A model generated the notes under the pieces. That model was not told the origin of the DNA and searched no databases. It was given only the letters and a program-made list of their open reading frames with translations. A stretch of DNA of 64,000 nucleotides from Pseudovirgaria hyperparasitica. Lineage: Eukaryota. How positions within the stretch are numbered: the first letter of the stretch is position 1; the number at the start of each line of letters is the position of its first letter. Positions 1 through 64,000 of this stretch are shown in pieces. A program made the translations under genes and the position numbers. The DNA lies in the NCBI GenBank assembly GCA_010093815.1, contig ML996583.1. One strand, written 5' to 3'.

Positions 1-209
1 GAGACACAGTCATTCATGACGCAGGCACTACACCGTGTGATTTTTGTGAGTGCAAAGTACAATAAAACACTTATTTTCAAAATCGCAAGATGCCGACCCG
101 CAAGATGCCAATTTCGCAAGATATACACAAAACAAGCCTTCCGAAAAGCGCCGGCGAGTTGAAACCGCTTGAACGCCCACATGTCCGTCAGGTGCCCCCA
201 AACAACTAC

Positions 210-2030
210 TTATTCCCATGGCAGACTAAACGTGCCCACCCAGTCCTCCACCTCCTGCCGCAGCTGCACAATATCAGTAACGTCCTCGCCCTCGCCCAGG
301 TACTCCTTGAACGCCGCCACGCTAGCGGGATTTTTCCGCCCCTTCTCCTCCGCCGCCTCACGCGCCTGCTTGTCCACCTTAACAGCAATAGTCACGGCGC
401 GGTCCACGATATCGGCAACGCGTCTGAAGTCGTCGGCCGTGAAACCACGTGTCGTCATGGCGGGCGTGCCCATGCGGAGACCGCCGGGCTTCATGGCGGA
501 CTTGTCTCCTGGCACGGTGTTCTTGTTGCTCGCGACGCCGACGAGTTCGAGCACGCGCTCCACACGGGCGCCGTCGATGCCGCGGTCTTTCAGGTCGATC
601 AGGACAAGGTGGTTGTCCGTGCCGCCGGAGACGATCGTGTAGCCTAGGCCGCCAGCGTCTTTGGAGTTGCCTAGACGTTCCGCAAGGGCGCGCGCATTCT
701 TGAGCACGGTGTTCTGGTACTCTTTGAATTCTGGGGCTTGTGCTTGTTGGAGGGCTACGGCGAGTGCGGTGATGGTGTGGTTGTGCGGGCCGCCCTGGTG
801 GCCGGGGAAGACAGACGCATTGATGGGACCTTCGAGATCGTAGAGGGTCTCGACGCCCTTCTTGTCGGTGCTACGCACGCCTTTGCGGAAGAAGATCATG
901 GCTCCGCGTGGACCGCGCAGAGATTTGTGCGTTGTGGTGGTGACAATGTCGGCTGTCGCGAACGGCGAGGGAATCACAGACGCAGCAACAAGCCCGGAGA
1001 TATGTGCCATATCAGCCAGGAGGTATGCACCGACCTTGTTGCTGATGCTCTTCATGCGGTCGTAGTCGATCAGGCGGCTGTATGCAGATGTCCCAGCGAC
1101 GATGATCTTGGGCCTGTACAGAATTGCCTGCTCTTCTAGCTTATCATAGTCTATCAGACCCGTCTTCTCGTCTAGCCTGTACGGGTACGTCTCAAAGTAC
1201 TTTGAGACCATCGAAATCTTCTTGGTCGGAGTCTGGTATCCATGCGACAAGTGGCCACCGTGCGGAAGGTCGAGAGACATGATTCGATCATGTGTGTTGA
1301 GGAGGGCGGAGTAGGCATAAAGGTTTGCGGGAGATCCGGAGAGAGCTTGAATAGACATCAGATACAAAGACCACCACGATCGCTTCGACAGAGGTATACG
1401 CACGCTGGACGTTGACACCCCATTGTTCAGGATTCAAGTGAAATGCCTGGAGGGCGCGTTGCTGGCATAGAATCTCTGCCTGGTCAATGAATTCGTTTCC
1501 GCCGTAGTATCTAGCTCCGGGGTACCCTTCCGAGTATTTATCTGTAGCAGAAGTCTTAGCTGCTTGCGAGATTGTGTCACACGTCGAGCATACTTTGCAT
1601 AACACTGCCGAGTGCATCCAAGACCGCCTGAGAGGTAAAGTTCTCCGAGGGTATCAGGTTTATAAAATGCTTCTGCCGCCGTTTTTCCTACGTGTAGCGT
1701 GTGAGTCAGTGCGAGATTGGAGACTGTCAATTCGCATACCTTCTGGATGATATCGTAGACGGCAGGATCGGCTTCCTCGAGACGAGACGACAGCAGCTGT
1801 CATGATGTTAGTCTGGTGTTCATATTGCAGTAATTGTAGAAATTAGGACTCGCCTTATGCTGGCTATCAGAGGAAACGGAGCTTGCCATGCCCCGCCATG
1901 TTTGCCGTTGAGCAAAAAGACGACCGACTGGGGCAATGGGGGCCTGGTAGAGACGAGGACGGGCAAGGAGGGATCGTGAGGCTCGGACGCTGTTCATGAT
2001 GGCTGCCATTGCTGTCGCTGTCGCTGTCAT
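210..2030 (-). CDS. SHM1: Serine hydroxymethyltransferase, mitochondrial-type; 5 exons (1854-2030, 1740-1796, 1594-1687, 1404-1541, 210-1345)
   Basis: Spliced translation gives SHMT motifs [38 protein letters not shown], the PLP-lysine motif [13 protein letters not shown] and [11 protein letters not shown]. The N-terminus is Arg-rich and acid-free like a presequence. The start could be 2030, 2009 or 1997. Confidence 0.95.
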
Positions 2031-3207
2031 AGCAGGAAATCCGCAGGAAGATTTGGGGTTTTCTTTGGCGATGACGGCGGCAATCGGCGGCCTTGTCTCT
2101 CAGGCTCCGACATGCAAACTCCGGCGGCGGAGGATCATGCGCTAAGGTCATATCGGGACTAGACCACCGTTAAGCGAGACCCGACTCTGGACAGTCTCGT
2201 TTCCTACTCATCCTTTCCTCACCCTTTTCGCTTTTCTCTTTTCTTCTTCACACAACTAATTCCAATATGATGAGATGGCTTCCACGACAGCTGCATCCTC
2301 TCGCCTTCACGGGTGAGGGTGCTGTTGACATGTTCCGGGCCCGCTTCACCACCTTTTGAGGAACAGTTTGAATTGACCTGATTGGAATCTTCCTGTTGTG
2401 TTCGTTCCTCGACATCTTGGGGGCATCGGAGGACATGGTCATGGACATGGACATTGACATGGTGTGGTACTCGTCGCCCGCGCTGCTCGACTTGCATTAT
2501 TCCTGCTACACATGCTATTCCTCGCGCTGGCTTTGTCTTTTTGCGGGCGCAATCATGTATGTTACGTTCAATTTAGTCCGTCTCTTCTTCACCTCCTCAT
2601 CCATCAACCGACGTGGACGCGCCCGTAGAGTTGACCAGCTGGCTGTACGTTTACGAGCACGCTCGTCTGTCGACGCATTAGCAGGGAGACATTTATGAGA
2701 ACAGCTTCTTGTTCGTTGATGACTTCCTCACAGCATGTCGGCAGCGTGCTATCATCGCTGTGGAGTGGCATATTTGTGCCTCGTAGCATCTATCCAGATG
2801 GCTTCCTTCATCCACGACCAGCGTTTGTCTCGGTGCTTCGTTCCAGCAGACACCATTCACGGTGCGCCGTCAATCAACACCACAGTTGCCAGGACATGGA
2901 CAGAGAATCTAGAGCGACTTGGCGCGTGTTCCTCTGGCGGATGCACCAGCACCAGCGCCGGCACGAGCAAACGGCCGTAAATCATGGTCGTTTTCGTTAT
3001 TCTTGGTATGTAGCGGATGTCCAGTGGTGCTGGATCGATCCCACGGTGCCGGATTCTTAGCCTTAACCAGTCTCCATAAGCAAAAGTGGTGGTGGTGGTG
3101 GTATTGGTAGGATAGTTGTGGACTTGTAGTGGTACCTTGGACCTTCCTTTCTGCACCTTCCTTTCTCAATAGCCGGAATCCTTTCCTGATCCTTCCACCG
3201 TCTCGTC

Positions 3208-3280
3208 GTGCATCTGCATCTGCATCTGCATCGGCACCTCCACATTCACATTCACCCTCACCCTCACCTTCACCTTCACT
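3208..3280. repeat. Compound hexamer microsatellite: (TGCATC)n followed by (TTCACA/TCACCC/TCACCT)n
   Basis: Directly visible tandem hexamers upstream of the ORF at 3797. Confidence 0.7.
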
Positions 3281-3423
3281 TGCATACCAGTATCCGCCAT
3301 TGACCCTCCTCCACCTTGCAACTATAAACTCACAACTATACACTTCACGTTCGGTCTGCCTCGCTCAATGCTCCGCTCGCAAAGCTTCCTCTCCTACCAG
3401 TCTCCACCAACACTTCAACCAAT

Positions 3424-3459
3424 ACCTTCGAGACCTTCGAGACCTTTGAGACCTTTGAG
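3424..3459. repeat. 9-bp tandem repeat ACCTTYGAG x4
   Basis: accttcgag accttcgag acctttgag acctttgag. Confidence 0.9.
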
Positions 3460-3796
3460 CTACATGACCTTCCTTACTCTCTCAGTCTAGAGCCGTTCGG
3501 CCCTCTTATCCTGCTGCACCTGCACGTCATTCGTAGAGAGACTTGTGACAACTAGGTATGTCTGCATCTATATACACTGATTCGGCATGCCTACGAAAAC
3601 GATTACACATCATTGGCCATTCACCCGTTCCCTGTATCCGCTTATTGCCACAAGGCGGCTGAGGCTTCCTGCGCTTGTTCGTCGAGGCGATCCACTGTAC
3701 CAGGGATTCACCGATCGTCTGGTAGCCGCGGTCTTTGTCGCTGATCATTAACGTGCCAATAATCCCATTAACTGACAATACTGCTAGGAATCCAGC

Positions 3797-5080
3797 ATGG
3801 CGGCTCCACCTGCGTCCAAGAGAGCCTCGCTTCGCCTCGCTCATATACCTCCACCACACCCTCTGGTCTCTCGTCAATCCAGTCCTGAGCTTGGCGATAC
3901 TTTCTTCCACCCGAGCCCTATCTCTCTATTCTCCGCTTCCGGAAGACCATTACGCAAAACTGCCGGAAAGAAGCCCATCCATCCTCAGTACGTAGACTCT
4001 ACTTCACTTGTCGACGACCTCGAAGGTTTTAGCGATATGGATCGAGACACTGAGTTGGACACCGTGACCTCCGATGAGGACGTTCGACCGCGCAAGACGG
4101 TGAAGAAAGCTTCAAGGAAGCGAAAGCGATCACCGTCTCCTCCACCAGCCCCACCGCTCTCTCCAATACATTCCGACGTCGATGAAGTGGATTCTAGCGA
4201 CAGCTACAGCCACTCAGATAGTCAACCTGTGACTCCGATTGATGCTCCCCCCATGCTTTCATTGACATTCAATGTCCCCAAAGGCTTCACAGGACCTTTT
4301 GTTGTACAATTGGATCCTAGCATGCTCATGAGTAATTCACCTTTCCCCTATGCGCGGAGCCTGGACACCCCATGCACCAAGGTCGCTCGCCATACTCAGA
4401 GCTCAAAACTGTCATCTGAATCACCGACTGGATTCATGACCTTGCCTCCAGAGCTGCGTAACAAGATATACCGCATGCTGTTCCTAGCCAAGGATGACTT
4501 CAAATTCTGGCACCCGGATAACTTCTGCCGATCCGCGACTTTTCTAAGCACCTGTAAGCAGATTCACCAGGAAGGCACAGGCATCCTTTACGGCGAGAAT
4601 ACGTTCTGCTTCGAACGAAGCCGTCATATGCGAGGACAGTACTGGTCTGCTCAACGCAAGGAGATTGGCTACAAGGATATGCGTCGCTTTCTGACGGATA
4701 TCGGGCCTCGTAACCTTGCTGCTATTCGCAAACTCTCCATCACCTTGGAAGACGCAAATCCTTCCTCGGCACCGCACGAGTACGACGCCGAATCCCGCCG
4801 CTTCGTGCATGACGAGCATCTCTTTGAGTGTCTTCGCCAGCTTGCTCGAGGTGCTCAATTGAAATGGCTTCGTCTCTCGTTTCAGGGACGCAGACGTGTC
4901 GGCATGGGCGACCATCAGTTTGTGGGCATCTTGAAGACAATTAGGACCGACAAACTCGACATCACGCCCAACCCACGCTACTCATACCATTCCTCGTTCT
5001 CGAAGATCGACTTCAGCCTCGAACTGAGCCTGAAACGCAGACTTGTCCGCAAAGAAAAGCTGTACGAGAATGCCAACTGA
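3797..5080 (+). CDS. Fungal hypothetical protein with F-box-like motif, 427 aa
   Basis: Long ATG-initiated ORF. The N-terminus is acidic and Pro/Ser-rich with a basic NLS-like KKASRKRKRS. It is followed by GFMTLPPELRNKIYRMLF...FLSTCKQIHQEGTGILYGENTF, a pattern common in fungal F-box-like hypothetical proteins. Confidence 0.8.
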   Translation: MAAPPASKRASLRLAHIPPPHPLVSRQSSPELGDTFFHPSPISLFSASGRPLRKTAGKKPIHPQYVDSTSLVDDLEGFSDMDRDTELDTVTSDEDVRPRKTVKKASRKRKRSPSPPPAPPLSPIHSDVDEVDSSDSYSHSDSQPVTPIDAPPMLSLTFNVPKGFTGPFVVQLDPSMLMSNSPFPYARSLDTPCTKVARHTQSSKLSSESPTGFMTLPPELRNKIYRMLFLAKDDFKFWHPDNFCRSATFLSTCKQIHQEGTGILYGENTFCFERSRHMRGQYWSAQRKEIGYKDMRRFLTDIGPRNLAAIRKLSITLEDANPSSAPHEYDAESRRFVHDEHLFECLRQLARGAQLKWLRLSFQGRRRVGMGDHQFVGILKTIRTDKLDITPNPRYSYHSSFSKIDFSLELSLKRRLVRKEKLYENAN

Positions 5081-8000
5081 AAGACGTCATTCATGTGAAT
5101 TACATTGTAGTCTCTCCCCAACACTCAGTAACATTCTTGACGGAGCTAGAATGCATATTGACGTGGACAATGGGTGTCACTCGGCATCCTTCACCTCTCT
5201 TCTTTTGGCGTCTGCGGACTTGACATTATAGAGGGTATACCTTTGGCTTTCATCTTTAGGGCGGAGTTCACGGTCTCACTGAAGACAGTGTGTCGACTCA
5301 ACATATGTATTTGGTGCATGATAAAGGATCATGTTAGCATTGGCGTTCGGGTGTCGATTTAAGGCGGTACATTAGGATGGCATCTCACGGCGTACTGACA
5401 CGGTCCAGGTGTGGAGCCGGAAAAATAAGTCATTGTATCGACTGACTGAGGAGCATAGCTAGCAATGGGAGATTCCACTCTGTGGCCAGCACAAGACCCA
5501 AGAACGAAGGAAATGAAGATTCTCAGTCGATTGTAGCATAGGTAGCAGTAGCTCAACATGTGGCATATCAAGACCTTTAAGGTGTCTTTTAGGTTCTTGT
5601 GGCTTTGACCGTCGTTCGACTGACCTCTTTGCCGACGTATGTGTATGCCAGTGTGTTGATCATACGGCCCGAGTGCTCACCTACAAGACTTACGAGACCT
5701 GACAATCGATTCGTCGACCGCGTGCCTAGTCCTGGTCACGCTTTCTACATGTCATACCTTTCCAAGTCTTCCAGACAGCCATGTCTGGCGTCTGTGGGGA
5801 TTGTCCCGTCGGCTATTGGAGTCTGTGTGTCTATGCCGTCTAGCTACAGGTATACAAGCATACAGTACCAGGAACACACACACATATATATGCACAGTTC
5901 TGCTGTGCTTCTGACCCGTACAAACAAACGCATATTCTATCATCGTAATCATCACTTCGTAGCTATTCCTGCCCCTGTACGTGTCCAACTAGATCAAGCA
6001 AGGAAGAATGCTCATTGGCTTTGGAGCTGTGTAGACGGCGTGGCGGCGTGGTCGTGGTGGGTATTTGGAGATTGGGTTATGAGTGATGAGATGTGATGAG
6101 ATTTAGGTATAGTTAGGTATAGATACAGGTACGGTATAATCGACGGATCGTATACGATGCTGGGCTGCGTTGTGTATGTAGTACGTATGGTGGATAGTTT
6201 GGGTTGGATCACGGGTATGCGAATGTCGAGTACGGTTCTGAATATCGAGTCAATGTAATGAAATGGTAGTGCAAAAAGTAATCTTGACTACCACTGGGAT
6301 AAATGGCGACGAGTAAATACCCTTTTCGGGCGTTGGAGTGTGAAGGACGATGGTTTGGCTGATGACTTGCTTCTGCGCATTATACCACTTTACTTGGATA
6401 AGTCTTTACGGATCCTATCACCACAGTCAAAAAGCGCAACCTGGTTCTGTCGATGGATGGATAGATGTGAGCAGTATTTATCCATTGATCGATCTCAGCA
6501 TGAGCACAGAGCAACTGTTCCGTCCATCAGACTACTCCGTACGCGACAAGAGGCTTCGTTTCTACGCCCAGCTCTTGCGAGAACGCCGTATTCAGCTCAT
6601 TTGCTCATACTCTAAAAGAGCTGGTAAGATCAAGGGGAATACCCCTGAAGATCCTCGAAAACCCCGGATGAGTGGGCTTACTGGAAAGCGTGAAGCATGT
6701 TCCTGTCGTCGCTTTTGGGCACGAAGGTCCAGATGTTACGGTAGAAAGCAAGCCAGCACCATAATCTCAGCGTGGAATTGTGCGTTCAGTGGGAACACAG
6801 AGTCCAGTACGGCTTCTGGTCGATCTACATTATCCTCGTGCATGGATGTGTCTGTTGAGAGTGTTCTCCTGGATCGACAGCTCCTGGCAGAATCCTGTCT
6901 GCATTGTGCGTCCTTCAAAGACAAACCATGGACAACCTTGGAAAGTCATGAAGGGAGGCAGTGAGTCACTTGAGAGAAAGACCGGTAGTTGCCCATGGGA
7001 CTTGCGCGCTGGGGACACGTTGCTTGGGAGGTCTGAGCGACATGCCGGGAAAAATGGTTGGTGCGGTGCGTACGAACGAACCATGACGTCAAGGTGAGTC
7101 GATGAGTGAGAAGATGAATTGATGAGGTGGTCGATGCGTAAGTACTCAGGTCCACTACAGTATATCAGTATGAATGTCACCAGTGATGAACGCACACCAC
7201 CAAGGGTGGCATCTATGGGGAACGTCTGTTGATCGCGGGGTTGGCCGATATCCGCCTATCTTGGCATGCAGACGAGAGTGTGTGCGTGCAGTCTTGCGCG
7301 ATATTTTACGACGGTTGTTTCCGCTATATCATCTATACAGTATATTCGAAATTCTGGTAGGCTCAGATGGACAGAAGATGCAGTGATCATGGTGTAATAT
7401 GACTATGACCAGGTATTGATCATTGCGAGGGGTATGTTTCATGGTACTCATTCGTAGCTGTCAGGGAGTCGGACACAGACGTGGTCAGACCATTAGATCC
7501 TTTTGTAGCCGTGGAATTTTTTCGAGCCCACATAATCAGAATCTGGGTCAAGGTTGATTCTAAAAAAAGAACGGGAAGTCACAACGAGGATGCCCTACAC
7601 GGTCCGTACTATACCTCACTAGGTATGTCGAGTAGGTAGTGGATGGCAAAAGCTGTGCTGGCTATTCATCGGGTTGCGGTTTCAGATCGGTGTGTTTCGC
7701 AACGAGAGATGATCTGACTTCTCACCAGACAGGACCGATTAGGACAGGACTGGAGATTTGGTAGGAGTGTATTATTACTGCTGATGATGTGATATGTTGC
7801 ATGATCTATAAAGACTGCGGCGTGGTTGTGGCCAGTAGACCTCGTATCCTCGGAAGATCGTCGTATACGAGACCGAAGTGACAGGGAAATGTCATCACAT
7901 GGATAGCTAGTATTATCATTGTCAGTTCAATGCTGAGTAAATGGTAGATACACGCATCTCGACAACGTTAGAGTGTGAAAAAGAGATGGCGAGAAGTTTT

Positions 8001-11000
8001 GTTGGCGTGTGACCGCCCTGGTGCGAGGTGTATGTAAGGTTATATCGCCGTCGCACGGCTAACGAAGGTCAGGCAGTACCACCGTCTTGCGACGATTGCA
8101 TTACTTTGGTACGACCAAGTGTAGCTCTGGCACTTGTACTCAAAATGCAGGATTAGTACGAGGATAGTCTGCAGTAGCAGAATCGCTTTGAGATGCCTCC
8201 AAATCATCTCATGATGTTTGATGATGATGATGACGATGATTATGAGTAGACCATGGATGCAAGGGGCCCTACCATGCAATAAGAACCACACAGTAGGCGA
8301 TATCGGCATCGGCATCGGCAACGTTGGAGAGCAAGAAGTTGGAATGTTGGAGTAATTAACCTGGAATGAATGATTACAGTAATGGAGAGGAGCGGCCGAT
8401 CATGCCGCTTCGTGCGGAATATCCATTAGTGCCAAGCCAGCCGCGGCAAGTGAAAGTGCTTGGCCTACCTTAATAATGCCCTCACGTTTGCCCCGACGAT
8501 ACGGCTGTCTCAGATAGGCCGAGGGGTGGGTTTGTGATTCGTAGAGCGGGGATTTATCGTTTTCGTATTGGCATTTGATTTGATCGCAACATGTATGAGC
8601 ATCTGATCTTCAGCTGGCGGCCTGTCTGCCCGCACAATGGGCATCGGTTGGTGCAAAATCGATCTCGGCCGACCAAATACGAAGGGGATTCTGTGGCGTT
8701 GGCAGCCAGGTCTCGCCAAACTGTTCCCTCGTGTCAGCTATTAAGGTAAGAGGCTTAACTGGAATTCAGGAGCCTTGGCAGAGCCTTGGAATATGTTGGT
8801 CGAATTGTATATAAGTAGTGCAAGCCATGGATCGGAGGCGGTAGCAGTTGTGTAGTCTTGGAGAGCCGGGGGGCCCGTAGCCTGATGAGAAGACACAAAT
8901 CGAGCCATGCCCACCACCCACTACGAATTGCGTGGACTCGTGTGGAGAAGACCGGCACTGAAAATACGGGCAGGCATTAAGGCCAGGTTGCAGTTGTGGG
9001 GAGATCGGACAGTGAGAGTGTTGAGAGTGCATGTTGGAATATGCTTAAGAGCTTATCTGGTACCCTGTGCTGTTCCGCTTATTAGTTGATGAGACGGCCC
9101 CAAAAAAGCCGGTCGTGGGTTTTAAGCTACCCGCCAACCTTAAAAGAAGGTCGGTCCGACACAGTCATGATCCTGGTAGCGAGTTCCAAGTGATCATGTT
9201 CCAAGCCCTTGCTATGGCTGCTTCAAGCTTAGGTCAAGCCCGAGTCCGTGTACTACACAAAGTACTACGTACTGGTGATGGCAAGCTGACGATGCTTGCG
9301 AACGCTCCATGAGCTGCCGTACTCCTCCAAGATTTGTATGTCAATGTAATGCCAGCTTATGATGACGCGGCCGGTAGATGGATGCTCATATCCCCACTCG
9401 AACGACCAGGCAGCTTGAAGCTTGAAGAGACTTGCGATGGGGGATCGCGATGGATCAAAGCGGATCATGTCGCTGACACTTACGAGAAGGCAGGACGCAA
9501 AGTGGAGCTTGGCCTCGAAATCTCTGCCAGAGGCTTGCAACTTGCGTAGACCTCAACGGAGCACGAGACCAAAGGAGGTTAAGGCTTGTCACGTACACGT
9601 CTACCAAGATAGCTTGGGATCTTGATCTTGTGGGGACGACGACGCGTAGAGTGTTGATGAATGATCGAGACTGACCTTGTCACCTCAGATGGCTGACTCG
9701 TTCTCTGGGACCTCCGTATTGTGGTTGGAGAAATTAAGCATCGTGTGCTTATCTGCGGGAGGCCTACGGCACCTTGTGCGTCGTCGCAACGTTAAGTGGT
9801 GCTGTGGAGCCAAGCGAACACCTTCCCATTACTTTACCTCGATTCTCACATTCTAGAAGAAGGCGATGCTGTTTAGCATTTGGCGATGGGGTAGATGGTG
9901 ATAAGTCTTTGCAAGCATGACCCGTCAAGATTGTTGAGAGCAGCAATATCATAGCCACAACATGGGCGGTGTATGGTTATTATGGTAGCTTGGCTTGCTG
10001 ACATGGATATCTTGGATGCGCTCGGCCCGTTCGACTGTGACAGACAGGCGTTGTTCTGGCTACTCCGCCCCAGTATGTCTAGGCAGCAGGTTGCTGGACA
10101 CGGCAGAAGTATCATCGGAAAATGACAGTATCAGTTCCGCTGCAATGGGTGGGACGAGCGAATTACGGGAGTAGGAATGAATTAGGTCAATATGGTGGTA
10201 ATGTGGCATTCTCCATGGGCGAATGGTCTCTTTGCCCAGGACTTGGCTCGGGGGCGTTAGCATAGTGCCAAGAGCAACGAAGGCTTGTGTATGATATTAG
10301 AGATCAGGATATCTTGGAAGCGTCCGTTTAGAGTTATGAGGTTGCGAAGCAGTGAGCACTAGCAGACGCCGCCTTACCACGGTTGCTCTCGCTTCTAAGC
10401 TTGATGCCCGTTATATGAAAGACTTATAAATGTTCATGTTGGAAGCTACTCTGCCATACACCTCGAGCCCCCCCCAAACGGTCGTCCTGACTCTCTTACA
10501 TATTGCGTCTCTTACTCAACATGCACAGAATCTCATGCTTCCAGCAAAGCGCTAATGTATCTATTATATCAGAAAAGGGTACAAGGAGTAGCAGGAGGTT
10601 GCTAGTGAATAAAACCTGTCCCTGTGTGCCGTCTGGTAACGCACATTCCTTTTAGCAGCCTCGCACGGTGCATATGATTAGTCTCTGTATCCCTTATTGC
10701 CCTAATTGCTTTGCCGGGATATCTACGCTGTGCCGTACAGATACCGTCAGATCTGTTCACGGGAACAGGCGCAGTCCAGGGAGCAGTTTAACAGGGGGAG
10801 GCGAGGACCAGAAAGGAGGCGTACAGGAGAGAGTCATGACAGGCTTGTAACAGTAACAGTGTCTTCGACTCTTGAGGATGCAACGGTGAGATAATGCCGA
10901 CAGAAAGCTTGTCCCGAGCTTTTCGCGAATGCGCAAGTGTGTTTGTTAGGTGATCCATCGATATGGGTGCCGCTTGGCGCTGAGAAAGCCGGAGACGGAC

Positions 11001-11108
11001 AAAAGCCAAGCCACCAGAAGCTACGACAAGCGTCCCCTCCCAAACTCACACACCTCACCCCCCCCCCTCCCTCTCTCTCTCACGGCCCCCCTTACTTACC
11101 ACCTTAGC

Positions 11109-11190
11109 AGCCCCGAAGCCCCCAAAAACTGCCCAAGCCGTAAGCCCCAAAGCCCCCCAAAGCCCCAAAGCCCCCAAAGCCCTAAAGCCC
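11109..11190. repeat. Degenerate AAAGCCCC(C) minisatellite upstream of the Pac2-type gene
   Basis: About 8 degenerate copies, e.g. aagccccaaagccccccaaagccccaaagcccccaaagccctaaagccc. Confidence 0.7.
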
Positions 11191-12055
11191 ACCAGCCGTC
11201 CACAAGCTTCAAAGGGGATGTGAGGGGAGGGGTCCTCCGTTAGGTAAGTCGAGTCAGGTCCTAACTATTATTATTACTATATACGAGCAACATGCCGGCA
11301 CGCACTACTCTTCCCTTCTGAAAATTGCTATTACACTCTCTTGCGGCGCTGTTCGGCTTCGATTACTCCAGGGCTGACGTTCAAAAAAGCTTCTCGTCAA
11401 TGTGTCCTGCGATTCGTCCGTCTCGTTTTCTATATTTGTTCTAGCAACTACAGCCTCGCACTGCTTCAATTCCAAGCTTCCCATATTCTTGCACACTAAA
11501 ATCGCATACGACGCATCCGCTTGAGCCAACAATACCAACGCCCAACGAAAACACTGGGTTTCACTCCTCCGTTGTGTTAAAGAGCAGTGGGACTTTTCAG
11601 GGCCCTGTCATATCTTCACTCGCGTGTTTGAAGCGTGGAGCTGCGTCGTTGTCCAAATCAACTTTACTCGTACTGCGCCGCCATAACCAATAAATACACC
11701 ACAACGTCTTCTCTATTTTTATTTAGACTCGTCAGTCTTCAGCTGCGATCGGCTTAGTCATATAACTTTCAGGCCGGTAGGTAACCATTGCACGGCTTTT
11801 CCTATTACCTTTTCTCCGCCCTTCACATACCCAGCTCCGAACCGTCTTCTTTACCGCCCGCACTACGCAGTCGAAGTTGCCCCAAACATCGAAACACAGT
11901 CTCTATCATATCGATCCTACTGTGCTCCATTCATCTCAGCTTCAAGCATTCTCACACCCTCCTCAAGACTTTCCACGCCTGTTAACACTATAACTTGCGC
12001 AGAGCTTCTGTAACCGTCCTTTCGGTCGACGCGCCGCACGCGTACCACTTTTCAA

Positions 12056-13384
12056 ATGGAGACTTACAACGGCCACGTCAAGACTCCCGCAGACGCCATC
12101 ATTCTCTTCGAAGCATGTCGGATCGGACTTCTGCCTCGTGTCCAGCGGAGATTGTCCGAAAAAGAGAGGCAACAGATCAAGTCAGGGTCGGTGTTCGTCT
12201 GGGATGAGCGAGAAGCTGGCATGCGTCGGTGGACAGACGGGAAATCCTGGAGCGCCAGTAGAGTTTCGGGGAGCTTCCTCACTTATCGTGAAATGGAGGG
12301 CAAGAGAGGAGGAAATGGATACGCCACAGTACCGCAACCCCAGAAGAAACCAAGTCCAAAGGTTGATGCAAGAAGCGGCGACTCAGAGGAAGAAGGACCT
12401 GATGGATACCGGTATAAGCCAGATGGACTCATGAAACAATCGTTCAGCATAACCACATCGAGCGGCCAACACCTGCACCTCATCAGCTACTATGCCCGAT
12501 CTTCACCATCTGCTTCAAATCTCTTACAACCATCCACGGATCCAAACCTCAGGCATATACGCCCACCGAAAAACATGTATCCGGAGTCTACTGTGAATGA
12601 CCCACAAGTCAATATGCCAGCAGTGACACGCGCTCCTATGGCATCACCTGGCTTCTCCGCAGGATCACCTCAGCCCAATGCTGGCTCGCCGTATCAACGT
12701 GCTCCCATGGGCCCGACATACATTCCGCAGCAGCCCGGTTGGCCGCCAACGCCATCTGCGACACCCCCTGGAACTTACGCAATCTACTATCCATACGGAC
12801 CTCCACCACCAGGCCATGCCCCTCCAATGCATTTCCAGCCTATCCACCACGCCTATCCACCACACGTCGGCCCACCACCAACTCATCTAGATCGTGTTCC
12901 TCCTCCCATTAGCAACTCTCAGGTACCACCTGCACCGCAGCACCATCATCCCAGCAGTCAGCCATATCCCCACAGCTTCACGACAAGAGCCCCGCAGACT
13001 TCGTATCCGGCCCCGCATCACTATCCTCATACCACGGAGCCAGGTCCTCAGCTGCCCCCCGTTGGCGCGCATGCCGGCAGTGACCATCACTCGTCTAATC
13101 GTCCCAGTAGTGGGGGAAGACCCCAACCATCGTCCCTCAATGGGACTGAAGGCCATGCCAACACCTCATCTGCATCTCCAGCACGCATTGGCCCTGTCAC
13201 CAGCTTAAGCAGCATCCTGAACAGTGCACCACATAACACTGGACCATCTGCTGACCAAAGCAGGCAGGGCAGCCAAAGCCCAGCAAACACACCATATGCT
13301 CGCAAGATGAATGAGAGCACAGCCCCACTAAGGGCAGCGAACCAAGCCATCAATGCTCTAAATTCGGCAGCGCTTTCGACATGA
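12056..13384 (+). CDS. PAC2: Gti1/Pac2 (WOPR) family transcriptional regulator, Pac2-type, 442 aa
   Basis: N-terminus METYNGHVKTPADAIILFEACRIGLLPRVQRRLSEKER...RRWTDGKSWSASRVSGSFLTYREME and the second box GLMKQSFS...HLISYY form the WOPR domain. The C-terminus is Pro/His-rich low-complexity sequence. Confidence 0.93.
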   Translation: METYNGHVKTPADAIILFEACRIGLLPRVQRRLSEKERQQIKSGSVFVWDEREAGMRRWTDGKSWSASRVSGSFLTYREMEGKRGGNGYATVPQPQKKPSPKVDARSGDSEEEGPDGYRYKPDGLMKQSFSITTSSGQHLHLISYYARSSPSASNLLQPSTDPNLRHIRPPKNMYPESTVNDPQVNMPAVTRAPMASPGFSAGSPQPNAGSPYQRAPMGPTYIPQQPGWPPTPSATPPGTYAIYYPYGPPPPGHAPPMHFQPIHHAYPPHVGPPPTHLDRVPPPISNSQVPPAPQHHHPSSQPYPHSFTTRAPQTSYPAPHHYPHTTEPGPQLPPVGAHAGSDHHSSNRPSSGGRPQPSSLNGTEGHANTSSASPARIGPVTSLSSILNSAPHNTGPSADQSRQGSQSPANTPYARKMNESTAPLRAANQAINALNSAALST

Positions 13385-13916
13385 GGAACGTGAACATGGG
13401 GTCAAAAGGTCATGCCATGCGTCCGACTCGATATAAATCATCTTGCGCAGACCACCATATCATTTCGGCCGGCGTTTAGTTCTGGTCAGCCACACCATGT
13501 ACGGCTATCATTCATGCATACACAGATCGGCGAGTCTGTAAGGCGTATCGGGGGAAATCATTCAAGGTGGTCCTTCTCCAAGGCATCGGCGGCGTACTCA
13601 CAGACACAATGGCGTTCTCTTTTCAAGACTGTACGGAGGCCCAGCATGACTTTAGCGTTGTCGCAGGCACTCCATAGCTAGCTCTAGCTCTACGACAATT
13701 ATGTTTACACACTACTCAAATACACTTTGAGGCTCTCACTCATTCAGCCAGACTGTGCCAGATGCATTACTAAATTGTGACGTCCGTACTGTTGTAAGAT
13801 ACTACTGCGTGTGTATGGGGTGTGTGTGTGTGTGTATGTATATGTGTTCAAAACGCGTATCTCTCGCTGCTCTAATTATCTCTTCCATGTATTCTTCTTC
13901 CTCTTCTTCGTCTTTC

Positions 13917-14120
13917 TTACAGCTTCGCGCCCTCCTTGACCGATCCGATCTTCAGCTTGGGCGAGTACTTCTTCAACACGTGCTCGTTGTGATACTACCG
14001 GACGAAGAAGAGAAATAGTTAGCGTGTGATTCGTGAATACTGAAGAAGAAGAAGAAGAAGAAGAAGAAGAAGAAGAAGAAGAAGAAGAAGAAGAAGAAGA
14101 AGAAGAAGAAGAAGAAGAAG

Positions 14121-14151
<31 letters not shown>

Positions 14152-14749
14152 TGCAGGGGCCAGCTGGAATGTCGAGGCTGGATCTACGAGTCGTAATGAT
14201 GGATGGATGCCTGGCTAGATGGCATTCTTCATGCGACATGCCATATGCCATATGTGCGCGGTTTTCGCCCGCAAGATATGCGCGGAGCTGCGTTTGGGAT
14301 CGTGCTGAGTCGAGCGCACTCCTCCAATCGCCTCCACAGACAAAAACTGCCTTTTCCCCCTCTCTCTCTGTCTCCCTCTCTCCCTCCTCCTCTTCCTCTT
14401 CCTCTTCCTATCTCTTCCCTTTACATCCCATCCTCTCCTTATCCTCTTTCTCTCCCACAACCCTGTTCCCTCCCCATTCCCATTCCCATACCCGTTCCCC
14501 TCCCCCTCATGCCCCAAAACAAAAAACCAAGAACCAAAGAAACAACCAAAATCGAAAGTCAAAACAACCTACCTTCCAAAACTGCTTACTCGCATCCTTG
14601 CCCCCCACACGCTTCAGAATCTTCGCTCCACCGGGGTGCTCGTCCACGAACTGGTCCATCTGAAACACGTCGTTGTCGATGATAATCCACAGGCCCTTCT
14701 CCACACTCGCGTGCTCGGAGACTTGGGCTGGGGTGTAGGACGAGGACAT
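13917..14749 (-). CDS. Small soluble cytochrome b5-like heme/steroid-binding protein, 84 aa; exons 14573-14749 and 13917-13994
   Basis: Exon 1 encodes LWIIIDNDVF..FVDEHPGGAKILKRVGGKDASKQFWK and ends at a GTAGGT donor. Exon 2 follows GCTAAC...TAG and encodes YHNEHVLKKYSPKLKIGSVKEGAKL*. The HPGG heme motif is present and there is no C-terminal membrane anchor. Confidence 0.9.
14042..14149. repeat. Perfect (GAA)36 trinucleotide microsatellite, intronic ((TTC)36 on the transcribed strand)
   Basis: 108 bp of uninterrupted GAA, matching the 36 Glu in the spurious ORF 14033-14218. Confidence 0.98.
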
Positions 14750-15847
14750 TTTTTGGGCGGGATGTTTGGTTGGTTCTTGTTGGTTTGGTTGGTTTGGTTG
14801 GTTCCTGGGGCGGAGGTTGGGGGGTCGGTGGAGTGAGGTTTGTTTATTTTGGGGAAAGGTTGTGTTGGAGAGACGGGGGTATTTTGGGGGAGAGAGAGAG
14901 AGAGAGAGAGAGGAAGAGAGAGGATGTGATGGCGAGCTGAGTGAGGCTTTGGAAGTGGCTGTTTTGCGATCGATCGCGTTTGTCTGTACGCCTATTTGCC
15001 CTTATGCCGTGTTTCGACCTCGGCTGTTCGGGGAGGGATTACGAGGATGGGATCGGGGGTGTTGTGATTGGTTGGGTGGGTTGGGGACTTGGTGGGGTCG
15101 GGACCGTAGTAGCTTTAATAGGTAGGAGGTCATATGCGTACTGAGAGTGAGGGAAGCTTGAGCCGCGTCTACTGCTTGCTCTTGTCTTTGATGCATCATG
15201 TTATTCTTCTTCGTTGGTTTGTATAGGTTTACAACTACAATATCATGTAATATCATGTCGTATCTAGCATTATGATCCATAAGGTCTTGTGACTCTTGTC
15301 ATCAGAGGAAGAGAGTAAATAAGTCAGACTTGGACACAGCTTCCATTTACGCGATATAAATCTCGAAAGTAAAATTGGACAAGCAATATATGACCAGATC
15401 GCTGGACTCGTAGGGGATACATATTAATCTACAGATACCACCTAGTACTCTCGTTTGATATGCTCGATGAATTATTTCAAACACCCATCGCCAATACGGA
15501 TATATATGAATATACATATTCTCATCTTTGAGGCCGTACAGGCGCCCAAACTCTGATATTATATGTTCTCTATAGCCCAGGGCGTAGACGGATATGTCTA
15601 TGTCTACTGCTCCAACTATTCAGGGAAGATCAGCAGATAATCGTTCTTCGGTAGCTAGGAGATTTGTCAGTTCTCGCACAGAAGGGCGTTTTCTTAGTTA
15701 CGAAGAAACCAAGTGTCGAAGATGAAGTAATGCAGGAGAAGCAAGAGTCTTGTGCATACAGTGTGTAGGATTGGCTCGTCAGCGCAAGAATTAATCATAT
15801 TTCTAGTATCCCAAGCCCAAACACCATGCTAATAACTATGATGTGTA

Positions 15848-18800
15848 TCACTCCAGCTTGAATGTCTCCTCGTCCAGCACACCATACAGCGTCTCGATTA
15901 GCGCCGCAACCTCACCAATCTCATGCGCCAGCTGTCCAGTGACCAACGCGTAGGCATACAACAGCTCATAGTCCTCGTCCGTTGGCAGATCCCGCCCTTC
16001 GGCATTCTTCCTGAAATCAAACACCTTCGCGAGCAATCGGTCTCGTGTATGCTCGATATTCGGCATGGTGTCATTCAGAGGATACTCAAGCTTGAGACTG
16101 GAGGCAAGGACGGAGAAGAGATGGCTGATGCGAGAAGAAAGCTGTATCCTCTCATACCGTGTATACTGCAGTATCTCCTGTTCGCCAGGGGTTGCTTTGA
16201 GCTCTTTACGGATGATGACGTTCATGGCGTGAAAGGCGTCTAACATCCGGCCAGTAGACTCCAAGAGTTGATGGCAGACCCTATTCGGAAATGGTCCCCG
16301 AAGCTCGAATTCGGAAGCCGCAGATGCGCGTAGACCGTCCAAGTGGTTCAAGAATCGTTGAAGAGAGAGTGACTCGCCGATGTCCATGTAGGAATAGCGC
16401 GAGGGTCCGCGGAGGAGCACGGCTAAGGGATCGCGTTTCCAAATGAGACCCATACGAAGCCAAAGGATTGCAAGCCCGTCTTTCAGCTTGCGACGAGCTG
16501 AGATTGGCCAGATGAGGCGAGTAATCACCATCCCCCAGAGGCACCCCGTGAGCACGGCAACGACACGATGGAAGACAATCTCCCATATTTCAGGGCTTAT
16601 ACCTCCTTCATCGTCATCATTGTCGTCATCTTTGACGGACAGAGAGTATGCATACAGTGCTGAGAGGTTGTAGGTTAGCAGTATGAAGCGACCCAAGGGA
16701 CCCTTTCCTTGGCCAACGATAATGTAGAAGCATCCAAGAGACACCACCCAGCCGAAGAACGCAAGGACGAACGGATTCTCATCAGCGATGATCCAAGCCA
16801 GAACAGCGAGTAATGCACCCAGACAAGTTCCACCGAATCGGTGGAATCCGGTCGTGTTCGAAGCTCCCACAGTCATGGAGCAGACCAACATGTATGACAA
16901 CAAGCCCCATTCACCGCGAAAGGAGGCATAAACGGGACGGGTGGAGGGAATAAAAGACCACATGGCGTAGAGAATTGCACCCACACCAACCTTGAGTGCA
17001 AACTTTATATCATCTCTTCGAAAGAATCTTAAAGCGACCCACAAGCGGTAAGTAATCGGCCTTCGTTTCTTCTCAGATTGCAACTCGTCGGTATAGTTCC
17101 ATGTGACGTTTCTACTTGCGCCCTTCAGCGTTCTGTGCGTTACTTTGAGTAAATCCTTTGGTGGGTTTGGTGGTGTGGGAGTGTTGAAGAGCTCGGCCTC
17201 ATCAGCGACCTGCTTCTGATTTCGTTTCCGCCAGAACATCAGCCATTTCCAGGACCTTCGCACGGACGGTGACTCTGCCACATGCTTATATTCTTCTAGT
17301 ATGTCAATATACTCAAGCAGATCTTCCGCAAAATCTTGCAGGGAAGAACTGAAGTACCCACAGCTAGCCGCAACCTCTTCGTAGTCCGCTGCTATTTCGG
17401 CTTTCGTGTGGCTTGGGACCTTGCTTTGGTATACTTGGCTGAGGGCTTCCTTGCGTGCTGTAGTAAAGAGCTCGTTTGCATCAACCAGACTCTTTCGGAA
17501 TTGCTCGTTGACAACAATGGAATATGTTGGAGGCGGGCCGAATGGCAACTCTTCGAGGACAGCCTTGAGAGTGAATGCAAGCGATTTCTACATACGTTAA
17601 AAAGTTGTTGTCGCATAATATATGGATCTTACCATAGGTGGTCCGAGCTGTGACAGGAAGTTCTGAAAGATCTCCGCAGCGGTCGTTGCAGTAATCACAG
17701 TCGAACTTTCCATAGTAGATGCCACTGTTTGTCCTCTCTTCAACATAGTCAGGCCGTCTTCATGCTCTGGCCTTTTGGTCCGGGGGTTCTCATCGATAGA
17801 GGCCAGGCTGCCAAGTCGTTGACGTAGGGTAGCGAAATAATCATGAGACCTTGAAGCGGAAGGGGAAAGATCCGAGTAAGTGGCCGACATACCAGACATT
17901 ATAGATTTGCCGTCAGCTTGGGCTTTCATTAGAGCGAACTGTGTCGCCGCTGCGCTTCTCAAGCCGCTAACATCGACCGATAATTGTTCCAAGGCCTTCG
18001 CTAGTTTTGCTTCTATATGATACGTCTCCTCTGTTCCGAGAGTATAATGCTCCCATTTAGCCTCTCCGAGGTCTTTAGTAATCCTTTTGAAAATTGTCTT
18101 GTAGCTGCTGGAAGCAGACATGAAGGAGGTGTGTTCTAGCTCTTCTTCGTCGCCGTCTAAAAAACTCTTTGTGATCAGAGCTACCATTTCACTTAGCGAC
18201 ACCGTGGCCGTCTTGAAGTCTTTGCGTAGCTCTTTTCTTGCGGATATCGGTTTGACGAGGAAGCTAACGAGGGCAGTAGACAGAATTCCAAGGCTGACCA
18301 TTTTGAGGACCTGGTAGATCTTCGCGTACGAGAACGTCCCATTCTGTACAGCTCCTTCTTTCGTCAAGACAGTGATAAGGGCCAGAGAGGTCAAGGAACA
18401 CCCCTATACTTGTCAGCGAGGTATGGTGTATTGACCAGACTATGATACGTACGACATTCACAAGCGGGTTACTCAGCGCCTGCTTCGTCCATCCTACGAG
18501 ACCCAGGCCCCCGCCACAAAATACAATCAAGACTACAGCATGTCCGAGCTGAAGTAGATGCTGACTTGCGAAGAACGCCGATACGGCCATACTCGTGAAC
18601 GATATGACAGCGGCGTATGAGAAAGCTACCAGCGCTATGAAGAACGCTTCTTCCATACTCCCAGCTGAGCGTGCAGGGTGGAAATAGACGGTTACTGTTG
18701 CCATCATATGCTTTCCATCCTGGTGCCCTAGCCAGCCCGATATTGGCGGATAGAACGTTCCAAGACTTCCCAAAATATATGCCAACGAGCATTTGAGTAT

Positions 18801-19144
18801 ACCCTGCCCCAACGGTGATGTTATGAAATCATACAACTTGACGCCCGTCTCTTTCGTCTTCTCCCACACCAAGCTCTTATTCCGTGGGCCTGATTCTCCA
18901 TGTCCGGTATCTGCACCAAGGAGTGGCATGTGTTCCTGAGCATCGACATGGCCGTTCTGCACCGCTTGTACTCCGAGTGTGAAGGCTCGTTTGACTCGCT
19001 CGCCCGTTTTCGGTAGTATCAAGGTCGCTTGCCGTAGCTGCACCGTGATTAGTAAAAACATCCATGAAGTATGACGCGTCGAACACCAACAGGTTCGCGG
19101 GACACTCGGCGACTAGTCGAAGCCTCTTGCTCGTCTGGCATCAT
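15848..19144 (-). CDS. Multi-pass membrane protein of the FUSC/ALMT-like (aromatic acid exporter-like) fungal family; about 4 exons
   Basis: ORFs 18264-19061, 17597-18394 and 15848-17548 are joined by GT-AG introns at ~18405-18452 and 17588-17632. There are two hydrophobic TM blocks, one being FALKVGVGAILYAMWSF...GEWGLLSYMLVCSMTVGASNTTG..RFGGT. The first exon (MMPDEQEASTSRR, ATG 19144) is inferred from a weaker GTGTCC donor. Confidence 0.8.
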
Positions 19145-19835
19145 GAAGACGAACTCTCCAACACGCGACAAAGGGTTTTTGCTACGATATCTTGCATACT
19201 CCGGAAGATAAGAGTGCTGCACAATATCGAGCAGGCACAGGACGTTCAGTCCGTGCCAAGATTATACGTGCCCGAGCGGATGGATCTCGAAGGAATGGCG
19301 CTTGGCTTGCGAGGGCTTGGAAGCTTGAGAGTCCCAGCCAATCAGCCCCGTGATGCTGTATGCGCCTTTAATACAAGCCTCAGCATGCTTATTGTTTTGT
19401 TCTGATTTTCGTTTCTCGGACAGTTAAACAAAATATTCTGGATCAGTGTCATGTCAAAATTTCGCCGCACGGCTCGGCTCATATTGTGGTTAGAAAATAA
19501 GCCCTTCGAATAGAGAGGCTTTGATGACATAACCCGAGTTAAAAAAGTCATCCGAATGTAAAAGAGTAAAACCTGACTCAAGAGTCGTATTACAATATCC
19601 ATGGAACCTTTAGTATAATAGATATGATTACGACATGCTTCGGGTGTCCCCTGTGGCTAGTTGTACAAGACTACAGCTGGCTTGATCGAATCGCGTACAA
19701 CAACCAAGCCCTTAATAATTAAGACCAACAATGCGCCGGATCCAACGAGCAAATGAAATAACTCTTGCAGTGCCAGTAGTTCATCATAGATCCCCTCTTT
19801 TGGTAAAGGCTTTCTCTTGACTGACTACTTCATAT

Positions 19836-20247
19836 CTAGAACAGGCAGTCCAAGCAGCAACAACACGCAAGTGCAGCCATCAAGCCGGCACAGATGCCAC
19901 CTCCAGCACCGCCGCCTCCGTGGCGTCCTCTGTCATCATAGTAACCACCTGGAGGTGGTGGCCCTTGCTGGTAGTACATAGGCTGTTGCTGTGGCGGGTA
20001 TCCTCCTGGCTGCTGATATGTCTGGCCTTGCGCGCCATAAAAGTCTGCATTGGCACCCTGTGGTGGTCCTTGCTGGTAAGACCCTTGTGGCGGAGGGGAA
20101 CCGTATTGATTATTGTGGTAGGGGCCGGCGTCATAATGCGCTTGGGGAGGAGCTTGAGGATAGGATGGGGGAGGGCCATTTGGGTCCTGCAATGGCATTA
20201 GCTAGAGTGTGCGATGATGTCCCTGAGAAGCATACGTATTTGGACAT
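19836..20247 (-). CDS. Cysteine-rich transmembrane module (CYSTM) protein; exons 20236-20247 and 19836-20186
   Basis: P/Q/Y/G-rich N-terminus and the C-terminal GICAGLMAALACCCCLDCLF signature. A 12-nt first exon (MSKY) is followed by a GTATGC...GCTAAT...CAG intron at 20187-20235. Confidence 0.9.
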
Positions 20248-21484
20248 CTTGTAAGCAATGAAATTGGGAGTTTTGGCTTTCTTCAAGTATCGGGCTCGTG
20301 TGAAGTCAATATTAGATCAGGCCAGGACCTTTCGGATGCTTCTTGTATGACGTCTTTGGCGTAAAAGGTGGGACGTATATTATGTAGAGCAAGGTGTTTT
20401 ACGAATTCTAGTAGAGGAGGGGGTTAGAGATGAATAAAGTTGATAGAGCAGTGTAAGAAGAGAAATAATGGCGGCAAGATTCGGTAATTGAATACCAAAG
20501 CTCACCTGCACGATGGCTGAGCATCATGTGGCTGTGAACATGGATGGCGCGCGTCCTCACCCCGGACGCCTCCCCGCTAGACTAAGAAAAGGCTAGAGCC
20601 CTTCAACGTCAAGCCTTTTGTTATGGGTAATCGGCAATTGAATGCACGCTGATTGATGTTTTCTCTCACATCAACGCACGGTGACCGTTCTAATACTACA
20701 GATTGCGCGTCTTGTCACAGATCTGTTCATTGCCAGTATTCGAGACGCGTTACACCGTCTTCTTTAGTCTACGTCAGCCGATACACCAAGCTCTAAGGTT
20801 ACTCATGACCTTTCTTCGTCGAAGTCTTATGATCATATACTTGTAATCGTATACTGATGTACTTTCTACCCAAGTAGGTTGCAGCTAACATAGATCCTTA
20901 GTATGCAATGGGGAGCACACCTCTCCTATTTTGCCCTTCTTGTACTTAGCAATGACTTTCATTAAGATGCCTCTTGCTTTTGCGGGAAAACACCATAGCT
21001 CACTTGAGTCCTGAAAATATATGAGCCTATGGTTCACGTAAACAATGATTGAGATGTATGCTTGACACTCTATATCATCTACCATGTAGTCAACCATTCA
21101 TCGCAGTTCACAAGGGGGTAAGTGTACGAGCACCTTTTTCCAAATGTTCATAAATCGATAACAAATCAAGAGTATTAGTGGTCAAAAAAGAGATTCCCCT
21201 TTACTCGTGTCAAGGTTTTTCTTTCGTATCGCATGGAAATCAGGGGTTCATTCGCTACACTATGCAGCCACTCCGACATTGCGCACGCTGTTCACTCTCG
21301 CACATCTCGACAGCAAGTCATATGAGTGACAAATAATACATGATTAGGTACGTTCACGTTCGTGGGTTGGGAAATATCCATGTGTGACGGACAGTGCTCC
21401 ATTACGCTGGCGCTGCTAGTGGCTCATAGAACACAACGCAACGCAGAATTCCAACAAGCCAAGTAGTTCATATTGCCTCGCCCA

Positions 21485-22510
21485 GTATGCGCTCGTGCTG
21501 TGACTGGCTACCTACTCTGTGTAGCCTCGACCAGGTAAGGGGTCAAATGGATGCGGCTCCAGCCGTGCCCACGTGGTGCTCGAATGCGCTCGGCCTCTGA
21601 CTGGCTCCTATAATTCGAGATTCGAGGGAATTTCGACGATGGACACTTTATCAGTTACCCTCTCTCGAATGCGATCGGACTGTGACTGGCTGCCTACTCT
21701 GTGTAGCCTAGACCAGGCAAGGGGTAAAAGTGAACGCGGCTCTATCCGTGCCCACGTGTTGCTCGAATGCGCTCGGCCTCTGAGTGGCTCCTATAATTCG
21801 AGATTCGAGGGAATTTCAACGATGGACGCCGTATCGATTACCCTGTCTCGAATGCGATCGGACTGTGACTTGCTACCATACTGTAGGTAAATGAAGGGGC
21901 GGGAGTCCACGTGGGCACGGTAGGGCTGGAATGCGCTCGCTCGCTGAGTGGCTATTATAATTTGAGATTCCAGGGAATTTCAACGATGGACGATTTTCAG
22001 TTGCCTTGTCTCGAATGCGATCGGACGCTGAGTGGCTGCCTGTGTTCTGGGTGACACGAGTGGGGCCAGCGGGAGGAAGTGAACGTGGATGCGGGAACAT
22101 GAGTGGGACAGCGGGAAGGAAGTGAACGTGGACACGGGATACGGGTGGATGAAGCCGTGAAAGGGGTCATGTGGATACCAGCACATGGCTTTCCATGTGT
22201 CGCTGTAGGGCTGGAATGCGCTCGCTCGCTGAGTGGCTCCTATAATTCAAGATTCGAGGGAATTTCAACGATGGACGATTTTCAGTTGCCTTGTCTCGAA
22301 TGCGATCGGGCTCTGAGTGGCTGCCTGCGGTATAGGTGACACGAGTGGGGCGAGCGGGAAGGAAGTGAACGTGGACACGGGTAGACTGGGCCGTGAAAGG
22401 GTCTGGTGGAGACTGGCACATGGAAAGCCATGTGTTGCTGTAGGGCTGGAATGCGCTCGGCCTCTGACTGGCTCCTATAATTCGAGATTTGGGCAGGTGT
22501 TCAACGGTGA
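21485..22510. repeat. Composite degenerate tandem repeat array (5 conserved cores, 10 copies of a ~25-bp motif, variable spacers)
   Basis: Motif GAATGCG(C/A)TCG-N5-TGA(C/G)TGGCT at 21485 (degenerate), 21582, 21667, 21765, 21850, 21929, 22013, 22214, 22298 and 22449. The core CCTATAATTCGAGATTCGAGGGAATTTCAACGATGGAC follows the copies at 21582, 21765, 21929, 22214 and (diverged) 22449. Confidence 0.95.
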
Positions 22511-23483
22511 GGGTGGAATAGTTGCCATACGTGAGAGTGGTGGGCCAATAGGGGGACACAGGGGTCTGTGGGCGGAGCTCAGGTCCGGTCAACTGGCAGG
22601 CCGACGTGAAGTGAGGCTGCTTGACACTGTTCAAGCGGTGAAAGGTGTGATCACTGGACAGTGTGAATGATAATACTAGGTCTTATACTTACCACGACCA
22701 ACTTTGCATCTGCCTTCAGAGTATACTCAGTTGCATAATATACATCCGAGGGTTCCATAGAACAAAGAAGGACAGCACTCATGGACCGCGATACAGCATC
22801 TTATTCTACTTATGCAGATTTCTAAGACGAAACGTTCCACGCCGCAATGGTTGTATTGGGAGTCAAGGGTTAGGACTTCCAATAAACATAATCGACATAT
22901 AACGACGATACTGGCCGCGTACACTGTACTTCCCAGACTTCAGCATGGCAATACATAGACCTACCTCCAATCATACCCTTCTCGAAAGCACGACGATGGG
23001 TTTTGAGTTTTAAGACCAGGCTAACACAGTCCAGCACATGACACTTTCAGTGTCGAGCGACTGAACGGCGAAAGAAACATGGAGACTGGTCAGGGGGGAT
23101 TCGAACATTATGGGACTGAGACTCCTTCTGCCAGTGAGTTCTTACGAAGCGAATTTCTTGTGTCAAGTCAATATGGAAAGCTCCCAACAGTATAACATCA
23201 AGTACATGTCTTAGTCAAGAGCTTAAGAATCAGTGCGAGCGACTAGCGTTGTTGACGCATAGTTGTGTAAATATCACGCATGATAACCTCACACTTGTTT
23301 CTTTCCCTTATGTGTCTTATCATTTCGTCTCTCATTACGATCGAAAACGATGCATTCTGCGCACTGTAGAGACATGTATACCCGAATTTTACGTATGGCT
23401 TCGTTGCTTTCGTCATGTACAAGACTTCTATACCTTTTTCATTGGATTCCACGCTAATAGTCACAGTTATACAGCTTTCCTCT

Positions 23484-24844
23484 TTACTGTTGTACAGCTT
23501 TATCCGCTAGCTTCAGCTTCTCTATTGCTTCGCTTGAGTCCTTGCCCAGATTGACAGCGTCCTTGGCCTCGGGATTGCCTTCCACCGAGCCATCGGGCTG
23601 CGCTTGCACGTTCTTTGCCGCACCTGCACCAGGGTGCCTGCTACCCTTGTCCTTGACCTTCTTCTTCTTCTCGACGACAGGGGGCGGAGGGTAGGCCTTC
23701 TTCTCGATCTCTTGCCATTCTTTGCTGGCTTGGAATGCGGCTTGAATAGGCTCCAGGAGGGCGAGGAGAGCGTTCGTCAGTGCGGGCTTCAGAGTCTGTG
23801 GGGAGAGCTGGGAACGTCAATTGGAATTTCCAGCATACACTCAAGGGCATGTATACGTACGACATCATTCCTGTAATCCTCTTTCATCTTCACAATATCC
23901 TCGTATACCAACGTCTCCGCATCCTTTCTCTCAACCTCAAATCTAGGCTTCCCATGCTTTAGCCGACTCGCCGGCAACAGGACATATTCGACGAAACTCA
24001 ACAGCCCATTCTCTTCCACCACCTTCGGCGCCGCCTGTGCTTTTTTGACCTTCTTCCGTACCGCGTCTGCTATGTCCAGCAAGTCAATCTTACTATCCGG
24101 GTCACTCGCGCTCATCTTGCCCCCCTGCAGCCCCGGTACCATCGGGTTCATCAAATGTGCGCGCTCCCGGTATCCAATCTTCGGCAGCACCTCTTTCGCC
24201 AGCGCAAAAATCTTTCTCTGATCTACACCGCCAAACTGCGCGTCAACGCCTAGGTTCTCCTCGTCCAGGGCCTGCATCAGCGGATAAATCAGCCCACTCA
24301 GAGTTGCGTTATCGACCTGCTTTACGACCTCGGCGCCGGCCTTTTTCGCATCGTGCTCAGTAACGACAGACGACAACTTGAAGAGGTCCATTGTGTATTT
24401 TGGAGTGAGTTGGTAGGAAGATCCGAGGACGAAGACGAGTTTTTCGATGGGCACGTTTATGGCTTTGAGCAGTTCTGTGATGACGAAACGGTAGTATTCG
24501 GCGCGGAATTGCACGAGCTCGATGGGAGCTTTGAGATTGTCAAGGAAGCCATGGATATCGGCAAGAAGGATTTTGACTTTGCAGCCGGCTTGGAGGAATT
24601 GGGCTATCTTCATGATGGGCACGAAGTAGCCACAGTGAGGGCGCCCAGTTGTTGCGGTGCCTGTGGGCAACGATCAGTCGTTTGATGTGAGCTGAGGGTG
24701 TTGGTTTGAGACGTTACCCCAGTAGATCTCGAGAGCTCGGTTTTGCTTGACCATTACATCTTCTATGATTTCTTCATTCAGGACTTCTTGAAGGTTTTCC
24801 TTTATGAGGGCCAGCCTGCCCTCATAGGTTGTTGGCTCCTCCAT
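23484..24844 (-). CDS. TYS1: Tyrosyl-tRNA synthetase, cytoplasmic; 3 exons
   Basis: Spliced IYWG|TATTGRPHCGY (HIGH-like), LIYPLMQALDEE, QFGGVDQRKIF and KMSAS (KMSKS-like). The last exon encodes LSPQTLKP...EWQEIEKKAYP...* with the stop at 23484. Confidence 0.95.
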
Positions 24845-25416
24845 ACTACGTCTTTCCCTCTATTTTGCGGCGTCAATTCAATTCAAGTAAAGAGATCAAG
24901 ATTTGTACGAGAAAAATGTGAATAATACGAAGCTTTGCGTGAGCCAATTGTAAGTTACAAATCCTAATCTTGTGACTCAAAATAAATGAAGCACAAGCCC
25001 CGCAGTCTGTCGCGCCACGCGGGGTGGAACGTGTGGCTAGAGTATTGCACGTGACGGTGCAAAGTGAACCATTTTGCGATTCAGATCTACCTGTATTGAA
25101 ACTAAAGATGAGAAATATGATTGTTACTATCTGCATCGTACGTCAACCGCTCACGTACTCTGCTAAATAAGGTTTTCAGGAGCGGATACAGCGCGCGCAT
25201 GCATATCTAGCTGATACAGAATGATTCTATAGTCTTACAGGGTCGTGGCGATGAAAGAGGGCATAGGAAGAGTATTTGAACACAAATACGGGAATGGATG
25301 CGCATGACTCCATGGTCCAGTGATGATGTGAGATTCCCGGTTGCTTGCTTGTAAATGTTGGGATCGAAAAGAACGCTCAACGGGGTATGCTAGTAAACTC
25401 CAAGATCAAAAGTGAC

Positions 25417-27243
25417 CTAAACTTCTCCCCATGCGCCGACACCGGGGCCACTGCCTACGGATCCACCGATATCCCAGTAGTTTCGACTACTGCCTCCGCT
25501 GAGAGAGCGTTTACTCTTCTTGGTGCTTTGACTTGCACAGCTACTCCCTGATCTGAGCCGGATTGGCTGAACACCTGCGGGGTGATAATGGTGTCTATGA
25601 AGTACATCTCTTCGCCTGATACCCGGGTTCGCTGCACCATTACTCTCACTGTTTCGGTTGACTAGAGGATGGTGTTGCCGAATGATAGCAGCTCGATGGG
25701 CAGGATTAGATTGTGATGTGGGGGTTCGAGATAGTATCGGCGAGCCAGCTCGGGCCGAAGAGATGTTGGAGTCGGGTGAGAAGCGTTTGATAAGGAACCG
25801 AAAAACCATCTTGGCATCAAGATCTCGCTCCCAATACTCCCGCTCCTGATGAAGGCGCGTGGACGGGTGAGCGGCAGCAGTAGGTGAAATGGGAATGGCT
25901 GAAGATACCGGGCCTTCTTCTTCTTCAATCCCCCAAAGGGATGCTTCGCTATATGCCGGGGTCTGTTGGCGTTGGGCGGCGGGTAACGTGGGTTTGAATT
26001 GGTTGGTGGAAGACAGTGGAAGGGAAGCGCGTCGAGATTCAGACACTATGGGACTTTCGGTCTGAGCTTCGGTATTGCTGACGGCTGGTCCTAGTTCTAG
26101 CCCGGCATAAGGTATGCTCTCTTGAGTGCGGAGATATGTGTTGAAAGCGCCAGGGTGTTCCGAGAGCTGGTGCACTAAGATACCAAGCTCACGGGCTATT
26201 CGTTCAAGTAGACGATGCTCCCACGACTTTGGGGCGGCAGACATCGCATCGTTCTCGGAGCCCTTGTCCATCTGCCTTTGAGCCTCGCTCAGTGTGATGT
26301 TGTTAGGAGTAGGGGTCGTAGACATATCTTCCTCTGGTAGCTCTTCTCCAAATATGACAGATAGAAGTGACTCATCAATCCCCATGAGATCACGAATGAC
26401 TCTTTGAGTGAACCGTTGAAGGAAGGACATCGAGTCTTCTTCCTGATGTGTGTGCTCTGAGGGTTGCTGTGTAGACTTTGCAGTGGCTTGTTTCGCAGCA
26501 TCCGTTTCAGTGGAGCCGTTCATTTGACTCTTGTCATCTCTTGTACTCATATGGCTCGACCTCCTCATCCTCCTGGTCTCCCGTTCGATTTCTTCCAATA
26601 ACGCCCTGCTCTGTTCCAACCTCCATCGTTCTATTCTCTGCATCTTCTCATCGTCCACATGAAACTCCTGCTGTTCTTCCAATGCATCTAGCCGTCGCTG
26701 CACGCTTGACCGCCGCCGCTGATGTCTTTTCGATGGAGTCACTCTCTCAAATTGTCGGATTTGATCTTGTAGTAGCGAAGAAGTCGCCGGAAAGGACCCA
26801 AGGCCGTCATGTGTAGGTAGCACTTGTGCGCTGCCTCCCAACCTTCGGCTGGCGTCCCCTGCATCTTCGTCGTGAAAAGCATGGAGACCGTCATCCAGGC
26901 TGTCGAGATCATGGTCGTCATCCTCCCTGTCTGAGCCTTCTGTGTGTTGATCGTCGTACTCGTCTTGCTGATCGGAGCGTGCTGCGGTATCTAAGCTGCC
27001 AAAGTCGCTCAGACGTGACAGTCCGGCGGTCCGAGTGCGGTCCGTCGATGTTGTGTGTGTATGTGCGATGGTACTCTCTGCTACAGGAGTGAATAGTACC
27101 CATTCTTCTGAATCCTCTAGGGCATGTTTGCGGAGAGGCGACGCAATCGGTCCCTGGTCGGCGGCCGACTGGGACTGTTGTGGTGCAGACGCGGGGAAGG
27201 ATAAGCGGGGCTGCGGCCGTGCCATGTGCTGTCGGAATGCCAT
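25417..27243 (-). CDS. Fungal hypothetical protein, 608 aa, largely low-complexity
   Basis: Long ATG ORF with conserved-looking islands (EEWVLF, LPTHDGLGSF, RIERWRLEQSRALLEEIERETRR, WEHRLLERIARELG, RNYWDIGGS). I could not recognise a function. Confidence 0.8.
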   Translation of the reverse strand: MAFRQHMARPQPRLSFPASAPQQSQSAADQGPIASPLRKHALEDSEEWVLFTPVAESTIAHTHTTSTDRTRTAGLSRLSDFGSLDTAARSDQQDEYDDQHTEGSDREDDDHDLDSLDDGLHAFHDEDAGDASRRLGGSAQVLPTHDGLGSFPATSSLLQDQIRQFERVTPSKRHQRRRSSVQRRLDALEEQQEFHVDDEKMQRIERWRLEQSRALLEEIERETRRMRRSSHMSTRDDKSQMNGSTETDAAKQATAKSTQQPSEHTHQEEDSMSFLQRFTQRVIRDLMGIDESLLSVIFGEELPEEDMSTTPTPNNITLSEAQRQMDKGSENDAMSAAPKSWEHRLLERIARELGILVHQLSEHPGAFNTYLRTQESIPYAGLELGPAVSNTEAQTESPIVSESRRASLPLSSTNQFKPTLPAAQRQQTPAYSEASLWGIEEEEGPVSSAIPISPTAAAHPSTRLHQEREYWERDLDAKMVFRFLIKRFSPDSNISSARAGSPILSRTPTSQSNPAHRAAIIRQHHPLVNRNSESNGAANPGIRRRDVLHRHHYHPAGVQPIRLRSGSSCASQSTKKSKRSLSGGSSRNYWDIGGSVGSGPGVGAWGEV

Positions 27244-28813
27244 GATGGTAGAACAATACTTAATCGAGGAGAATGCAGTAGGAGTTGCAGAGGAAGATGT
27301 GAGCGTGTGTATATACTGACACTGATGCTGACGTTTAGATGGCTAGACGGGCCGTTTGAGTAAGGCGTGGATGTCGGGACCTTATCTGAGATGCGATAGG
27401 GGACCCCCTGGACTGTGCTGCGGGCCAAGCGTAATGATGCGTTGGGGGTCTGACACAGAAAAGCGCCGTAGAGCTGCGAGAATGCTTTCGCGGCCACGAC
27501 TGGAACATATACAGCAACACAACGAAGGCTGGTAACGAGGTACCGTGTCGAAGGCAGAGATTGAGGGCGAGTCGAGGATGGCTGAGGTGAGGTGAGGCGA
27601 GTCGAGTCGAGTCGAGCACGTAATGAATGAGATTCCTTGTGTTGATGCTTGTACTCCAACGCTAAACCTGCTCCAGTGACTTACAAGTTGTAAGCGTCGG
27701 ACTCGTTGAATAATGCCCCACTGGGACTTTCCTAAAAGTCCCGCGTGTCTACTATTCGGACTGTTTCAAACAAATCTAACTACGTGTATCCGTAGGCGTG
27801 GAACTTACCTGAGCCGTAGATCATTCATAGACCAAGGAACCTTGGAAGCACTCGCGTGCACAGGGTCACGAGGCGGTCAACTTCTCAACAAATCAGAAGC
27901 ATACATCGCATTTAATATAGGGCCTCAGGCAGCCTCGAGCATCAACATTGACACATCGTGACGAGAACGACCTCTCAGAAAACAGTAGAACAATCTTGGA
28001 CCGGTGTGAAGGTCGCTGATCAGTGCATAGCAACGAGACATGATTTGACGAGAAGGGGCATATAAGATGATGGATAGTCCGAGTGTTGGATAGTCCGACA
28101 AGATCGCACCTACGCGAGCGGCGAGGCAGATAGATCCGTATCCATACGAAGATGAACCTAGAGTTGTCACTCCAATTCCAACCCTTTTGGATCAATACAT
28201 GGCCAGAGAATGACCGCACTCATAACCCCTTTCAGTCGAGGCTCCTGGAGCAGATTTTTCAACGTAAAACGCCGGGTCTTGCAGCGTGGGATTGGCTCAC
28301 TCAGCCAGCCAGCGGTCAGCATGCAGGGCTCACGCTGCAGACCGTCGATGTGGTAAAATTCTATTCCCGTCCGTTCCGGACTTCTATTTCGGGATACCTT
28401 CTTTCCACTAGGCACTGTTGACATTCGCCTTGCCATCCATATTCTTAATTCTTAAGCATGGTCGCACTGTCCGGCCACGAGACGGCCATGCGGTGAGTTG
28501 CTTCCTAAGCATAATTACTATCTATGGACGGCGTTGCGAGGCTTTTGCACAGACAGCATAGAAAGTGCAGGAACAAACTGCTTCAGAAGAATGCTTCAAT
28601 AATCGATGTGCATGATTTGCGAGGTTGTGTATCTGATTATGATCTCGCTACATGAATACCTAGAGACGACCCTCTGATCAGCTCATCAGAGGTGATGGAT
28701 TCTCAACATCAACCGCTGCCCGCCAACTTGCGCCTTGCTATGCTTCATACTACTACATCATACCTTCATCACTGATCAACCTGGAAGTGTATCATTGCAT
28801 TAATCGCACACTG

Positions 28814-31400
28814 TTACACGCGTCTAAAGAAGTAGATGTAGGCAAACTTCTTCATCTCCTCTGCATCCGCCCCTTTAGCGACCTTTTCATCATTGTACAG
28901 TACCCAAGAGGACTTGTTCTCCCCCGGTATCTCTTTGCGAACGAACGCTACGTAGTGCCCTGCATGGATCGACGACCCTTTGTGGCATACGATGGATTGC
29001 AGCTGGAAGTTGGCTGGAAGCGTGGCATTTCCAGGAACAACCCTTTCCTTGGTTCCATCTGGCCCTGCATTACTCTATAGTGATTGTCAGTGTCATGTGT
29101 TACGCGTGACCTACTTGTTTAGAAAATATTTCTCACCTGATCACCCGTGTCATCTCCGAAATCGCCGGCAGCGTCAGGATGACTGAACAGCCAGTCTACT
29201 GCACGTTCCATGTCACCTCCCGTCTCTTTCAATGCTTGTCGTGCTTGCGGTGCGTTGAAGCCCATTGCGCCCAGTGACTCAATCTTCTCAGGGTCGATGA
29301 CTGAGCCAGTCCCTGTGGCAGCTTCTGCTGCCGGTATGAGATCCATGGGCTCATCAATGTCTGGATCTTCCATGTGTGCGAAGAGCCAATTCATTGCAGC
29401 CTCCGCGTCGGAATTACCTGTAGCATGCAGTGCTTTGGCGCAACGAACCTCAGGGAATCCCATTGCCGACAGTGAGGCCATCGCTGCATTGTCAGGAACA
29501 AACTCTGGAGCGCTACCGCTGGCATTGCCCTCGGGGAGTAGCTCCTCTGTCGACTGTAGACCGTTCGATTTATAGGCATCTAAGGGGAACGAGTGGTCAT
29601 CCACGACCACCGGGACATCCTGCTTCGTAGGTACCCAGTTGACAATTTCGAATCGGCGAGCATTTATTGCAAGAACCTGCGGAAAGGTCTTGAAAAGACT
29701 TTGTTTAGTGAAGCCGTCTTTACTTCCACAGGATGCGCACGTCAATTCGACTACCTCGGGCGCTGTGAAGGTATCCAGGCATTCCTTGATGGAAACAGGC
29801 TCGAACTCTTCCCTGTCAACATCTTTGCCCTGGCTGTCTACGGCATCCATCTTAGTATCTCGTGGTATACGTCGAATGGGTACTGGTATTGAAATGTTTT
29901 CGTACTCTTCTGTCTGATACTTTACCCTTTTACAGGCCAGACACTGAAGCTTCTGCTCCATGGTGAACCGGAACGAATCCACGGGATCTTGAAAAGGTGC
30001 AACATGTTGCGTGCGAGAGATTTGTTTTAGCAGATGAAGAAGCAGCTCAAACGAATCTTGTTGTCTCATGGTGGAAAACTCCGCATGTCCGCGTCCGATG
30101 AGGTGTTTCAACATTGCTGGTGCTATGCCCTTCTGATGTGGTACTTCCGGACTCTGTTCCGAGACTGTGACGTCGCTGTCTGGCTTGGAATATCGGCCAG
30201 ATAGCAGACCGTCAGCGATTTTGCACAGTTGTGTTTCAAGGTCTTCAGCAGGGGTGGGTGTTGAGGGAGGCTTCTCGTGTGGGTGATAGAACCGTTTGTT
30301 GAACTCGGGCATGTCAAAAAGACATTGAAGAACACTAGCAAGATAGCAGCTGTTGCCCAGGTTCTTCAGTCCAGTGAATCCAGGGCCAAACAAAGGCGTC
30401 ATCTCTTTACCATCCTCCGTAGTCATCGAGAACTCCCATCGCAAATTCTGCTCTATCTGCATCTCTGTAAGACTCTTTTCAGTCTTCTGGCGGTCCTTAA
30501 TGTTGATGCCCCAGTGTGCGAGATGGTTCGGAAGCTCAGGATCTATCCGCTCATCATCGCAGGTGTAACAATATATATCAGCAGTCCCGTCGGCAGTGAG
30601 AGATCCAAGTTTCACTGCCACGGGATGTCCAGAAGTATCCTTATGGGCCAGACCGTGCGAATTTCCACCAATGCCACCGAATTGAGCGCGACCACACCCA
30701 AGGTTACCACATTGTAAGCAGAGCCATAGATTCTCTTTGAGATCGCACGCAGAACAGTGTCCAAGGTCGCCAGACTGGATCTGTCGTGCCGCTTCTTGCT
30801 CTAGACATAAGGTATGCTCACAAGCTGTGAGTTCTTGCTCCCAGGCTTTGACCTCCTCTTGCTTTGCGAATGTATTTGCCTTGAGTACTCCATCTACAAC
30901 CTGAGAGAGCTTCCCCAAGCTTGTATCCACGTCCTCGATGCCGCATTCATAACATTTCACTCTCGTAACAGTGTCGTAGCGGTCGTTCTCAGTCTCTGCA
31001 GCTATAGCTAACCTAGACATCTTTTGCGGAGGCTCATCTCGCTTTACAATCTTTCTTGTGCGCTTGATGTTTACGACTAGAGGATGTTTCGACGTTTCGC
31101 AGTGAAGACGAGCGTGCGACCGATCTGCAGTGCAACCGCCATTGTAGCAATATAAACAAACGTCCAGTCCGGTTGGGTCATCCTGGTGTAATACCACAGT
31201 CAGTTCAAATCTCCAAAGGATATCGTAAAGCTTCAGAGTACGTAGTCTTACGATAGAATCGAAGCATTGCGTACAATCTTCGCGATAAACGGACTGCGTT
31301 GGGCCAGGAGGACAAAGGTCTGGAACGCAGAATTAGCGACACCACTGCGCTTCATAGCTTTATGAAATGTACCAGGGGAATCGACGTGTTTGCACGCCAT
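28814..31400 (-). CDS. UBP14: Ubiquitin C-terminal hydrolase 14 (USP5/isopeptidase T family); 4 exons
   Basis: MACKHV start, ZnF-UBP domain (LWLCLQCGNLGCGR...HGLAH), Cys box GLKNLGNSCYLASVLQ and two UBA domains (MGFP..., MGFN...). The His box SIVCHKGSSIHAGHYVAF and WVLYNDEKV are in the last exon. Confidence 0.95.
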
Positions 31401-32111
31401 AGTTCTAGGAGAAAGGGGAGCTATGACGAAGATGCACAGTAACAATCACGGAACCCTTCTGTTCGCTCAAAATATCTGGCAGCTCTACGACGCGCTGGTT
31501 GCGTATCGATTAGCGAGGCGTGGGGCAAATCGCGGAGCTCCCGCGCATGGACAGAGGGGCACTTTGCTTGATCCACCAGCGTGAATACTGGATGGTATTG
31601 CGTGTGGTGAAGACAAAACACAAGACTGATTAATGCCCGCGGAATGGAGGGCAGTTTATTTTGCAAAGATGATATGTTAACTGTTCTTATGAACGAGCAA
31701 ATTGTTGGTTAAGGTAGTTTAATTTCAGGATTATGCTGCAAGGTTTAGATACAAAGAGCAAAGTCGCCCGGTTAGCGAAGAAGTCCGATTATTAGCAAGT
31801 GCGTAATCATCCGCAATCCGTCATAATCGTGAAATGTCGTCATGAAACGAAAAGAAAATAAGCAAGAAGAGGTACAGTAAAAAGAAACAGGCCACCCCAA
31901 TCATATATCAAAAGTGAACACCAATTTGATGTTCTTGGCTTCATGGACAAAATAGAAATAACCCTGTGCGCAAGGATCCAAGTCAGACGTCCCTTTGCTT
32001 TCGAATTACAATGATAGAAGCAAACCAGATGGCGCTAATATTCGCTGGTCATTCGTGGCTTTCGTCATAGTCATGAAGTATCTCAAAAGCGCCAGACTAT
32101 AGTGGTAATAG

Positions 32112-32156
32112 AAGAAATGAAAGAAATGAAAGAAATGAAAGAAATGAAAGAAATGA
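32112..32156. repeat. 9-bp tandem repeat (AAGAAATGA)5
   Basis: Five perfect copies, downstream of the stop of the 32284-34155 gene. Confidence 0.95.
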
Positions 32157-32283
32157 AAATGCTGTCGAAGCAAAGGCTGCTTACTATGTGCAGTCATTGT
32201 GAGTGGCTATGCGGACCCATGGGACAATTTTAGATGCATCAAGACGCCGTAAATGCGATTTTCCTCGTGAGACTAGAGGATAT

Positions 32284-34155
32284 CTATCTTATGTTGCCGA
32301 GGCGATCCTCGAAAGAAGTTGTTGGCTCAAAAAGCTGAGAGGTAAGGTTCCTTCTCGGGAATGTGTTGAAATGAACATTGCTAGACCTCCCTCCGAACGG
32401 AGATCCTAGTCGGATGGTAGCGGGATGTTGGGGCATCGAGGAGTTTGATATTTCCTGTGGGGTAATAGCTTGCCAAAACGTGGTTTCGAGTGTCCGTTGT
32501 AAAGGTGGTGGTGGGGTAAATAAGGAGGAGAGATGCCGTCCGTCGCTCATGTCACCAAGACTGAAGCCCCGACTTCGAATACGACGATGACTGATCTCAG
32601 CAGGAGTGCCGAACAGCTCCTGGAGGACGATTTCACGATGTGGTGAGGTTGCGTTGTCGAGTTGATTTTGAGCTCGACGCTTGAATGAGCGATTGAGGGA
32701 AATAGGAGCCCGTACATCTAGAGGCGGCCCGAATGTAGAACCATTGTTCTTGTTGCGACGGTACGAAGTGCTGCGGCGTCCTGAGCGCTGTGCACGTTCA
32801 TGGAACGGAGAGCGGAGAGATCGTTGGTTGCTCGTTGTTGAAAGGCTGTGGTCGATCTGTGAACCTATATGCAGAGACTGGCTTTTCTGATGAGAGACTG
32901 AAGGCCGAGCCACAGACTGACCGAAAGATTCTTCGGAGCGAGATGCACCAGCGTGATCTTCGGTACCAAGTTGAGAAAGTGGATTGCCCAACTGCATCGA
33001 GGACGCGGTGCTTGCAACGAGCGAGACATTCATGTCACGAGCGAAGGATGTTGACACATCTTGTACAGGAGGAGTTCCACGGCCTGAATTGGGTTGTAAA
33101 CTCGTCTGGCGCGAGGACGGGAAAGGCGAAGGGGTCCGGCAATTGACGAGACGAGTGTAATGCGCTGAAAGTGTTGGCTTACTCTTCGTCAGCTCTCGCA
33201 ATCTGTTCCTGGCGATGCCATTCTCCCGCGGCCAATTTCCGATAGGCTTGTTGGTCGAAGGGCAGGTGGTGGGAGTGCTACTGCCACTTTTAGCCGCTAG
33301 AGACGAACCGAGAGGTTGAGGCTTGTGGAATATTCCCTTCCGCAGGGACGACAAGCGAGTGCCTTTCCAGGTTTTCTTTGCCTCCCGAGCGACACGTGTG
33401 CAGACTCCAAGAGGAGGCGCAACGCTTGGAAGCATCTTAAAAGGTGTAACGGTTGGGTCTTGCAGATATCGCATATATGTCAACCAAAGATGTCGATCCA
33501 TATCCTCCGTAAAGATATGCTTCGGTGCCTTGCGCTTTGGGGCACGCGAGTAATTGGATTGGGGGTTGGCCGATGAATCTAGAGGTGTGGTGCTGTAAGA
33601 GAAAAACGGATCCGCGCAGTCGTCCTCGGGGCTCGTACAGCTGTCGCCAAATGAGAGTGAAGAAAAAGACGAGGAGTCGGAAAATCCTGAGCACGAGGAC
33701 GACGGCCGACTGATACTCTCTCCTTGACTCATGGAATCGCTCTCCGCCCATTCGCAAGCTGCACCATAGCTCAGAAACTCAGGCACCACCTGAGCCGCTG
33801 GCGTCTTTGGGGGCGAGGTGAAGCGGTGATAGATGGCATCCGGTTGAAGGTAGCCTGCTATAAGTTCCGGCCGATCAATGTTAGAGAAAGATGAGCCAGC
33901 AGGAACTTCGGTGGTCTCGATGCTGGGAATTGGAACATCGTGCGAGATAGCATTGACATCGTAGCTTGGAAGATTGGAACGAATGGGTCGCTTGCGAGTA
34001 ATTTTGAGTTTGGGCAATCGTGGAGGCTCATTCGCAGCTTCGGAGGACTGTTGCGGTTCCGGTGTCCTAGGTTGACCATCGGTATAATGGAACGTGAAGT
34101 TGCGCGGAAGTGTTCTTGGAAGTGGCATGGACATCTGGGCACGTTCAAAAGACAT
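32284..34155 (-). CDS. Fungal hypothetical Ser/Pro-rich protein, 623 aa
   Basis: Long ATG ORF with one globular-looking segment (FTEDMDRHLWLTYMRYLQDPTVTPFK...PPLGVCTRVAREAKKTW) and many SP/TP sites. Confidence 0.8.
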   Translation of the reverse strand: MSFERAQMSMPLPRTLPRNFTFHYTDGQPRTPEPQQSSEAANEPPRLPKLKITRKRPIRSNLPSYDVNAISHDVPIPSIETTEVPAGSSFSNIDRPELIAGYLQPDAIYHRFTSPPKTPAAQVVPEFLSYGAACEWAESDSMSQGESISRPSSSCSGFSDSSSFSSLSFGDSCTSPEDDCADPFFSYSTTPLDSSANPQSNYSRAPKRKAPKHIFTEDMDRHLWLTYMRYLQDPTVTPFKMLPSVAPPLGVCTRVAREAKKTWKGTRLSSLRKGIFHKPQPLGSSLAAKSGSSTPTTCPSTNKPIGNWPRENGIARNRLRELTKSKPTLSAHYTRLVNCRTPSPFPSSRQTSLQPNSGRGTPPVQDVSTSFARDMNVSLVASTASSMQLGNPLSQLGTEDHAGASRSEESFGQSVARPSVSHQKSQSLHIGSQIDHSLSTTSNQRSLRSPFHERAQRSGRRSTSYRRNKNNGSTFGPPLDVRAPISLNRSFKRRAQNQLDNATSPHREIVLQELFGTPAEISHRRIRSRGFSLGDMSDGRHLSSLFTPPPPLQRTLETTFWQAITPQEISNSSMPQHPATIRLGSPFGGRSSNVHFNTFPRRNLTSQLFEPTTSFEDRLGNIR

Positions 34156-35648
34156 TGTGAGAGGTGTGGAGAGTTGGTCGGAGAATTGTGATCTGCGGAA
34201 GTGATTGATCGGACCTGATGCAAGACGCTCGTCCCCGGATGTTTATCGGACTCTTGATTGTTTGTTTGTTTACCGTTTGGTCCGATATATAGCCGTTCGA
34301 AGAGCGAAGTGGCCCTGCGACTGGTATGGTAGTGGGATTGTGTAGTGTTGGGAGAAGAACAAAGGGAAGTCGATGTGGTGGCTGGGCGTTGAAAGCGGAT
34401 TCAGTAGGCAGCAGCCAATATTGGACTGGCGCGCACGTCGTTTGCTATGGCCGAGAGATGGAGGTGTATCGTGGGTAGTCGAGAGGTGGTAGTCAGGTTG
34501 CTTCTCAAGAATTCATGTCGTCAAACGGTATCGGATTGCTCAACTGTAAAGGGAACCGGGCAGAGCAAGACGATCGATGGAGGCGGGACGTGTTGGCGCG
34601 AGACCAGAGCAAGACAGATCGCGCGAGGTTGACAATACAGCTCTATCGTGACATGATCAAGAGCAATATGGAGGTTGCAACGGGCCTTCTCTTGGAGAGG
34701 GGCGGTGGGCCGTCTGGAGGTGGATGTAGGAGAGAGGAGGCTGGACGGGGCAGATGGTGGTGGAAAGTTGTGAGGTTTGTGAGGGAGGGAACGAGCGACG
34801 AGGCGAGCAAAGGAATGCGGGAGCAGTAGCGGAGCCGCTAGCCCACAGACAGACCTAACTGGCCTACCCCTACCCCTACACCCAACTAACCACTTACACC
34901 GCTTAGTTAGCCGGCGCGCATGGACTCGGGCTACCTAAGTTATGTATGGCCTACCGCTACCGCTACCGCTACCTATCCAGGTGCTCTCTTGCTAACCGCA
35001 TCCATTTGCGACAAAACTCTTGTAATTCCAGTCGGCTCTGATACTCGCTGCTATGCGACCATGGGCATGGGGTGGCGCCGTTGAAGCCCCTGCAGCACAC
35101 AAGAGTGCCGCGCAAGGAAAGCCCAGCTGTGTCAAGGCTGGTTGTGTGAAGCTGTGCGTGCAAGACCCACGACTCCACGCAATGGCCGCGAGGGTACTCT
35201 CACCGCATCCAACACGATTCACACATTTCACGACAAAAGACGTTTGGATGTTTGGTTAAGGGTCCTTGATCTGGTCGTGGTCTGGTCCTGATCATGGTCC
35301 CACATCTTGCACTCGGTCCTCAACATGGTCCGCGTATGGATTATGGGATGCAGAGACTGCCAAAAGTCTCCACCTCAATGCTTCTCATTCCTCGTCGTCT
35401 TCAAGGTTCGACGCACGTCCGACTCTGCGTTGGACGGCTGGCTTGCACGTCCAATTGACCTCTGCCAGCATCACAGCACGCCCAGCATCGTGGGCAACAA
35501 GACTCGAAGACCTACCACATCTGTGTAACGTCGCCAGAAGTGCTAATCATGCAGCCGTTTCTGCCACCATTCGAGCTGCTTTGCTTGTCTCACAAGGGTC
35601 GCATCAAGTGAAGCCCATGAGGCGCGTCCGTCCATTCCGTATCCGGCT

Positions 35649-35691
35649 AGAATTGACGCGTCCACGCGTCAGTCTCGCGCGCGTCAATTCT
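35649..35691. promoter_or_regulatory. Perfect 12-bp inverted repeat enclosing two ACGCGT (MCB-type) sites
   Basis: AGAATTGACGCG (35649-35660) and CGCGTCAATTCT (35680-35691), with an inner TGACGCGT-CC-ACGCGTCA. A regulatory role is inference only. Confidence 0.4.
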
Positions 35692-37464
35692 CTAGAGGAA
35701 CCGTGGACGAGGTTCTGAACCTCAAAAGCGTGGCGGACGACGATGTGTCCATTATATGCGGTGTGAGCCCATTTACTTCAATACCACCCTGCATTGCATT
35801 GTTTGTAATCATACTCTGCACACAGATGCCGATGCTTGGATCTGGTACCGCAAGTACCTTCTTCGGTACCAACAACCAACGTTTTCGTGGGATGCAGAAT
35901 GGGCAGACTGAGCTTGTCCACGCGTCTTGACGCGTTCTCACCATCTGCAAACGTCTTGTCAAGCAAGGCATCTCAAAGCTCGTCGTCTGGTTGCTCGCCA
36001 TTCAGGTAGGTTATGGGCACTTTTCATCTTCGATGTCTGGTGTTGGCGTCTGGTGGTTTCTTCGATGTAAGGCGGCTGCTTCGATCGGGACGGGCGCAAC
36101 AGATGCGTTAATCCCGAACGTAGTGGACTTCTGCCAGGGATGTACACCCTCTAGCCCACGCCCACGACATACTTATTCGGAACCAACCGAATAATCTATC
36201 GTCGACCACAGCTAAGAATACCATAACCTGTCCAGTCTATGGAACGACTACCACAAGCCTATTCGCTGTCGTTATATCGCGATCTGTACCTCAGTTACGA
36301 TTGGCAAAGGCATTTGTCGAGATACTCAATTTCCCTGGTGCCCTAGAGGCTGCCACTCGTTCATGCTGCCGTCATCCACTTTCAACGCTGGAATATTGGA
36401 CATCAGGGGCGTGCTATTCCTCTGCGACCGCAGATGGTCTAGCAATCTGATGGCTAATCCTGCCTCGTATCATCACCGTCCAACGCCATCTCGACCTCAA
36501 TTCACACGTGAGGCGCCATCCAACCAATAGTATCTACTTGCTCCACCCACGTCATGACCCTGCTCATCGGACTTCAATTTGACCTCCAGTCTATCACGCG
36601 GACGATCATTAGGCGCTCACTTCGTACTTCCGAAGCTCTGGGCCTTATCCACGACCCCGACGTACTCCTCAATCCGGTAGGCTCCCTCTTCTGTGGAGTA
36701 AGTGAAGCCGATGCTAACGTCGCACACTGATCGCGTTGGTTGTTCCATCACTGCAAACATCTGCACGTCAATAAAATTGGGTGGCACTGAAAATATGTAC
36801 TAGACGACAGGGGATTGGACTTTCAAGTCACCACTCATGGACATACGAGTCTGGTGGTGTCGTGACTACTTCTGTAACTAGTCAAGTGTTTCGTGACACT
36901 GCTTCTGGACTCGAGAGCATATGCAAGCTCATGCTGGCCGCCGTTGAGTAGCCCATAGAAGGTCCTATTGAGACCCCAGATGCGGGCAGTGGCAGAATCG
37001 GAGGCTTGGCTGCATAATGGCCCGTCGATCAGTTGCTGGAGGTATGTTCACTCTGGACTTCGTCTGTTTACAAACCTCAGATAAGCTTTGTTTTCTTTGT
37101 GTGTTTAATTTTGGCCCTGACTCCCTTGGACCGTGACTTCTAATAGATATTTCTAAACTTTTCAAAGCAAGGCGCCAGGGTTGAGGTAGTACAGACAGAT
37201 CTCTAGTACCTTTGACGATTCACATATTACTATCTTTGCGTGGTTCTGGGTTTTCAGTTGCCGAATACACATCCCGCTTAACTGTCTGGCCCTGAAGCCT
37301 TCTCAACTACTTGTGGTCCCATGATCAGTTCCAAATGTGTTGATGATCAACTGTCTACAAATCCATCAGGATCAACTTGCTATCGAGTTGTCACAGAACA
37401 GCCAGTGTCGGCTGTGCTATCTGGGGATCGCCGTATGCATGCATCGAAACATTCATTGATAGGC

Positions 37465-38818
37465 CTACCACTTGGTAAGCAGACCATAGTCTTTCTTGCT
37501 GATTCCGAGATCACCGAATATCGAGTCATCCCCTAGCAAAAGTCAGCTCATTGGTTGTATGTAGTATTTGGCAAGAGGGTCGAATTATACCATCGAGCTT
37601 GTCAACTCTCAACTCGTCCTCGTGCTCTAGCTTCTCCAATTCCTCCCGTGGTGTCTCCTTCTCCTCATCTTTCTGGTCTTTCTCGGTAGCCTCTACTGCA
37701 CCACCAAGTCCATCCTCCCCTCCCTCTCCAATCAACAGAATCTGCACATTCGCGTAGTCCAAATACTTCATCTTCACCGGCGCCCACGCCAGCCCTCTGA
37801 ATTCATCCACAAACCTGGAATACTGGTCAGCAACACTTCCAACACAGCAAACCATGCCCACTCACTCCTTTGGCCACTCCGGTCCCTGATCCAAAGTCGC
37901 ATTCGCCGGCCCCTTCCTCGCCGGATTCTTCACACTCACTGCCCAACTCCCCTGCGTCCGTATGCCCAGCTCCCGCTGCACCTCGCCCACGTCCTCCGGT
38001 ACCGTGAGCATATACGCCAGGTGCGTCGTGCGCCCCGTCTGCGTGACGGCATACACGCCCTCGCCCACGGCGCTCACAGCAGGCGTCCCACGCGTCCCCT
38101 GCGTCTTCGTATCATACGTATTCCCCGCCATAAACTCCTCCTTGAGATCCGCAATGCTGGTCCCCGCCTTCTCGACAAACGCCATGAAGCGGTCCGAGTG
38201 CGATTTCGGGAACGTCTTCTTCGGCAGTGCGAAGAGCCGGTTGTTGGTTGAGTCGGAGAGGGCGCCGGAGGTGATTTTGGCGTCGTGGGGGATGGGTCGG
38301 AGGACGAAGAAGGTGCGTTGGAGATCGGAGGCGGATTCGGGGTTGTCGATGCCGACGCGCGATCGGGTGAAGAAGTATATTATGCCTTTTTCGAGGATGT
38401 TGGAGGGCATGGATGCTGCGCGCGAGGAGGGTTGGGTTATGGCTGCGGCGGAAGCGAGGGTCGAGGGAGGGGTGTAGGATGTTGTATCCTTGGTTTCGTT
38501 CTTGGGTTCTGGCTTTTGCTCTTCGTTGACTTGAGGTTGGTCTTCAGTCTTCATCTGATTGTCCTCCTCATTGTCGTCCTCAGCGTCGCGGGACTCCTTG
38601 GCGCTGTCGGCGCCTTTGGCATTTTCTTCGTCCTGAATGGCTGTATCCTTACCTCCATTGCTTTTTTCGAGCGCAGGCATGGTTTCTTCGAGACTTTTCT
38701 GGGCCTTTTTTGGTGGTTCAGAAGACGATGCATCATCAATCTTGCGTTTATCACCTGTGGAAGCGCCATTGGCTTCCTGGGACGTCTTGTCACTACGTCC
38801 TGATCTTGTTGCGGACAT
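37465..38818 (-). CDS. Conserved fungal hypothetical protein (family often labelled 'BTB domain transcription factor'); 3 exons
   Basis: Charged N-terminus, then ILEKGIIYFFTRSRVG...RLFALPKK..P...DRFMAFVEKA...VGEGVYAV...HLAYMLTVP...SVKNP. GTGAGT and GTATAA introns join exon 2 (FVDEFRGLAW) and exon 3 (GDDSIFGDLGISKKDY...W*). The family label is from memory. Confidence 0.8.
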
Positions 38819-39170
38819 CGTAGGAATAAGTATCACCGACCAGCTGTGAAAATAGAAAATGTTGTATTATTTCAAAAGTCGAGGAGTTAATTGTAGGTCA
38901 ATTGATTCTGCCCGCTGCAGTTCCGATCAAGTCATACTTATGGCACATATACGTAACGCTTTGTCGCGTACAACTATACGCGTGCACGTCACAAAAACGT
39001 AGACGTCATCCATCGCTCACCCGCGTCCACGATCGACGCGATCCCCGAACAGGATATATCAAGTCGCGTATTCACGTGAGCCTATTTCGGATGCTCGTAT
39101 TGTGCAAGGGCACTCCATTCTGTTTGTAGATGATGTCTCACTGCCATCGACATGTATGCACTTGCACTGC

Positions 39171-40091
39171 TCATAACCTCGTCATGAACGCCGCAATCGC
39201 AGCACCCACACCCTCCGGACTTGGCGTTTCCGCACATACATCCGGCTCTAGACTAAATTCCGCCCGCAGGTAGTCCCTTGTGGTGGGGCCTATCGTAGCA
39301 ATATACATATTTTGCTTTTTCTCCGCACTGCTCATCAGACTCAGTGGATTCGCCTTACCCAAGTCCGCGTCAATAAGCCCCAAACTCTCCAGCATTGCTC
39401 TACAGCCGGTCGGCGAGAATACAACGACCCATTGCGTCGTCACGCCTCGTTCCCGGTGGGTTTGCCAGACCGACGTGAATTCGGACCGGAATGAAGCCAT
39501 CTCGCCCGTCTCGTAGATCACGAGCTCTGTTACAGTCATGGATGCGGTGGAGAGCGTCTTGGGAATGATATCGCGCCGCTTCTCGCCGACGAGGAATAGG
39601 AGCGCTGGTTTGGCGGGTTGAGGGAAGCGTTTGCTGTAGTCGTCGAGGATGAATTGGGCCAAGGCATCACCGTTCCCGGTTTCTTGGCCCAGGATGGGGC
39701 AGTGGAGATTGAGGGACTTCAGTCCGCGTTCGGTTGCCGGTCCAACGACGTAAAGCGGTAGGCTGGACGGTAGGAGAGTGTCGAGATCGACTGTGGAGGA
39801 AGTGCGGATGGCTTGCACGATTTCGGCGAATGCTTCGACGGCGCGTTGGGATGTGAATATGAGGCCTCCATACTTGGGGCTCGGTGACGTTGAGAAAGCG
39901 TTTGTCTCAATCAGTTGTTGCACCTCTTTTAATACAGTCTTCTTGAATTGGTGCTCGAGCACTGGAATGAATATGGGCTGATATATTCCATCATCCAACG
40001 CATTGAAATGCTCCTCATATCCGTCCGCAGGAGTAGATTTGGTCTTCAGTAGCAATACTGGGACCGAGATATGCGTCTTCTCTACACTCAT
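39171..40091 (-). CDS. HEM4: Uroporphyrinogen-III synthase
   Basis: VLLLKTKSTPADGYEE, GGLIFTSQRAVEAF, LYVVGPAT, GQETGNGDALA, LLFLVGEKRRDIIP, VVVFSPTG and ATIGPTT are fungal Hem4/HemD motifs. The first ATG is at 40091. Confidence 0.92.
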   Translation of the reverse strand: MSVEKTHISVPVLLLKTKSTPADGYEEHFNALDDGIYQPIFIPVLEHQFKKTVLKEVQQLIETNAFSTSPSPKYGGLIFTSQRAVEAFAEIVQAIRTSSTVDLDTLLPSSLPLYVVGPATERGLKSLNLHCPILGQETGNGDALAQFILDDYSKRFPQPAKPALLFLVGEKRRDIIPKTLSTASMTVTELVIYETGEMASFRSEFTSVWQTHRERGVTTQWVVVFSPTGCRAMLESLGLIDADLGKANPLSLMSSAEKKQNMYIATIGPTTRDYLRAEFSLEPDVCAETPSPEGVGAAIAAFMTRL

Positions 40092-40408
40092 GGTGGTTCC
40101 TTCAGGATCATAATGACACAAGAATGTCAACCGCACAGTACAGACGTTGTCTTGTGTCAATAGCCGAGCCGAAGATCCATATCAGCCTTACCAATGGATT
40201 CCGATAGCCGTCCGAATGCAGATAGCTCCAAGCTGCCGCCACAGCAGCTCCTACCCACAGCACAGACCTTCAACGTATTAGCAATCGATAAACCAACCTT
40301 GATGCCTCAGTCGCGAACCTCATTCCTTGTCCGACTGAGATGCCGGTGACATCTCTAGACCTCCCCATTCTCGCCCGCTTCCTCTGCGCCGTCGAATCCA
40401 CCACCGGC

Positions 40409-41127
40409 ATGCCACCTCAACCCCTCGATGCCACGCCTGAGCAGCGCGAAGCCGCAGCGCAAGCCGCTTCTACGGCAAAGGAGTTGCCAAAGGGAGTTGT
40501 CCTAGGGCCCGATGGGAAGCCGTACGTTGTTACTCTGCAGCCCACTGATGTATAATATGTGCATTTGAGACAGTGTTGCTAATGCTGCGCGTACATAGTT
40601 GCCGCACTTGCACATCGGCGGCAAGCTGGAAAGCCCTGACGCAGCGTGCTAAACACTCGACGAATACAACGACGAGTGCAACTGCATCCACAACTACGAA
40701 CCCCACCACAGCAGCAGCAGTAGCATCATCATCATCCTCCGCACACCCAACAACATCCCAAACAACACCCTCAAGTCTCTCCACCTGCCCGCCCGACGTC
40801 GACCAGCTCGGCCGCTCAACCTGGACACTCCTACACAGCATAACGGGCGCCTACCCAGCCTCTCCCTCGCCCACCCTGCAATCCGAGACCTCAACGTTCA
40901 TCCGCACATTCGCAAAGCTGTATCCATGCTGGGTGTGCGCGGACGATTTCCAGGCCTGGATGCGGCGGCCGGGCAACGCGCCGCGGGTCAGCAGTCGGGA
41001 TGAGTTTGGGCGCTGGATGTGCGATGCGCATAATGCGGTGAATGAGAAGCTCGGGAAGGAGAGGTTTGATTGTGCGCGGTGGGAGGAGAGGTGGCGGACC
41101 GGGTGGAGGGATGGGAGTTGCGATTGA
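40409..41127 (+). CDS. ERV1: FAD-linked sulfhydryl oxidase Erv1/ALR; intron 40522-40598
   Basis: GVVLGPDGKP|CRTC shuttle motif, CPPDVDQLGRSTWTLLH, redox YPCWVCA, WMCDAHNAVNEKLGK and C-terminal RWRTGWRDGSCD. An upstream in-frame ATG exists at 40340. Confidence 0.95.
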
Positions 41128-41633
41128 GAAGGTAGGGTGGGGAAGGTAGATTGGGTGTATATATTGAATCTGGAGGGTATTGCATTGACAGGTGTAGAAT
41201 ATTTGTCGAAGGGAGGATGTATATATACATGGATCGCAATGCACGATACAAACCCAATAGACTGCTTTATAAGTCAGATGGCATCGTTGAAAATGCTAGT
41301 CTATGTATTGGAAGACAGTAGGCTGAGAGAAGATGAGAGAGATTTAGCTCTCGCTCTTGAAGGCCGTTAGTGCCGTAAAATAGGGTTCCCACAACTGCCT
41401 TCATATGACCATGAAATTTGAATCCTGTAATGTTTTCCCAACTGACCAGTACAATCCAGAAGATGGCCAGTATTCAATGCAGTGCAACCACCGCCGCATC
41501 CCCCAACATTGATAAGGTCTCTACCATAACATAGCTATTCTGAAAAGCCGTGCTAGTGTCAATCCTTGAGATGCAATCACCATGGATCAACTGCTGGAAA
41601 CACTATGCAATCGGCCTGTGCTCAACTCGTAAT

Positions 41634-42907
<1,274 letters not shown>

Positions 42908-45403
42908 TCTGACAAGGAGCTGTCAAGCAGCAAATGAGGGCCGATAGATAGGTATGAAGAGGTATGAAGGTTGAGCGAGGATGAGCGAAACAGAGAGAGG
43001 TTGTAGAGTTTGTACTACTGCCTTTTGGTCAGCTCATATTCTAGAAGAGTGCAAGTGGTCATTTGAGGCAACACCGGTGAAGAGGGCTATTGAGGAATGC
43101 CGTGCAGCCCCAATCAGGGTAGGTGTAGCATCTAGACTTGTGAAGGGACCTCTTTGTTGGACCTCAACTTAGACGAGCTCATGACGCTTGCAACCATTGT
43201 CCCATGCGTCTGACAGGTGCCTTTATTCGTCATACCTTGACAAAAGGCACCGCATCACATCAAGTCGCATGTATGGTTGCTTTTGCTATCGCACACGACG
43301 GGTTGCATGATGCACACATACCGGCTACTTTATAAGGACAGCAACTGCTAGAGACTCGTCGGAGGACGTCAATAGGAGTTTGTCGGTCCGATGCTCCTTT
43401 GACTGTTGCGAGACTCACTGGAAGTTTCGAGTGTCTGTAGACTCTACCTCCTCTTGCATTCAAGATGGTAGTGTATGGTTTGAGTGTCGATGTTTATGCG
43501 TAAGGAGGAACCGAGCCTTGGGCTTCGTCGGCGGATTATGGCCTGTGCTTGGAGTGGAGTGATAGATGGAGGACTCGATACTATCTTGACGCAAGTTTGG
43601 AGGACGAGTGAACTCGGGGAGGACTCGCTAATGGTAGGCTGGGCAAGTAGGCGAGGCCGAGTGCTTTGTTTCGAGGCCCTGATCAAACTGTGGTGGTGAA
43701 ACAGTAGTTAGCGCTTGCGACATGGACAATAAGTGAGAAGTATAAGCTGATAGAAGCTGCGGTAGTTTGGCGAAATGCCAGGGCCGAAAATAGACATACC
43801 GAAGCGCAAGGCGCAGAGGCGGGAATGAAGCAAGAAAAGAGCTGCATGCACTGCGCTCTGCTGTGCCGCGGGGTGTGTGTCGAAGGGGGGGGGAAGAGGA
43901 GACGGTCCACGGGTGGTGGGGTAAATAACTGCGACACTGTAAATAGGCGCAAGCGCTGTGATTGCTGGAAGCGCTGTGATTGTCGAGGCAGTAGAGACGA
44001 ACAGGAGGATTCCGGACCCAGTGAGCGTCGTCTATGAAAATTCGACTCCAACGATCTCTTCCAACGGCCCTTTCATTCGCTTGCGGCTCGAAAGTAGGAC
44101 AGGGCGAGTGAAGTGTGGTGGATGAAAGCAATAATAACCGCTGAAGATGCTTGGACATTCACAGTGAGCTTCGCGCCTCTGATTGGTGCGACCTGCGAAG
44201 GGGCCGCTGCCATTGGGGTTAGCGTAAGGCCACGGCGTAGGGTATGTAGGTATTGGTTTACACAATGGATGTTGAGAGAAAGACAAGACAAGCCCTTCTA
44301 TCCGAGACCAGACCAGATCGACCTCCAGGCACCATGCGCGTCAATAGTCTTCATATATGGATGCTCGATGACCTTGAACACTTTCAAGCGCATGAGAACG
44401 ATATATTCCGAACATTTTGGCAAGGCGGCCTTGTTTCTTCGGCATAATTATTCCCACAATATGATTGGACGCCGTTCTTGTCCTTCATTTTGCTGGTGTC
44501 ATTCCGCTCTGCAGTCTTTTGGTTGTCGTCTTTGCTACCACCCTACAATGAAACAGGTCTATGCCTTGAACCATCGTGTGGAGGGTCTGCAGGTACCTGT
44601 CTAGCCTGCCTGCAAGAGATAAGAATCCGAAACATAGCCGTACGGACAGCCATCGTCGCTGGGCTAAGGATATCTTATGTTTAACCCCTATCCTAGTACC
44701 CTCAGCGTGGGGTTCCAACAGCGCATTTCGTGTGCTCTATTGGATTCTTTACTTCTTTGTAGCTGCGTGCGCAAGAGTTCAATATTATGTTGCGTTTAAG
44801 CAGGACCCACTAGGACGTGGCGGAGAAGTCGGGCTATTCCTGGACCCGTGAACTCATCGCTGGGGACACTGCTGGAACCCGAATCAGATCAATTGTATCC
44901 ATTCAAGTCCCATGGTTGTGCAGCGGCCCGAGTCCGACTACTTGGTTTGGGGTTTCGTAGCCTTGCTCAGCCTACCAACCTTGGGAGCCTTCATGAAAGA
45001 CCAATCAAAGCTGTAGTCGACTTTGCTGTATTGAGGTGACGGAATGACAGGTTTGCAAGAGGGTACGTTTGGAACTTTTGTTTGAGAATCTTATTCATTC
45101 ATGGTCCCTCCTTGATGAGAAGGCTGTATCGACAGTGATAATGATTGGAAAGTACTTTCACGAAGGTAGCTTTGCCACAGACATGACTAGTACTCCCAAC
45201 TCAAGATGCATATTTCAGCCAAACTCCCCAGTCAAGAACAGCTCATTATAACAATTTGCAGCCGCCATACACCTGTTCATATGCATGCACCTTCAGCACA
45301 TTCAACGCCGCCACGCCTATAACACTCATCTTGATCGATTTTGCTCTGACACCGAACCGGAATTAGTCCCACCCCACCAATTCCAGAACGAGAGCGCACG
45401 GAG

Positions 45404-45625
45404 TCAATCCGCAGAATTTCCCTTGGGCGGGTACTTTTTGCCATCCTTTTCGACTTTGGGAGAACAGATGCACCAGTCAGACTCAGGGATGCTGGACAAG
45501 ACCGACTGAATGTGATTGCCACAACCCCACCAGGTGGACTTGTCTGGTATATAGTTAGCTATTTGTCGTGAGTTAAGACACATGCGAGACATACGGCAGG
45601 TATCGCAGGTTGATTTCATGCACAT
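45404..45625 (-). CDS. 56-aa Cys/His-rich microprotein (putative zinc-binding); intron 45544-45594
   Basis: A canonical intron (GTATGT...GCTAAC...CAG) gives MCMKSTCDTCHKSTWWGCGNHIQSVLSSIPESDWCICSPKVEKDGKKYPPKGNSAD. Confidence 0.8.
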   Translation of the reverse strand: MCMKSTCDTCRMSRMCLNSRQIANYIPDKSTWWGCGNHIQSVLSSIPESDWCICSPKVEKDGKKYPPKGNSAD

Positions 45626-46206
45626 GATGCGATGAGGTCGAAGCTGAGTTTGTGTAGGTTGTTTTATAGGATGAGGTAAACAAGGATATCTCTTCGATAG
45701 TTCGAGCGTTGAGGAATGGACTGAAAGCAAGAAGCTACTTGACCCAGAGATAAATCGCAGGATGTGACGGTTCGTGATGTGAATAAGTCGGGACGAGGGT
45801 GTTGTAACGTTGGATATATAAGACCAGTGTTTGGTCGCCGTCCTCGGGTAGGTATCGCCGAATCAGGAAATCGAGGGCTACCATGCTCGGCGAAGTCAAG
45901 CTTGCCCCTCCTCAAGACTAGATCAAGAGATGCCCGTAATAATTCTTCGTGCGCATAGCCGAGAACGGTATGGCATGTATTTTCACCAGGAGATTGTTGT
46001 GTGAGCAGTCAAACACGCCTGAGAACATCATCAGAGACAGGAAAATCTGCAACACAAACGAACCCTTGTTCCCACGCCGTCCTGCAGGCAGAAAGTGTTT
46101 TATCAGTTCCAAAACCTCTAATCGGGTATACCTCAAATAGAACATGCTAATTTTCCGCTCTTATCATACATGAATTTTTTAATGCTTTGCAGTTCCAGTA
46201 TTACAG

Positions 46207-47706
46207 TCAGCGTACAGCAACTTCCGCTGCTTTCCTGACACGATTCATGACTGCCGCTGCAAGTTCACCGCCCGAGGTGTCATCTATGCCCTCTAGGAAG
46301 ATTGTATCAACGCCATTTCTGTCCAGCAAGCGCAATGCAGAAAAGAGTCCACGCGCAATTGATTCAGGAGTGTTCCCTAGGTCGACCTCCAAGATTTCGA
46401 TAGTGGATTCCAAGGGTAATGGGTATCGGCAGCAAGTAAGTGTGTCTTCTGGCGGAAGGGTGTCCAGAAGGTTTTCCAGTGTTTGCGATGAGTTCATCTT
46501 AGAATCAGAGGATACCCTGACTCTCAGAGTGGTTTCTGCTTGTATTTTAATACTGGGCGCCGGGTCTCCGGTCTGCACTCCGGATTTCGAATATGACGTC
46601 CAGATCATGCTTTTCATAATCCCGAGCTTTGAACCTTTTCGTGTAGCCTTGAGCAGCTCTTCTTGAGAAGGCTGTGTTGTGCCAGCTTCGTAAAGCAGTA
46701 CTGGTGCTTTGGGTGAATAATGCCTATACTTCATCCCTGGTGCTCGAGGTGCAGTACCATCAATTGTAGCGCTGTCTTTGTATCCAACCACTATATCTTC
46801 CCATCCGGCACAGGTTCTGAGCTGCTCAATAGTCACACCACCGGGTCGCAGGATCGCTGGTGGGCTGCTCAAGCCATCTACCACGGTGCTCTCTACTCCG
46901 ACAGAGCATGGACCACCATCGAGAATGGTGTGTATACGTCCATCGAGGTCTTCCAAGACATGTTCGGCAGTCGTCGGAGAAGGCTTTGTAGATGCATTTG
47001 CAGACGGTGCCGCCATGGGTACATCTGCAAGCTTGAGAAGTGCCAGGGCAAGGAAAGATCGAGGAATACGAGCGCCAAAGGTCTTTAATCCAGCTGTAAC
47101 TTCAGACGCCAGAGCACCATCATCGCGAGTGGGTAGTATAATCGTCAGAGGACCAGGCCAGAAGTTTTCGATCAGCGGTTTATATATCGCAGGGATAGGA
47201 TCCGAAGTGCCATCCGTACTTGAAGGGAGGAACCTCCTCAGCTGACTGAGTGAGTGAAAATGTACTATGAGTGGATTGTCGACTGGTCGATTCTTCGCAG
47301 CAAATATGCCACGTACCGCTTCGCTCCTCGTCGCATCGGCACCAAGGCCATAGACAGTCTCAGTGGGGAATGCGACTGGTATATCAGACTGCCTAACCTG
47401 TGAAGCGGCATTTTGAAGCCTGTGAAGGTCAGTGGAGCCATCATTCCATTTGATCTCCCAATCGTCCAGAACTGAGCTCTGTCGCCCGGAAGTAATTATG
47501 CGTCCAACTGACGATACATTGACTGGTACAATTTTGGTCTTGGCATCTCCTTTGACTCCTTCCACCAAGCTCCTATGCTCGTGTTCATCATTCATCATGA
47601 CGAAAGTTGACGGAGGTATTCGGCGCACGCGACTTAGCTTGGCTATCGTCTGCCTGACGAGTCTAGATAAGCTGTGTGACGCTCTGATTGCATTTTTGTA
47701 GATCAT
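46207..47706 (-). CDS. SUA5: Threonylcarbamoyl-AMP synthase (YrdC + SUA5 domains)
   Basis: VAFPTETVYGLGADA, KNRPVDNPLIVH, FWPGPLT, AAPSANAS, GVESTVVD, LRPGG and APGMKYRHYSP. The start is ambiguous (47730, 47706 or 47598). Confidence 0.93.
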   Translation of the reverse strand: MIYKNAIRASHSLSRLVRQTIAKLSRVRRIPPSTFVMMNDEHEHRSLVEGVKGDAKTKIVPVNVSSVGRIITSGRQSSVLDDWEIKWNDGSTDLHRLQNAASQVRQSDIPVAFPTETVYGLGADATRSEAVRGIFAAKNRPVDNPLIVHFHSLSQLRRFLPSSTDGTSDPIPAIYKPLIENFWPGPLTIILPTRDDGALASEVTAGLKTFGARIPRSFLALALLKLADVPMAAPSANASTKPSPTTAEHVLEDLDGRIHTILDGGPCSVGVESTVVDGLSSPPAILRPGGVTIEQLRTCAGWEDIVVGYKDSATIDGTAPRAPGMKYRHYSPKAPVLLYEAGTTQPSQEELLKATRKGSKLGIMKSMIWTSYSKSGVQTGDPAPSIKIQAETTLRVRVSSDSKMNSSQTLENLLDTLPPEDTLTCCRYPLPLESTIEILEVDLGNTPESIARGLFSALRLLDRNGVDTIFLEGIDDTSGGELAAAVMNRVRKAAEVAVR

Positions 47707-48176
47707 ATCATTATCATGGATGGGGTACAAGAAAATTCACTTGTGACTCAGAAGAGGCGAGATATCACGTGATATATTACAACCGTTTACAGGTCTGCGA
47801 ATATGGGGTTTCGTGGCCGTTGGTCTCTCGCTTTCATGCCACTATCATAGACAAGGTAGCATATGTGCTTTGGCACATGGACTAATATTCATAAGGTACA
47901 CTCGACGCCAAAATACTATCGTCCCCGGGGCCAATTCTTCATATTTCCAAAACACCCTGCAGGGCCTACACATAATAATGCCAATATCCTGACTATCGCC
48001 TATCAGAATTTGTGCACTACCCTAGAGAAGTATCGACGGTAACAGATTCGCTTGTCCACAATTGCGCCACCAAGAATAAGGCGCGTGGTATCATGTAGCA
48101 TTCTCCAGATGTTGCTATTCAAGCCGGTGAAATGCCACTCAATCATAAGAACTCCAGACTCCTTCAAAGATAGCGT

Positions 48177-50039
48177 TCATGACTCCATAGAGACAGCCTG
48201 TGCCTCTTGCTGTGTCGCGATCTCTCCTCCAGCCTGAGTTTCTGCCCATGCACCCCAGAGGCCTCGTTTGGCTCGTATGCGGAGAGGGCCCCCAAGATTG
48301 TTGGACTTTTGTTCAATCTTGACTGCGTCTTTGGTCGCAAGAACCAGACACTCGAAAAACATCTTTGTTGCGTCTGCCCTCGTGGTGGTCTTCTCGGGAA
48401 CCATGTTCTGAAATAGTACGCTGTTCTTTTGCCGCGCTGATGCACTCGTTTGTGCCTCTTCTCCAAATTGTTCACGGAGCATATGTACTGCGTGCTTAGT
48501 GGCTAGAGAAACGGGTCCGCTATCTGCCGGATGGATCAATGGCATTGCCGTTTCGTCGAAATTGTCAGGGAGAGCGGTGTACTCCTCGGTCTCTGGGATA
48601 GCAAGATCATCTTGCGCAGGTATCTCATGAATAGACGGGTCCCGCGCAAGAACGCTCTCGTCTCCGATATCAAGAGGTCGGGGCGGCGCTTCTAGATCAT
48701 CTTCCTCTTCTTCTAGTTCGATCTGGGGTACTTCTTCTGCTTCTTCTGGGTCAACATCCGCGATGCCGCTGTCTCTCTTCCGCTTCAGATCGCCTGACCT
48801 GCGGACGACTTCCAAAGAGAGAATTCCCCTGAGTTCAGGAGCCCAGCCAAGACTACGACCTTCGCCAAGAATGCTCGAAACGAATTGGCCGTTCTTTTGC
48901 ATGTTCATCAATGCCAGGAGTAAAGGATCGCGGGGGAGATATTGTGGGGCTTTGAGGATCTTAGACCGATCATCTTGCATGGCTTTGATATAGCTAGCAC
49001 GAAGCTCTGTGTCGGTATCTGGATGTAGGAGTTTCCGCTTCTTCGCTTGCTGTGGTACTATAATCGTCTCTTCCTCCTCTTCTTCCTCCTCCTCTGCAGA
49101 AGGCTCGAAGGTTGTTGTTTGATTTTGATGATCTTCTTGTGCGTGCTCTTCCAATTCTCGCTCGACCTCCGAGTTGATTGATGATAAAGGAGAGAGGCTT
49201 TCTCGCGCTCGGCCTGTCCCTTCGTCGTTGAGTTGACCAGCATCAAAAACATCCGGCATGTCGATATCACCGAGATTCGCGGATACGTCAGGTACAGGAT
49301 CTTGCTGCTCAAATGGATCGTCAAAGTTGATGTTAAGATCATCCGCATCATCTAGGAGCTTCGAGGCTCCACCAAATTCTTCTTCAGCAGACCTGACAGG
49401 GGGCGCGTCTCGCCCTTTCTCGATGCTCATATCCCCGTCAGTCATATCGATCCCAAGGTCGTCATCGTCATCATCAAGTAGCATGCCTCCGTCGCGGCGC
49501 GCTCGTTCGATGGTACCAGGAGGCAGCTGGCTATCGTCGAACGTCATAATAGTATTGTCTACACCAAAATCGAGGGTTGGCTGAGTCGACAACAACATGT
49601 CAGGATCAGGTATTGGTGCAAAAAGGTCATTTATGGTGATCTTGTCTTCGAGTGTTAGAGCAGCCGCGTTGGCGGTTGCTGATTGATTCAGCGCAAGGTC
49701 CACGTTGCCGGGTTTGAACGCCTGAACATTTGATTAGCCAGACAATACATGGCTTCGGTCACTGCTGAGCCTCACCATGTTGATCTTCACTATGGCTTCA
49801 TTGCAGTCGTCGTATAGATAACGCGCTTTTCGGCTGTAGATTCTGACTACACCGAGAAGTAGTTGACCTGTCAAGCGTAAAGCCATTGGATTTGTATCGG
49901 TCTGCAGAATGAAATTGACGTCCTTGCCAATGTCCATTTGCAGGACATTGCTTTTGGTCAACTTGCGCTCGATATTTGAGGCAAGCCAGACTTTGGCCAG
50001 AGGGCCAGTCCTGGAAAGCAAATCCTCTGAGTAAAACAT
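48177..50039 (-). CDS. RAD21: Cohesin kleisin subunit Rad21/Scc1/Mcd1; one intron at ~49723-49776
   Basis: N-terminal MFYSEDLLSRTGPLAKVWLA...ALRLTGQLLLGVVRIYSRKARYL, an acidic linker, and the C-terminal winged helix TRADATKMFFECLVLATKDAVKIEQ. Confidence 0.95.
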
Positions 50040-50115
50040 TATTGCTACCAATTAGTGTTGCGACCGTGGAGAAAGACGTGGAACGATGTTTGGCTCGAAG
50101 GTAGGAGGGTATGGA

Positions 50116-50175
50116 GGCGCGTAGTTGGTGCTAGGAGAGGTGGGTAGCCGCGTTTGTTTTGGAATGGTGACGCGA
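50116..50175. promoter_or_regulatory. Cluster of three ACGCG (MCB-like) cores upstream of RAD21
   Basis: gcgcgt (~50117), ccgcgt (~50148) and acgcga (50170) lie within 140 bp of the ATG, with a further ACGCGT at ~50501. Yeast MCD1/rad21 are MBF targets. Confidence 0.45.
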
Positions 50176-51062
50176 CTAGGCCGACGAGCGCAACGAGCCC
50201 CAGAAGGCAGAGGAGTGCGCAAAGGTCGCAGCTAGTCGTCGGCAGCGGTCAAGTTAATGATGATACACGATGTTGCGATGCGCACAATTGATATGGATAC
50301 GCTGCGAATGCGCGATGAGTTGTGGATGGCAAGAGGTTGCGATTGCCAATGCGCTCTACCTGTGGTTGGGTGAGGCTGGGGATTCCAGAAACTTGCGCCC
50401 CTCGTGACTAAGCAAATGCAGGCTTCTTCCACCTTGGCAAGGTTCAACCCTTAGTGATGCCTGATGCCCCCTGCTATAATTCCATTCTTCGTGAGGAAAT
50501 ACGCGTCTGACATTGATGGTGGAGCAGAATGAAAAGAAGATGACTGAGCTTGACGCGCATTATATCCAGTGTACGACCGTATTTTCTCATACGAAGTTGT
50601 AGTCCTGCACTATTCATGAACTTGTCATAAATCTGCCACGCAATCTGCTGGTATAATTCATATATAGTCAACGTACCTAGTTAAGCACGACTCAATGAAC
50701 TCATGCGTTAGATTGAAACGTTTATACCTCAACAGACGAACCACAACGGCAGATCCGGACTGTATTGTCTTGAAGATAATTAAATCGACAGCGCAGACTG
50801 CACTCTTTCATTACCCTTGCTCAATGCGGCTTTAGCGCTACCGGCTGGTCGGCCTGGCCAGGGCACATCTGTTATACGGAGACGTCGCATATCAGTCAAT
50901 TATACTTCCTTCTCTAATTCTTCTTAGGGTCTTCCCAAGACTTTCTACTTTGGTATTGGTAGATCTTTGTCATGCTAGGATGAGCGTTTGACCGCAGATT
51001 CTCTTTTTCCAAGCCCCGACTTCCTGGGATCCTGTCTCTTCCTCGCCCTGGGTCATGAAAAC

Positions 51063-54000
51063 ATGTCAAGAGCTTCGACGCCTGCCTTGCCATTATACCA
51101 TGCCCCTCCAAGCTCCAGTAAACTACAACCGCCTACAGTTTTGTCGCGGCCAGGCTCGCCGACCAGCTCACGATCGTCGAGCAGAGCGCGCGTCAAAACT
51201 TCATCTTCGGTACAGTTTGAGCCCATGCGCCCATGTGTCAGATCAAGTGATTAATGACTAGGTTGCAAACGCCAGATAACAGCATCATTTTCGATCCTCT
51301 CCTCCGAAGCCACCGTATCACGGTTCTCCTCCTCATTGACACATGGCCTTGCGCCCTCCGAGGCGACACGTCGGCTTCACGACTATGGTCTCAATGAGTT
51401 GCCTCATGATGAACCCGAGCCATTGTGGCTACGATTTTTGAAACAGTTCAAAGAAACCCTGATACTTCTCCTTCTTGGCTCCGCTGCTGTGTCTTTACTG
51501 ATGGGAAATTTGGAAGATGCTATTAGTATAGGAGCCGCTGTTACCATAGTAGTGACTGTGGGATTCATTCAAGAGTATAGATCGGAGAAGTCGCTGGAAG
51601 CTTTAAGTCAATTGGTACCCCATGCTGCACATGTTATACGAGGAAATTCGAATCCTGCAGAGGAGGGAACATCAGCACCTCGATCTGCCGGTGCACCAAG
51701 CTCGGCAGCCAACGGAACTCCAGAGGCACAATTGCCCCTATTGCAAGAATTGGAACAGGCAGAGGCCTCTGCATCCACAATCCCGGCTTCACATCTGGTT
51801 CCTGGTGATCTCGTCCTTTTCTCTACTGGAGACCGCATACCGGCCGATATTCGCATTACCCGAGCTGCCGGGCTGTCTCTGGACGAATCGAATCTGACTG
51901 GAGAGAATGAACCAGTAACTAAGACTCCAGACAATGTCACACTTTCGCAGCTCGCAGCTCATCATACAAACTTGGGGAATTCGTCACCCCTTTACGACTC
52001 CCCTGCCGCTGGCACTGTTGGTGCCGATATACGACTAAATGACCAAACTAACATCGCATTCATGGGTACCCTTGTACGGTCTGGACATGGGCAAGGGATT
52101 GTAATCGGTACAGGTGGGAATACCGAGTTTGGTGCAATCTCAGCGTCTCTCCAGGAAATAGAAAGCCCTCGAACACCCCTACAGCTATCCATGGACCGGC
52201 TCGGAAAAGAGCTCAGCTACATGTCTTTTGGCATCATCGCGTTCATTATGCTTTTGGGGCTTTGGCGAGGATGGCCGTTCCTCGAGATGTTTCAAATAGG
52301 TGTTTCTTTGGCTGTGGCAGCGATACCTGAAGGACTACCTATCATCGTGACGGTGACGCTGGCGCTTGGAGTTCTCCGCATGTCCAAGAGAGATGCTATT
52401 GTTCGCAGATTGCCAAGTGTTGAGACACTAGGGTCAGTCAACGTAGTTTGTAGCGATAAAACTGGTATGTGAAAGCTGCGTTGGAGCTGAACCTCACCGC
52501 ATGATGACCTGACAGATACTAGGCACACTGACCACAAACCACATGACAGTGACGAAGTTGTGGCACTTCGACGAGCGAACTCCCGCAGATGTGTGTCAAA
52601 AACAAGGCTCGACAGATCTTGACCTTGCTACCAAAACGATCCTTAGGATTGGTAACATTGTTAACAACGCGCGTATCTTCAGCTCTCGCGCAGACAGCGT
52701 TGCTACAGCATCTAGTGCCTCGGTGTTGTCCTCGACAATGGGTGACGATGTCTCGAACGCCAAGAGTCGATGGGCCGGGCAGCCGACTGATGTAGCATTG
52801 CTGGATCTTCTCGATACCTTTGGAGAGGAGGATGTTAGAGAACGCCTCGGTGTGAGGCGAAATGAGACCCCTTTTAGCTCTGAACGGAAATGGATGGGCG
52901 TAGTCATCAACAGCAGCTCTGTGCCAGATGCGCCCAATAAAGACGTCGCCTACATCAAGGGCGCCATCGAGAGAGTACTGGATCGATGCGACACGTATAT
53001 TACGGCAGCTGGTCGCGAAGTTGTCCTGGATGAGCCGCGGCGGAAGGAGGCTCTACAGGCTGCTGAGGCCATGGCACAAGACGGACTGAGAGTGCTCGGA
53101 TTTGCCAGTGGTCCACTTCGAAGCTATGCCAGAAGTAACGCATCGACTCTCTCTGTAAGAAGTGGTAGCGGAACTCCCCATCATAATCGTGGAGATCGTA
53201 GCCCGCATAGTCTTGGGGAGTTGCCTAACGACGAAGATCTCTATCGTGGACTTGCCTTTGCGGGCTTAGTCGGCATGAGTGATCCGCCTCGGAAAGGCGT
53301 CGATAAATCAATTCGCCGGCTGGTAGCTGGGGGAGTCAAGGTCATCATGATTACAGGCGACGCAGAGACGACTGCCGTCGCGATTGCGAAGAAACTCGGC
53401 ATGCATCTCAACATGAACTCCACACTTGGTAGTCCTGTTCTTCGAGGAGACCAGCTAGACAAGATGAACGACGAGGAGCTCGCTCAAGCTATATCTTGTA
53501 CCTCAATATTTGCAAGGACTAGCCCTGAGCACAAATTGAAGATCGTACGCGCTCTTCAAAGGCGTGGAGACGTGGTGGCTATGACTGGTGACGGCGTCAA
53601 CGACGCTCCGGCACTTAAAAAAGCTGACATTGGTATCTCTATGGGAAAACTGGGTACAGACGTAGCCAAGGAGGCGGCGGACATGATCCTTACAGACGAT
53701 GACTTCTCAACGATACTCAACGCCATAGAAGAGGGTAAAGGTATCTTCTATAACATTCAGAATTTTCTCACGTTCCAGCTGAGTACCAGTGCTGCTGCCC
53801 TCAGTCTCGTACTCATCAGCACCGTTCTCGGGCTCCCGAACCCACTCAATGCTATGCAAATCCTATGGATAAGTATGTCTCGGTAGCGCGTTGCTTTGAA
53901 GAGAATCTGCTAATCCCGTCTAGATATCTTAATGGATGGACCTCCCGCACAATCTCTTGGTGTCGAGCCTGTCGATCCAGCTGTAATGTCTCGTCCTCCG

Positions 54001-54468
54001 CGCTCAAAGACTGCTCGCGTTCTCACGCCACCTCTTATTCGCCGTGTGCTCCAGTCTGCATCGATCATCATGCTTGGTACTCTTTTCACCTATATCCGCG
54101 CAATGGCCGCCGAGCATGAGATCACTGCACGCGATACTACCATGACCTTCACGTGCTTCGTACTCTTCGACATGTTCAATGCTTTGACTTGCCGATCGGA
54201 GTCCAAGTCTGTTCTACGTGGCGAAATCGACATATTTGGAAACAAAATGTTCAATATTGCAGTCGCTGGAAGCTTATTAGGGCAAGGTCTGGTCGTGTAT
54301 TTCCCACCGCTACAGAGGGTTTTCCAGACGGAAGCATTGGGCCTGTTTGATATCATCGGCTTGTTGTTGACCGCGAGTTGTGTATTTTGGGCGGACGAAG
54401 GAAGGAAGTGGTATGTACGATGGAAAATGGGGAGAGGGTTGCCAGGAGGATATAGTACGAGTGTATAA
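51063..54468 (+). CDS. PMR1: Golgi Ca2+/Mn2+ P-type ATPase (SPCA/Pmr1); introns at ~51210-51275, 52466-52521 and 53873-53923
   Basis: [28 protein letters not shown], the phosphorylation motif CSDKTG|TLT split by an intron, [30 protein letters not shown] and [22 protein letters not shown]. The first exon is inferred. Confidence 0.95.
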
Positions 54469-55021
54469 AGATGGGAAGGAGGTTGTACTCTTAGCGTGGC
54501 AATAAATGTGTAGATATGATCAGAGCCATTTTTATCAACTTCATGAGGCGCAGTATGAGACTACTACGCCCAAGCATTGGACACACTTTTCCTACATTCC
54601 TTACGGAAATCATCATGGTAGAATCATGTATAGAACGCAGCTCAAGCTAATCTAATCGCGCTATATTATGGTACTGTCATTTTGTATGCTCGGCTTTGTA
54701 ATCGAGCCTGTCCATTCTTTCCTGCGAGAAATGATGACTTAAGTTGTACATTAGACTTACTCCAGGTGCATCCCTTGGACCTAACAATGCGAGAGATAGG
54801 ATCTCATACCCACGACAAACCAGGGGCCATTCCCTTATTTTGTCATTTCTTATACGCGACCAGGCTCATAAGGTACATCCTTGAGTAATAGAAGTGGAAC
54901 TTGTGCTCAGCTTCGAAGCCTCATGTGGAGCCTCATGTGGGTTCTATACGAAGGTCAGGTCTTTTGTTCCGTCTTAAACCATTCTCTTCTGCGTATCATA
55001 GCCGGTCTGGACCTACGAGTC

Positions 55022-55648
55022 TCACCCGTACATTTCATCGGTCACAGCGGCCATCCCCGCTTCGTCACGTTCAGGTCTCTTCAGCCCTGTTCCTGGCTTC
55101 AAGTACAATATCAATCGGTACGCCGTATTCCCATTCAAGTAATACCTATGCAACTTCTTACTCCTCAGGAATCCGAGCCTCTCGTATAGTTTTAGCGATG
55201 CAGCGTTATCGGTTTCGGTCTCCAGGACTATCTCGTCGGCGTTGCGCTCTTTCATTGCATCAATGGCCATCCTCACAAGCTTGGTCGCTATGCCTTGCCC
55301 TCGATACTTGTCCACTACGGCCAGCATGGCGATGTAGCCACGGAAGGTGCCGCTGCGATGAGGTTCGAGTTTGGAGACAATGACTCCGATAAGGACAGAA
55401 GAGGGGTCAAGGGTCTTATACAGGTGAAGAAAATCAGTTTTTAGCGCGCTCGTATACGTGCGCCAACATACCATAAAACAAAGATCACCCCATTGATTTA
55501 GGAAGTACCGATACACATAAATACTATATGGTTCAGAGAGATCCTTGCCTATCAAGGCGCGGATCGAAGGCAGATATTCCTCTTCTTTGGATATGTCGTA
55601 CTGGAGGTAGCGAAGGTTATCGGTGGCAGGCGAGTTGCTCTCCGTCAT
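55022..55648 (-). CDS. MAK3: N-alpha-acetyltransferase 30 (NatC catalytic subunit); intron 55415-55471
   Basis: DLSEPYSIYVYRYFL, RGYIAMLAV, acetyl-CoA motif RGQGIATKLV and LYERLGFLRSKKLHRYYLNG. Confidence 0.95.
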   Translation of the reverse strand: MTESNSPATDNLRYLQYDISKEEEYLPSIRALIGKDLSEPYSIYVYRYFLNQWGDLCFMVCWRTYTSALKTDFLHLYKTLDPSSVLIGVIVSKLEPHRSGTFRGYIAMLAVVDKYRGQGIATKLVRMAIDAMKERNADEIVLETETDNAASLKLYERLGFLRSKKLHRYYLNGNTAYRLILYLKPGTGLKRPERDEAGMAAVTDEMYG

Positions 55649-55991
55649 GTCTAAGGGACGAGAAGAGATTTCCTGTGGGCGACATGGGCGATGCTCACCA
55701 TCCAAGGAATCGTAGGGACCTTCTTGCAAGCTTGTTGTCCCACTTTGAGAAGCGCGACCGATATCCTTGCTGGCGATCCATCAAAGCCTGGCTTGTGCGA
55801 TGCAGTCACGCTACAATGTTCATACATGGATAGCTAGTGGGGCGCTAACTGGCATGTGAAAGTGACGACAGATGGGGAGCTTGTCGCAACACAGCTCGTT
55901 AAACTTGGTGTGCAACGAAACACGCAGAACTATATATATATAGAATCTACACCCTTCATACGCTTGAACGGAACAAATCCATGCCGCGGTA

Positions 55992-58160
55992 ATGTCGTCT
56001 CTCCGCCGGCGTCTGCTCGGCGACCCGTCACCCACCTCTTCCACCGACGTATCTCGAGATGCCAGTCCCATGCGCAACATCGAGTCTAAAGATCCTAATG
56101 TCGCAGAGGACCTCCGTGCGATTCCTGCAAAGCAGCTGGAAAAGCTAACGAAACATGTGGAGAAGGCAAAGAAGGCCAAGGGAAGCAAGAGAAGGAACTT
56201 CTGGATATTTGGGCTGGGAGGGATATTTGGTTTGGCGAGTGCAGCTTTCTTTGCAGGAAATCAGGATATGCTTGATATGGAACCTTTTAAAGATTTGAGT
56301 CTTGATAGCATTATGGACGTCCTTCCTGCGGGTCTGATTAGCGACGCTAGAGAGCTGCAGGTGAGTGTATATATAAGACCACTAGCATGATAAGCACGTT
56401 TAGACTAGAGAATGGTGCTGATGGGAAACTATAGAAACACGAACGGGAAGCCGTCAGCTACGACTCCTTCGCTGTAGGACTGCACGCCCAGACAGAAGGC
56501 ATAAAGGCCACACACCCCGTTATTATGATACCAGGAGTCATTTCAACTGGTCTCGAAAGTTGGGGTACTGAGACAGACTCCCGGCAATACTTTCGAAAGA
56601 GGTTATGGGGCAGTTGGAGCATGATGAGAGCACTTGTTCTGGATAAGGCTGGCTGGAAGAAACATATAATGCTGGACAAAGAGACTGGGATGGACCCTCC
56701 AGGCGTCAAGCTTCGTGCGGCTCAGGGATTCGATGCAACGGACTTCTTTATTACTGGATACTGGATATGGAACAAGATTCTGGAGAATCTGGCTACTATT
56801 GGATACGATCCGACGAACGCGTTCACTGCGGCTTATGACTGGCGAATGTCATATTTAAATTACGAGACCAGGGACCAGTACTTCACACGACTAAAGACGC
56901 ACATTGAAATAGGTGTACGCTTGTCCAATAAGAAGGTGGTCCTTTTGTCACACAGCATGGGTTCCCAAGTCCTATACTACTTCTTCCACTGGGTAGAGGC
57001 CGAAGGCTATGGCAACGGCGGCCCAGGCTGGGTGGATGCTTATGTTGACTCCTGGATCAATATCTCTGGTTGCATGCTTGGCGCAGTAAAAGGCCTGCCC
57101 GCTGTCCTCTCAGGAGAGATGAAAGATACCGCACAACTCAATGCCTTCGCAGTCTACGGGCTTGAGAAGTTTCTCTCCCGCGCTGAACGCGCTGAGCTTT
57201 TCCGCGCCATGCCTGGAATATCCTCTATGCTACCCATCGGAGGCGACGCGGTCTGGGGTAACTCAACATGGGCCCCTGACGACCAACCAGGACAATCACA
57301 GTCATTTGGCCGCTTCCTCAACTTCCGCGACCTGAACCAGACTGGAACGCCGTCGCACAATCTCACTGTCTCGGAATCTCTTCCTTACCTTTTTAACCAC
57401 ACCGAGGAGTGGTACAAGAAGATGATCCAGACCTCATACTCCCACGGCGTCGCCCATACCCGCCACGAAGTCGAGCAAAACCAACTAGACCCCTCGAAAT
57501 GGATCAATCCCCTCGAAACCCGCCTCCCGCTAGCTCCATCCCTCAAGATCTACTGCTTCTATGGTGTCGGCAAGCCCACGGAGCGCATATACTATTACCG
57601 CAATGACGGCGATGCGCTGACCAAGATCAATGTTACTATCGACACAGCATACAACGACCCCGACAAAAGCATCGATCATGGCATTATCATGGGCGAGGGC
57701 GACGGCACAGTCAACCTGCTGAGCAGTGGATACATGTGCACAAAGGGCTGGAACATGAAGCGATACAACCCGGCTGGCGCAAAGATCAGGGTGTACGAGA
57801 TGCCGCATGAGCCTGATCGGTTCAGTCCGCGCGGTGGGCCGAATACGGGTATGTGATTTCCCTGCATCGCTGATGCGTGGAATGTTTACTTGCTAACACA
57901 CACACAAAGGGGACCACGTGGACATTCTCGGCCGCTCGTCTTTGAACGACCTCATCTTGCGCATCGCAGGCGGGCGAGGCGAGATGATAGCAGAGGACCA
58001 CATCGTCTCCAACATCCGCGAGTATGCCGCTAGAGTGAAGATATATGATGACGACGAGGGCCCAGATAACAGGCCAGAACCAGAACCTGTAGATCGGAAG
58101 AACAAGCCACTACCGAGTCCTGAGCCGACGGTTGACTCTGGCCCAAAGATACCGGCCTGA
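55992..58160 (+). CDS. LRO1: Phospholipid:diacylglycerol acyltransferase; introns at ~56361-56434 and 57850-57909
   Basis: N-terminal TM segment (KRRNFWIFGLGGIFG), HPVIMIPGVISTGLESW, the lipase-like LLSHSMG, EGDGTV and catalytic G|DHVDILG. Confidence 0.94.
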
Positions 58161-58408
58161 AAGGAAAGGGTGCTGTAACGACTAACTGATACAGGAGGGG
58201 TGTTTTCTAATTAAGATCTGCCTGCGAAGGTCGCTCGGGTGATGAAGCTTTATGATACCAGTTTAACATAGACGGATTAGATATATACCGGCGCACGTAA
58301 ATACAGCCATATAAATCATATATTGGAGCGAGAATGTGCTCATGGCTTGGTATTTGCATTTACATACTGCTTGTCTCGCTTAAAGGCCTGCTCTATCCGC
58401 TGCCAGAC

Positions 58409-60952
58409 CTAGAACAGACCCAGCAAATCCTCATTCGTCTTCTTGCCTCCCTGTTGCTGCTGTTGCTGAGGGGGTGATGGCTGGTTCCCTGCTCCCATGT
58501 TGAGGCTTTCGAAACCATTCATCAGATCATCCCCGCCTACACTCTGACTTTGCGCGGCAGGTCCTTGGTTTCCATTGCTGAATAGGCCCATTAGATCGTC
58601 CATGTTGCCCATATTCGCCTTCGCATTCGCCGGCGCATTCACTGCTGGACTTTCTACTCTCTGCGGTGTGCCTGCTAGACCTTCCAAGCCACTCGACCCT
58701 GCTGAGGGCTCCTTTTGCATGCTTGCCGGGGCTGCGCCGTCGAAATCAATATCTAGCAGATTCTCGATATTGGACTGTGGCGCGACTGAGCCCCCAGCAA
58801 CTGCAGCAGCTGCAGCCGCAGCAGCTATAGGGTTGTCACGGGCTTCTTGACGTTGTTCTTCAATGGCAGCTTTTTGCATGGCTTCGGCGCCGAAGCGACC
58901 TTGGCCCAAGAAGGACTCAGGTGGTTTCTGGTAGACCGAGGCGAGAGTTGAGATTTCGAGAAGGAGTGAGTCAAGGAGAGCTTGTGGTAGAGATGGAATG
59001 GTGGACTGTATTGGAGGCTTTTCGGCGAGGATAATGTTCTGCATCAGGTCAGAACCTAGGCCAAATGACCACCATAGTGGAGCACCTACCTTTGCTATTT
59101 GGGGGTCACTGGATAGCAGTCGCCAATATACGTATGCTCGATCCCGAATGTCTGGATTATCATTCTTTTCTGTCGCTGATTTAAGGACTGATTGCACCAA
59201 TGCCTGAGATTGTTCAGGCTTCTTTAGGAAAAGTTTCACCACAGCAGTAAGGATTTGCAATTGAGTCTAGAGAGAGATTAGCGACGGATACTAGTAGTAC
59301 AAGTACAATATATACCTGAGTGAATTCCTCGTTGAAGGCATCAACGAAACCCGATAAAATCTCTTCGGCATTGCTAATTTTCTCGGCATATTCACCGACA
59401 ATCCAGATCAACGCGCCTCTAGCATTGGGTTCATCCAATTCATCAATGCACTGACAGAGCGTGGGTATTATGCCTTCATAACCGGGGTACTTCCTGAAGA
59501 TGTCCTTGATAACAACAATAGCCTCCTGGACAACGTAATTGACCTTAGTGGCAATAAGGTCTAGTAATGTGTTGACACATTTCTCGCTCGCGCTTTCGAT
59601 CTTGATCGCCACTTGACCGATGGCTTTAACGCCGCGGCGCACGAAATCCATATCTACCTCCATAGCATATTCTTTTAGTTCAGCTAGTAGTTGGTCAACA
59701 TTCTTATCGTTTGCTATTCGTACCATAATCTCAAGCTTCGCAAGTTTCAGATAGGGCGGGTCGTTGTATTTGCAGAAGAAAACTCGCATCTCCTTGCTAA
59801 GGATGTTAGGCTGTTTTTGTAACAGGAGATCGATGTTACGTAGTGCAACGTATTGGACCTCTGGCTGTGATGATACCAGAGTGACTAAATGTCATTAGTA
59901 TTTGAGAACTACCTCTAAAGCAGTGAACTGACCTAACGGAGGTGCCATCTTCTTGAGATACGATTGAGCCAATTCTTGACCGACATATCGCATGTGCAGG
60001 AAGACTACCTTGATTGCGGCCAAAACAACACTAGGATTGACGTGTTGGAATTGTGGTGACACTCGCTCGCAAATGTGCTCCGATTCTTTGACATCCGCGG
60101 CATGATAATCAGCAAGGGTGGTCAGTATGGTCACACGGCCCCATTCAGTACACTCGTTCAGTGCCATGAGCAGTTTCTTCAAGGTATGCGGAGTAATCTT
60201 GAATGCCTTGGTCTCTGGTGACGCTTCGTTGATCTCAACCAAAGCAGTGACGGAGTTCGCCACTACCATAGGGTTCGGATCGCCTATCAACTCTTGCAAC
60301 GTCTCCAGGAAGCCATTCTCCAGGCACATGGACGGATTCAGATCATATAACTTCGCGACGCAGATTGCAGCTGTCTTTCGCACGTATGGGGACTCGTCTC
60401 GTAAGGTTTTCCGCAACGGTTCCTCCATGTAGTCGACCATCTTGTCAACCCGAATACATCCCATCGTTCTTATAGCCAACGCGCGGATCAAAGGATTAGG
60501 GTCTTCAGCATCTTGTACAAATGTATTGACGGCGAGAATGCAGAGGTCAGGATGTGATTTGGCATAGTTCCTGAGAAAAAATGAGAAACTATACTTCGTG
60601 AACATAGTACAACTTACATGAGGTACAAATATACAAGCTTCTTCTGGTCCAGGTCGCCAGTCGCAATGTTCTTGAGGACATCCGGAAAGAGAGCAGATAC
60701 ATCCTTGCCCAAAGTCATGGACATGATCGTCTTCTGGATTGACTCCTTACTGAAAGGTCTAAGCTTATGTACGTAATGCGATTGTAGTTGTCCTTACCGT
60801 TCCCAGGCATATTGTGAACTGCGCATTATCGTCAGCTTATGATCTCCTGAATAGTTCAATGGTATCTAAACTCACACTAAACCGGCTCTCAATTCAAAAG
60901 TCTCTCCTTTTCGCGGTACCGCGAAGGCCCCTCTTATTCTGTTGACCGCCAT
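58409..60952 (-). CDS. APL2: AP-1 adaptor complex beta subunit; about 7 exons including a 21-nt micro-exon at 60798-60818
   Basis: [100 protein letters not shown] and [16 protein letters not shown]. Confidence 0.93.
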
Positions 60953-61838
60953 GTCTACTAAGGTCAGTAGAACTGACGAGCCTGCTGCCCGCACTCATAA
61001 AGTGACGGCCGGCGGCAAGTTGTGGGCGCCTGGACTTGAACAGGCCCTGACGGTGAGGCTCAAGTCTAGTCAGTGCAGCTACAATAGAGGTATTGCGCGA
61101 GGGTAGGTAGCAGTGACGATGCCTTCGGCCTTTGTGGTGGATCGCGTTGAGGAGTATAGCTGTGGATTGGCAAGTTGTTCTAGCAGTCGAGGTGTGTAAG
61201 TCTTGGCATGGATGGATGGATTCATTAGTGGTGTGTGCTAGATGGTGGCTAACCACCGAGATCGCCGCAATTACAACGAACATGGATGCGCACAAATCAC
61301 TTCCCTAAGCATATGGTGATTATCACGACTGATGAATCAGGAAGTCCAATCTCGAAACAATGGTGCGTGCACACAACCACGCTGAGACATGGAGTCTGAC
61401 TTTGGAGAAGCCAGCCAACCTCCCGAACTTACGGAGACTCTTCGTTGAATCTAGGACGGAAGCTGAAGAAAGCGCGTATTCTCGCAATGCTGTCAGTATG
61501 AAGAAACAGTATATTTGTCAAAGCTGAAGTATCCAGTTCTATAATCTAGTACTATACATGTCCTCTGTTGCCCTTTTCAGCCTGGTAGCGCAACGAATGA
61601 CCACTGGACGTCTACCCCTGGCGTAGGTTCCATCGGCTCAATGCGGATTACCATCTTCGTTGAGAAATCGGAGGTGGAAGGTTGTTCTTTCTTGAGCTAA
61701 TGTTTGAGAGGTTCTGGTATCTAAGATCAATAAGGGCGGTCACTGATTGCAATATACCTACACAAACTACCCAGTTTTTGCTACAGCTCTTAGGTCCTGC
61801 CTGCTCTTGTTCCAAAGACGCGAGGATATCGCGCTGAC

Positions 61839-63098
61839 CTAGTCAGTCTCAATACCATCATCAGAGAAATCCAGGTCCTTAAAGCCTTTTGCGAGACCTC
61901 TCCTTAGCTTCCCACCTGCTTTATGACCGCCGCTATCGTTCTCAGACTCCTCCTGACCCCATCGTTTAGCTCCCTCTTGGACTGCTTCTAGATCGGCTTC
62001 CATCTCACGCCGCTCCATGATTTGGCGTGCTTTTTCAAGGGAATATCGACCGTCCATGCCTGCATCTTTGAGCATACCCTTCAAATGACTGATCTTTGCT
62101 TTTGGCGTCACATATGGTTGAAGCTCCTTCCACCACATTTTTCGAATACCACATTTGACTAGCCACCCTTGTAGTCGTTTGATTTCAGCATCATTGGGAT
62201 CTAAGTCGTCCTTGGCTTTGCTTGCCTTCCTAGCACCCTTCGCTGGCTTTTCTGATCGGGTCGCCTTGGTATGTGCGGTATTTCTACCTTTCTTCTTTGC
62301 CGGTGGTTCATCGAGGACATCTGACAGCTCGCTCTCAGAGTCTACGGCAGCACTCTTCGAGTATGTAGGTGGCGTTTTCTTGGCATTGTTTACAGGCGAA
62401 GGCTCATCAGGGACCTCTGAGAGCTCACTTTCCGAATTTACGGTGGTCTTTTTTGGGTCTTTCGGCCCATTCTTCGTAAGATTCTTCATGAGCTGGGATT
62501 CACCAAGGGCATCGGGCAGCTCGCTTTCGGGGTCAGTAGCATCTGTCTTCGGTTTTGTCTCCTCTAAATGCTCTCCATCGCTGTCATCTCCAGCTTCCGA
62601 TAGCGGACTGGTTTCCTCCTCTTCGTCAGCTTCGGACTCTGATGCGACAACTTTTCTCCTCTTTCGTGGTTCCTGTCTAGTAGCAGGAGAGGCGCGTTTC
62701 ACGCGACTTTTGAGCTTTCCATCGATTGAAGGTTTTGTTTTCGGTTTCTGACTTCTCTTGGACTGTGGTATTGGCCTCACATCGTCCCGTTCTTCGCTGT
62801 CTCCCGCTTGCTGCTCGTCTTGCCTGGTCTGCTCTTCATATTAGCGCAGGTATCTTTGCGGAAGTCGTGGCTGATGACGTACTACTTCTGCTTCTATGAA
62901 CTCCTTGCTTCGATTCTTCCAAAGACCTTCTTTCAGATAGCCAGCCGGAAGACCTAACTGCGATTCAGCGGCAGCTCGCATCCGTTTGACCGTGAGCTCG
63001 TCATGGTTCCCAGCCTTGAATATACTGGTGATTGCACTCTTCAGGGCAGTGCGGATCTGATCATCAGAGACTGATACACGATCCTCAGAGTCGGACAT
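61839..63098 (-). CDS. HIRIP3-like putative histone chaperone / chromatin protein; one intron at ~62829-62882
   Basis: N-terminal DEK-C-like segment (ELTVKRMRAAAESQLGL), acidic/basic linker with repeated SESELS motifs, and C-terminal EIKRLQGWLVKCGIRKMW.KEL...LKGMLKDAGMDGRYSLEKARQI. Confidence 0.75.
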
Positions 63099-64000
63099 CA
63101 GGATTATGAAGGTTATCAGAGAAGGTAGCTACGCGTGGCTGATGCGATGTCTTTACGTGCGGGGCTTACAACATAACGCGAATGTGGGTCGCGGGAAGCG
63201 GCGCGCATCGCGGATAGATTGATGGATCATGAGTGGCAGGATTAGCGCCTGACGTGCCCAACTAATCCTACAAAGAGAACCAAGAATCATAATTAAATTC
63301 AGGAACATGGGGAGGAACTCTATTAATGTCCGGTACTTAATGATCAGTTTGGTTTACAAAGCCATCCCTCGAGAATTTGATTTGTTACTCTCTCTGCTGA
63401 CGCAAATGCGATGGTGGTTCAGCCCGACCCAATTTGGATCCATTGGACTAGGTGCTGGAGCTGGCTACGTCATGGCACCTTTCCAAACTTCCAATGCCTC
63501 TTAGGGCTGGCTACAGCTTGGAAACCATGAAACATGGTTATTATGAGGGACCTAGCCAAATTTTCCCCTTGCCACGAAGCGGACAATTTGTCTCATCTGT
63601 TTGATCGCGGAGCGTTGTCGTGCCAATTAGCCTTGATGCAAGGTCACTGGCCGACAGTAATAATGAGGTGTGGTCACTGATGGAAGATGGAATGATCGTC
63701 CGCACGCAACGGCTGTCTAGCCCAGGTTTTAGGCTGTCCGCAGGCTTAGACAACAGCTGTGCCACCCCCGGCCGGGCCCTGTAACAACGCATGCCCTGGC
63801 TTGGTTGCTATTTTCCCTGCTCTGCGTTTCAAATAGCTCCAAGGAAAGTTCAAGAACCAAGGCCTGTTGCGCTGGCCTCTTGCCATCCCTGCCAAACTTG
63901 GACGCATTCCTGTTGTCATCACCAGCTCAACTATCTGTCCTTCGGACCACTACTAACCTCTTCACCTCTCTGTCTTTACACACTTTCTAACAACTCGTCC

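Follow-up and report, generated by a model that had tools for sequence, protein, structure and literature searches.

Two orientation differences in the spacers of a degenerate fungal tandem array are probably old template-switch footprints

When the same short sequence is found in opposite orientations at comparable places in a tandem repeat, the question arises as to whether the DNA is still being turned round by some active process, or whether the copies carry the traces of past events. Such a pattern occurs in a degenerate array in the genome of Pseudovirgaria hyperparasitica, where an initial annotation had described two orientation differences just upstream of a conserved motif and had suggested a recurrent hairpin-processing or site-specific inversion step tied to the repeat. 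The array has been analysed within the 64-kb stretch of DNA in which it lies (the window), and the explanation regarded here as probable is that the differences stem from short-range template switching or foldback in a palindrome-rich spacer, by events long past and now fixed, with no enzyme, recombination site or programmed switch involved. The window is nuclear core chromosome DNA of an ascomycete-type fungus. The products of its long open reading frames (ORFs) are housekeeping proteins, among them SHMT, a UBP-type deubiquitinase, HemD, Sua5, a P-type ATPase, LCAT and adaptin; 16 of the 22 ORFs of at least 200 aa match Pfam families, all housekeeping, and the closest protein clusters of an orphan ORF in the protein Atlas are from Ascomycota. 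The array itself is situated in a gene-poor stretch with a CYSTM gene on one side and a tyrosyl-tRNA synthetase gene on the other (Table 1). The CYSTM gene product is small and proline/glutamine-rich, and the promoter region of the gene faces the start of the apparently non-coding transcript discussed below.

The array is made up of copies of a 25-nt box with the consensus GAATGCGmTCG-N5-TGAsTGGCT, of which two types alternate in the order B0, A1, B1, A2, B2, A3, B3, A4, B4, A5. An A-type box is followed by CCTATAATT and a B-type box by GCCT or ACCT; the spacing from A to B is 84-85 nt, and the B-to-A spacers are G-rich and variable. The units measure 183, 164, 285 and 235 nt and have diverged by about 8-11% (8-17% at the widest), units 1 and 2 (identical at 162 of 182 positions) being recent duplicates and the modules of units 3 and 4 agreeing at 143 of 155. 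There was no RIP-type mutation bias between the units, where the ratios of transitions to transversions were 11:9, 6:6 and 13:11. The spacers are mosaics of reiterated CAYGTGG-type cores, and the assignment of homology between one spacer and another is consequently ambiguous. A 43-nt G-rich sub-repeat occurs twice in spacer 4 (22054-22139) and once in spacer 5, the motif CGTG-NN-CACG is found at five sites in the array as against one elsewhere in the window, over ~63 kb (10 and 2 if both strands are counted), and the array contains 6, 9, 14 and 41 inverted pairs of 14-mers at 0, 1, 2 and 3 mismatches respectively. The degenerate 'unit 0' that lies just upstream suggests that the array has grown from one pre-existing element. 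Per-contig depth in the DNA runs was ~264-274 in the unique pieces of the array versus 272 in the flanks, and about double (513.6) for a 41-mer common to A1 and A5; such a depth is not itself a copy number, but the values fit a single-copy array.

Table 1. Coordinates of the array, of the segments that occur in two orientations and of neighbouring features (positions in the window unless otherwise stated)
Feature	Position	Strand	Remarks
CYSTM gene	19836-20198	-	Pfam PF12734, E 1.7e-6, C-terminal CYSTM module; nearest gene, to the left
Spliced transcript, minimum extent	21000..22773	+	whole array inside; one contig extends ~260 nt further upstream
Intron, 61 nt, GTAAGT...TAG	21118..21178	+	absent from the contigs of runs X3 and X4
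Degenerate 'unit 0'	21378..21431	+	CCATGTGT, then a copy of the A box at 62-70%; immediately precedes the array
Degenerate tandem array, ~1 kb	21485..22490	+	ten copies of the 25-nt box
Spacer 1 block CCGTGCCCACGTGG ('F' orientation)	21563..21576	+	6 nt, then the palindrome CCACGTGG (8 nt)
Spacer 2 block GCTCTATCCGTGCCCACGTG	21739..21758	+	21746-21758 = CCGTGCCCACGTG
Spacer 3 block CCACGTGGGCACGG + TAGGGC ('R' orientation)	21907..21926	+	CCACGTGGGCACGG = 21907-21920
Spacer 4 sub-repeat core GAACGTGGACACGG	22124..22137	+	direct-orientation relative of the spacer 3 block, 11/14
Spacer 4 hairpin GCACATGGCTTTCCATGTGT	22181..22200	+	GCACATGG-CTTT-CCATGTGT; loop 22189-22192
Spacer 5 sub-repeat core GAACGTGGACACGG	22367..22380	+	direct-orientation relative of the spacer 3 block, 11/14
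Spacer 5 hairpin GCACATGGAAAGCCATGTGT	22416..22435	+	GCACATGG-AAAG-CCATGTGT; loop 22424-22427
31-nt box GGGCTGGAATGCGCTCGGCCTsTGACTGGCT	22443-22473; L005 263-296	L005 (-)	
Tyrosyl-tRNA synthetase gene	23789-24670	-	

An important consideration is whether the strings in question are real. All five that had been claimed to lie upstream of the A motif are present, and their distances to the GAATGCG of the A box (5, 5, 8, 13 and 13 nt) bear out the earlier figure of 5-13 bp. The spacer 3 string is, as described, the exact reverse complement of the spacer 1 form (14 nt, 100%), and spacers 4 and 5 do have the same arms round a flipped loop, CTTT and AAAG being exact reverse complements. Spacer 2, for which the same orientation as in spacer 1 had been noted, does share it, the identity extending to 13 of the 14 positions, with T as the 14th base. 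A listing of inverted repeats returned pairs of 14 nt (100%), 13 nt (100%) and 21 nt (95%), and these three are the only exact inverted pairs of at least 13 nt within 1 kb of one another in the 64-kb window, two of them being of at least 14 nt. Second-order Markov simulations (n = 100) produced on average 0.17 such pairs at k=14 (at most 2) and 0.94 at k=13 (at most 3), under a null model that ignores the reiterated CGTG/CACG motifs of the spacers and therefore overstates the surprise for the first of the pairs considered below. All five sites are spanned by contigs in each of four public runs, with no other letters and no gaps; the runs represent two samples from two studies, one of them possibly the assembly's own source. 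An assembly artefact can be ruled out, the contigs of the second study agreeing at all five sites. A second orientation, an indel or a strand-change joint was found at none of the five sites in any of the four runs, as judged from contigs, which drop rare variants.

The clearer case is that of the hairpins of spacers 4 and 5 (pair 2). The exact arms are 7 bp long (CACATGG/CCATGTG) and the same in both spacers, with G:T as the eighth pair, and as DNA the hairpins have a dG of -7.4 kcal/mol in spacer 4 (z -3.8; 1 of 200 shuffles folds as well) and -7.1 kcal/mol in spacer 5 (z -2.6; 4 of 200). All four loop bases differ between the two, and each loop is the exact reverse complement of the other. 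An exact inverted run of 18 nt connects 22182-22199 with 22417-22434, of which only the four loop bases inform on the flip, since the arms read alike either way. The flanks are collinear in the direct sense, units 4 and 5 being 83% identical over 94 nt, and the direct alignment of spacer 4 with spacer 5 scores 120. Among 32 mismatch clusters in 10 ordered unit pairs, the loop is the sole cluster that can be derived from the partner unit by reverse-complementing, and the chance that four adjacent independent substitutions would yield an exact reverse complement can be put roughly at the order of 1e-5 or less. Pair 2 can be firmly assigned as a clean hairpin-loop inversion, of the 'loop inversion only' class of template switches. 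With stable arms, an exactly reverse-complemented loop and collinear flanks, the earlier reading of the loop flip as a template-switch footprint at a hairpin is upheld; the change would have been a single template-switch event, in the lineage of either unit 4 or unit 5.

The situation is more complicated for the block of spacers 1 and 2 and its counterpart in spacer 3 (pair 1). Spacer 3 is genuinely related to spacers 1 and 2 in inverted orientation: local alignments score 28 (spacer 1) and 29 (spacer 2) in the inverted sense as against 16 and 15 in the direct sense, the inverted scores were reached by none of 300 shuffles, and the spacer 2 block aligns in inverted orientation with 21908-21926 of spacer 3 over 20 columns with 18 identities, one mismatch and one gap. 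The orientation is marked by just six of the 14 bases (CCGTGC versus GCACGG), the other eight being the perfect palindrome CCACGTGG, and the two forms amount to overlapping 14-nt halves of one 20-nt perfect palindrome. As DNA, the 14-mer of pair 1 does not fold into a hairpin (dG -2.4, -0.8 and -1.2 kcal/mol, z about 0). Its right flank, the A box, is collinear and its left flank aligns poorly; CCACGTGTTGCT of spacer 2 matches CCATGTGTTGCT of spacer 5, which is the 3' arm of the hairpin together with its tail, at 11 of 12 positions. It had been held that the two events took place at the same position in the spacers, and it is true that both lie at a CAYGTG-palindrome element just 5' of the A box, but the sub-repeat position of the spacer 3 block may differ. 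R would appear to be the orientation in which a spacer sub-repeat normally occurs, the flipped block of spacers 1 and 2 being at the position of the hairpin. Comparison with unit 0, a possible outgroup, returned p 0.034 for spacer 2 when reverse-complemented and p 0.146 for spacer 3 read directly (10 tests, no correction), a weak hint that the R orientation is ancestral. Given the identity of units 1 and 2 at 162 of 182 positions, one event accounts for both. The history of pair 1 may have consisted of an in-place inversion with small indels, of foldback extension to the 20-nt perfect palindrome followed by the loss of one arm, or of a flip of the 2-nt CC/GG spacer inside CGTG..CACG with indels, each taking about three steps, and all three scenarios are forms of palindrome-driven template switching. 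A template-switch origin of pair 1 is probable, if not clean, and we infer its mechanism, polarity and number of steps.

It has to be asked whether pair 1 involves an inversion at all. It can be argued that the loop flip is the only true inversion and that the 14-mer of spacer 3 is an ordinary direct copy of a GAACGTGGACACGG-type core, which adjoins the A box because ~60-120 nt of spacers 4 and 5 are missing there; the 14-mer of spacers 1 and 2 would then be a remnant of the 5' arm plus the 3' arm of the hairpin, and the two would be complementary because the motif family (CGTG-NN-CACG, CCACGTGG) largely coincides with its reverse complement. Gap-tolerant global alignments, in which gap extension is cheap, do indeed match the spacer 3 block to the GAACGTGGACACGG cores in spacers 4 and 5, where the flanks agree on either side, leaving spacer 3 without the intervening stretch, hairpin included. 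The direct relatives at 22124 and 22367 (11/14), the concentration of CGTG-NN-CACG in the array, the graded family of inverted 14-mer pairs and the direct alignment of spacer 1 with the hairpin region of spacer 4 (CCAGC on the left, CCAyGTGkyGCT on the right) all point the same way. However, the three positions that separate the spacer 3 block from the cores are exactly those that give it 14/14 complementarity to spacer 1, a coincidence for which the chance is, on a rough reckoning, of the order of 1e-4; in addition, the inverted match runs 6 nt past the 14-mer into the flank of spacer 2, and the inverted scores exceed the direct ones and are not equalled in the 300 shuffles. Whilst this makes it rather unlikely that the loop flip stands alone, the exact complementarity of pair 1 could in part reflect the self-complementary motif family.

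If both pairs are taken to be the products of template switching or foldback, the course of events may be pictured as follows. The G-rich spacer that precedes each A box consists of reiterated CAYGTGG-type motifs, one inverted copy of which, in spacers 4 and 5, makes a short hairpin possible. Quasi-palindromes of this type are hot spots, either for short-range template switching during replication, in which the growing strand is extended for a short distance on the complementary strand before it goes back, or for foldback priming in the repair of breaks. One event would have turned the 4-nt loop of the hairpin round in the line leading to unit 4 or in that leading to unit 5, and a second would have inverted a block of ~14-20 nt, or copied it in inverted form, pivoting on CCACGTGG, most likely in an ancestor shared by units 1 and 2. 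The two changes would be old and fixed, leaving one orientation per copy today. A palindrome-rich spacer is a hot spot for template switching in its own right, and that suffices to account for two events.

The kind of mutation is already known, and the array is a further instance of a known footprint. Pair 2 resembles the quasi-palindrome template switching of the Ripley model as treated by Loytynoja and Goldman (2017, PMC5453318) and Monttinen and Loytynoja (2022, PMC8794818). In PMC8794818, 69 clusters of the 'loop inversion only' class are recorded for RNA hairpins, the loops being typically of 4 nt, and loop inversion is treated as a signature of inter-strand template switching; PMC5453318 sets out a four-point model and describes numerous spacer inversions, together with one case in which a fragment only was inverted. 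With the 'loop inversion only' class pair 2 shares short arms, a 4-nt loop that becomes its exact reverse complement between unchanged flanks, a cluster explained by one reverse-complement copy and a hairpin located in transcribed RNA. Pair 1 resembles the 'inversion of a fragment only' or stem-extension classes of the same two papers. In the cases that they describe there, the comparison is of orthologues on a tree, whereas here it is of paralogous units of one array, and pair 1 further differs from those cases in having no arms beyond the 2-bp CC/GG and in pivoting on an internal 8-nt palindrome. Widespread inversions of 5-50 bp at plastid hairpins with arms of 11-24 bp are mentioned in a passage of PMC12928735 citing Kim and Lee 2005. 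As far as that passage goes, the array resembles these in that a segment between short inverted repeats occurs in either orientation, recurrently and with no dedicated enzyme; the plastid inversions, however, are attributed to recombination in a multicopy genome, and here a 4-nt segment lies between 7-bp arms in a nuclear single-copy array. Arms of 7 bp are short by the plastid standard, which tells against the template-switch reading. Short inverted insertions of ~5-34 bp templated by foldback at DNA breaks in yeast are the subject of the relevant part of PMC11724301 and likewise concern very short inverted duplications, made by foldback priming, in a fungal nucleus. Foldback priming as outlined in that part would extend CCGTGCCCACGTGG to a 20-nt perfect palindrome in which the two observed forms are contained, but its product is an inverted duplication and not an in-place inversion, and a later deletion of one arm has to be assumed.

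The value of the locus is that of a tidy nuclear fungal case of hairpin-loop inversion, which shows a palindrome-rich repeat spacer collecting template-switch rearrangements. It also serves as a caution for aligners and variant callers, by which such events would be read as clusters of substitutions. No new mechanism is opened up, and the transcript and the shared box described below may be worth more than the flips. Helitron-type 3' hairpins and rolling-hairpin termini, as these are generally understood, were considered for the hairpin and set aside as improbable, there being no CTRR-T end after it and the site being internal to the chromosome.

There is evidence that the array is transcribed. 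The contigs of runs X3 and X4, both from one study, skip the 61-nt intron and from there on are collinear through the whole array, and their cover fades at ~22480-22773, where that of the DNA runs continues. None of the listed runs is registered as RNA, and the RNA origin of these two is deduced from the skipping of the GT..AG interval and the drop in cover at the 3' end, features which make it very likely; if it is accepted, a spliced + strand transcript, divergent from the CYSTM gene, has the array in its last exon. The transcript is built largely of tandem repeat and is apparently non-coding, with no ORF of more than 83 aa in its spliced form and no Pfam match for any of the three ORFs of the array, and a spliced transcript of this construction is a new side finding. 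Every module has an ATG in the context ACGATGG (21639, 21822, 21986 and 22271), which in units 2-4 opens an ORF of 22 aa and from unit 1 an 83-aa read-through. A coding repeat or micropeptide was considered and rejected, a 1-nt indel between the boxes shifting the frames of units 1-2 relative to units 3-4 and no peptide being conserved. Searches of Rfam gave no match at the gathering score in the whole window and none at E values up to 5 in 20300-23300, and ARAGORN detected no tRNA genes. The modules have a potential stem AATTCGAGAT.../...GTCTCGAAT with inner AGGG/CCCT (21613-21672 and the same part of units 2-4). A conserved RNA fold of the module was also rejected: with four sequences, there are one compensatory pair and several G-U changes among the 31 predicted pairs, which is too weak.

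Retention of the pre-A element, as distinct from its origin, is the subject of a proposal that is compatible with template switching. According to this, selection keeps the element as a site that works regardless of orientation, either a CACGTG/CANNTG E-box-type protein site or an RNA hairpin, so that flips are tolerated and the arms or palindrome preserved. The hairpin arms of spacers 4 and 5 are identical at 14/14 positions when the 9 nt just upstream differ at three, the array is transcribed, the RNA hairpin of spacer 5 has a z of -2.4 and the adjacent 31-nt box recurs in another fungal contig. On the other hand, spacers 1-3 have no significant RNA or DNA structure (z -1.0 to +0.65), spacer 3 has no hairpin, the RNA of spacer 4 prefers a different pairing and Rfam has nothing to match, and selection of this type appears doubtful. 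A combined proposal, that the pre-A palindrome or hairpin is a flipping hot spot still active today and kept because it is functional either way, as a candidate structural or protein-binding module of a repeat-built, spliced non-coding RNA or of its DNA, is very improbable; were it correct, low-frequency mosaics of orientation would be expected among nuclei or isolates, below the level of detection in contigs.

Least credible of all is the original suggestion that active recurrent hairpin processing or site-specific inversion still flips the pre-A element between two orientations, in favour of which it can be said that a single 1-kb array has two orientation differences immediately 5' of the same box and that minority orientations could sit below contig resolution, but which found no support: each site has a single orientation in all four runs with no strand-change joints, pair 1 forms no hairpin, no recombinase or transposase family is present among the 22 ORFs of at least 200 aa in the 64-kb window, the segments (4 nt and 14-20 nt) fall short of what known recombinases use, the arms measuring 7 bp in pair 2 and pair 1 having no flanking inverted repeat beyond CC/GG, and the subsequent divergence of the units by 8-17% means that the orientation states are old. 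Arms of 7 bp round a 4-nt segment are far too small for a recombinase site. Switches of the Hin/Gin/Fim type and the 2-micron FLP system comprise a recombinase gene, sites of tens of bp, segments of at least hundreds of bp and mixed populations. The array has in common with them two orientations of a segment between inverted repeats; of a recombinase gene, long sites, a large segment or a mixed population, by contrast, nothing was seen in the window or in the contigs of the four runs.

The box has a life outside the array. One metagenome scan with the box pattern returned five loci, four of which (L001-L004) match the pattern itself only and look like chance. The fifth, a 1.6-kb fungal-type contig (L005), carries GGGCTGGAATGCGCTCGGCCTGTGACTGGCT, which agrees at 30 of 31 positions with the A5 box and its 5' extension. 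A literature search with five array motifs as strings found unrelated primer matches only. There was no significant similarity between the flanks of the box in L005 and those of the array (p 0.085-0.995), and the box, matching so closely between dissimilar flanks, is thus a discrete element in different genomic contexts. It may, to judge from sequence, be a putative regulatory or otherwise dispersed element. In L005 it lies ~260 nt upstream of an ORF for an MFS sugar transporter, in the opposite orientation and pointing away from it, and the sharing of a 31-nt box with the promoter region of a sugar transporter of another fungus is a second new side finding. The modules of the array also carry TCGAGATTCGA, that is TCG-N5-CGA (21616-21626 and equivalents), an arrangement presumably similar in spacing to the palindromic half-sites of some fungal zinc-cluster factors.

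Follow-up and report, generated by a model that had tools for sequence, protein, structure and literature searches.

Results

An array of a repeated motif between the CYSTM and TyrRS genes

The window, that is, the whole 64,000-nucleotide stretch of DNA that was analysed, carries a tandem array in the 3.2 kb gap (20247 to ~23485) between a CYSTM gene and the gene for the cytoplasmic TyrRS. The first-pass annotation had described this place as intergenic; the gap is as it stated, but the region cannot be called plainly intergenic, since a spliced transcript extends into the array. The features are, in the order of their coordinates:

19836..20247, minus strand: CYSTM gene, neighbour and candidate target, ATG at 20247
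20649..20848, plus strand: exon 1 of a spliced and seemingly non-coding transcript that runs divergently from CYSTM (X2 contig from 20649, X4 contig from 20685; 5' end undefined)
20849..20901, plus strand: intron 1, 53 nt, GT..AG with a GCTAAC branch-like site; joint present in X2 and X4, not in X1 or X3
20902..21117, plus strand: exon 2, from X2 and X4 contigs
21118..21178, plus strand: intron 2, 61 nt, GTAAGT..AG; joint present in X2 and X4 contigs
21179..22480, plus strand: exon 3, from contigs, the strand and continuity of its later pieces being presumed
21485..21509, plus strand: B1, boxes 1 and 2 only
21563..21576, no strand assigned: 14-nt segment with CACGTG, inverted copy at 21907-21920
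21582..21666, plus strand: A1 unit, with box 1 GAATGCGCTCG, five free bases (N5), box 2 (reverse CCAAT-like), box 3 AATTCGAG at 21612 and RTTRCC at +72
21667..21691, plus strand: B2, motif match
21765..21849, plus strand: A2 unit, box 3 at 21795
21850..21874, plus strand: B3, motif match
21929..22012, plus strand: A3 unit, box 3 at 21959
22013..22037, plus strand: B4, motif match
22054..22139, plus strand: 43-nt tandem duplication in spacer 4, GTGAACGTGG in each copy
22179..22199, no strand assigned: hairpin CACATGG-N4-CCATGTG, 4-nt loop inverted in the copy at 22417-22437
22214..22297, plus strand: A4 unit, box 3 at 22244
22298..22322, plus strand: B5, motif match
22440..22549, plus strand: A5, terminal full-length unit, downstream GGCCAAT at 22543
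23484..24846, minus strand: cytoplasmic TyrRS gene, convergent neighbour, start approximate (by eye), stop at ~23485

We found ten copies of the motif of about 25 bp, all on the plus strand (eight exact, two with one mismatch), where the first-pass annotation had placed them in its two variants A and B, and no match in 100 dinucleotide-shuffled controls. The start-to-start spacings along the array (97, 85, 98, 85, 79, 84, 201, 84 and 151) bear out a nearly fixed A-to-B and a variable B-to-A distance. The proposed two families of spacers are also there, with spacers 1 and 2 sharing 88% identity, spacers 4 and 5 sharing 86%, and spacer 3 intermediate at 65-80% to both groups. The internal duplication reported for spacer 4 is real, but it has a 43-nt period (22054-22096 / 22097-22139) instead of ~32 bp, and a third copy lies in spacer 5; the Tandem Repeats Finder output for the array comprised 183-bp and 43-bp duplications only. 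What did not hold within the array was the idea of constant cores set against variable spacers: same-family spacers (86-88%) are as conserved as the cores (81-92% over aligned columns), so that the window alone fits nested tandem duplications. Two spacer segments (21563-21576 / 21907-21920 and 22179-22199 / 22417-22437) differ between spacer copies by micro-inversions, which would be typical of template switching at hairpins. Contigs from the DNA data sets X1 and X3 match the array stretch with no differing letter or gap listed, in pieces each shorter than the entire array, and thus, within the limits of contig evidence, the array is no artefact of assembly.

Among the 60 window ORFs of at least 100 aa, the 22 scanned with Pfam gave no transposase, recombinase or Cas domain, in agreement with the first-pass annotation, and 7 of these 22 were without a family. 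Elsewhere in the window there is a perfect (GAA)36 tract (14042-14150) and, adjoining TyrRS, a 608-aa ORF (25417-27243, minus strand) without a Pfam family, which matches unnamed ascomycete clusters only. The TyrRS exon flanking the array is 97% identical to a protein of Pseudovirgaria hyperparasitica, with the next matches reaching at most 82%.

A spliced transcript runs into the array

One contig links the spliced part to A1, crossing B1 and reaching 21611; X2 and X4 also have array-specific contigs up to ~22478, those of X2 continuing at lower depth to 22773. X2 and X4 are two runs of one sample and are taken as RNA solely from the splice joints, by which the splicing itself is established; the evidence for the transcript consists of contigs, so their depth steps and ends are not taken as expression level or termini. 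The spliced 5' part holds ORFs of at most 68 aa, and four ORFs tested by Pfam gave no family. We read the transcript as a lncRNA divergent from CYSTM. In the X2 and X4 contigs the introns are without unspliced cover, and long leftward transcripts starting from the units are therefore not indicated, which argues weakly against the units being CYSTM-facing promoters.

Copies at two further loci of the genome

BLAST-type searches of the 35.4 Mb genome of this Dothideomycete with the array, with one module or with the C7 array returned self-matches only. Pattern searches, on the other hand, found five further units on contig C7 (173-185 bp spacing) and one on contig C18, reversed-pattern controls giving 4, 0 and 2 matches. 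Dispersed arrays, which the first-pass annotation had envisaged, thus escaped the first kind of search and appeared in the second. Three loci are a lower bound, given that these patterns miss copies with more than 1-3 changes. The second array is:

G000:C7:398380-399200 (L028:4310-5230), minus strand: five units, found by pattern search

It is flanked by a PARP/UBC-like gene on one side and a kinase-like ORF on the other, and also contains a GCGGG-TART-CCCGC hairpin and an ACACGATCGTGT palindrome; it is not RIP-mutated. The C18 copy sits between Stn1 and an O-acyltransferase gene, and a 40-bp imperfect palindrome (L029:4883-4922) lies upstream of the latter. On C7 and C18 every copy of a locus is on one strand. 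Box 1 alone has 20 other exact matches in the genome compared with 16 in the control, which is no enrichment, and these 20 were set aside as chance since the other boxes are missing; the pattern matches L017-L022, L048-L051 and L080-L082 were rejected for the same reason.

A related copy in another fungal class

Exact matches to the 17 specified bases of the motif numbered 21 in a metagenome collection that is mostly prokaryotic. One of them, on the Leotiomycete-like contig L075, is identical to the first 34 nt of A5 at 32 of 34 positions and matches 13 of the 16 free positions, a level expected about 0.0015 times among 21 matches. It is a single motif copy without box 3 on a single contig, located ~260 nt upstream of the ATG of a maltose permease (99% identity to a Hyaloscypha variabilis protein) and ~160 nt upstream of TATATAAA. 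The L075 copy resembles the window copies even in N5 and in the 5' flank; this likeness goes beyond what protein binding alone needs and therefore points to shared descent or transfer. The neighbouring genes across all loci (CYSTM; PARP/UBC and kinase-like; Stn1 and O-acyltransferase; maltose permease) have no evident common function. The other 20 of the 21 metagenome matches were dropped, the best of them (L073) agreeing at 11 of 16 free positions (0.09 expected among 21). All 23 viral-contig matches to a short pattern were at chance level and a longer pattern gave none, and two prokaryotic genome scans for the motif were without a match.

Short boxes keep their distances between loci

With offsets counted from the G of GAATGCG, box 1 occupies 0-10, exactly five free bases follow, and box 2 occupies 16-24. 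Box 3 is found at +29/30 in all 11 A, C7 and C18 units (at most two mismatches), RTTRCC at +71-73 in 9 of these 11 and RRCCAAY at +91-96 in 7 of them. The four units without RRCCAAY are A1-A4, in which a B copy occupies that place: B comprises boxes 1 and 2 alone, positioned after RTTRCC; it duplicates these two boxes within an older unit of ~180 bp. This placement, like the transcription of the array, was missed by the first-pass annotation. The last unit of each array (A5 and C7u5) is full length and diverged, and A5 is the only window unit that keeps the downstream GGCCAAT at the C7 offset.

Between loci, four or five boxes hold their offsets within 1-5 bases over linkers of near-chance identity. 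Between-locus identity is 0.92-1.0 in box 1 and 0.71-0.93 in box 2, as against 0.20-0.60 in N5 and 0.18-0.35 at -30..-11, and the linkers at +40..+90 of A5, C7u4, C7u5 and C18 reach 0.32-0.42 at the best of 7 shifts. In all four of these units RRCCAAY stands at +91..95, for which the background chance is 0.0024 per six positions, and 8 of 11 A, C7 and C18 units have an ACGTG in the 40 nt upstream, compared with 4% of background windows; the boxes were defined on the same, related copies on which they were scored, so that such chance figures are descriptive and not independent tests. The offset of the ACGTG box is variable (-11 to -29), and the box was retained through the 14-nt inversion. Reversed box 2 fits CCA(A/G/C)TVR in 16 of the 17 copies known from four lineages (window, C7, C18 and L075) and is an exact CSAAT or true CCAAT in 2 of them, while the downstream box is CCAAT in 6 of the 7 copies having it and an exact CCAATVR in 5 of 7.

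A neutral history, in which old dispersed duplications of promoter-like DNA grew locally in tandem and the transcript is promoter noise, would account for window spacers of one family being as conserved as the cores, and for the modest contrast within C7 units 1-4 (boxes 0.78-0.91, rest 0.62). It does not account for boxes and offsets that stay nearly invariant between loci despite chance-level linkers, nor for the L075 match (p ~0.0015 after allowing for 21 matches), and we regard it as very improbable. The module appears to be under selection. The view that the array is not a simple minisatellite is corroborated by the two additional genome loci, the match in another class and the restriction of between-locus conservation to the boxes; likewise, the case of a single untranscribed locus, which would have been an ordinary tandem duplication, does not apply to three loci with a spliced transcript entering the array.

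Peptide and RNA readings

Read as codons, the boxes could encode short peptides or be what is left of a repeat protein (ECARx[LIVM][TSI]G or MRSxx[DEY]WL). Several changes look silent by eye, a 121-codon open frame lies within A1-A2, and in frame +0 the synonymous share is 16/38 (p 0.068) and 6/11 (p 0.062). However, the lowest p among 48 frame tests was 0.026, and every frame is broken by stops and frameshifts, codon 4 being a stop in 2 of 17 copies. Of 470 candidates, none was a protein relative at E 10. Four of the five profile matches are ORFs whose layout of repeats and spacers is CRISPR-like, and the fifth is a repeat protein. Third codon positions are invariant. Overall, a coding function is extremely improbable. 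The database proteins P0242, P0243, P0245 and P0246 resemble translated CRISPR arrays, with a chance peptide likeness to the A core.

It is also conceivable that the boxes work in RNA, within a lncRNA bearing ten unstructured bipartite protein- or RNA-binding motifs (a sponge or scaffold) or within a source of small RNAs, which implies transcription of the C7, C18 and L075 copies in the same sense. Compatible with this, the spliced plus-strand transcript reads into the array in the sense that gives GAAUGCG, with contig cover ending near the last unit (contigs of one sample), and at C18 and L075 the motif sense likewise points away from the neighbouring promoter. Moreover, in the same sense and at 367-432 nt upstream from the C18 copy there is a canonical-looking 65-nt intron (L029:4347-4411, minus strand), suggesting another unannotated spliced RNA, with 105 of 1000 shuffles also giving such an intron. 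Against the RNA reading, near the C7 array there is no intron candidate, and no consensus fold or helix is common to the loci (z-scores -1.85 to +1.07 for 12 copies). None of 8 core pairs shows a two-sided change, a 13-pair version was not above shuffles, and covarying base pairs in the units did not exceed shuffles. A palindromic box that survives inversion would also fit DNA better. We therefore hold a function in RNA to be unlikely.

For tandem small-RNA genes with a TATA box, an option of the first-pass annotation, the outlook is poor: TATAAT occurs in 5 of 17 copies (window A type only), the fold is not conserved, a tRNA search of the array had no match, and Rfam covariance models matched neither window positions 20000-23800 at E 5 nor L028, L029 and L075 at E 1. 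Other RNA identities were tried and rejected. Antisense to rRNA or to the 5.8S-ITS2 junction gave no match below E 2.3, and neither the cores of HDV, hammerhead, hairpin and pistol ribozymes nor a 5S box A likeness, compared by eye, were consistent over copies. No host 5S gene was present in the 40 sources scanned.

A possible mobile-element relic

The dispersal to three contigs, the tandem unit-spacer layout, the flanks common to A3-A5, C18 and L075, and the purine-rich tracts before TGAACGTGG in C7 and in some window spacers could all be left by a small non-autonomous mobile element (an LTR/TRIM-like array or a DNA-transposon end), with the boxes serving it as promoter or transposase sites and the match in L075 being a related element or a horizontal transfer. 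There are TAGGG starts as well, which we take to resemble hAT ends. Nevertheless, none of the 3 loci has TG..CA ends flanked by a target duplication of 4-8 bp. Inverted partners are lacking, every copy of a locus being on one strand, and the motif is absent from nine hAT loci and from contig C90. No RIP-decayed copy with the 5-nt spacing between boxes 2 and 3 was found, and the arrays are without a RIP signature whereas the rDNA and hAT copies are RIP-mutated. The units contain no GGTTC box B, and the motif is absent from the Helenus/Ajax supplement (PMC10886601). A relic of this kind is quite unlikely, and the mobile-element option of the first-pass annotation loses ground accordingly, yet something did copy the unit between contigs. 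The hAT loci mentioned (L083-L091) are nine matches to the dimerisation domain, eight of them with stops; L083, on the short contig C90, is open. The geminivirus nonamer, Helitron ends and Reb1/RTS1-type barriers were compared by eye and were not consistent over copies.

Comparison with described elements

The Neurospora 'Taq box' is a ribosomal-protein promoter element of filamentous fungi. CACGTG is enriched in such promoters (PMC2853525). Box 3 and its flank resemble the organism's own eS12 promoter and both contain CACGTG, whereas the box order differs, and boxes 1 and 2 were found neither in five of five L7Ae-family promoters nor in the rDNA spacer sequence covered, which is RIP-mutated and partly N. 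In the eS12 promoter, the stretch at about -125..-100 can be aligned with the A1 core, and 2 of 446 background pieces score as high; eS12 is one of five promoters tested, the other four being at background, and the likeness is post hoc (p about 0.02). Thirty published Fusarium promoter motifs are enriched on one C7 strand (0 of 300 shuffles as high) and not in C19 (32 and 298 of 300 shuffles) or C18. In 20 kb of C40 the rDNA intergenic spacer, from a copy that is RIP-mutated and partly N, had no match to the core or to box 3. As side observations, AATCTCGAA occurs twice ~100 nt before the eS12 ATG (L129), GCCAAGTC is present in the eS12 (L129) and eL30 (L133) promoters, and a 16/17 match to C7u3, not significant, precedes the Nhp2-like ATG (L132). 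The C40 sequence (L093-L094, G000:C40:1-20000) comprises a RIP-mutated rDNA unit with an LSU group I intron and two 350-bp spacer repeats; decayed, AT-rich sequence comes after it.

CRISPR arrays combine short repeats, unique spacers and cas genes. The present array shares short repeats, variable spacers and a diverged terminal unit, but its window spacers are homologous (65-88%) and 54-176 nt long, the 22 ORFs scanned have no Cas domain, and the organism is a eukaryote. With tandem-array TRIMs, Cassandra and Helenus (PMC10886601) it has in common the unit-spacer tandem layout, units of 130-180 bp and a purine tract before TG; as to a primer-binding site, the bases after CCAA vary from copy to copy. 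It differs in that the copies lack target duplications and box B, and occupy three loci only. For tRNA features of the Helenus type there was no tRNA call, and a box A-like stretch was seen by eye in A3 and A4 only.

HomolE-HomolD forms the core promoter of ribosomal protein and lncRNA genes in fission yeast (PMC10253590, PMC4138321). TGTGACTG, the inverted HomolD box, is exact in B1, B2 and L075, and in L075 a GGTAGGG/GGGTTGGG-like stretch lies ~17 nt upstream, in the functional order. Unlike those promoters, the module shows the invariant HomolD core AGTCAC in only 4 of its 17 copies, lacks a full HomolE, has box 1 in between and does not lie upstream of ribosomal genes.

The composite site of CBC:HapX is CSAAT-N12-RWT plus TKAN (PMC7144946). 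Like that site, the module joins a CCAAT-like box to a second motif at a fixed 3' distance and uses CCACT and CCAGT variants, and its box 2 itself starts with TKAN. Unlike it, RWT is found at N12 in 0 of 17 copies at box 2 and in 0 of 7 at the downstream box (the N12 position of box 2 holds GCA, with ATT 2 nt later), the partner box is an invariant 11-mer, the modules form tandem arrays and the neighbours are not iron genes. With the HapX spacing missing from all 17 copies, a factor other than HapX would have to be the partner. Taken together, by the features tested, the array may work like a CCAAT-anchored composite element and appears to be neither HapX, HomolD, TRIM, hAT nor CRISPR.

Discussion

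Short boxes kept at fixed distances over free linkers look like the imprint of cooperative protein binding on DNA. We put forward, tentatively, as the leading possibility that the array consists of a composite protein-binding module, for the CCAAT complex and a partner, which was copied, amplified in tandem and transcribed through. Among the three options of the first-pass annotation, an array of protein-binding sites would be the best supported as judged from sequence. In Aspergillus the CCAAT complex binds CCACT and CCAGT as lower-affinity variants of CCAATVR and covers 13 nt 3' of its box (PMC7144946). Measured from box 2, box 1 lies at the edge of that footprint, and binding of the partner at this edge would explain the fixed spacing of boxes 1 and 2. 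Several observations weigh against this reading: a true CCAAT is rare at box 2, the genes next to the loci are unrelated, the published promoter motifs gave a mixed outcome, and L075 is more alike than binding alone requires.

The proposed module of ~100-130 bp would read, on the plus strand, ACGTG, box 1, N5, box 2, box 3, RTTRCC and a forward CCAAT (+91-96). The CCAAT-binding complex (HapB/C/E) is predicted to bind box 2 and the downstream CCAAT, with the partner factor on box 1 at the footprint's edge. The module would have been copied to three loci and amplified at two of them by unequal exchange, leaving the terminal units A5 and C7u5 unhomogenised, and in the window array boxes 1 and 2 would have been reinserted inside the unit as B. 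Towards the bidirectional CYSTM/lncRNA promoter, ~0.9 kb away, the array could potentially behave as a multi-copy enhancer, silencer or boundary; multiplication would raise occupancy, and the lncRNA crossing the array might modulate it.

A wider hypothesis, which we consider distinctly unlikely, is that of a portable multi-box cassette, present in at least two filamentous ascomycete classes, that moves between promoters, forms arrays and enters spliced lncRNAs, the one repeated site acting as a tunable decoy or scaffold for its factor in both DNA and RNA. For the module itself, the evidence at hand, which is that of sequence comparison and contigs, suggests that it is most plausibly a composite cis-regulatory module of undescribed form. 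In openly visible papers (subscription papers lying outside this view) we found no description of the element, and literature matches to the 11-mers, where examined, were unrelated primers. To our knowledge, long composite regulatory elements of fixed spacing are barely catalogued in filamentous fungi beyond a few Aspergillus examples. The natural variants, 17 copies in four lineages, mark the important bases and distances, so that the binding factors can be fished out. If the module does move between loci or species and acts via a lncRNA, it would give regulation a way to be rewired in genomes whose ordinary repeats are erased by RIP.
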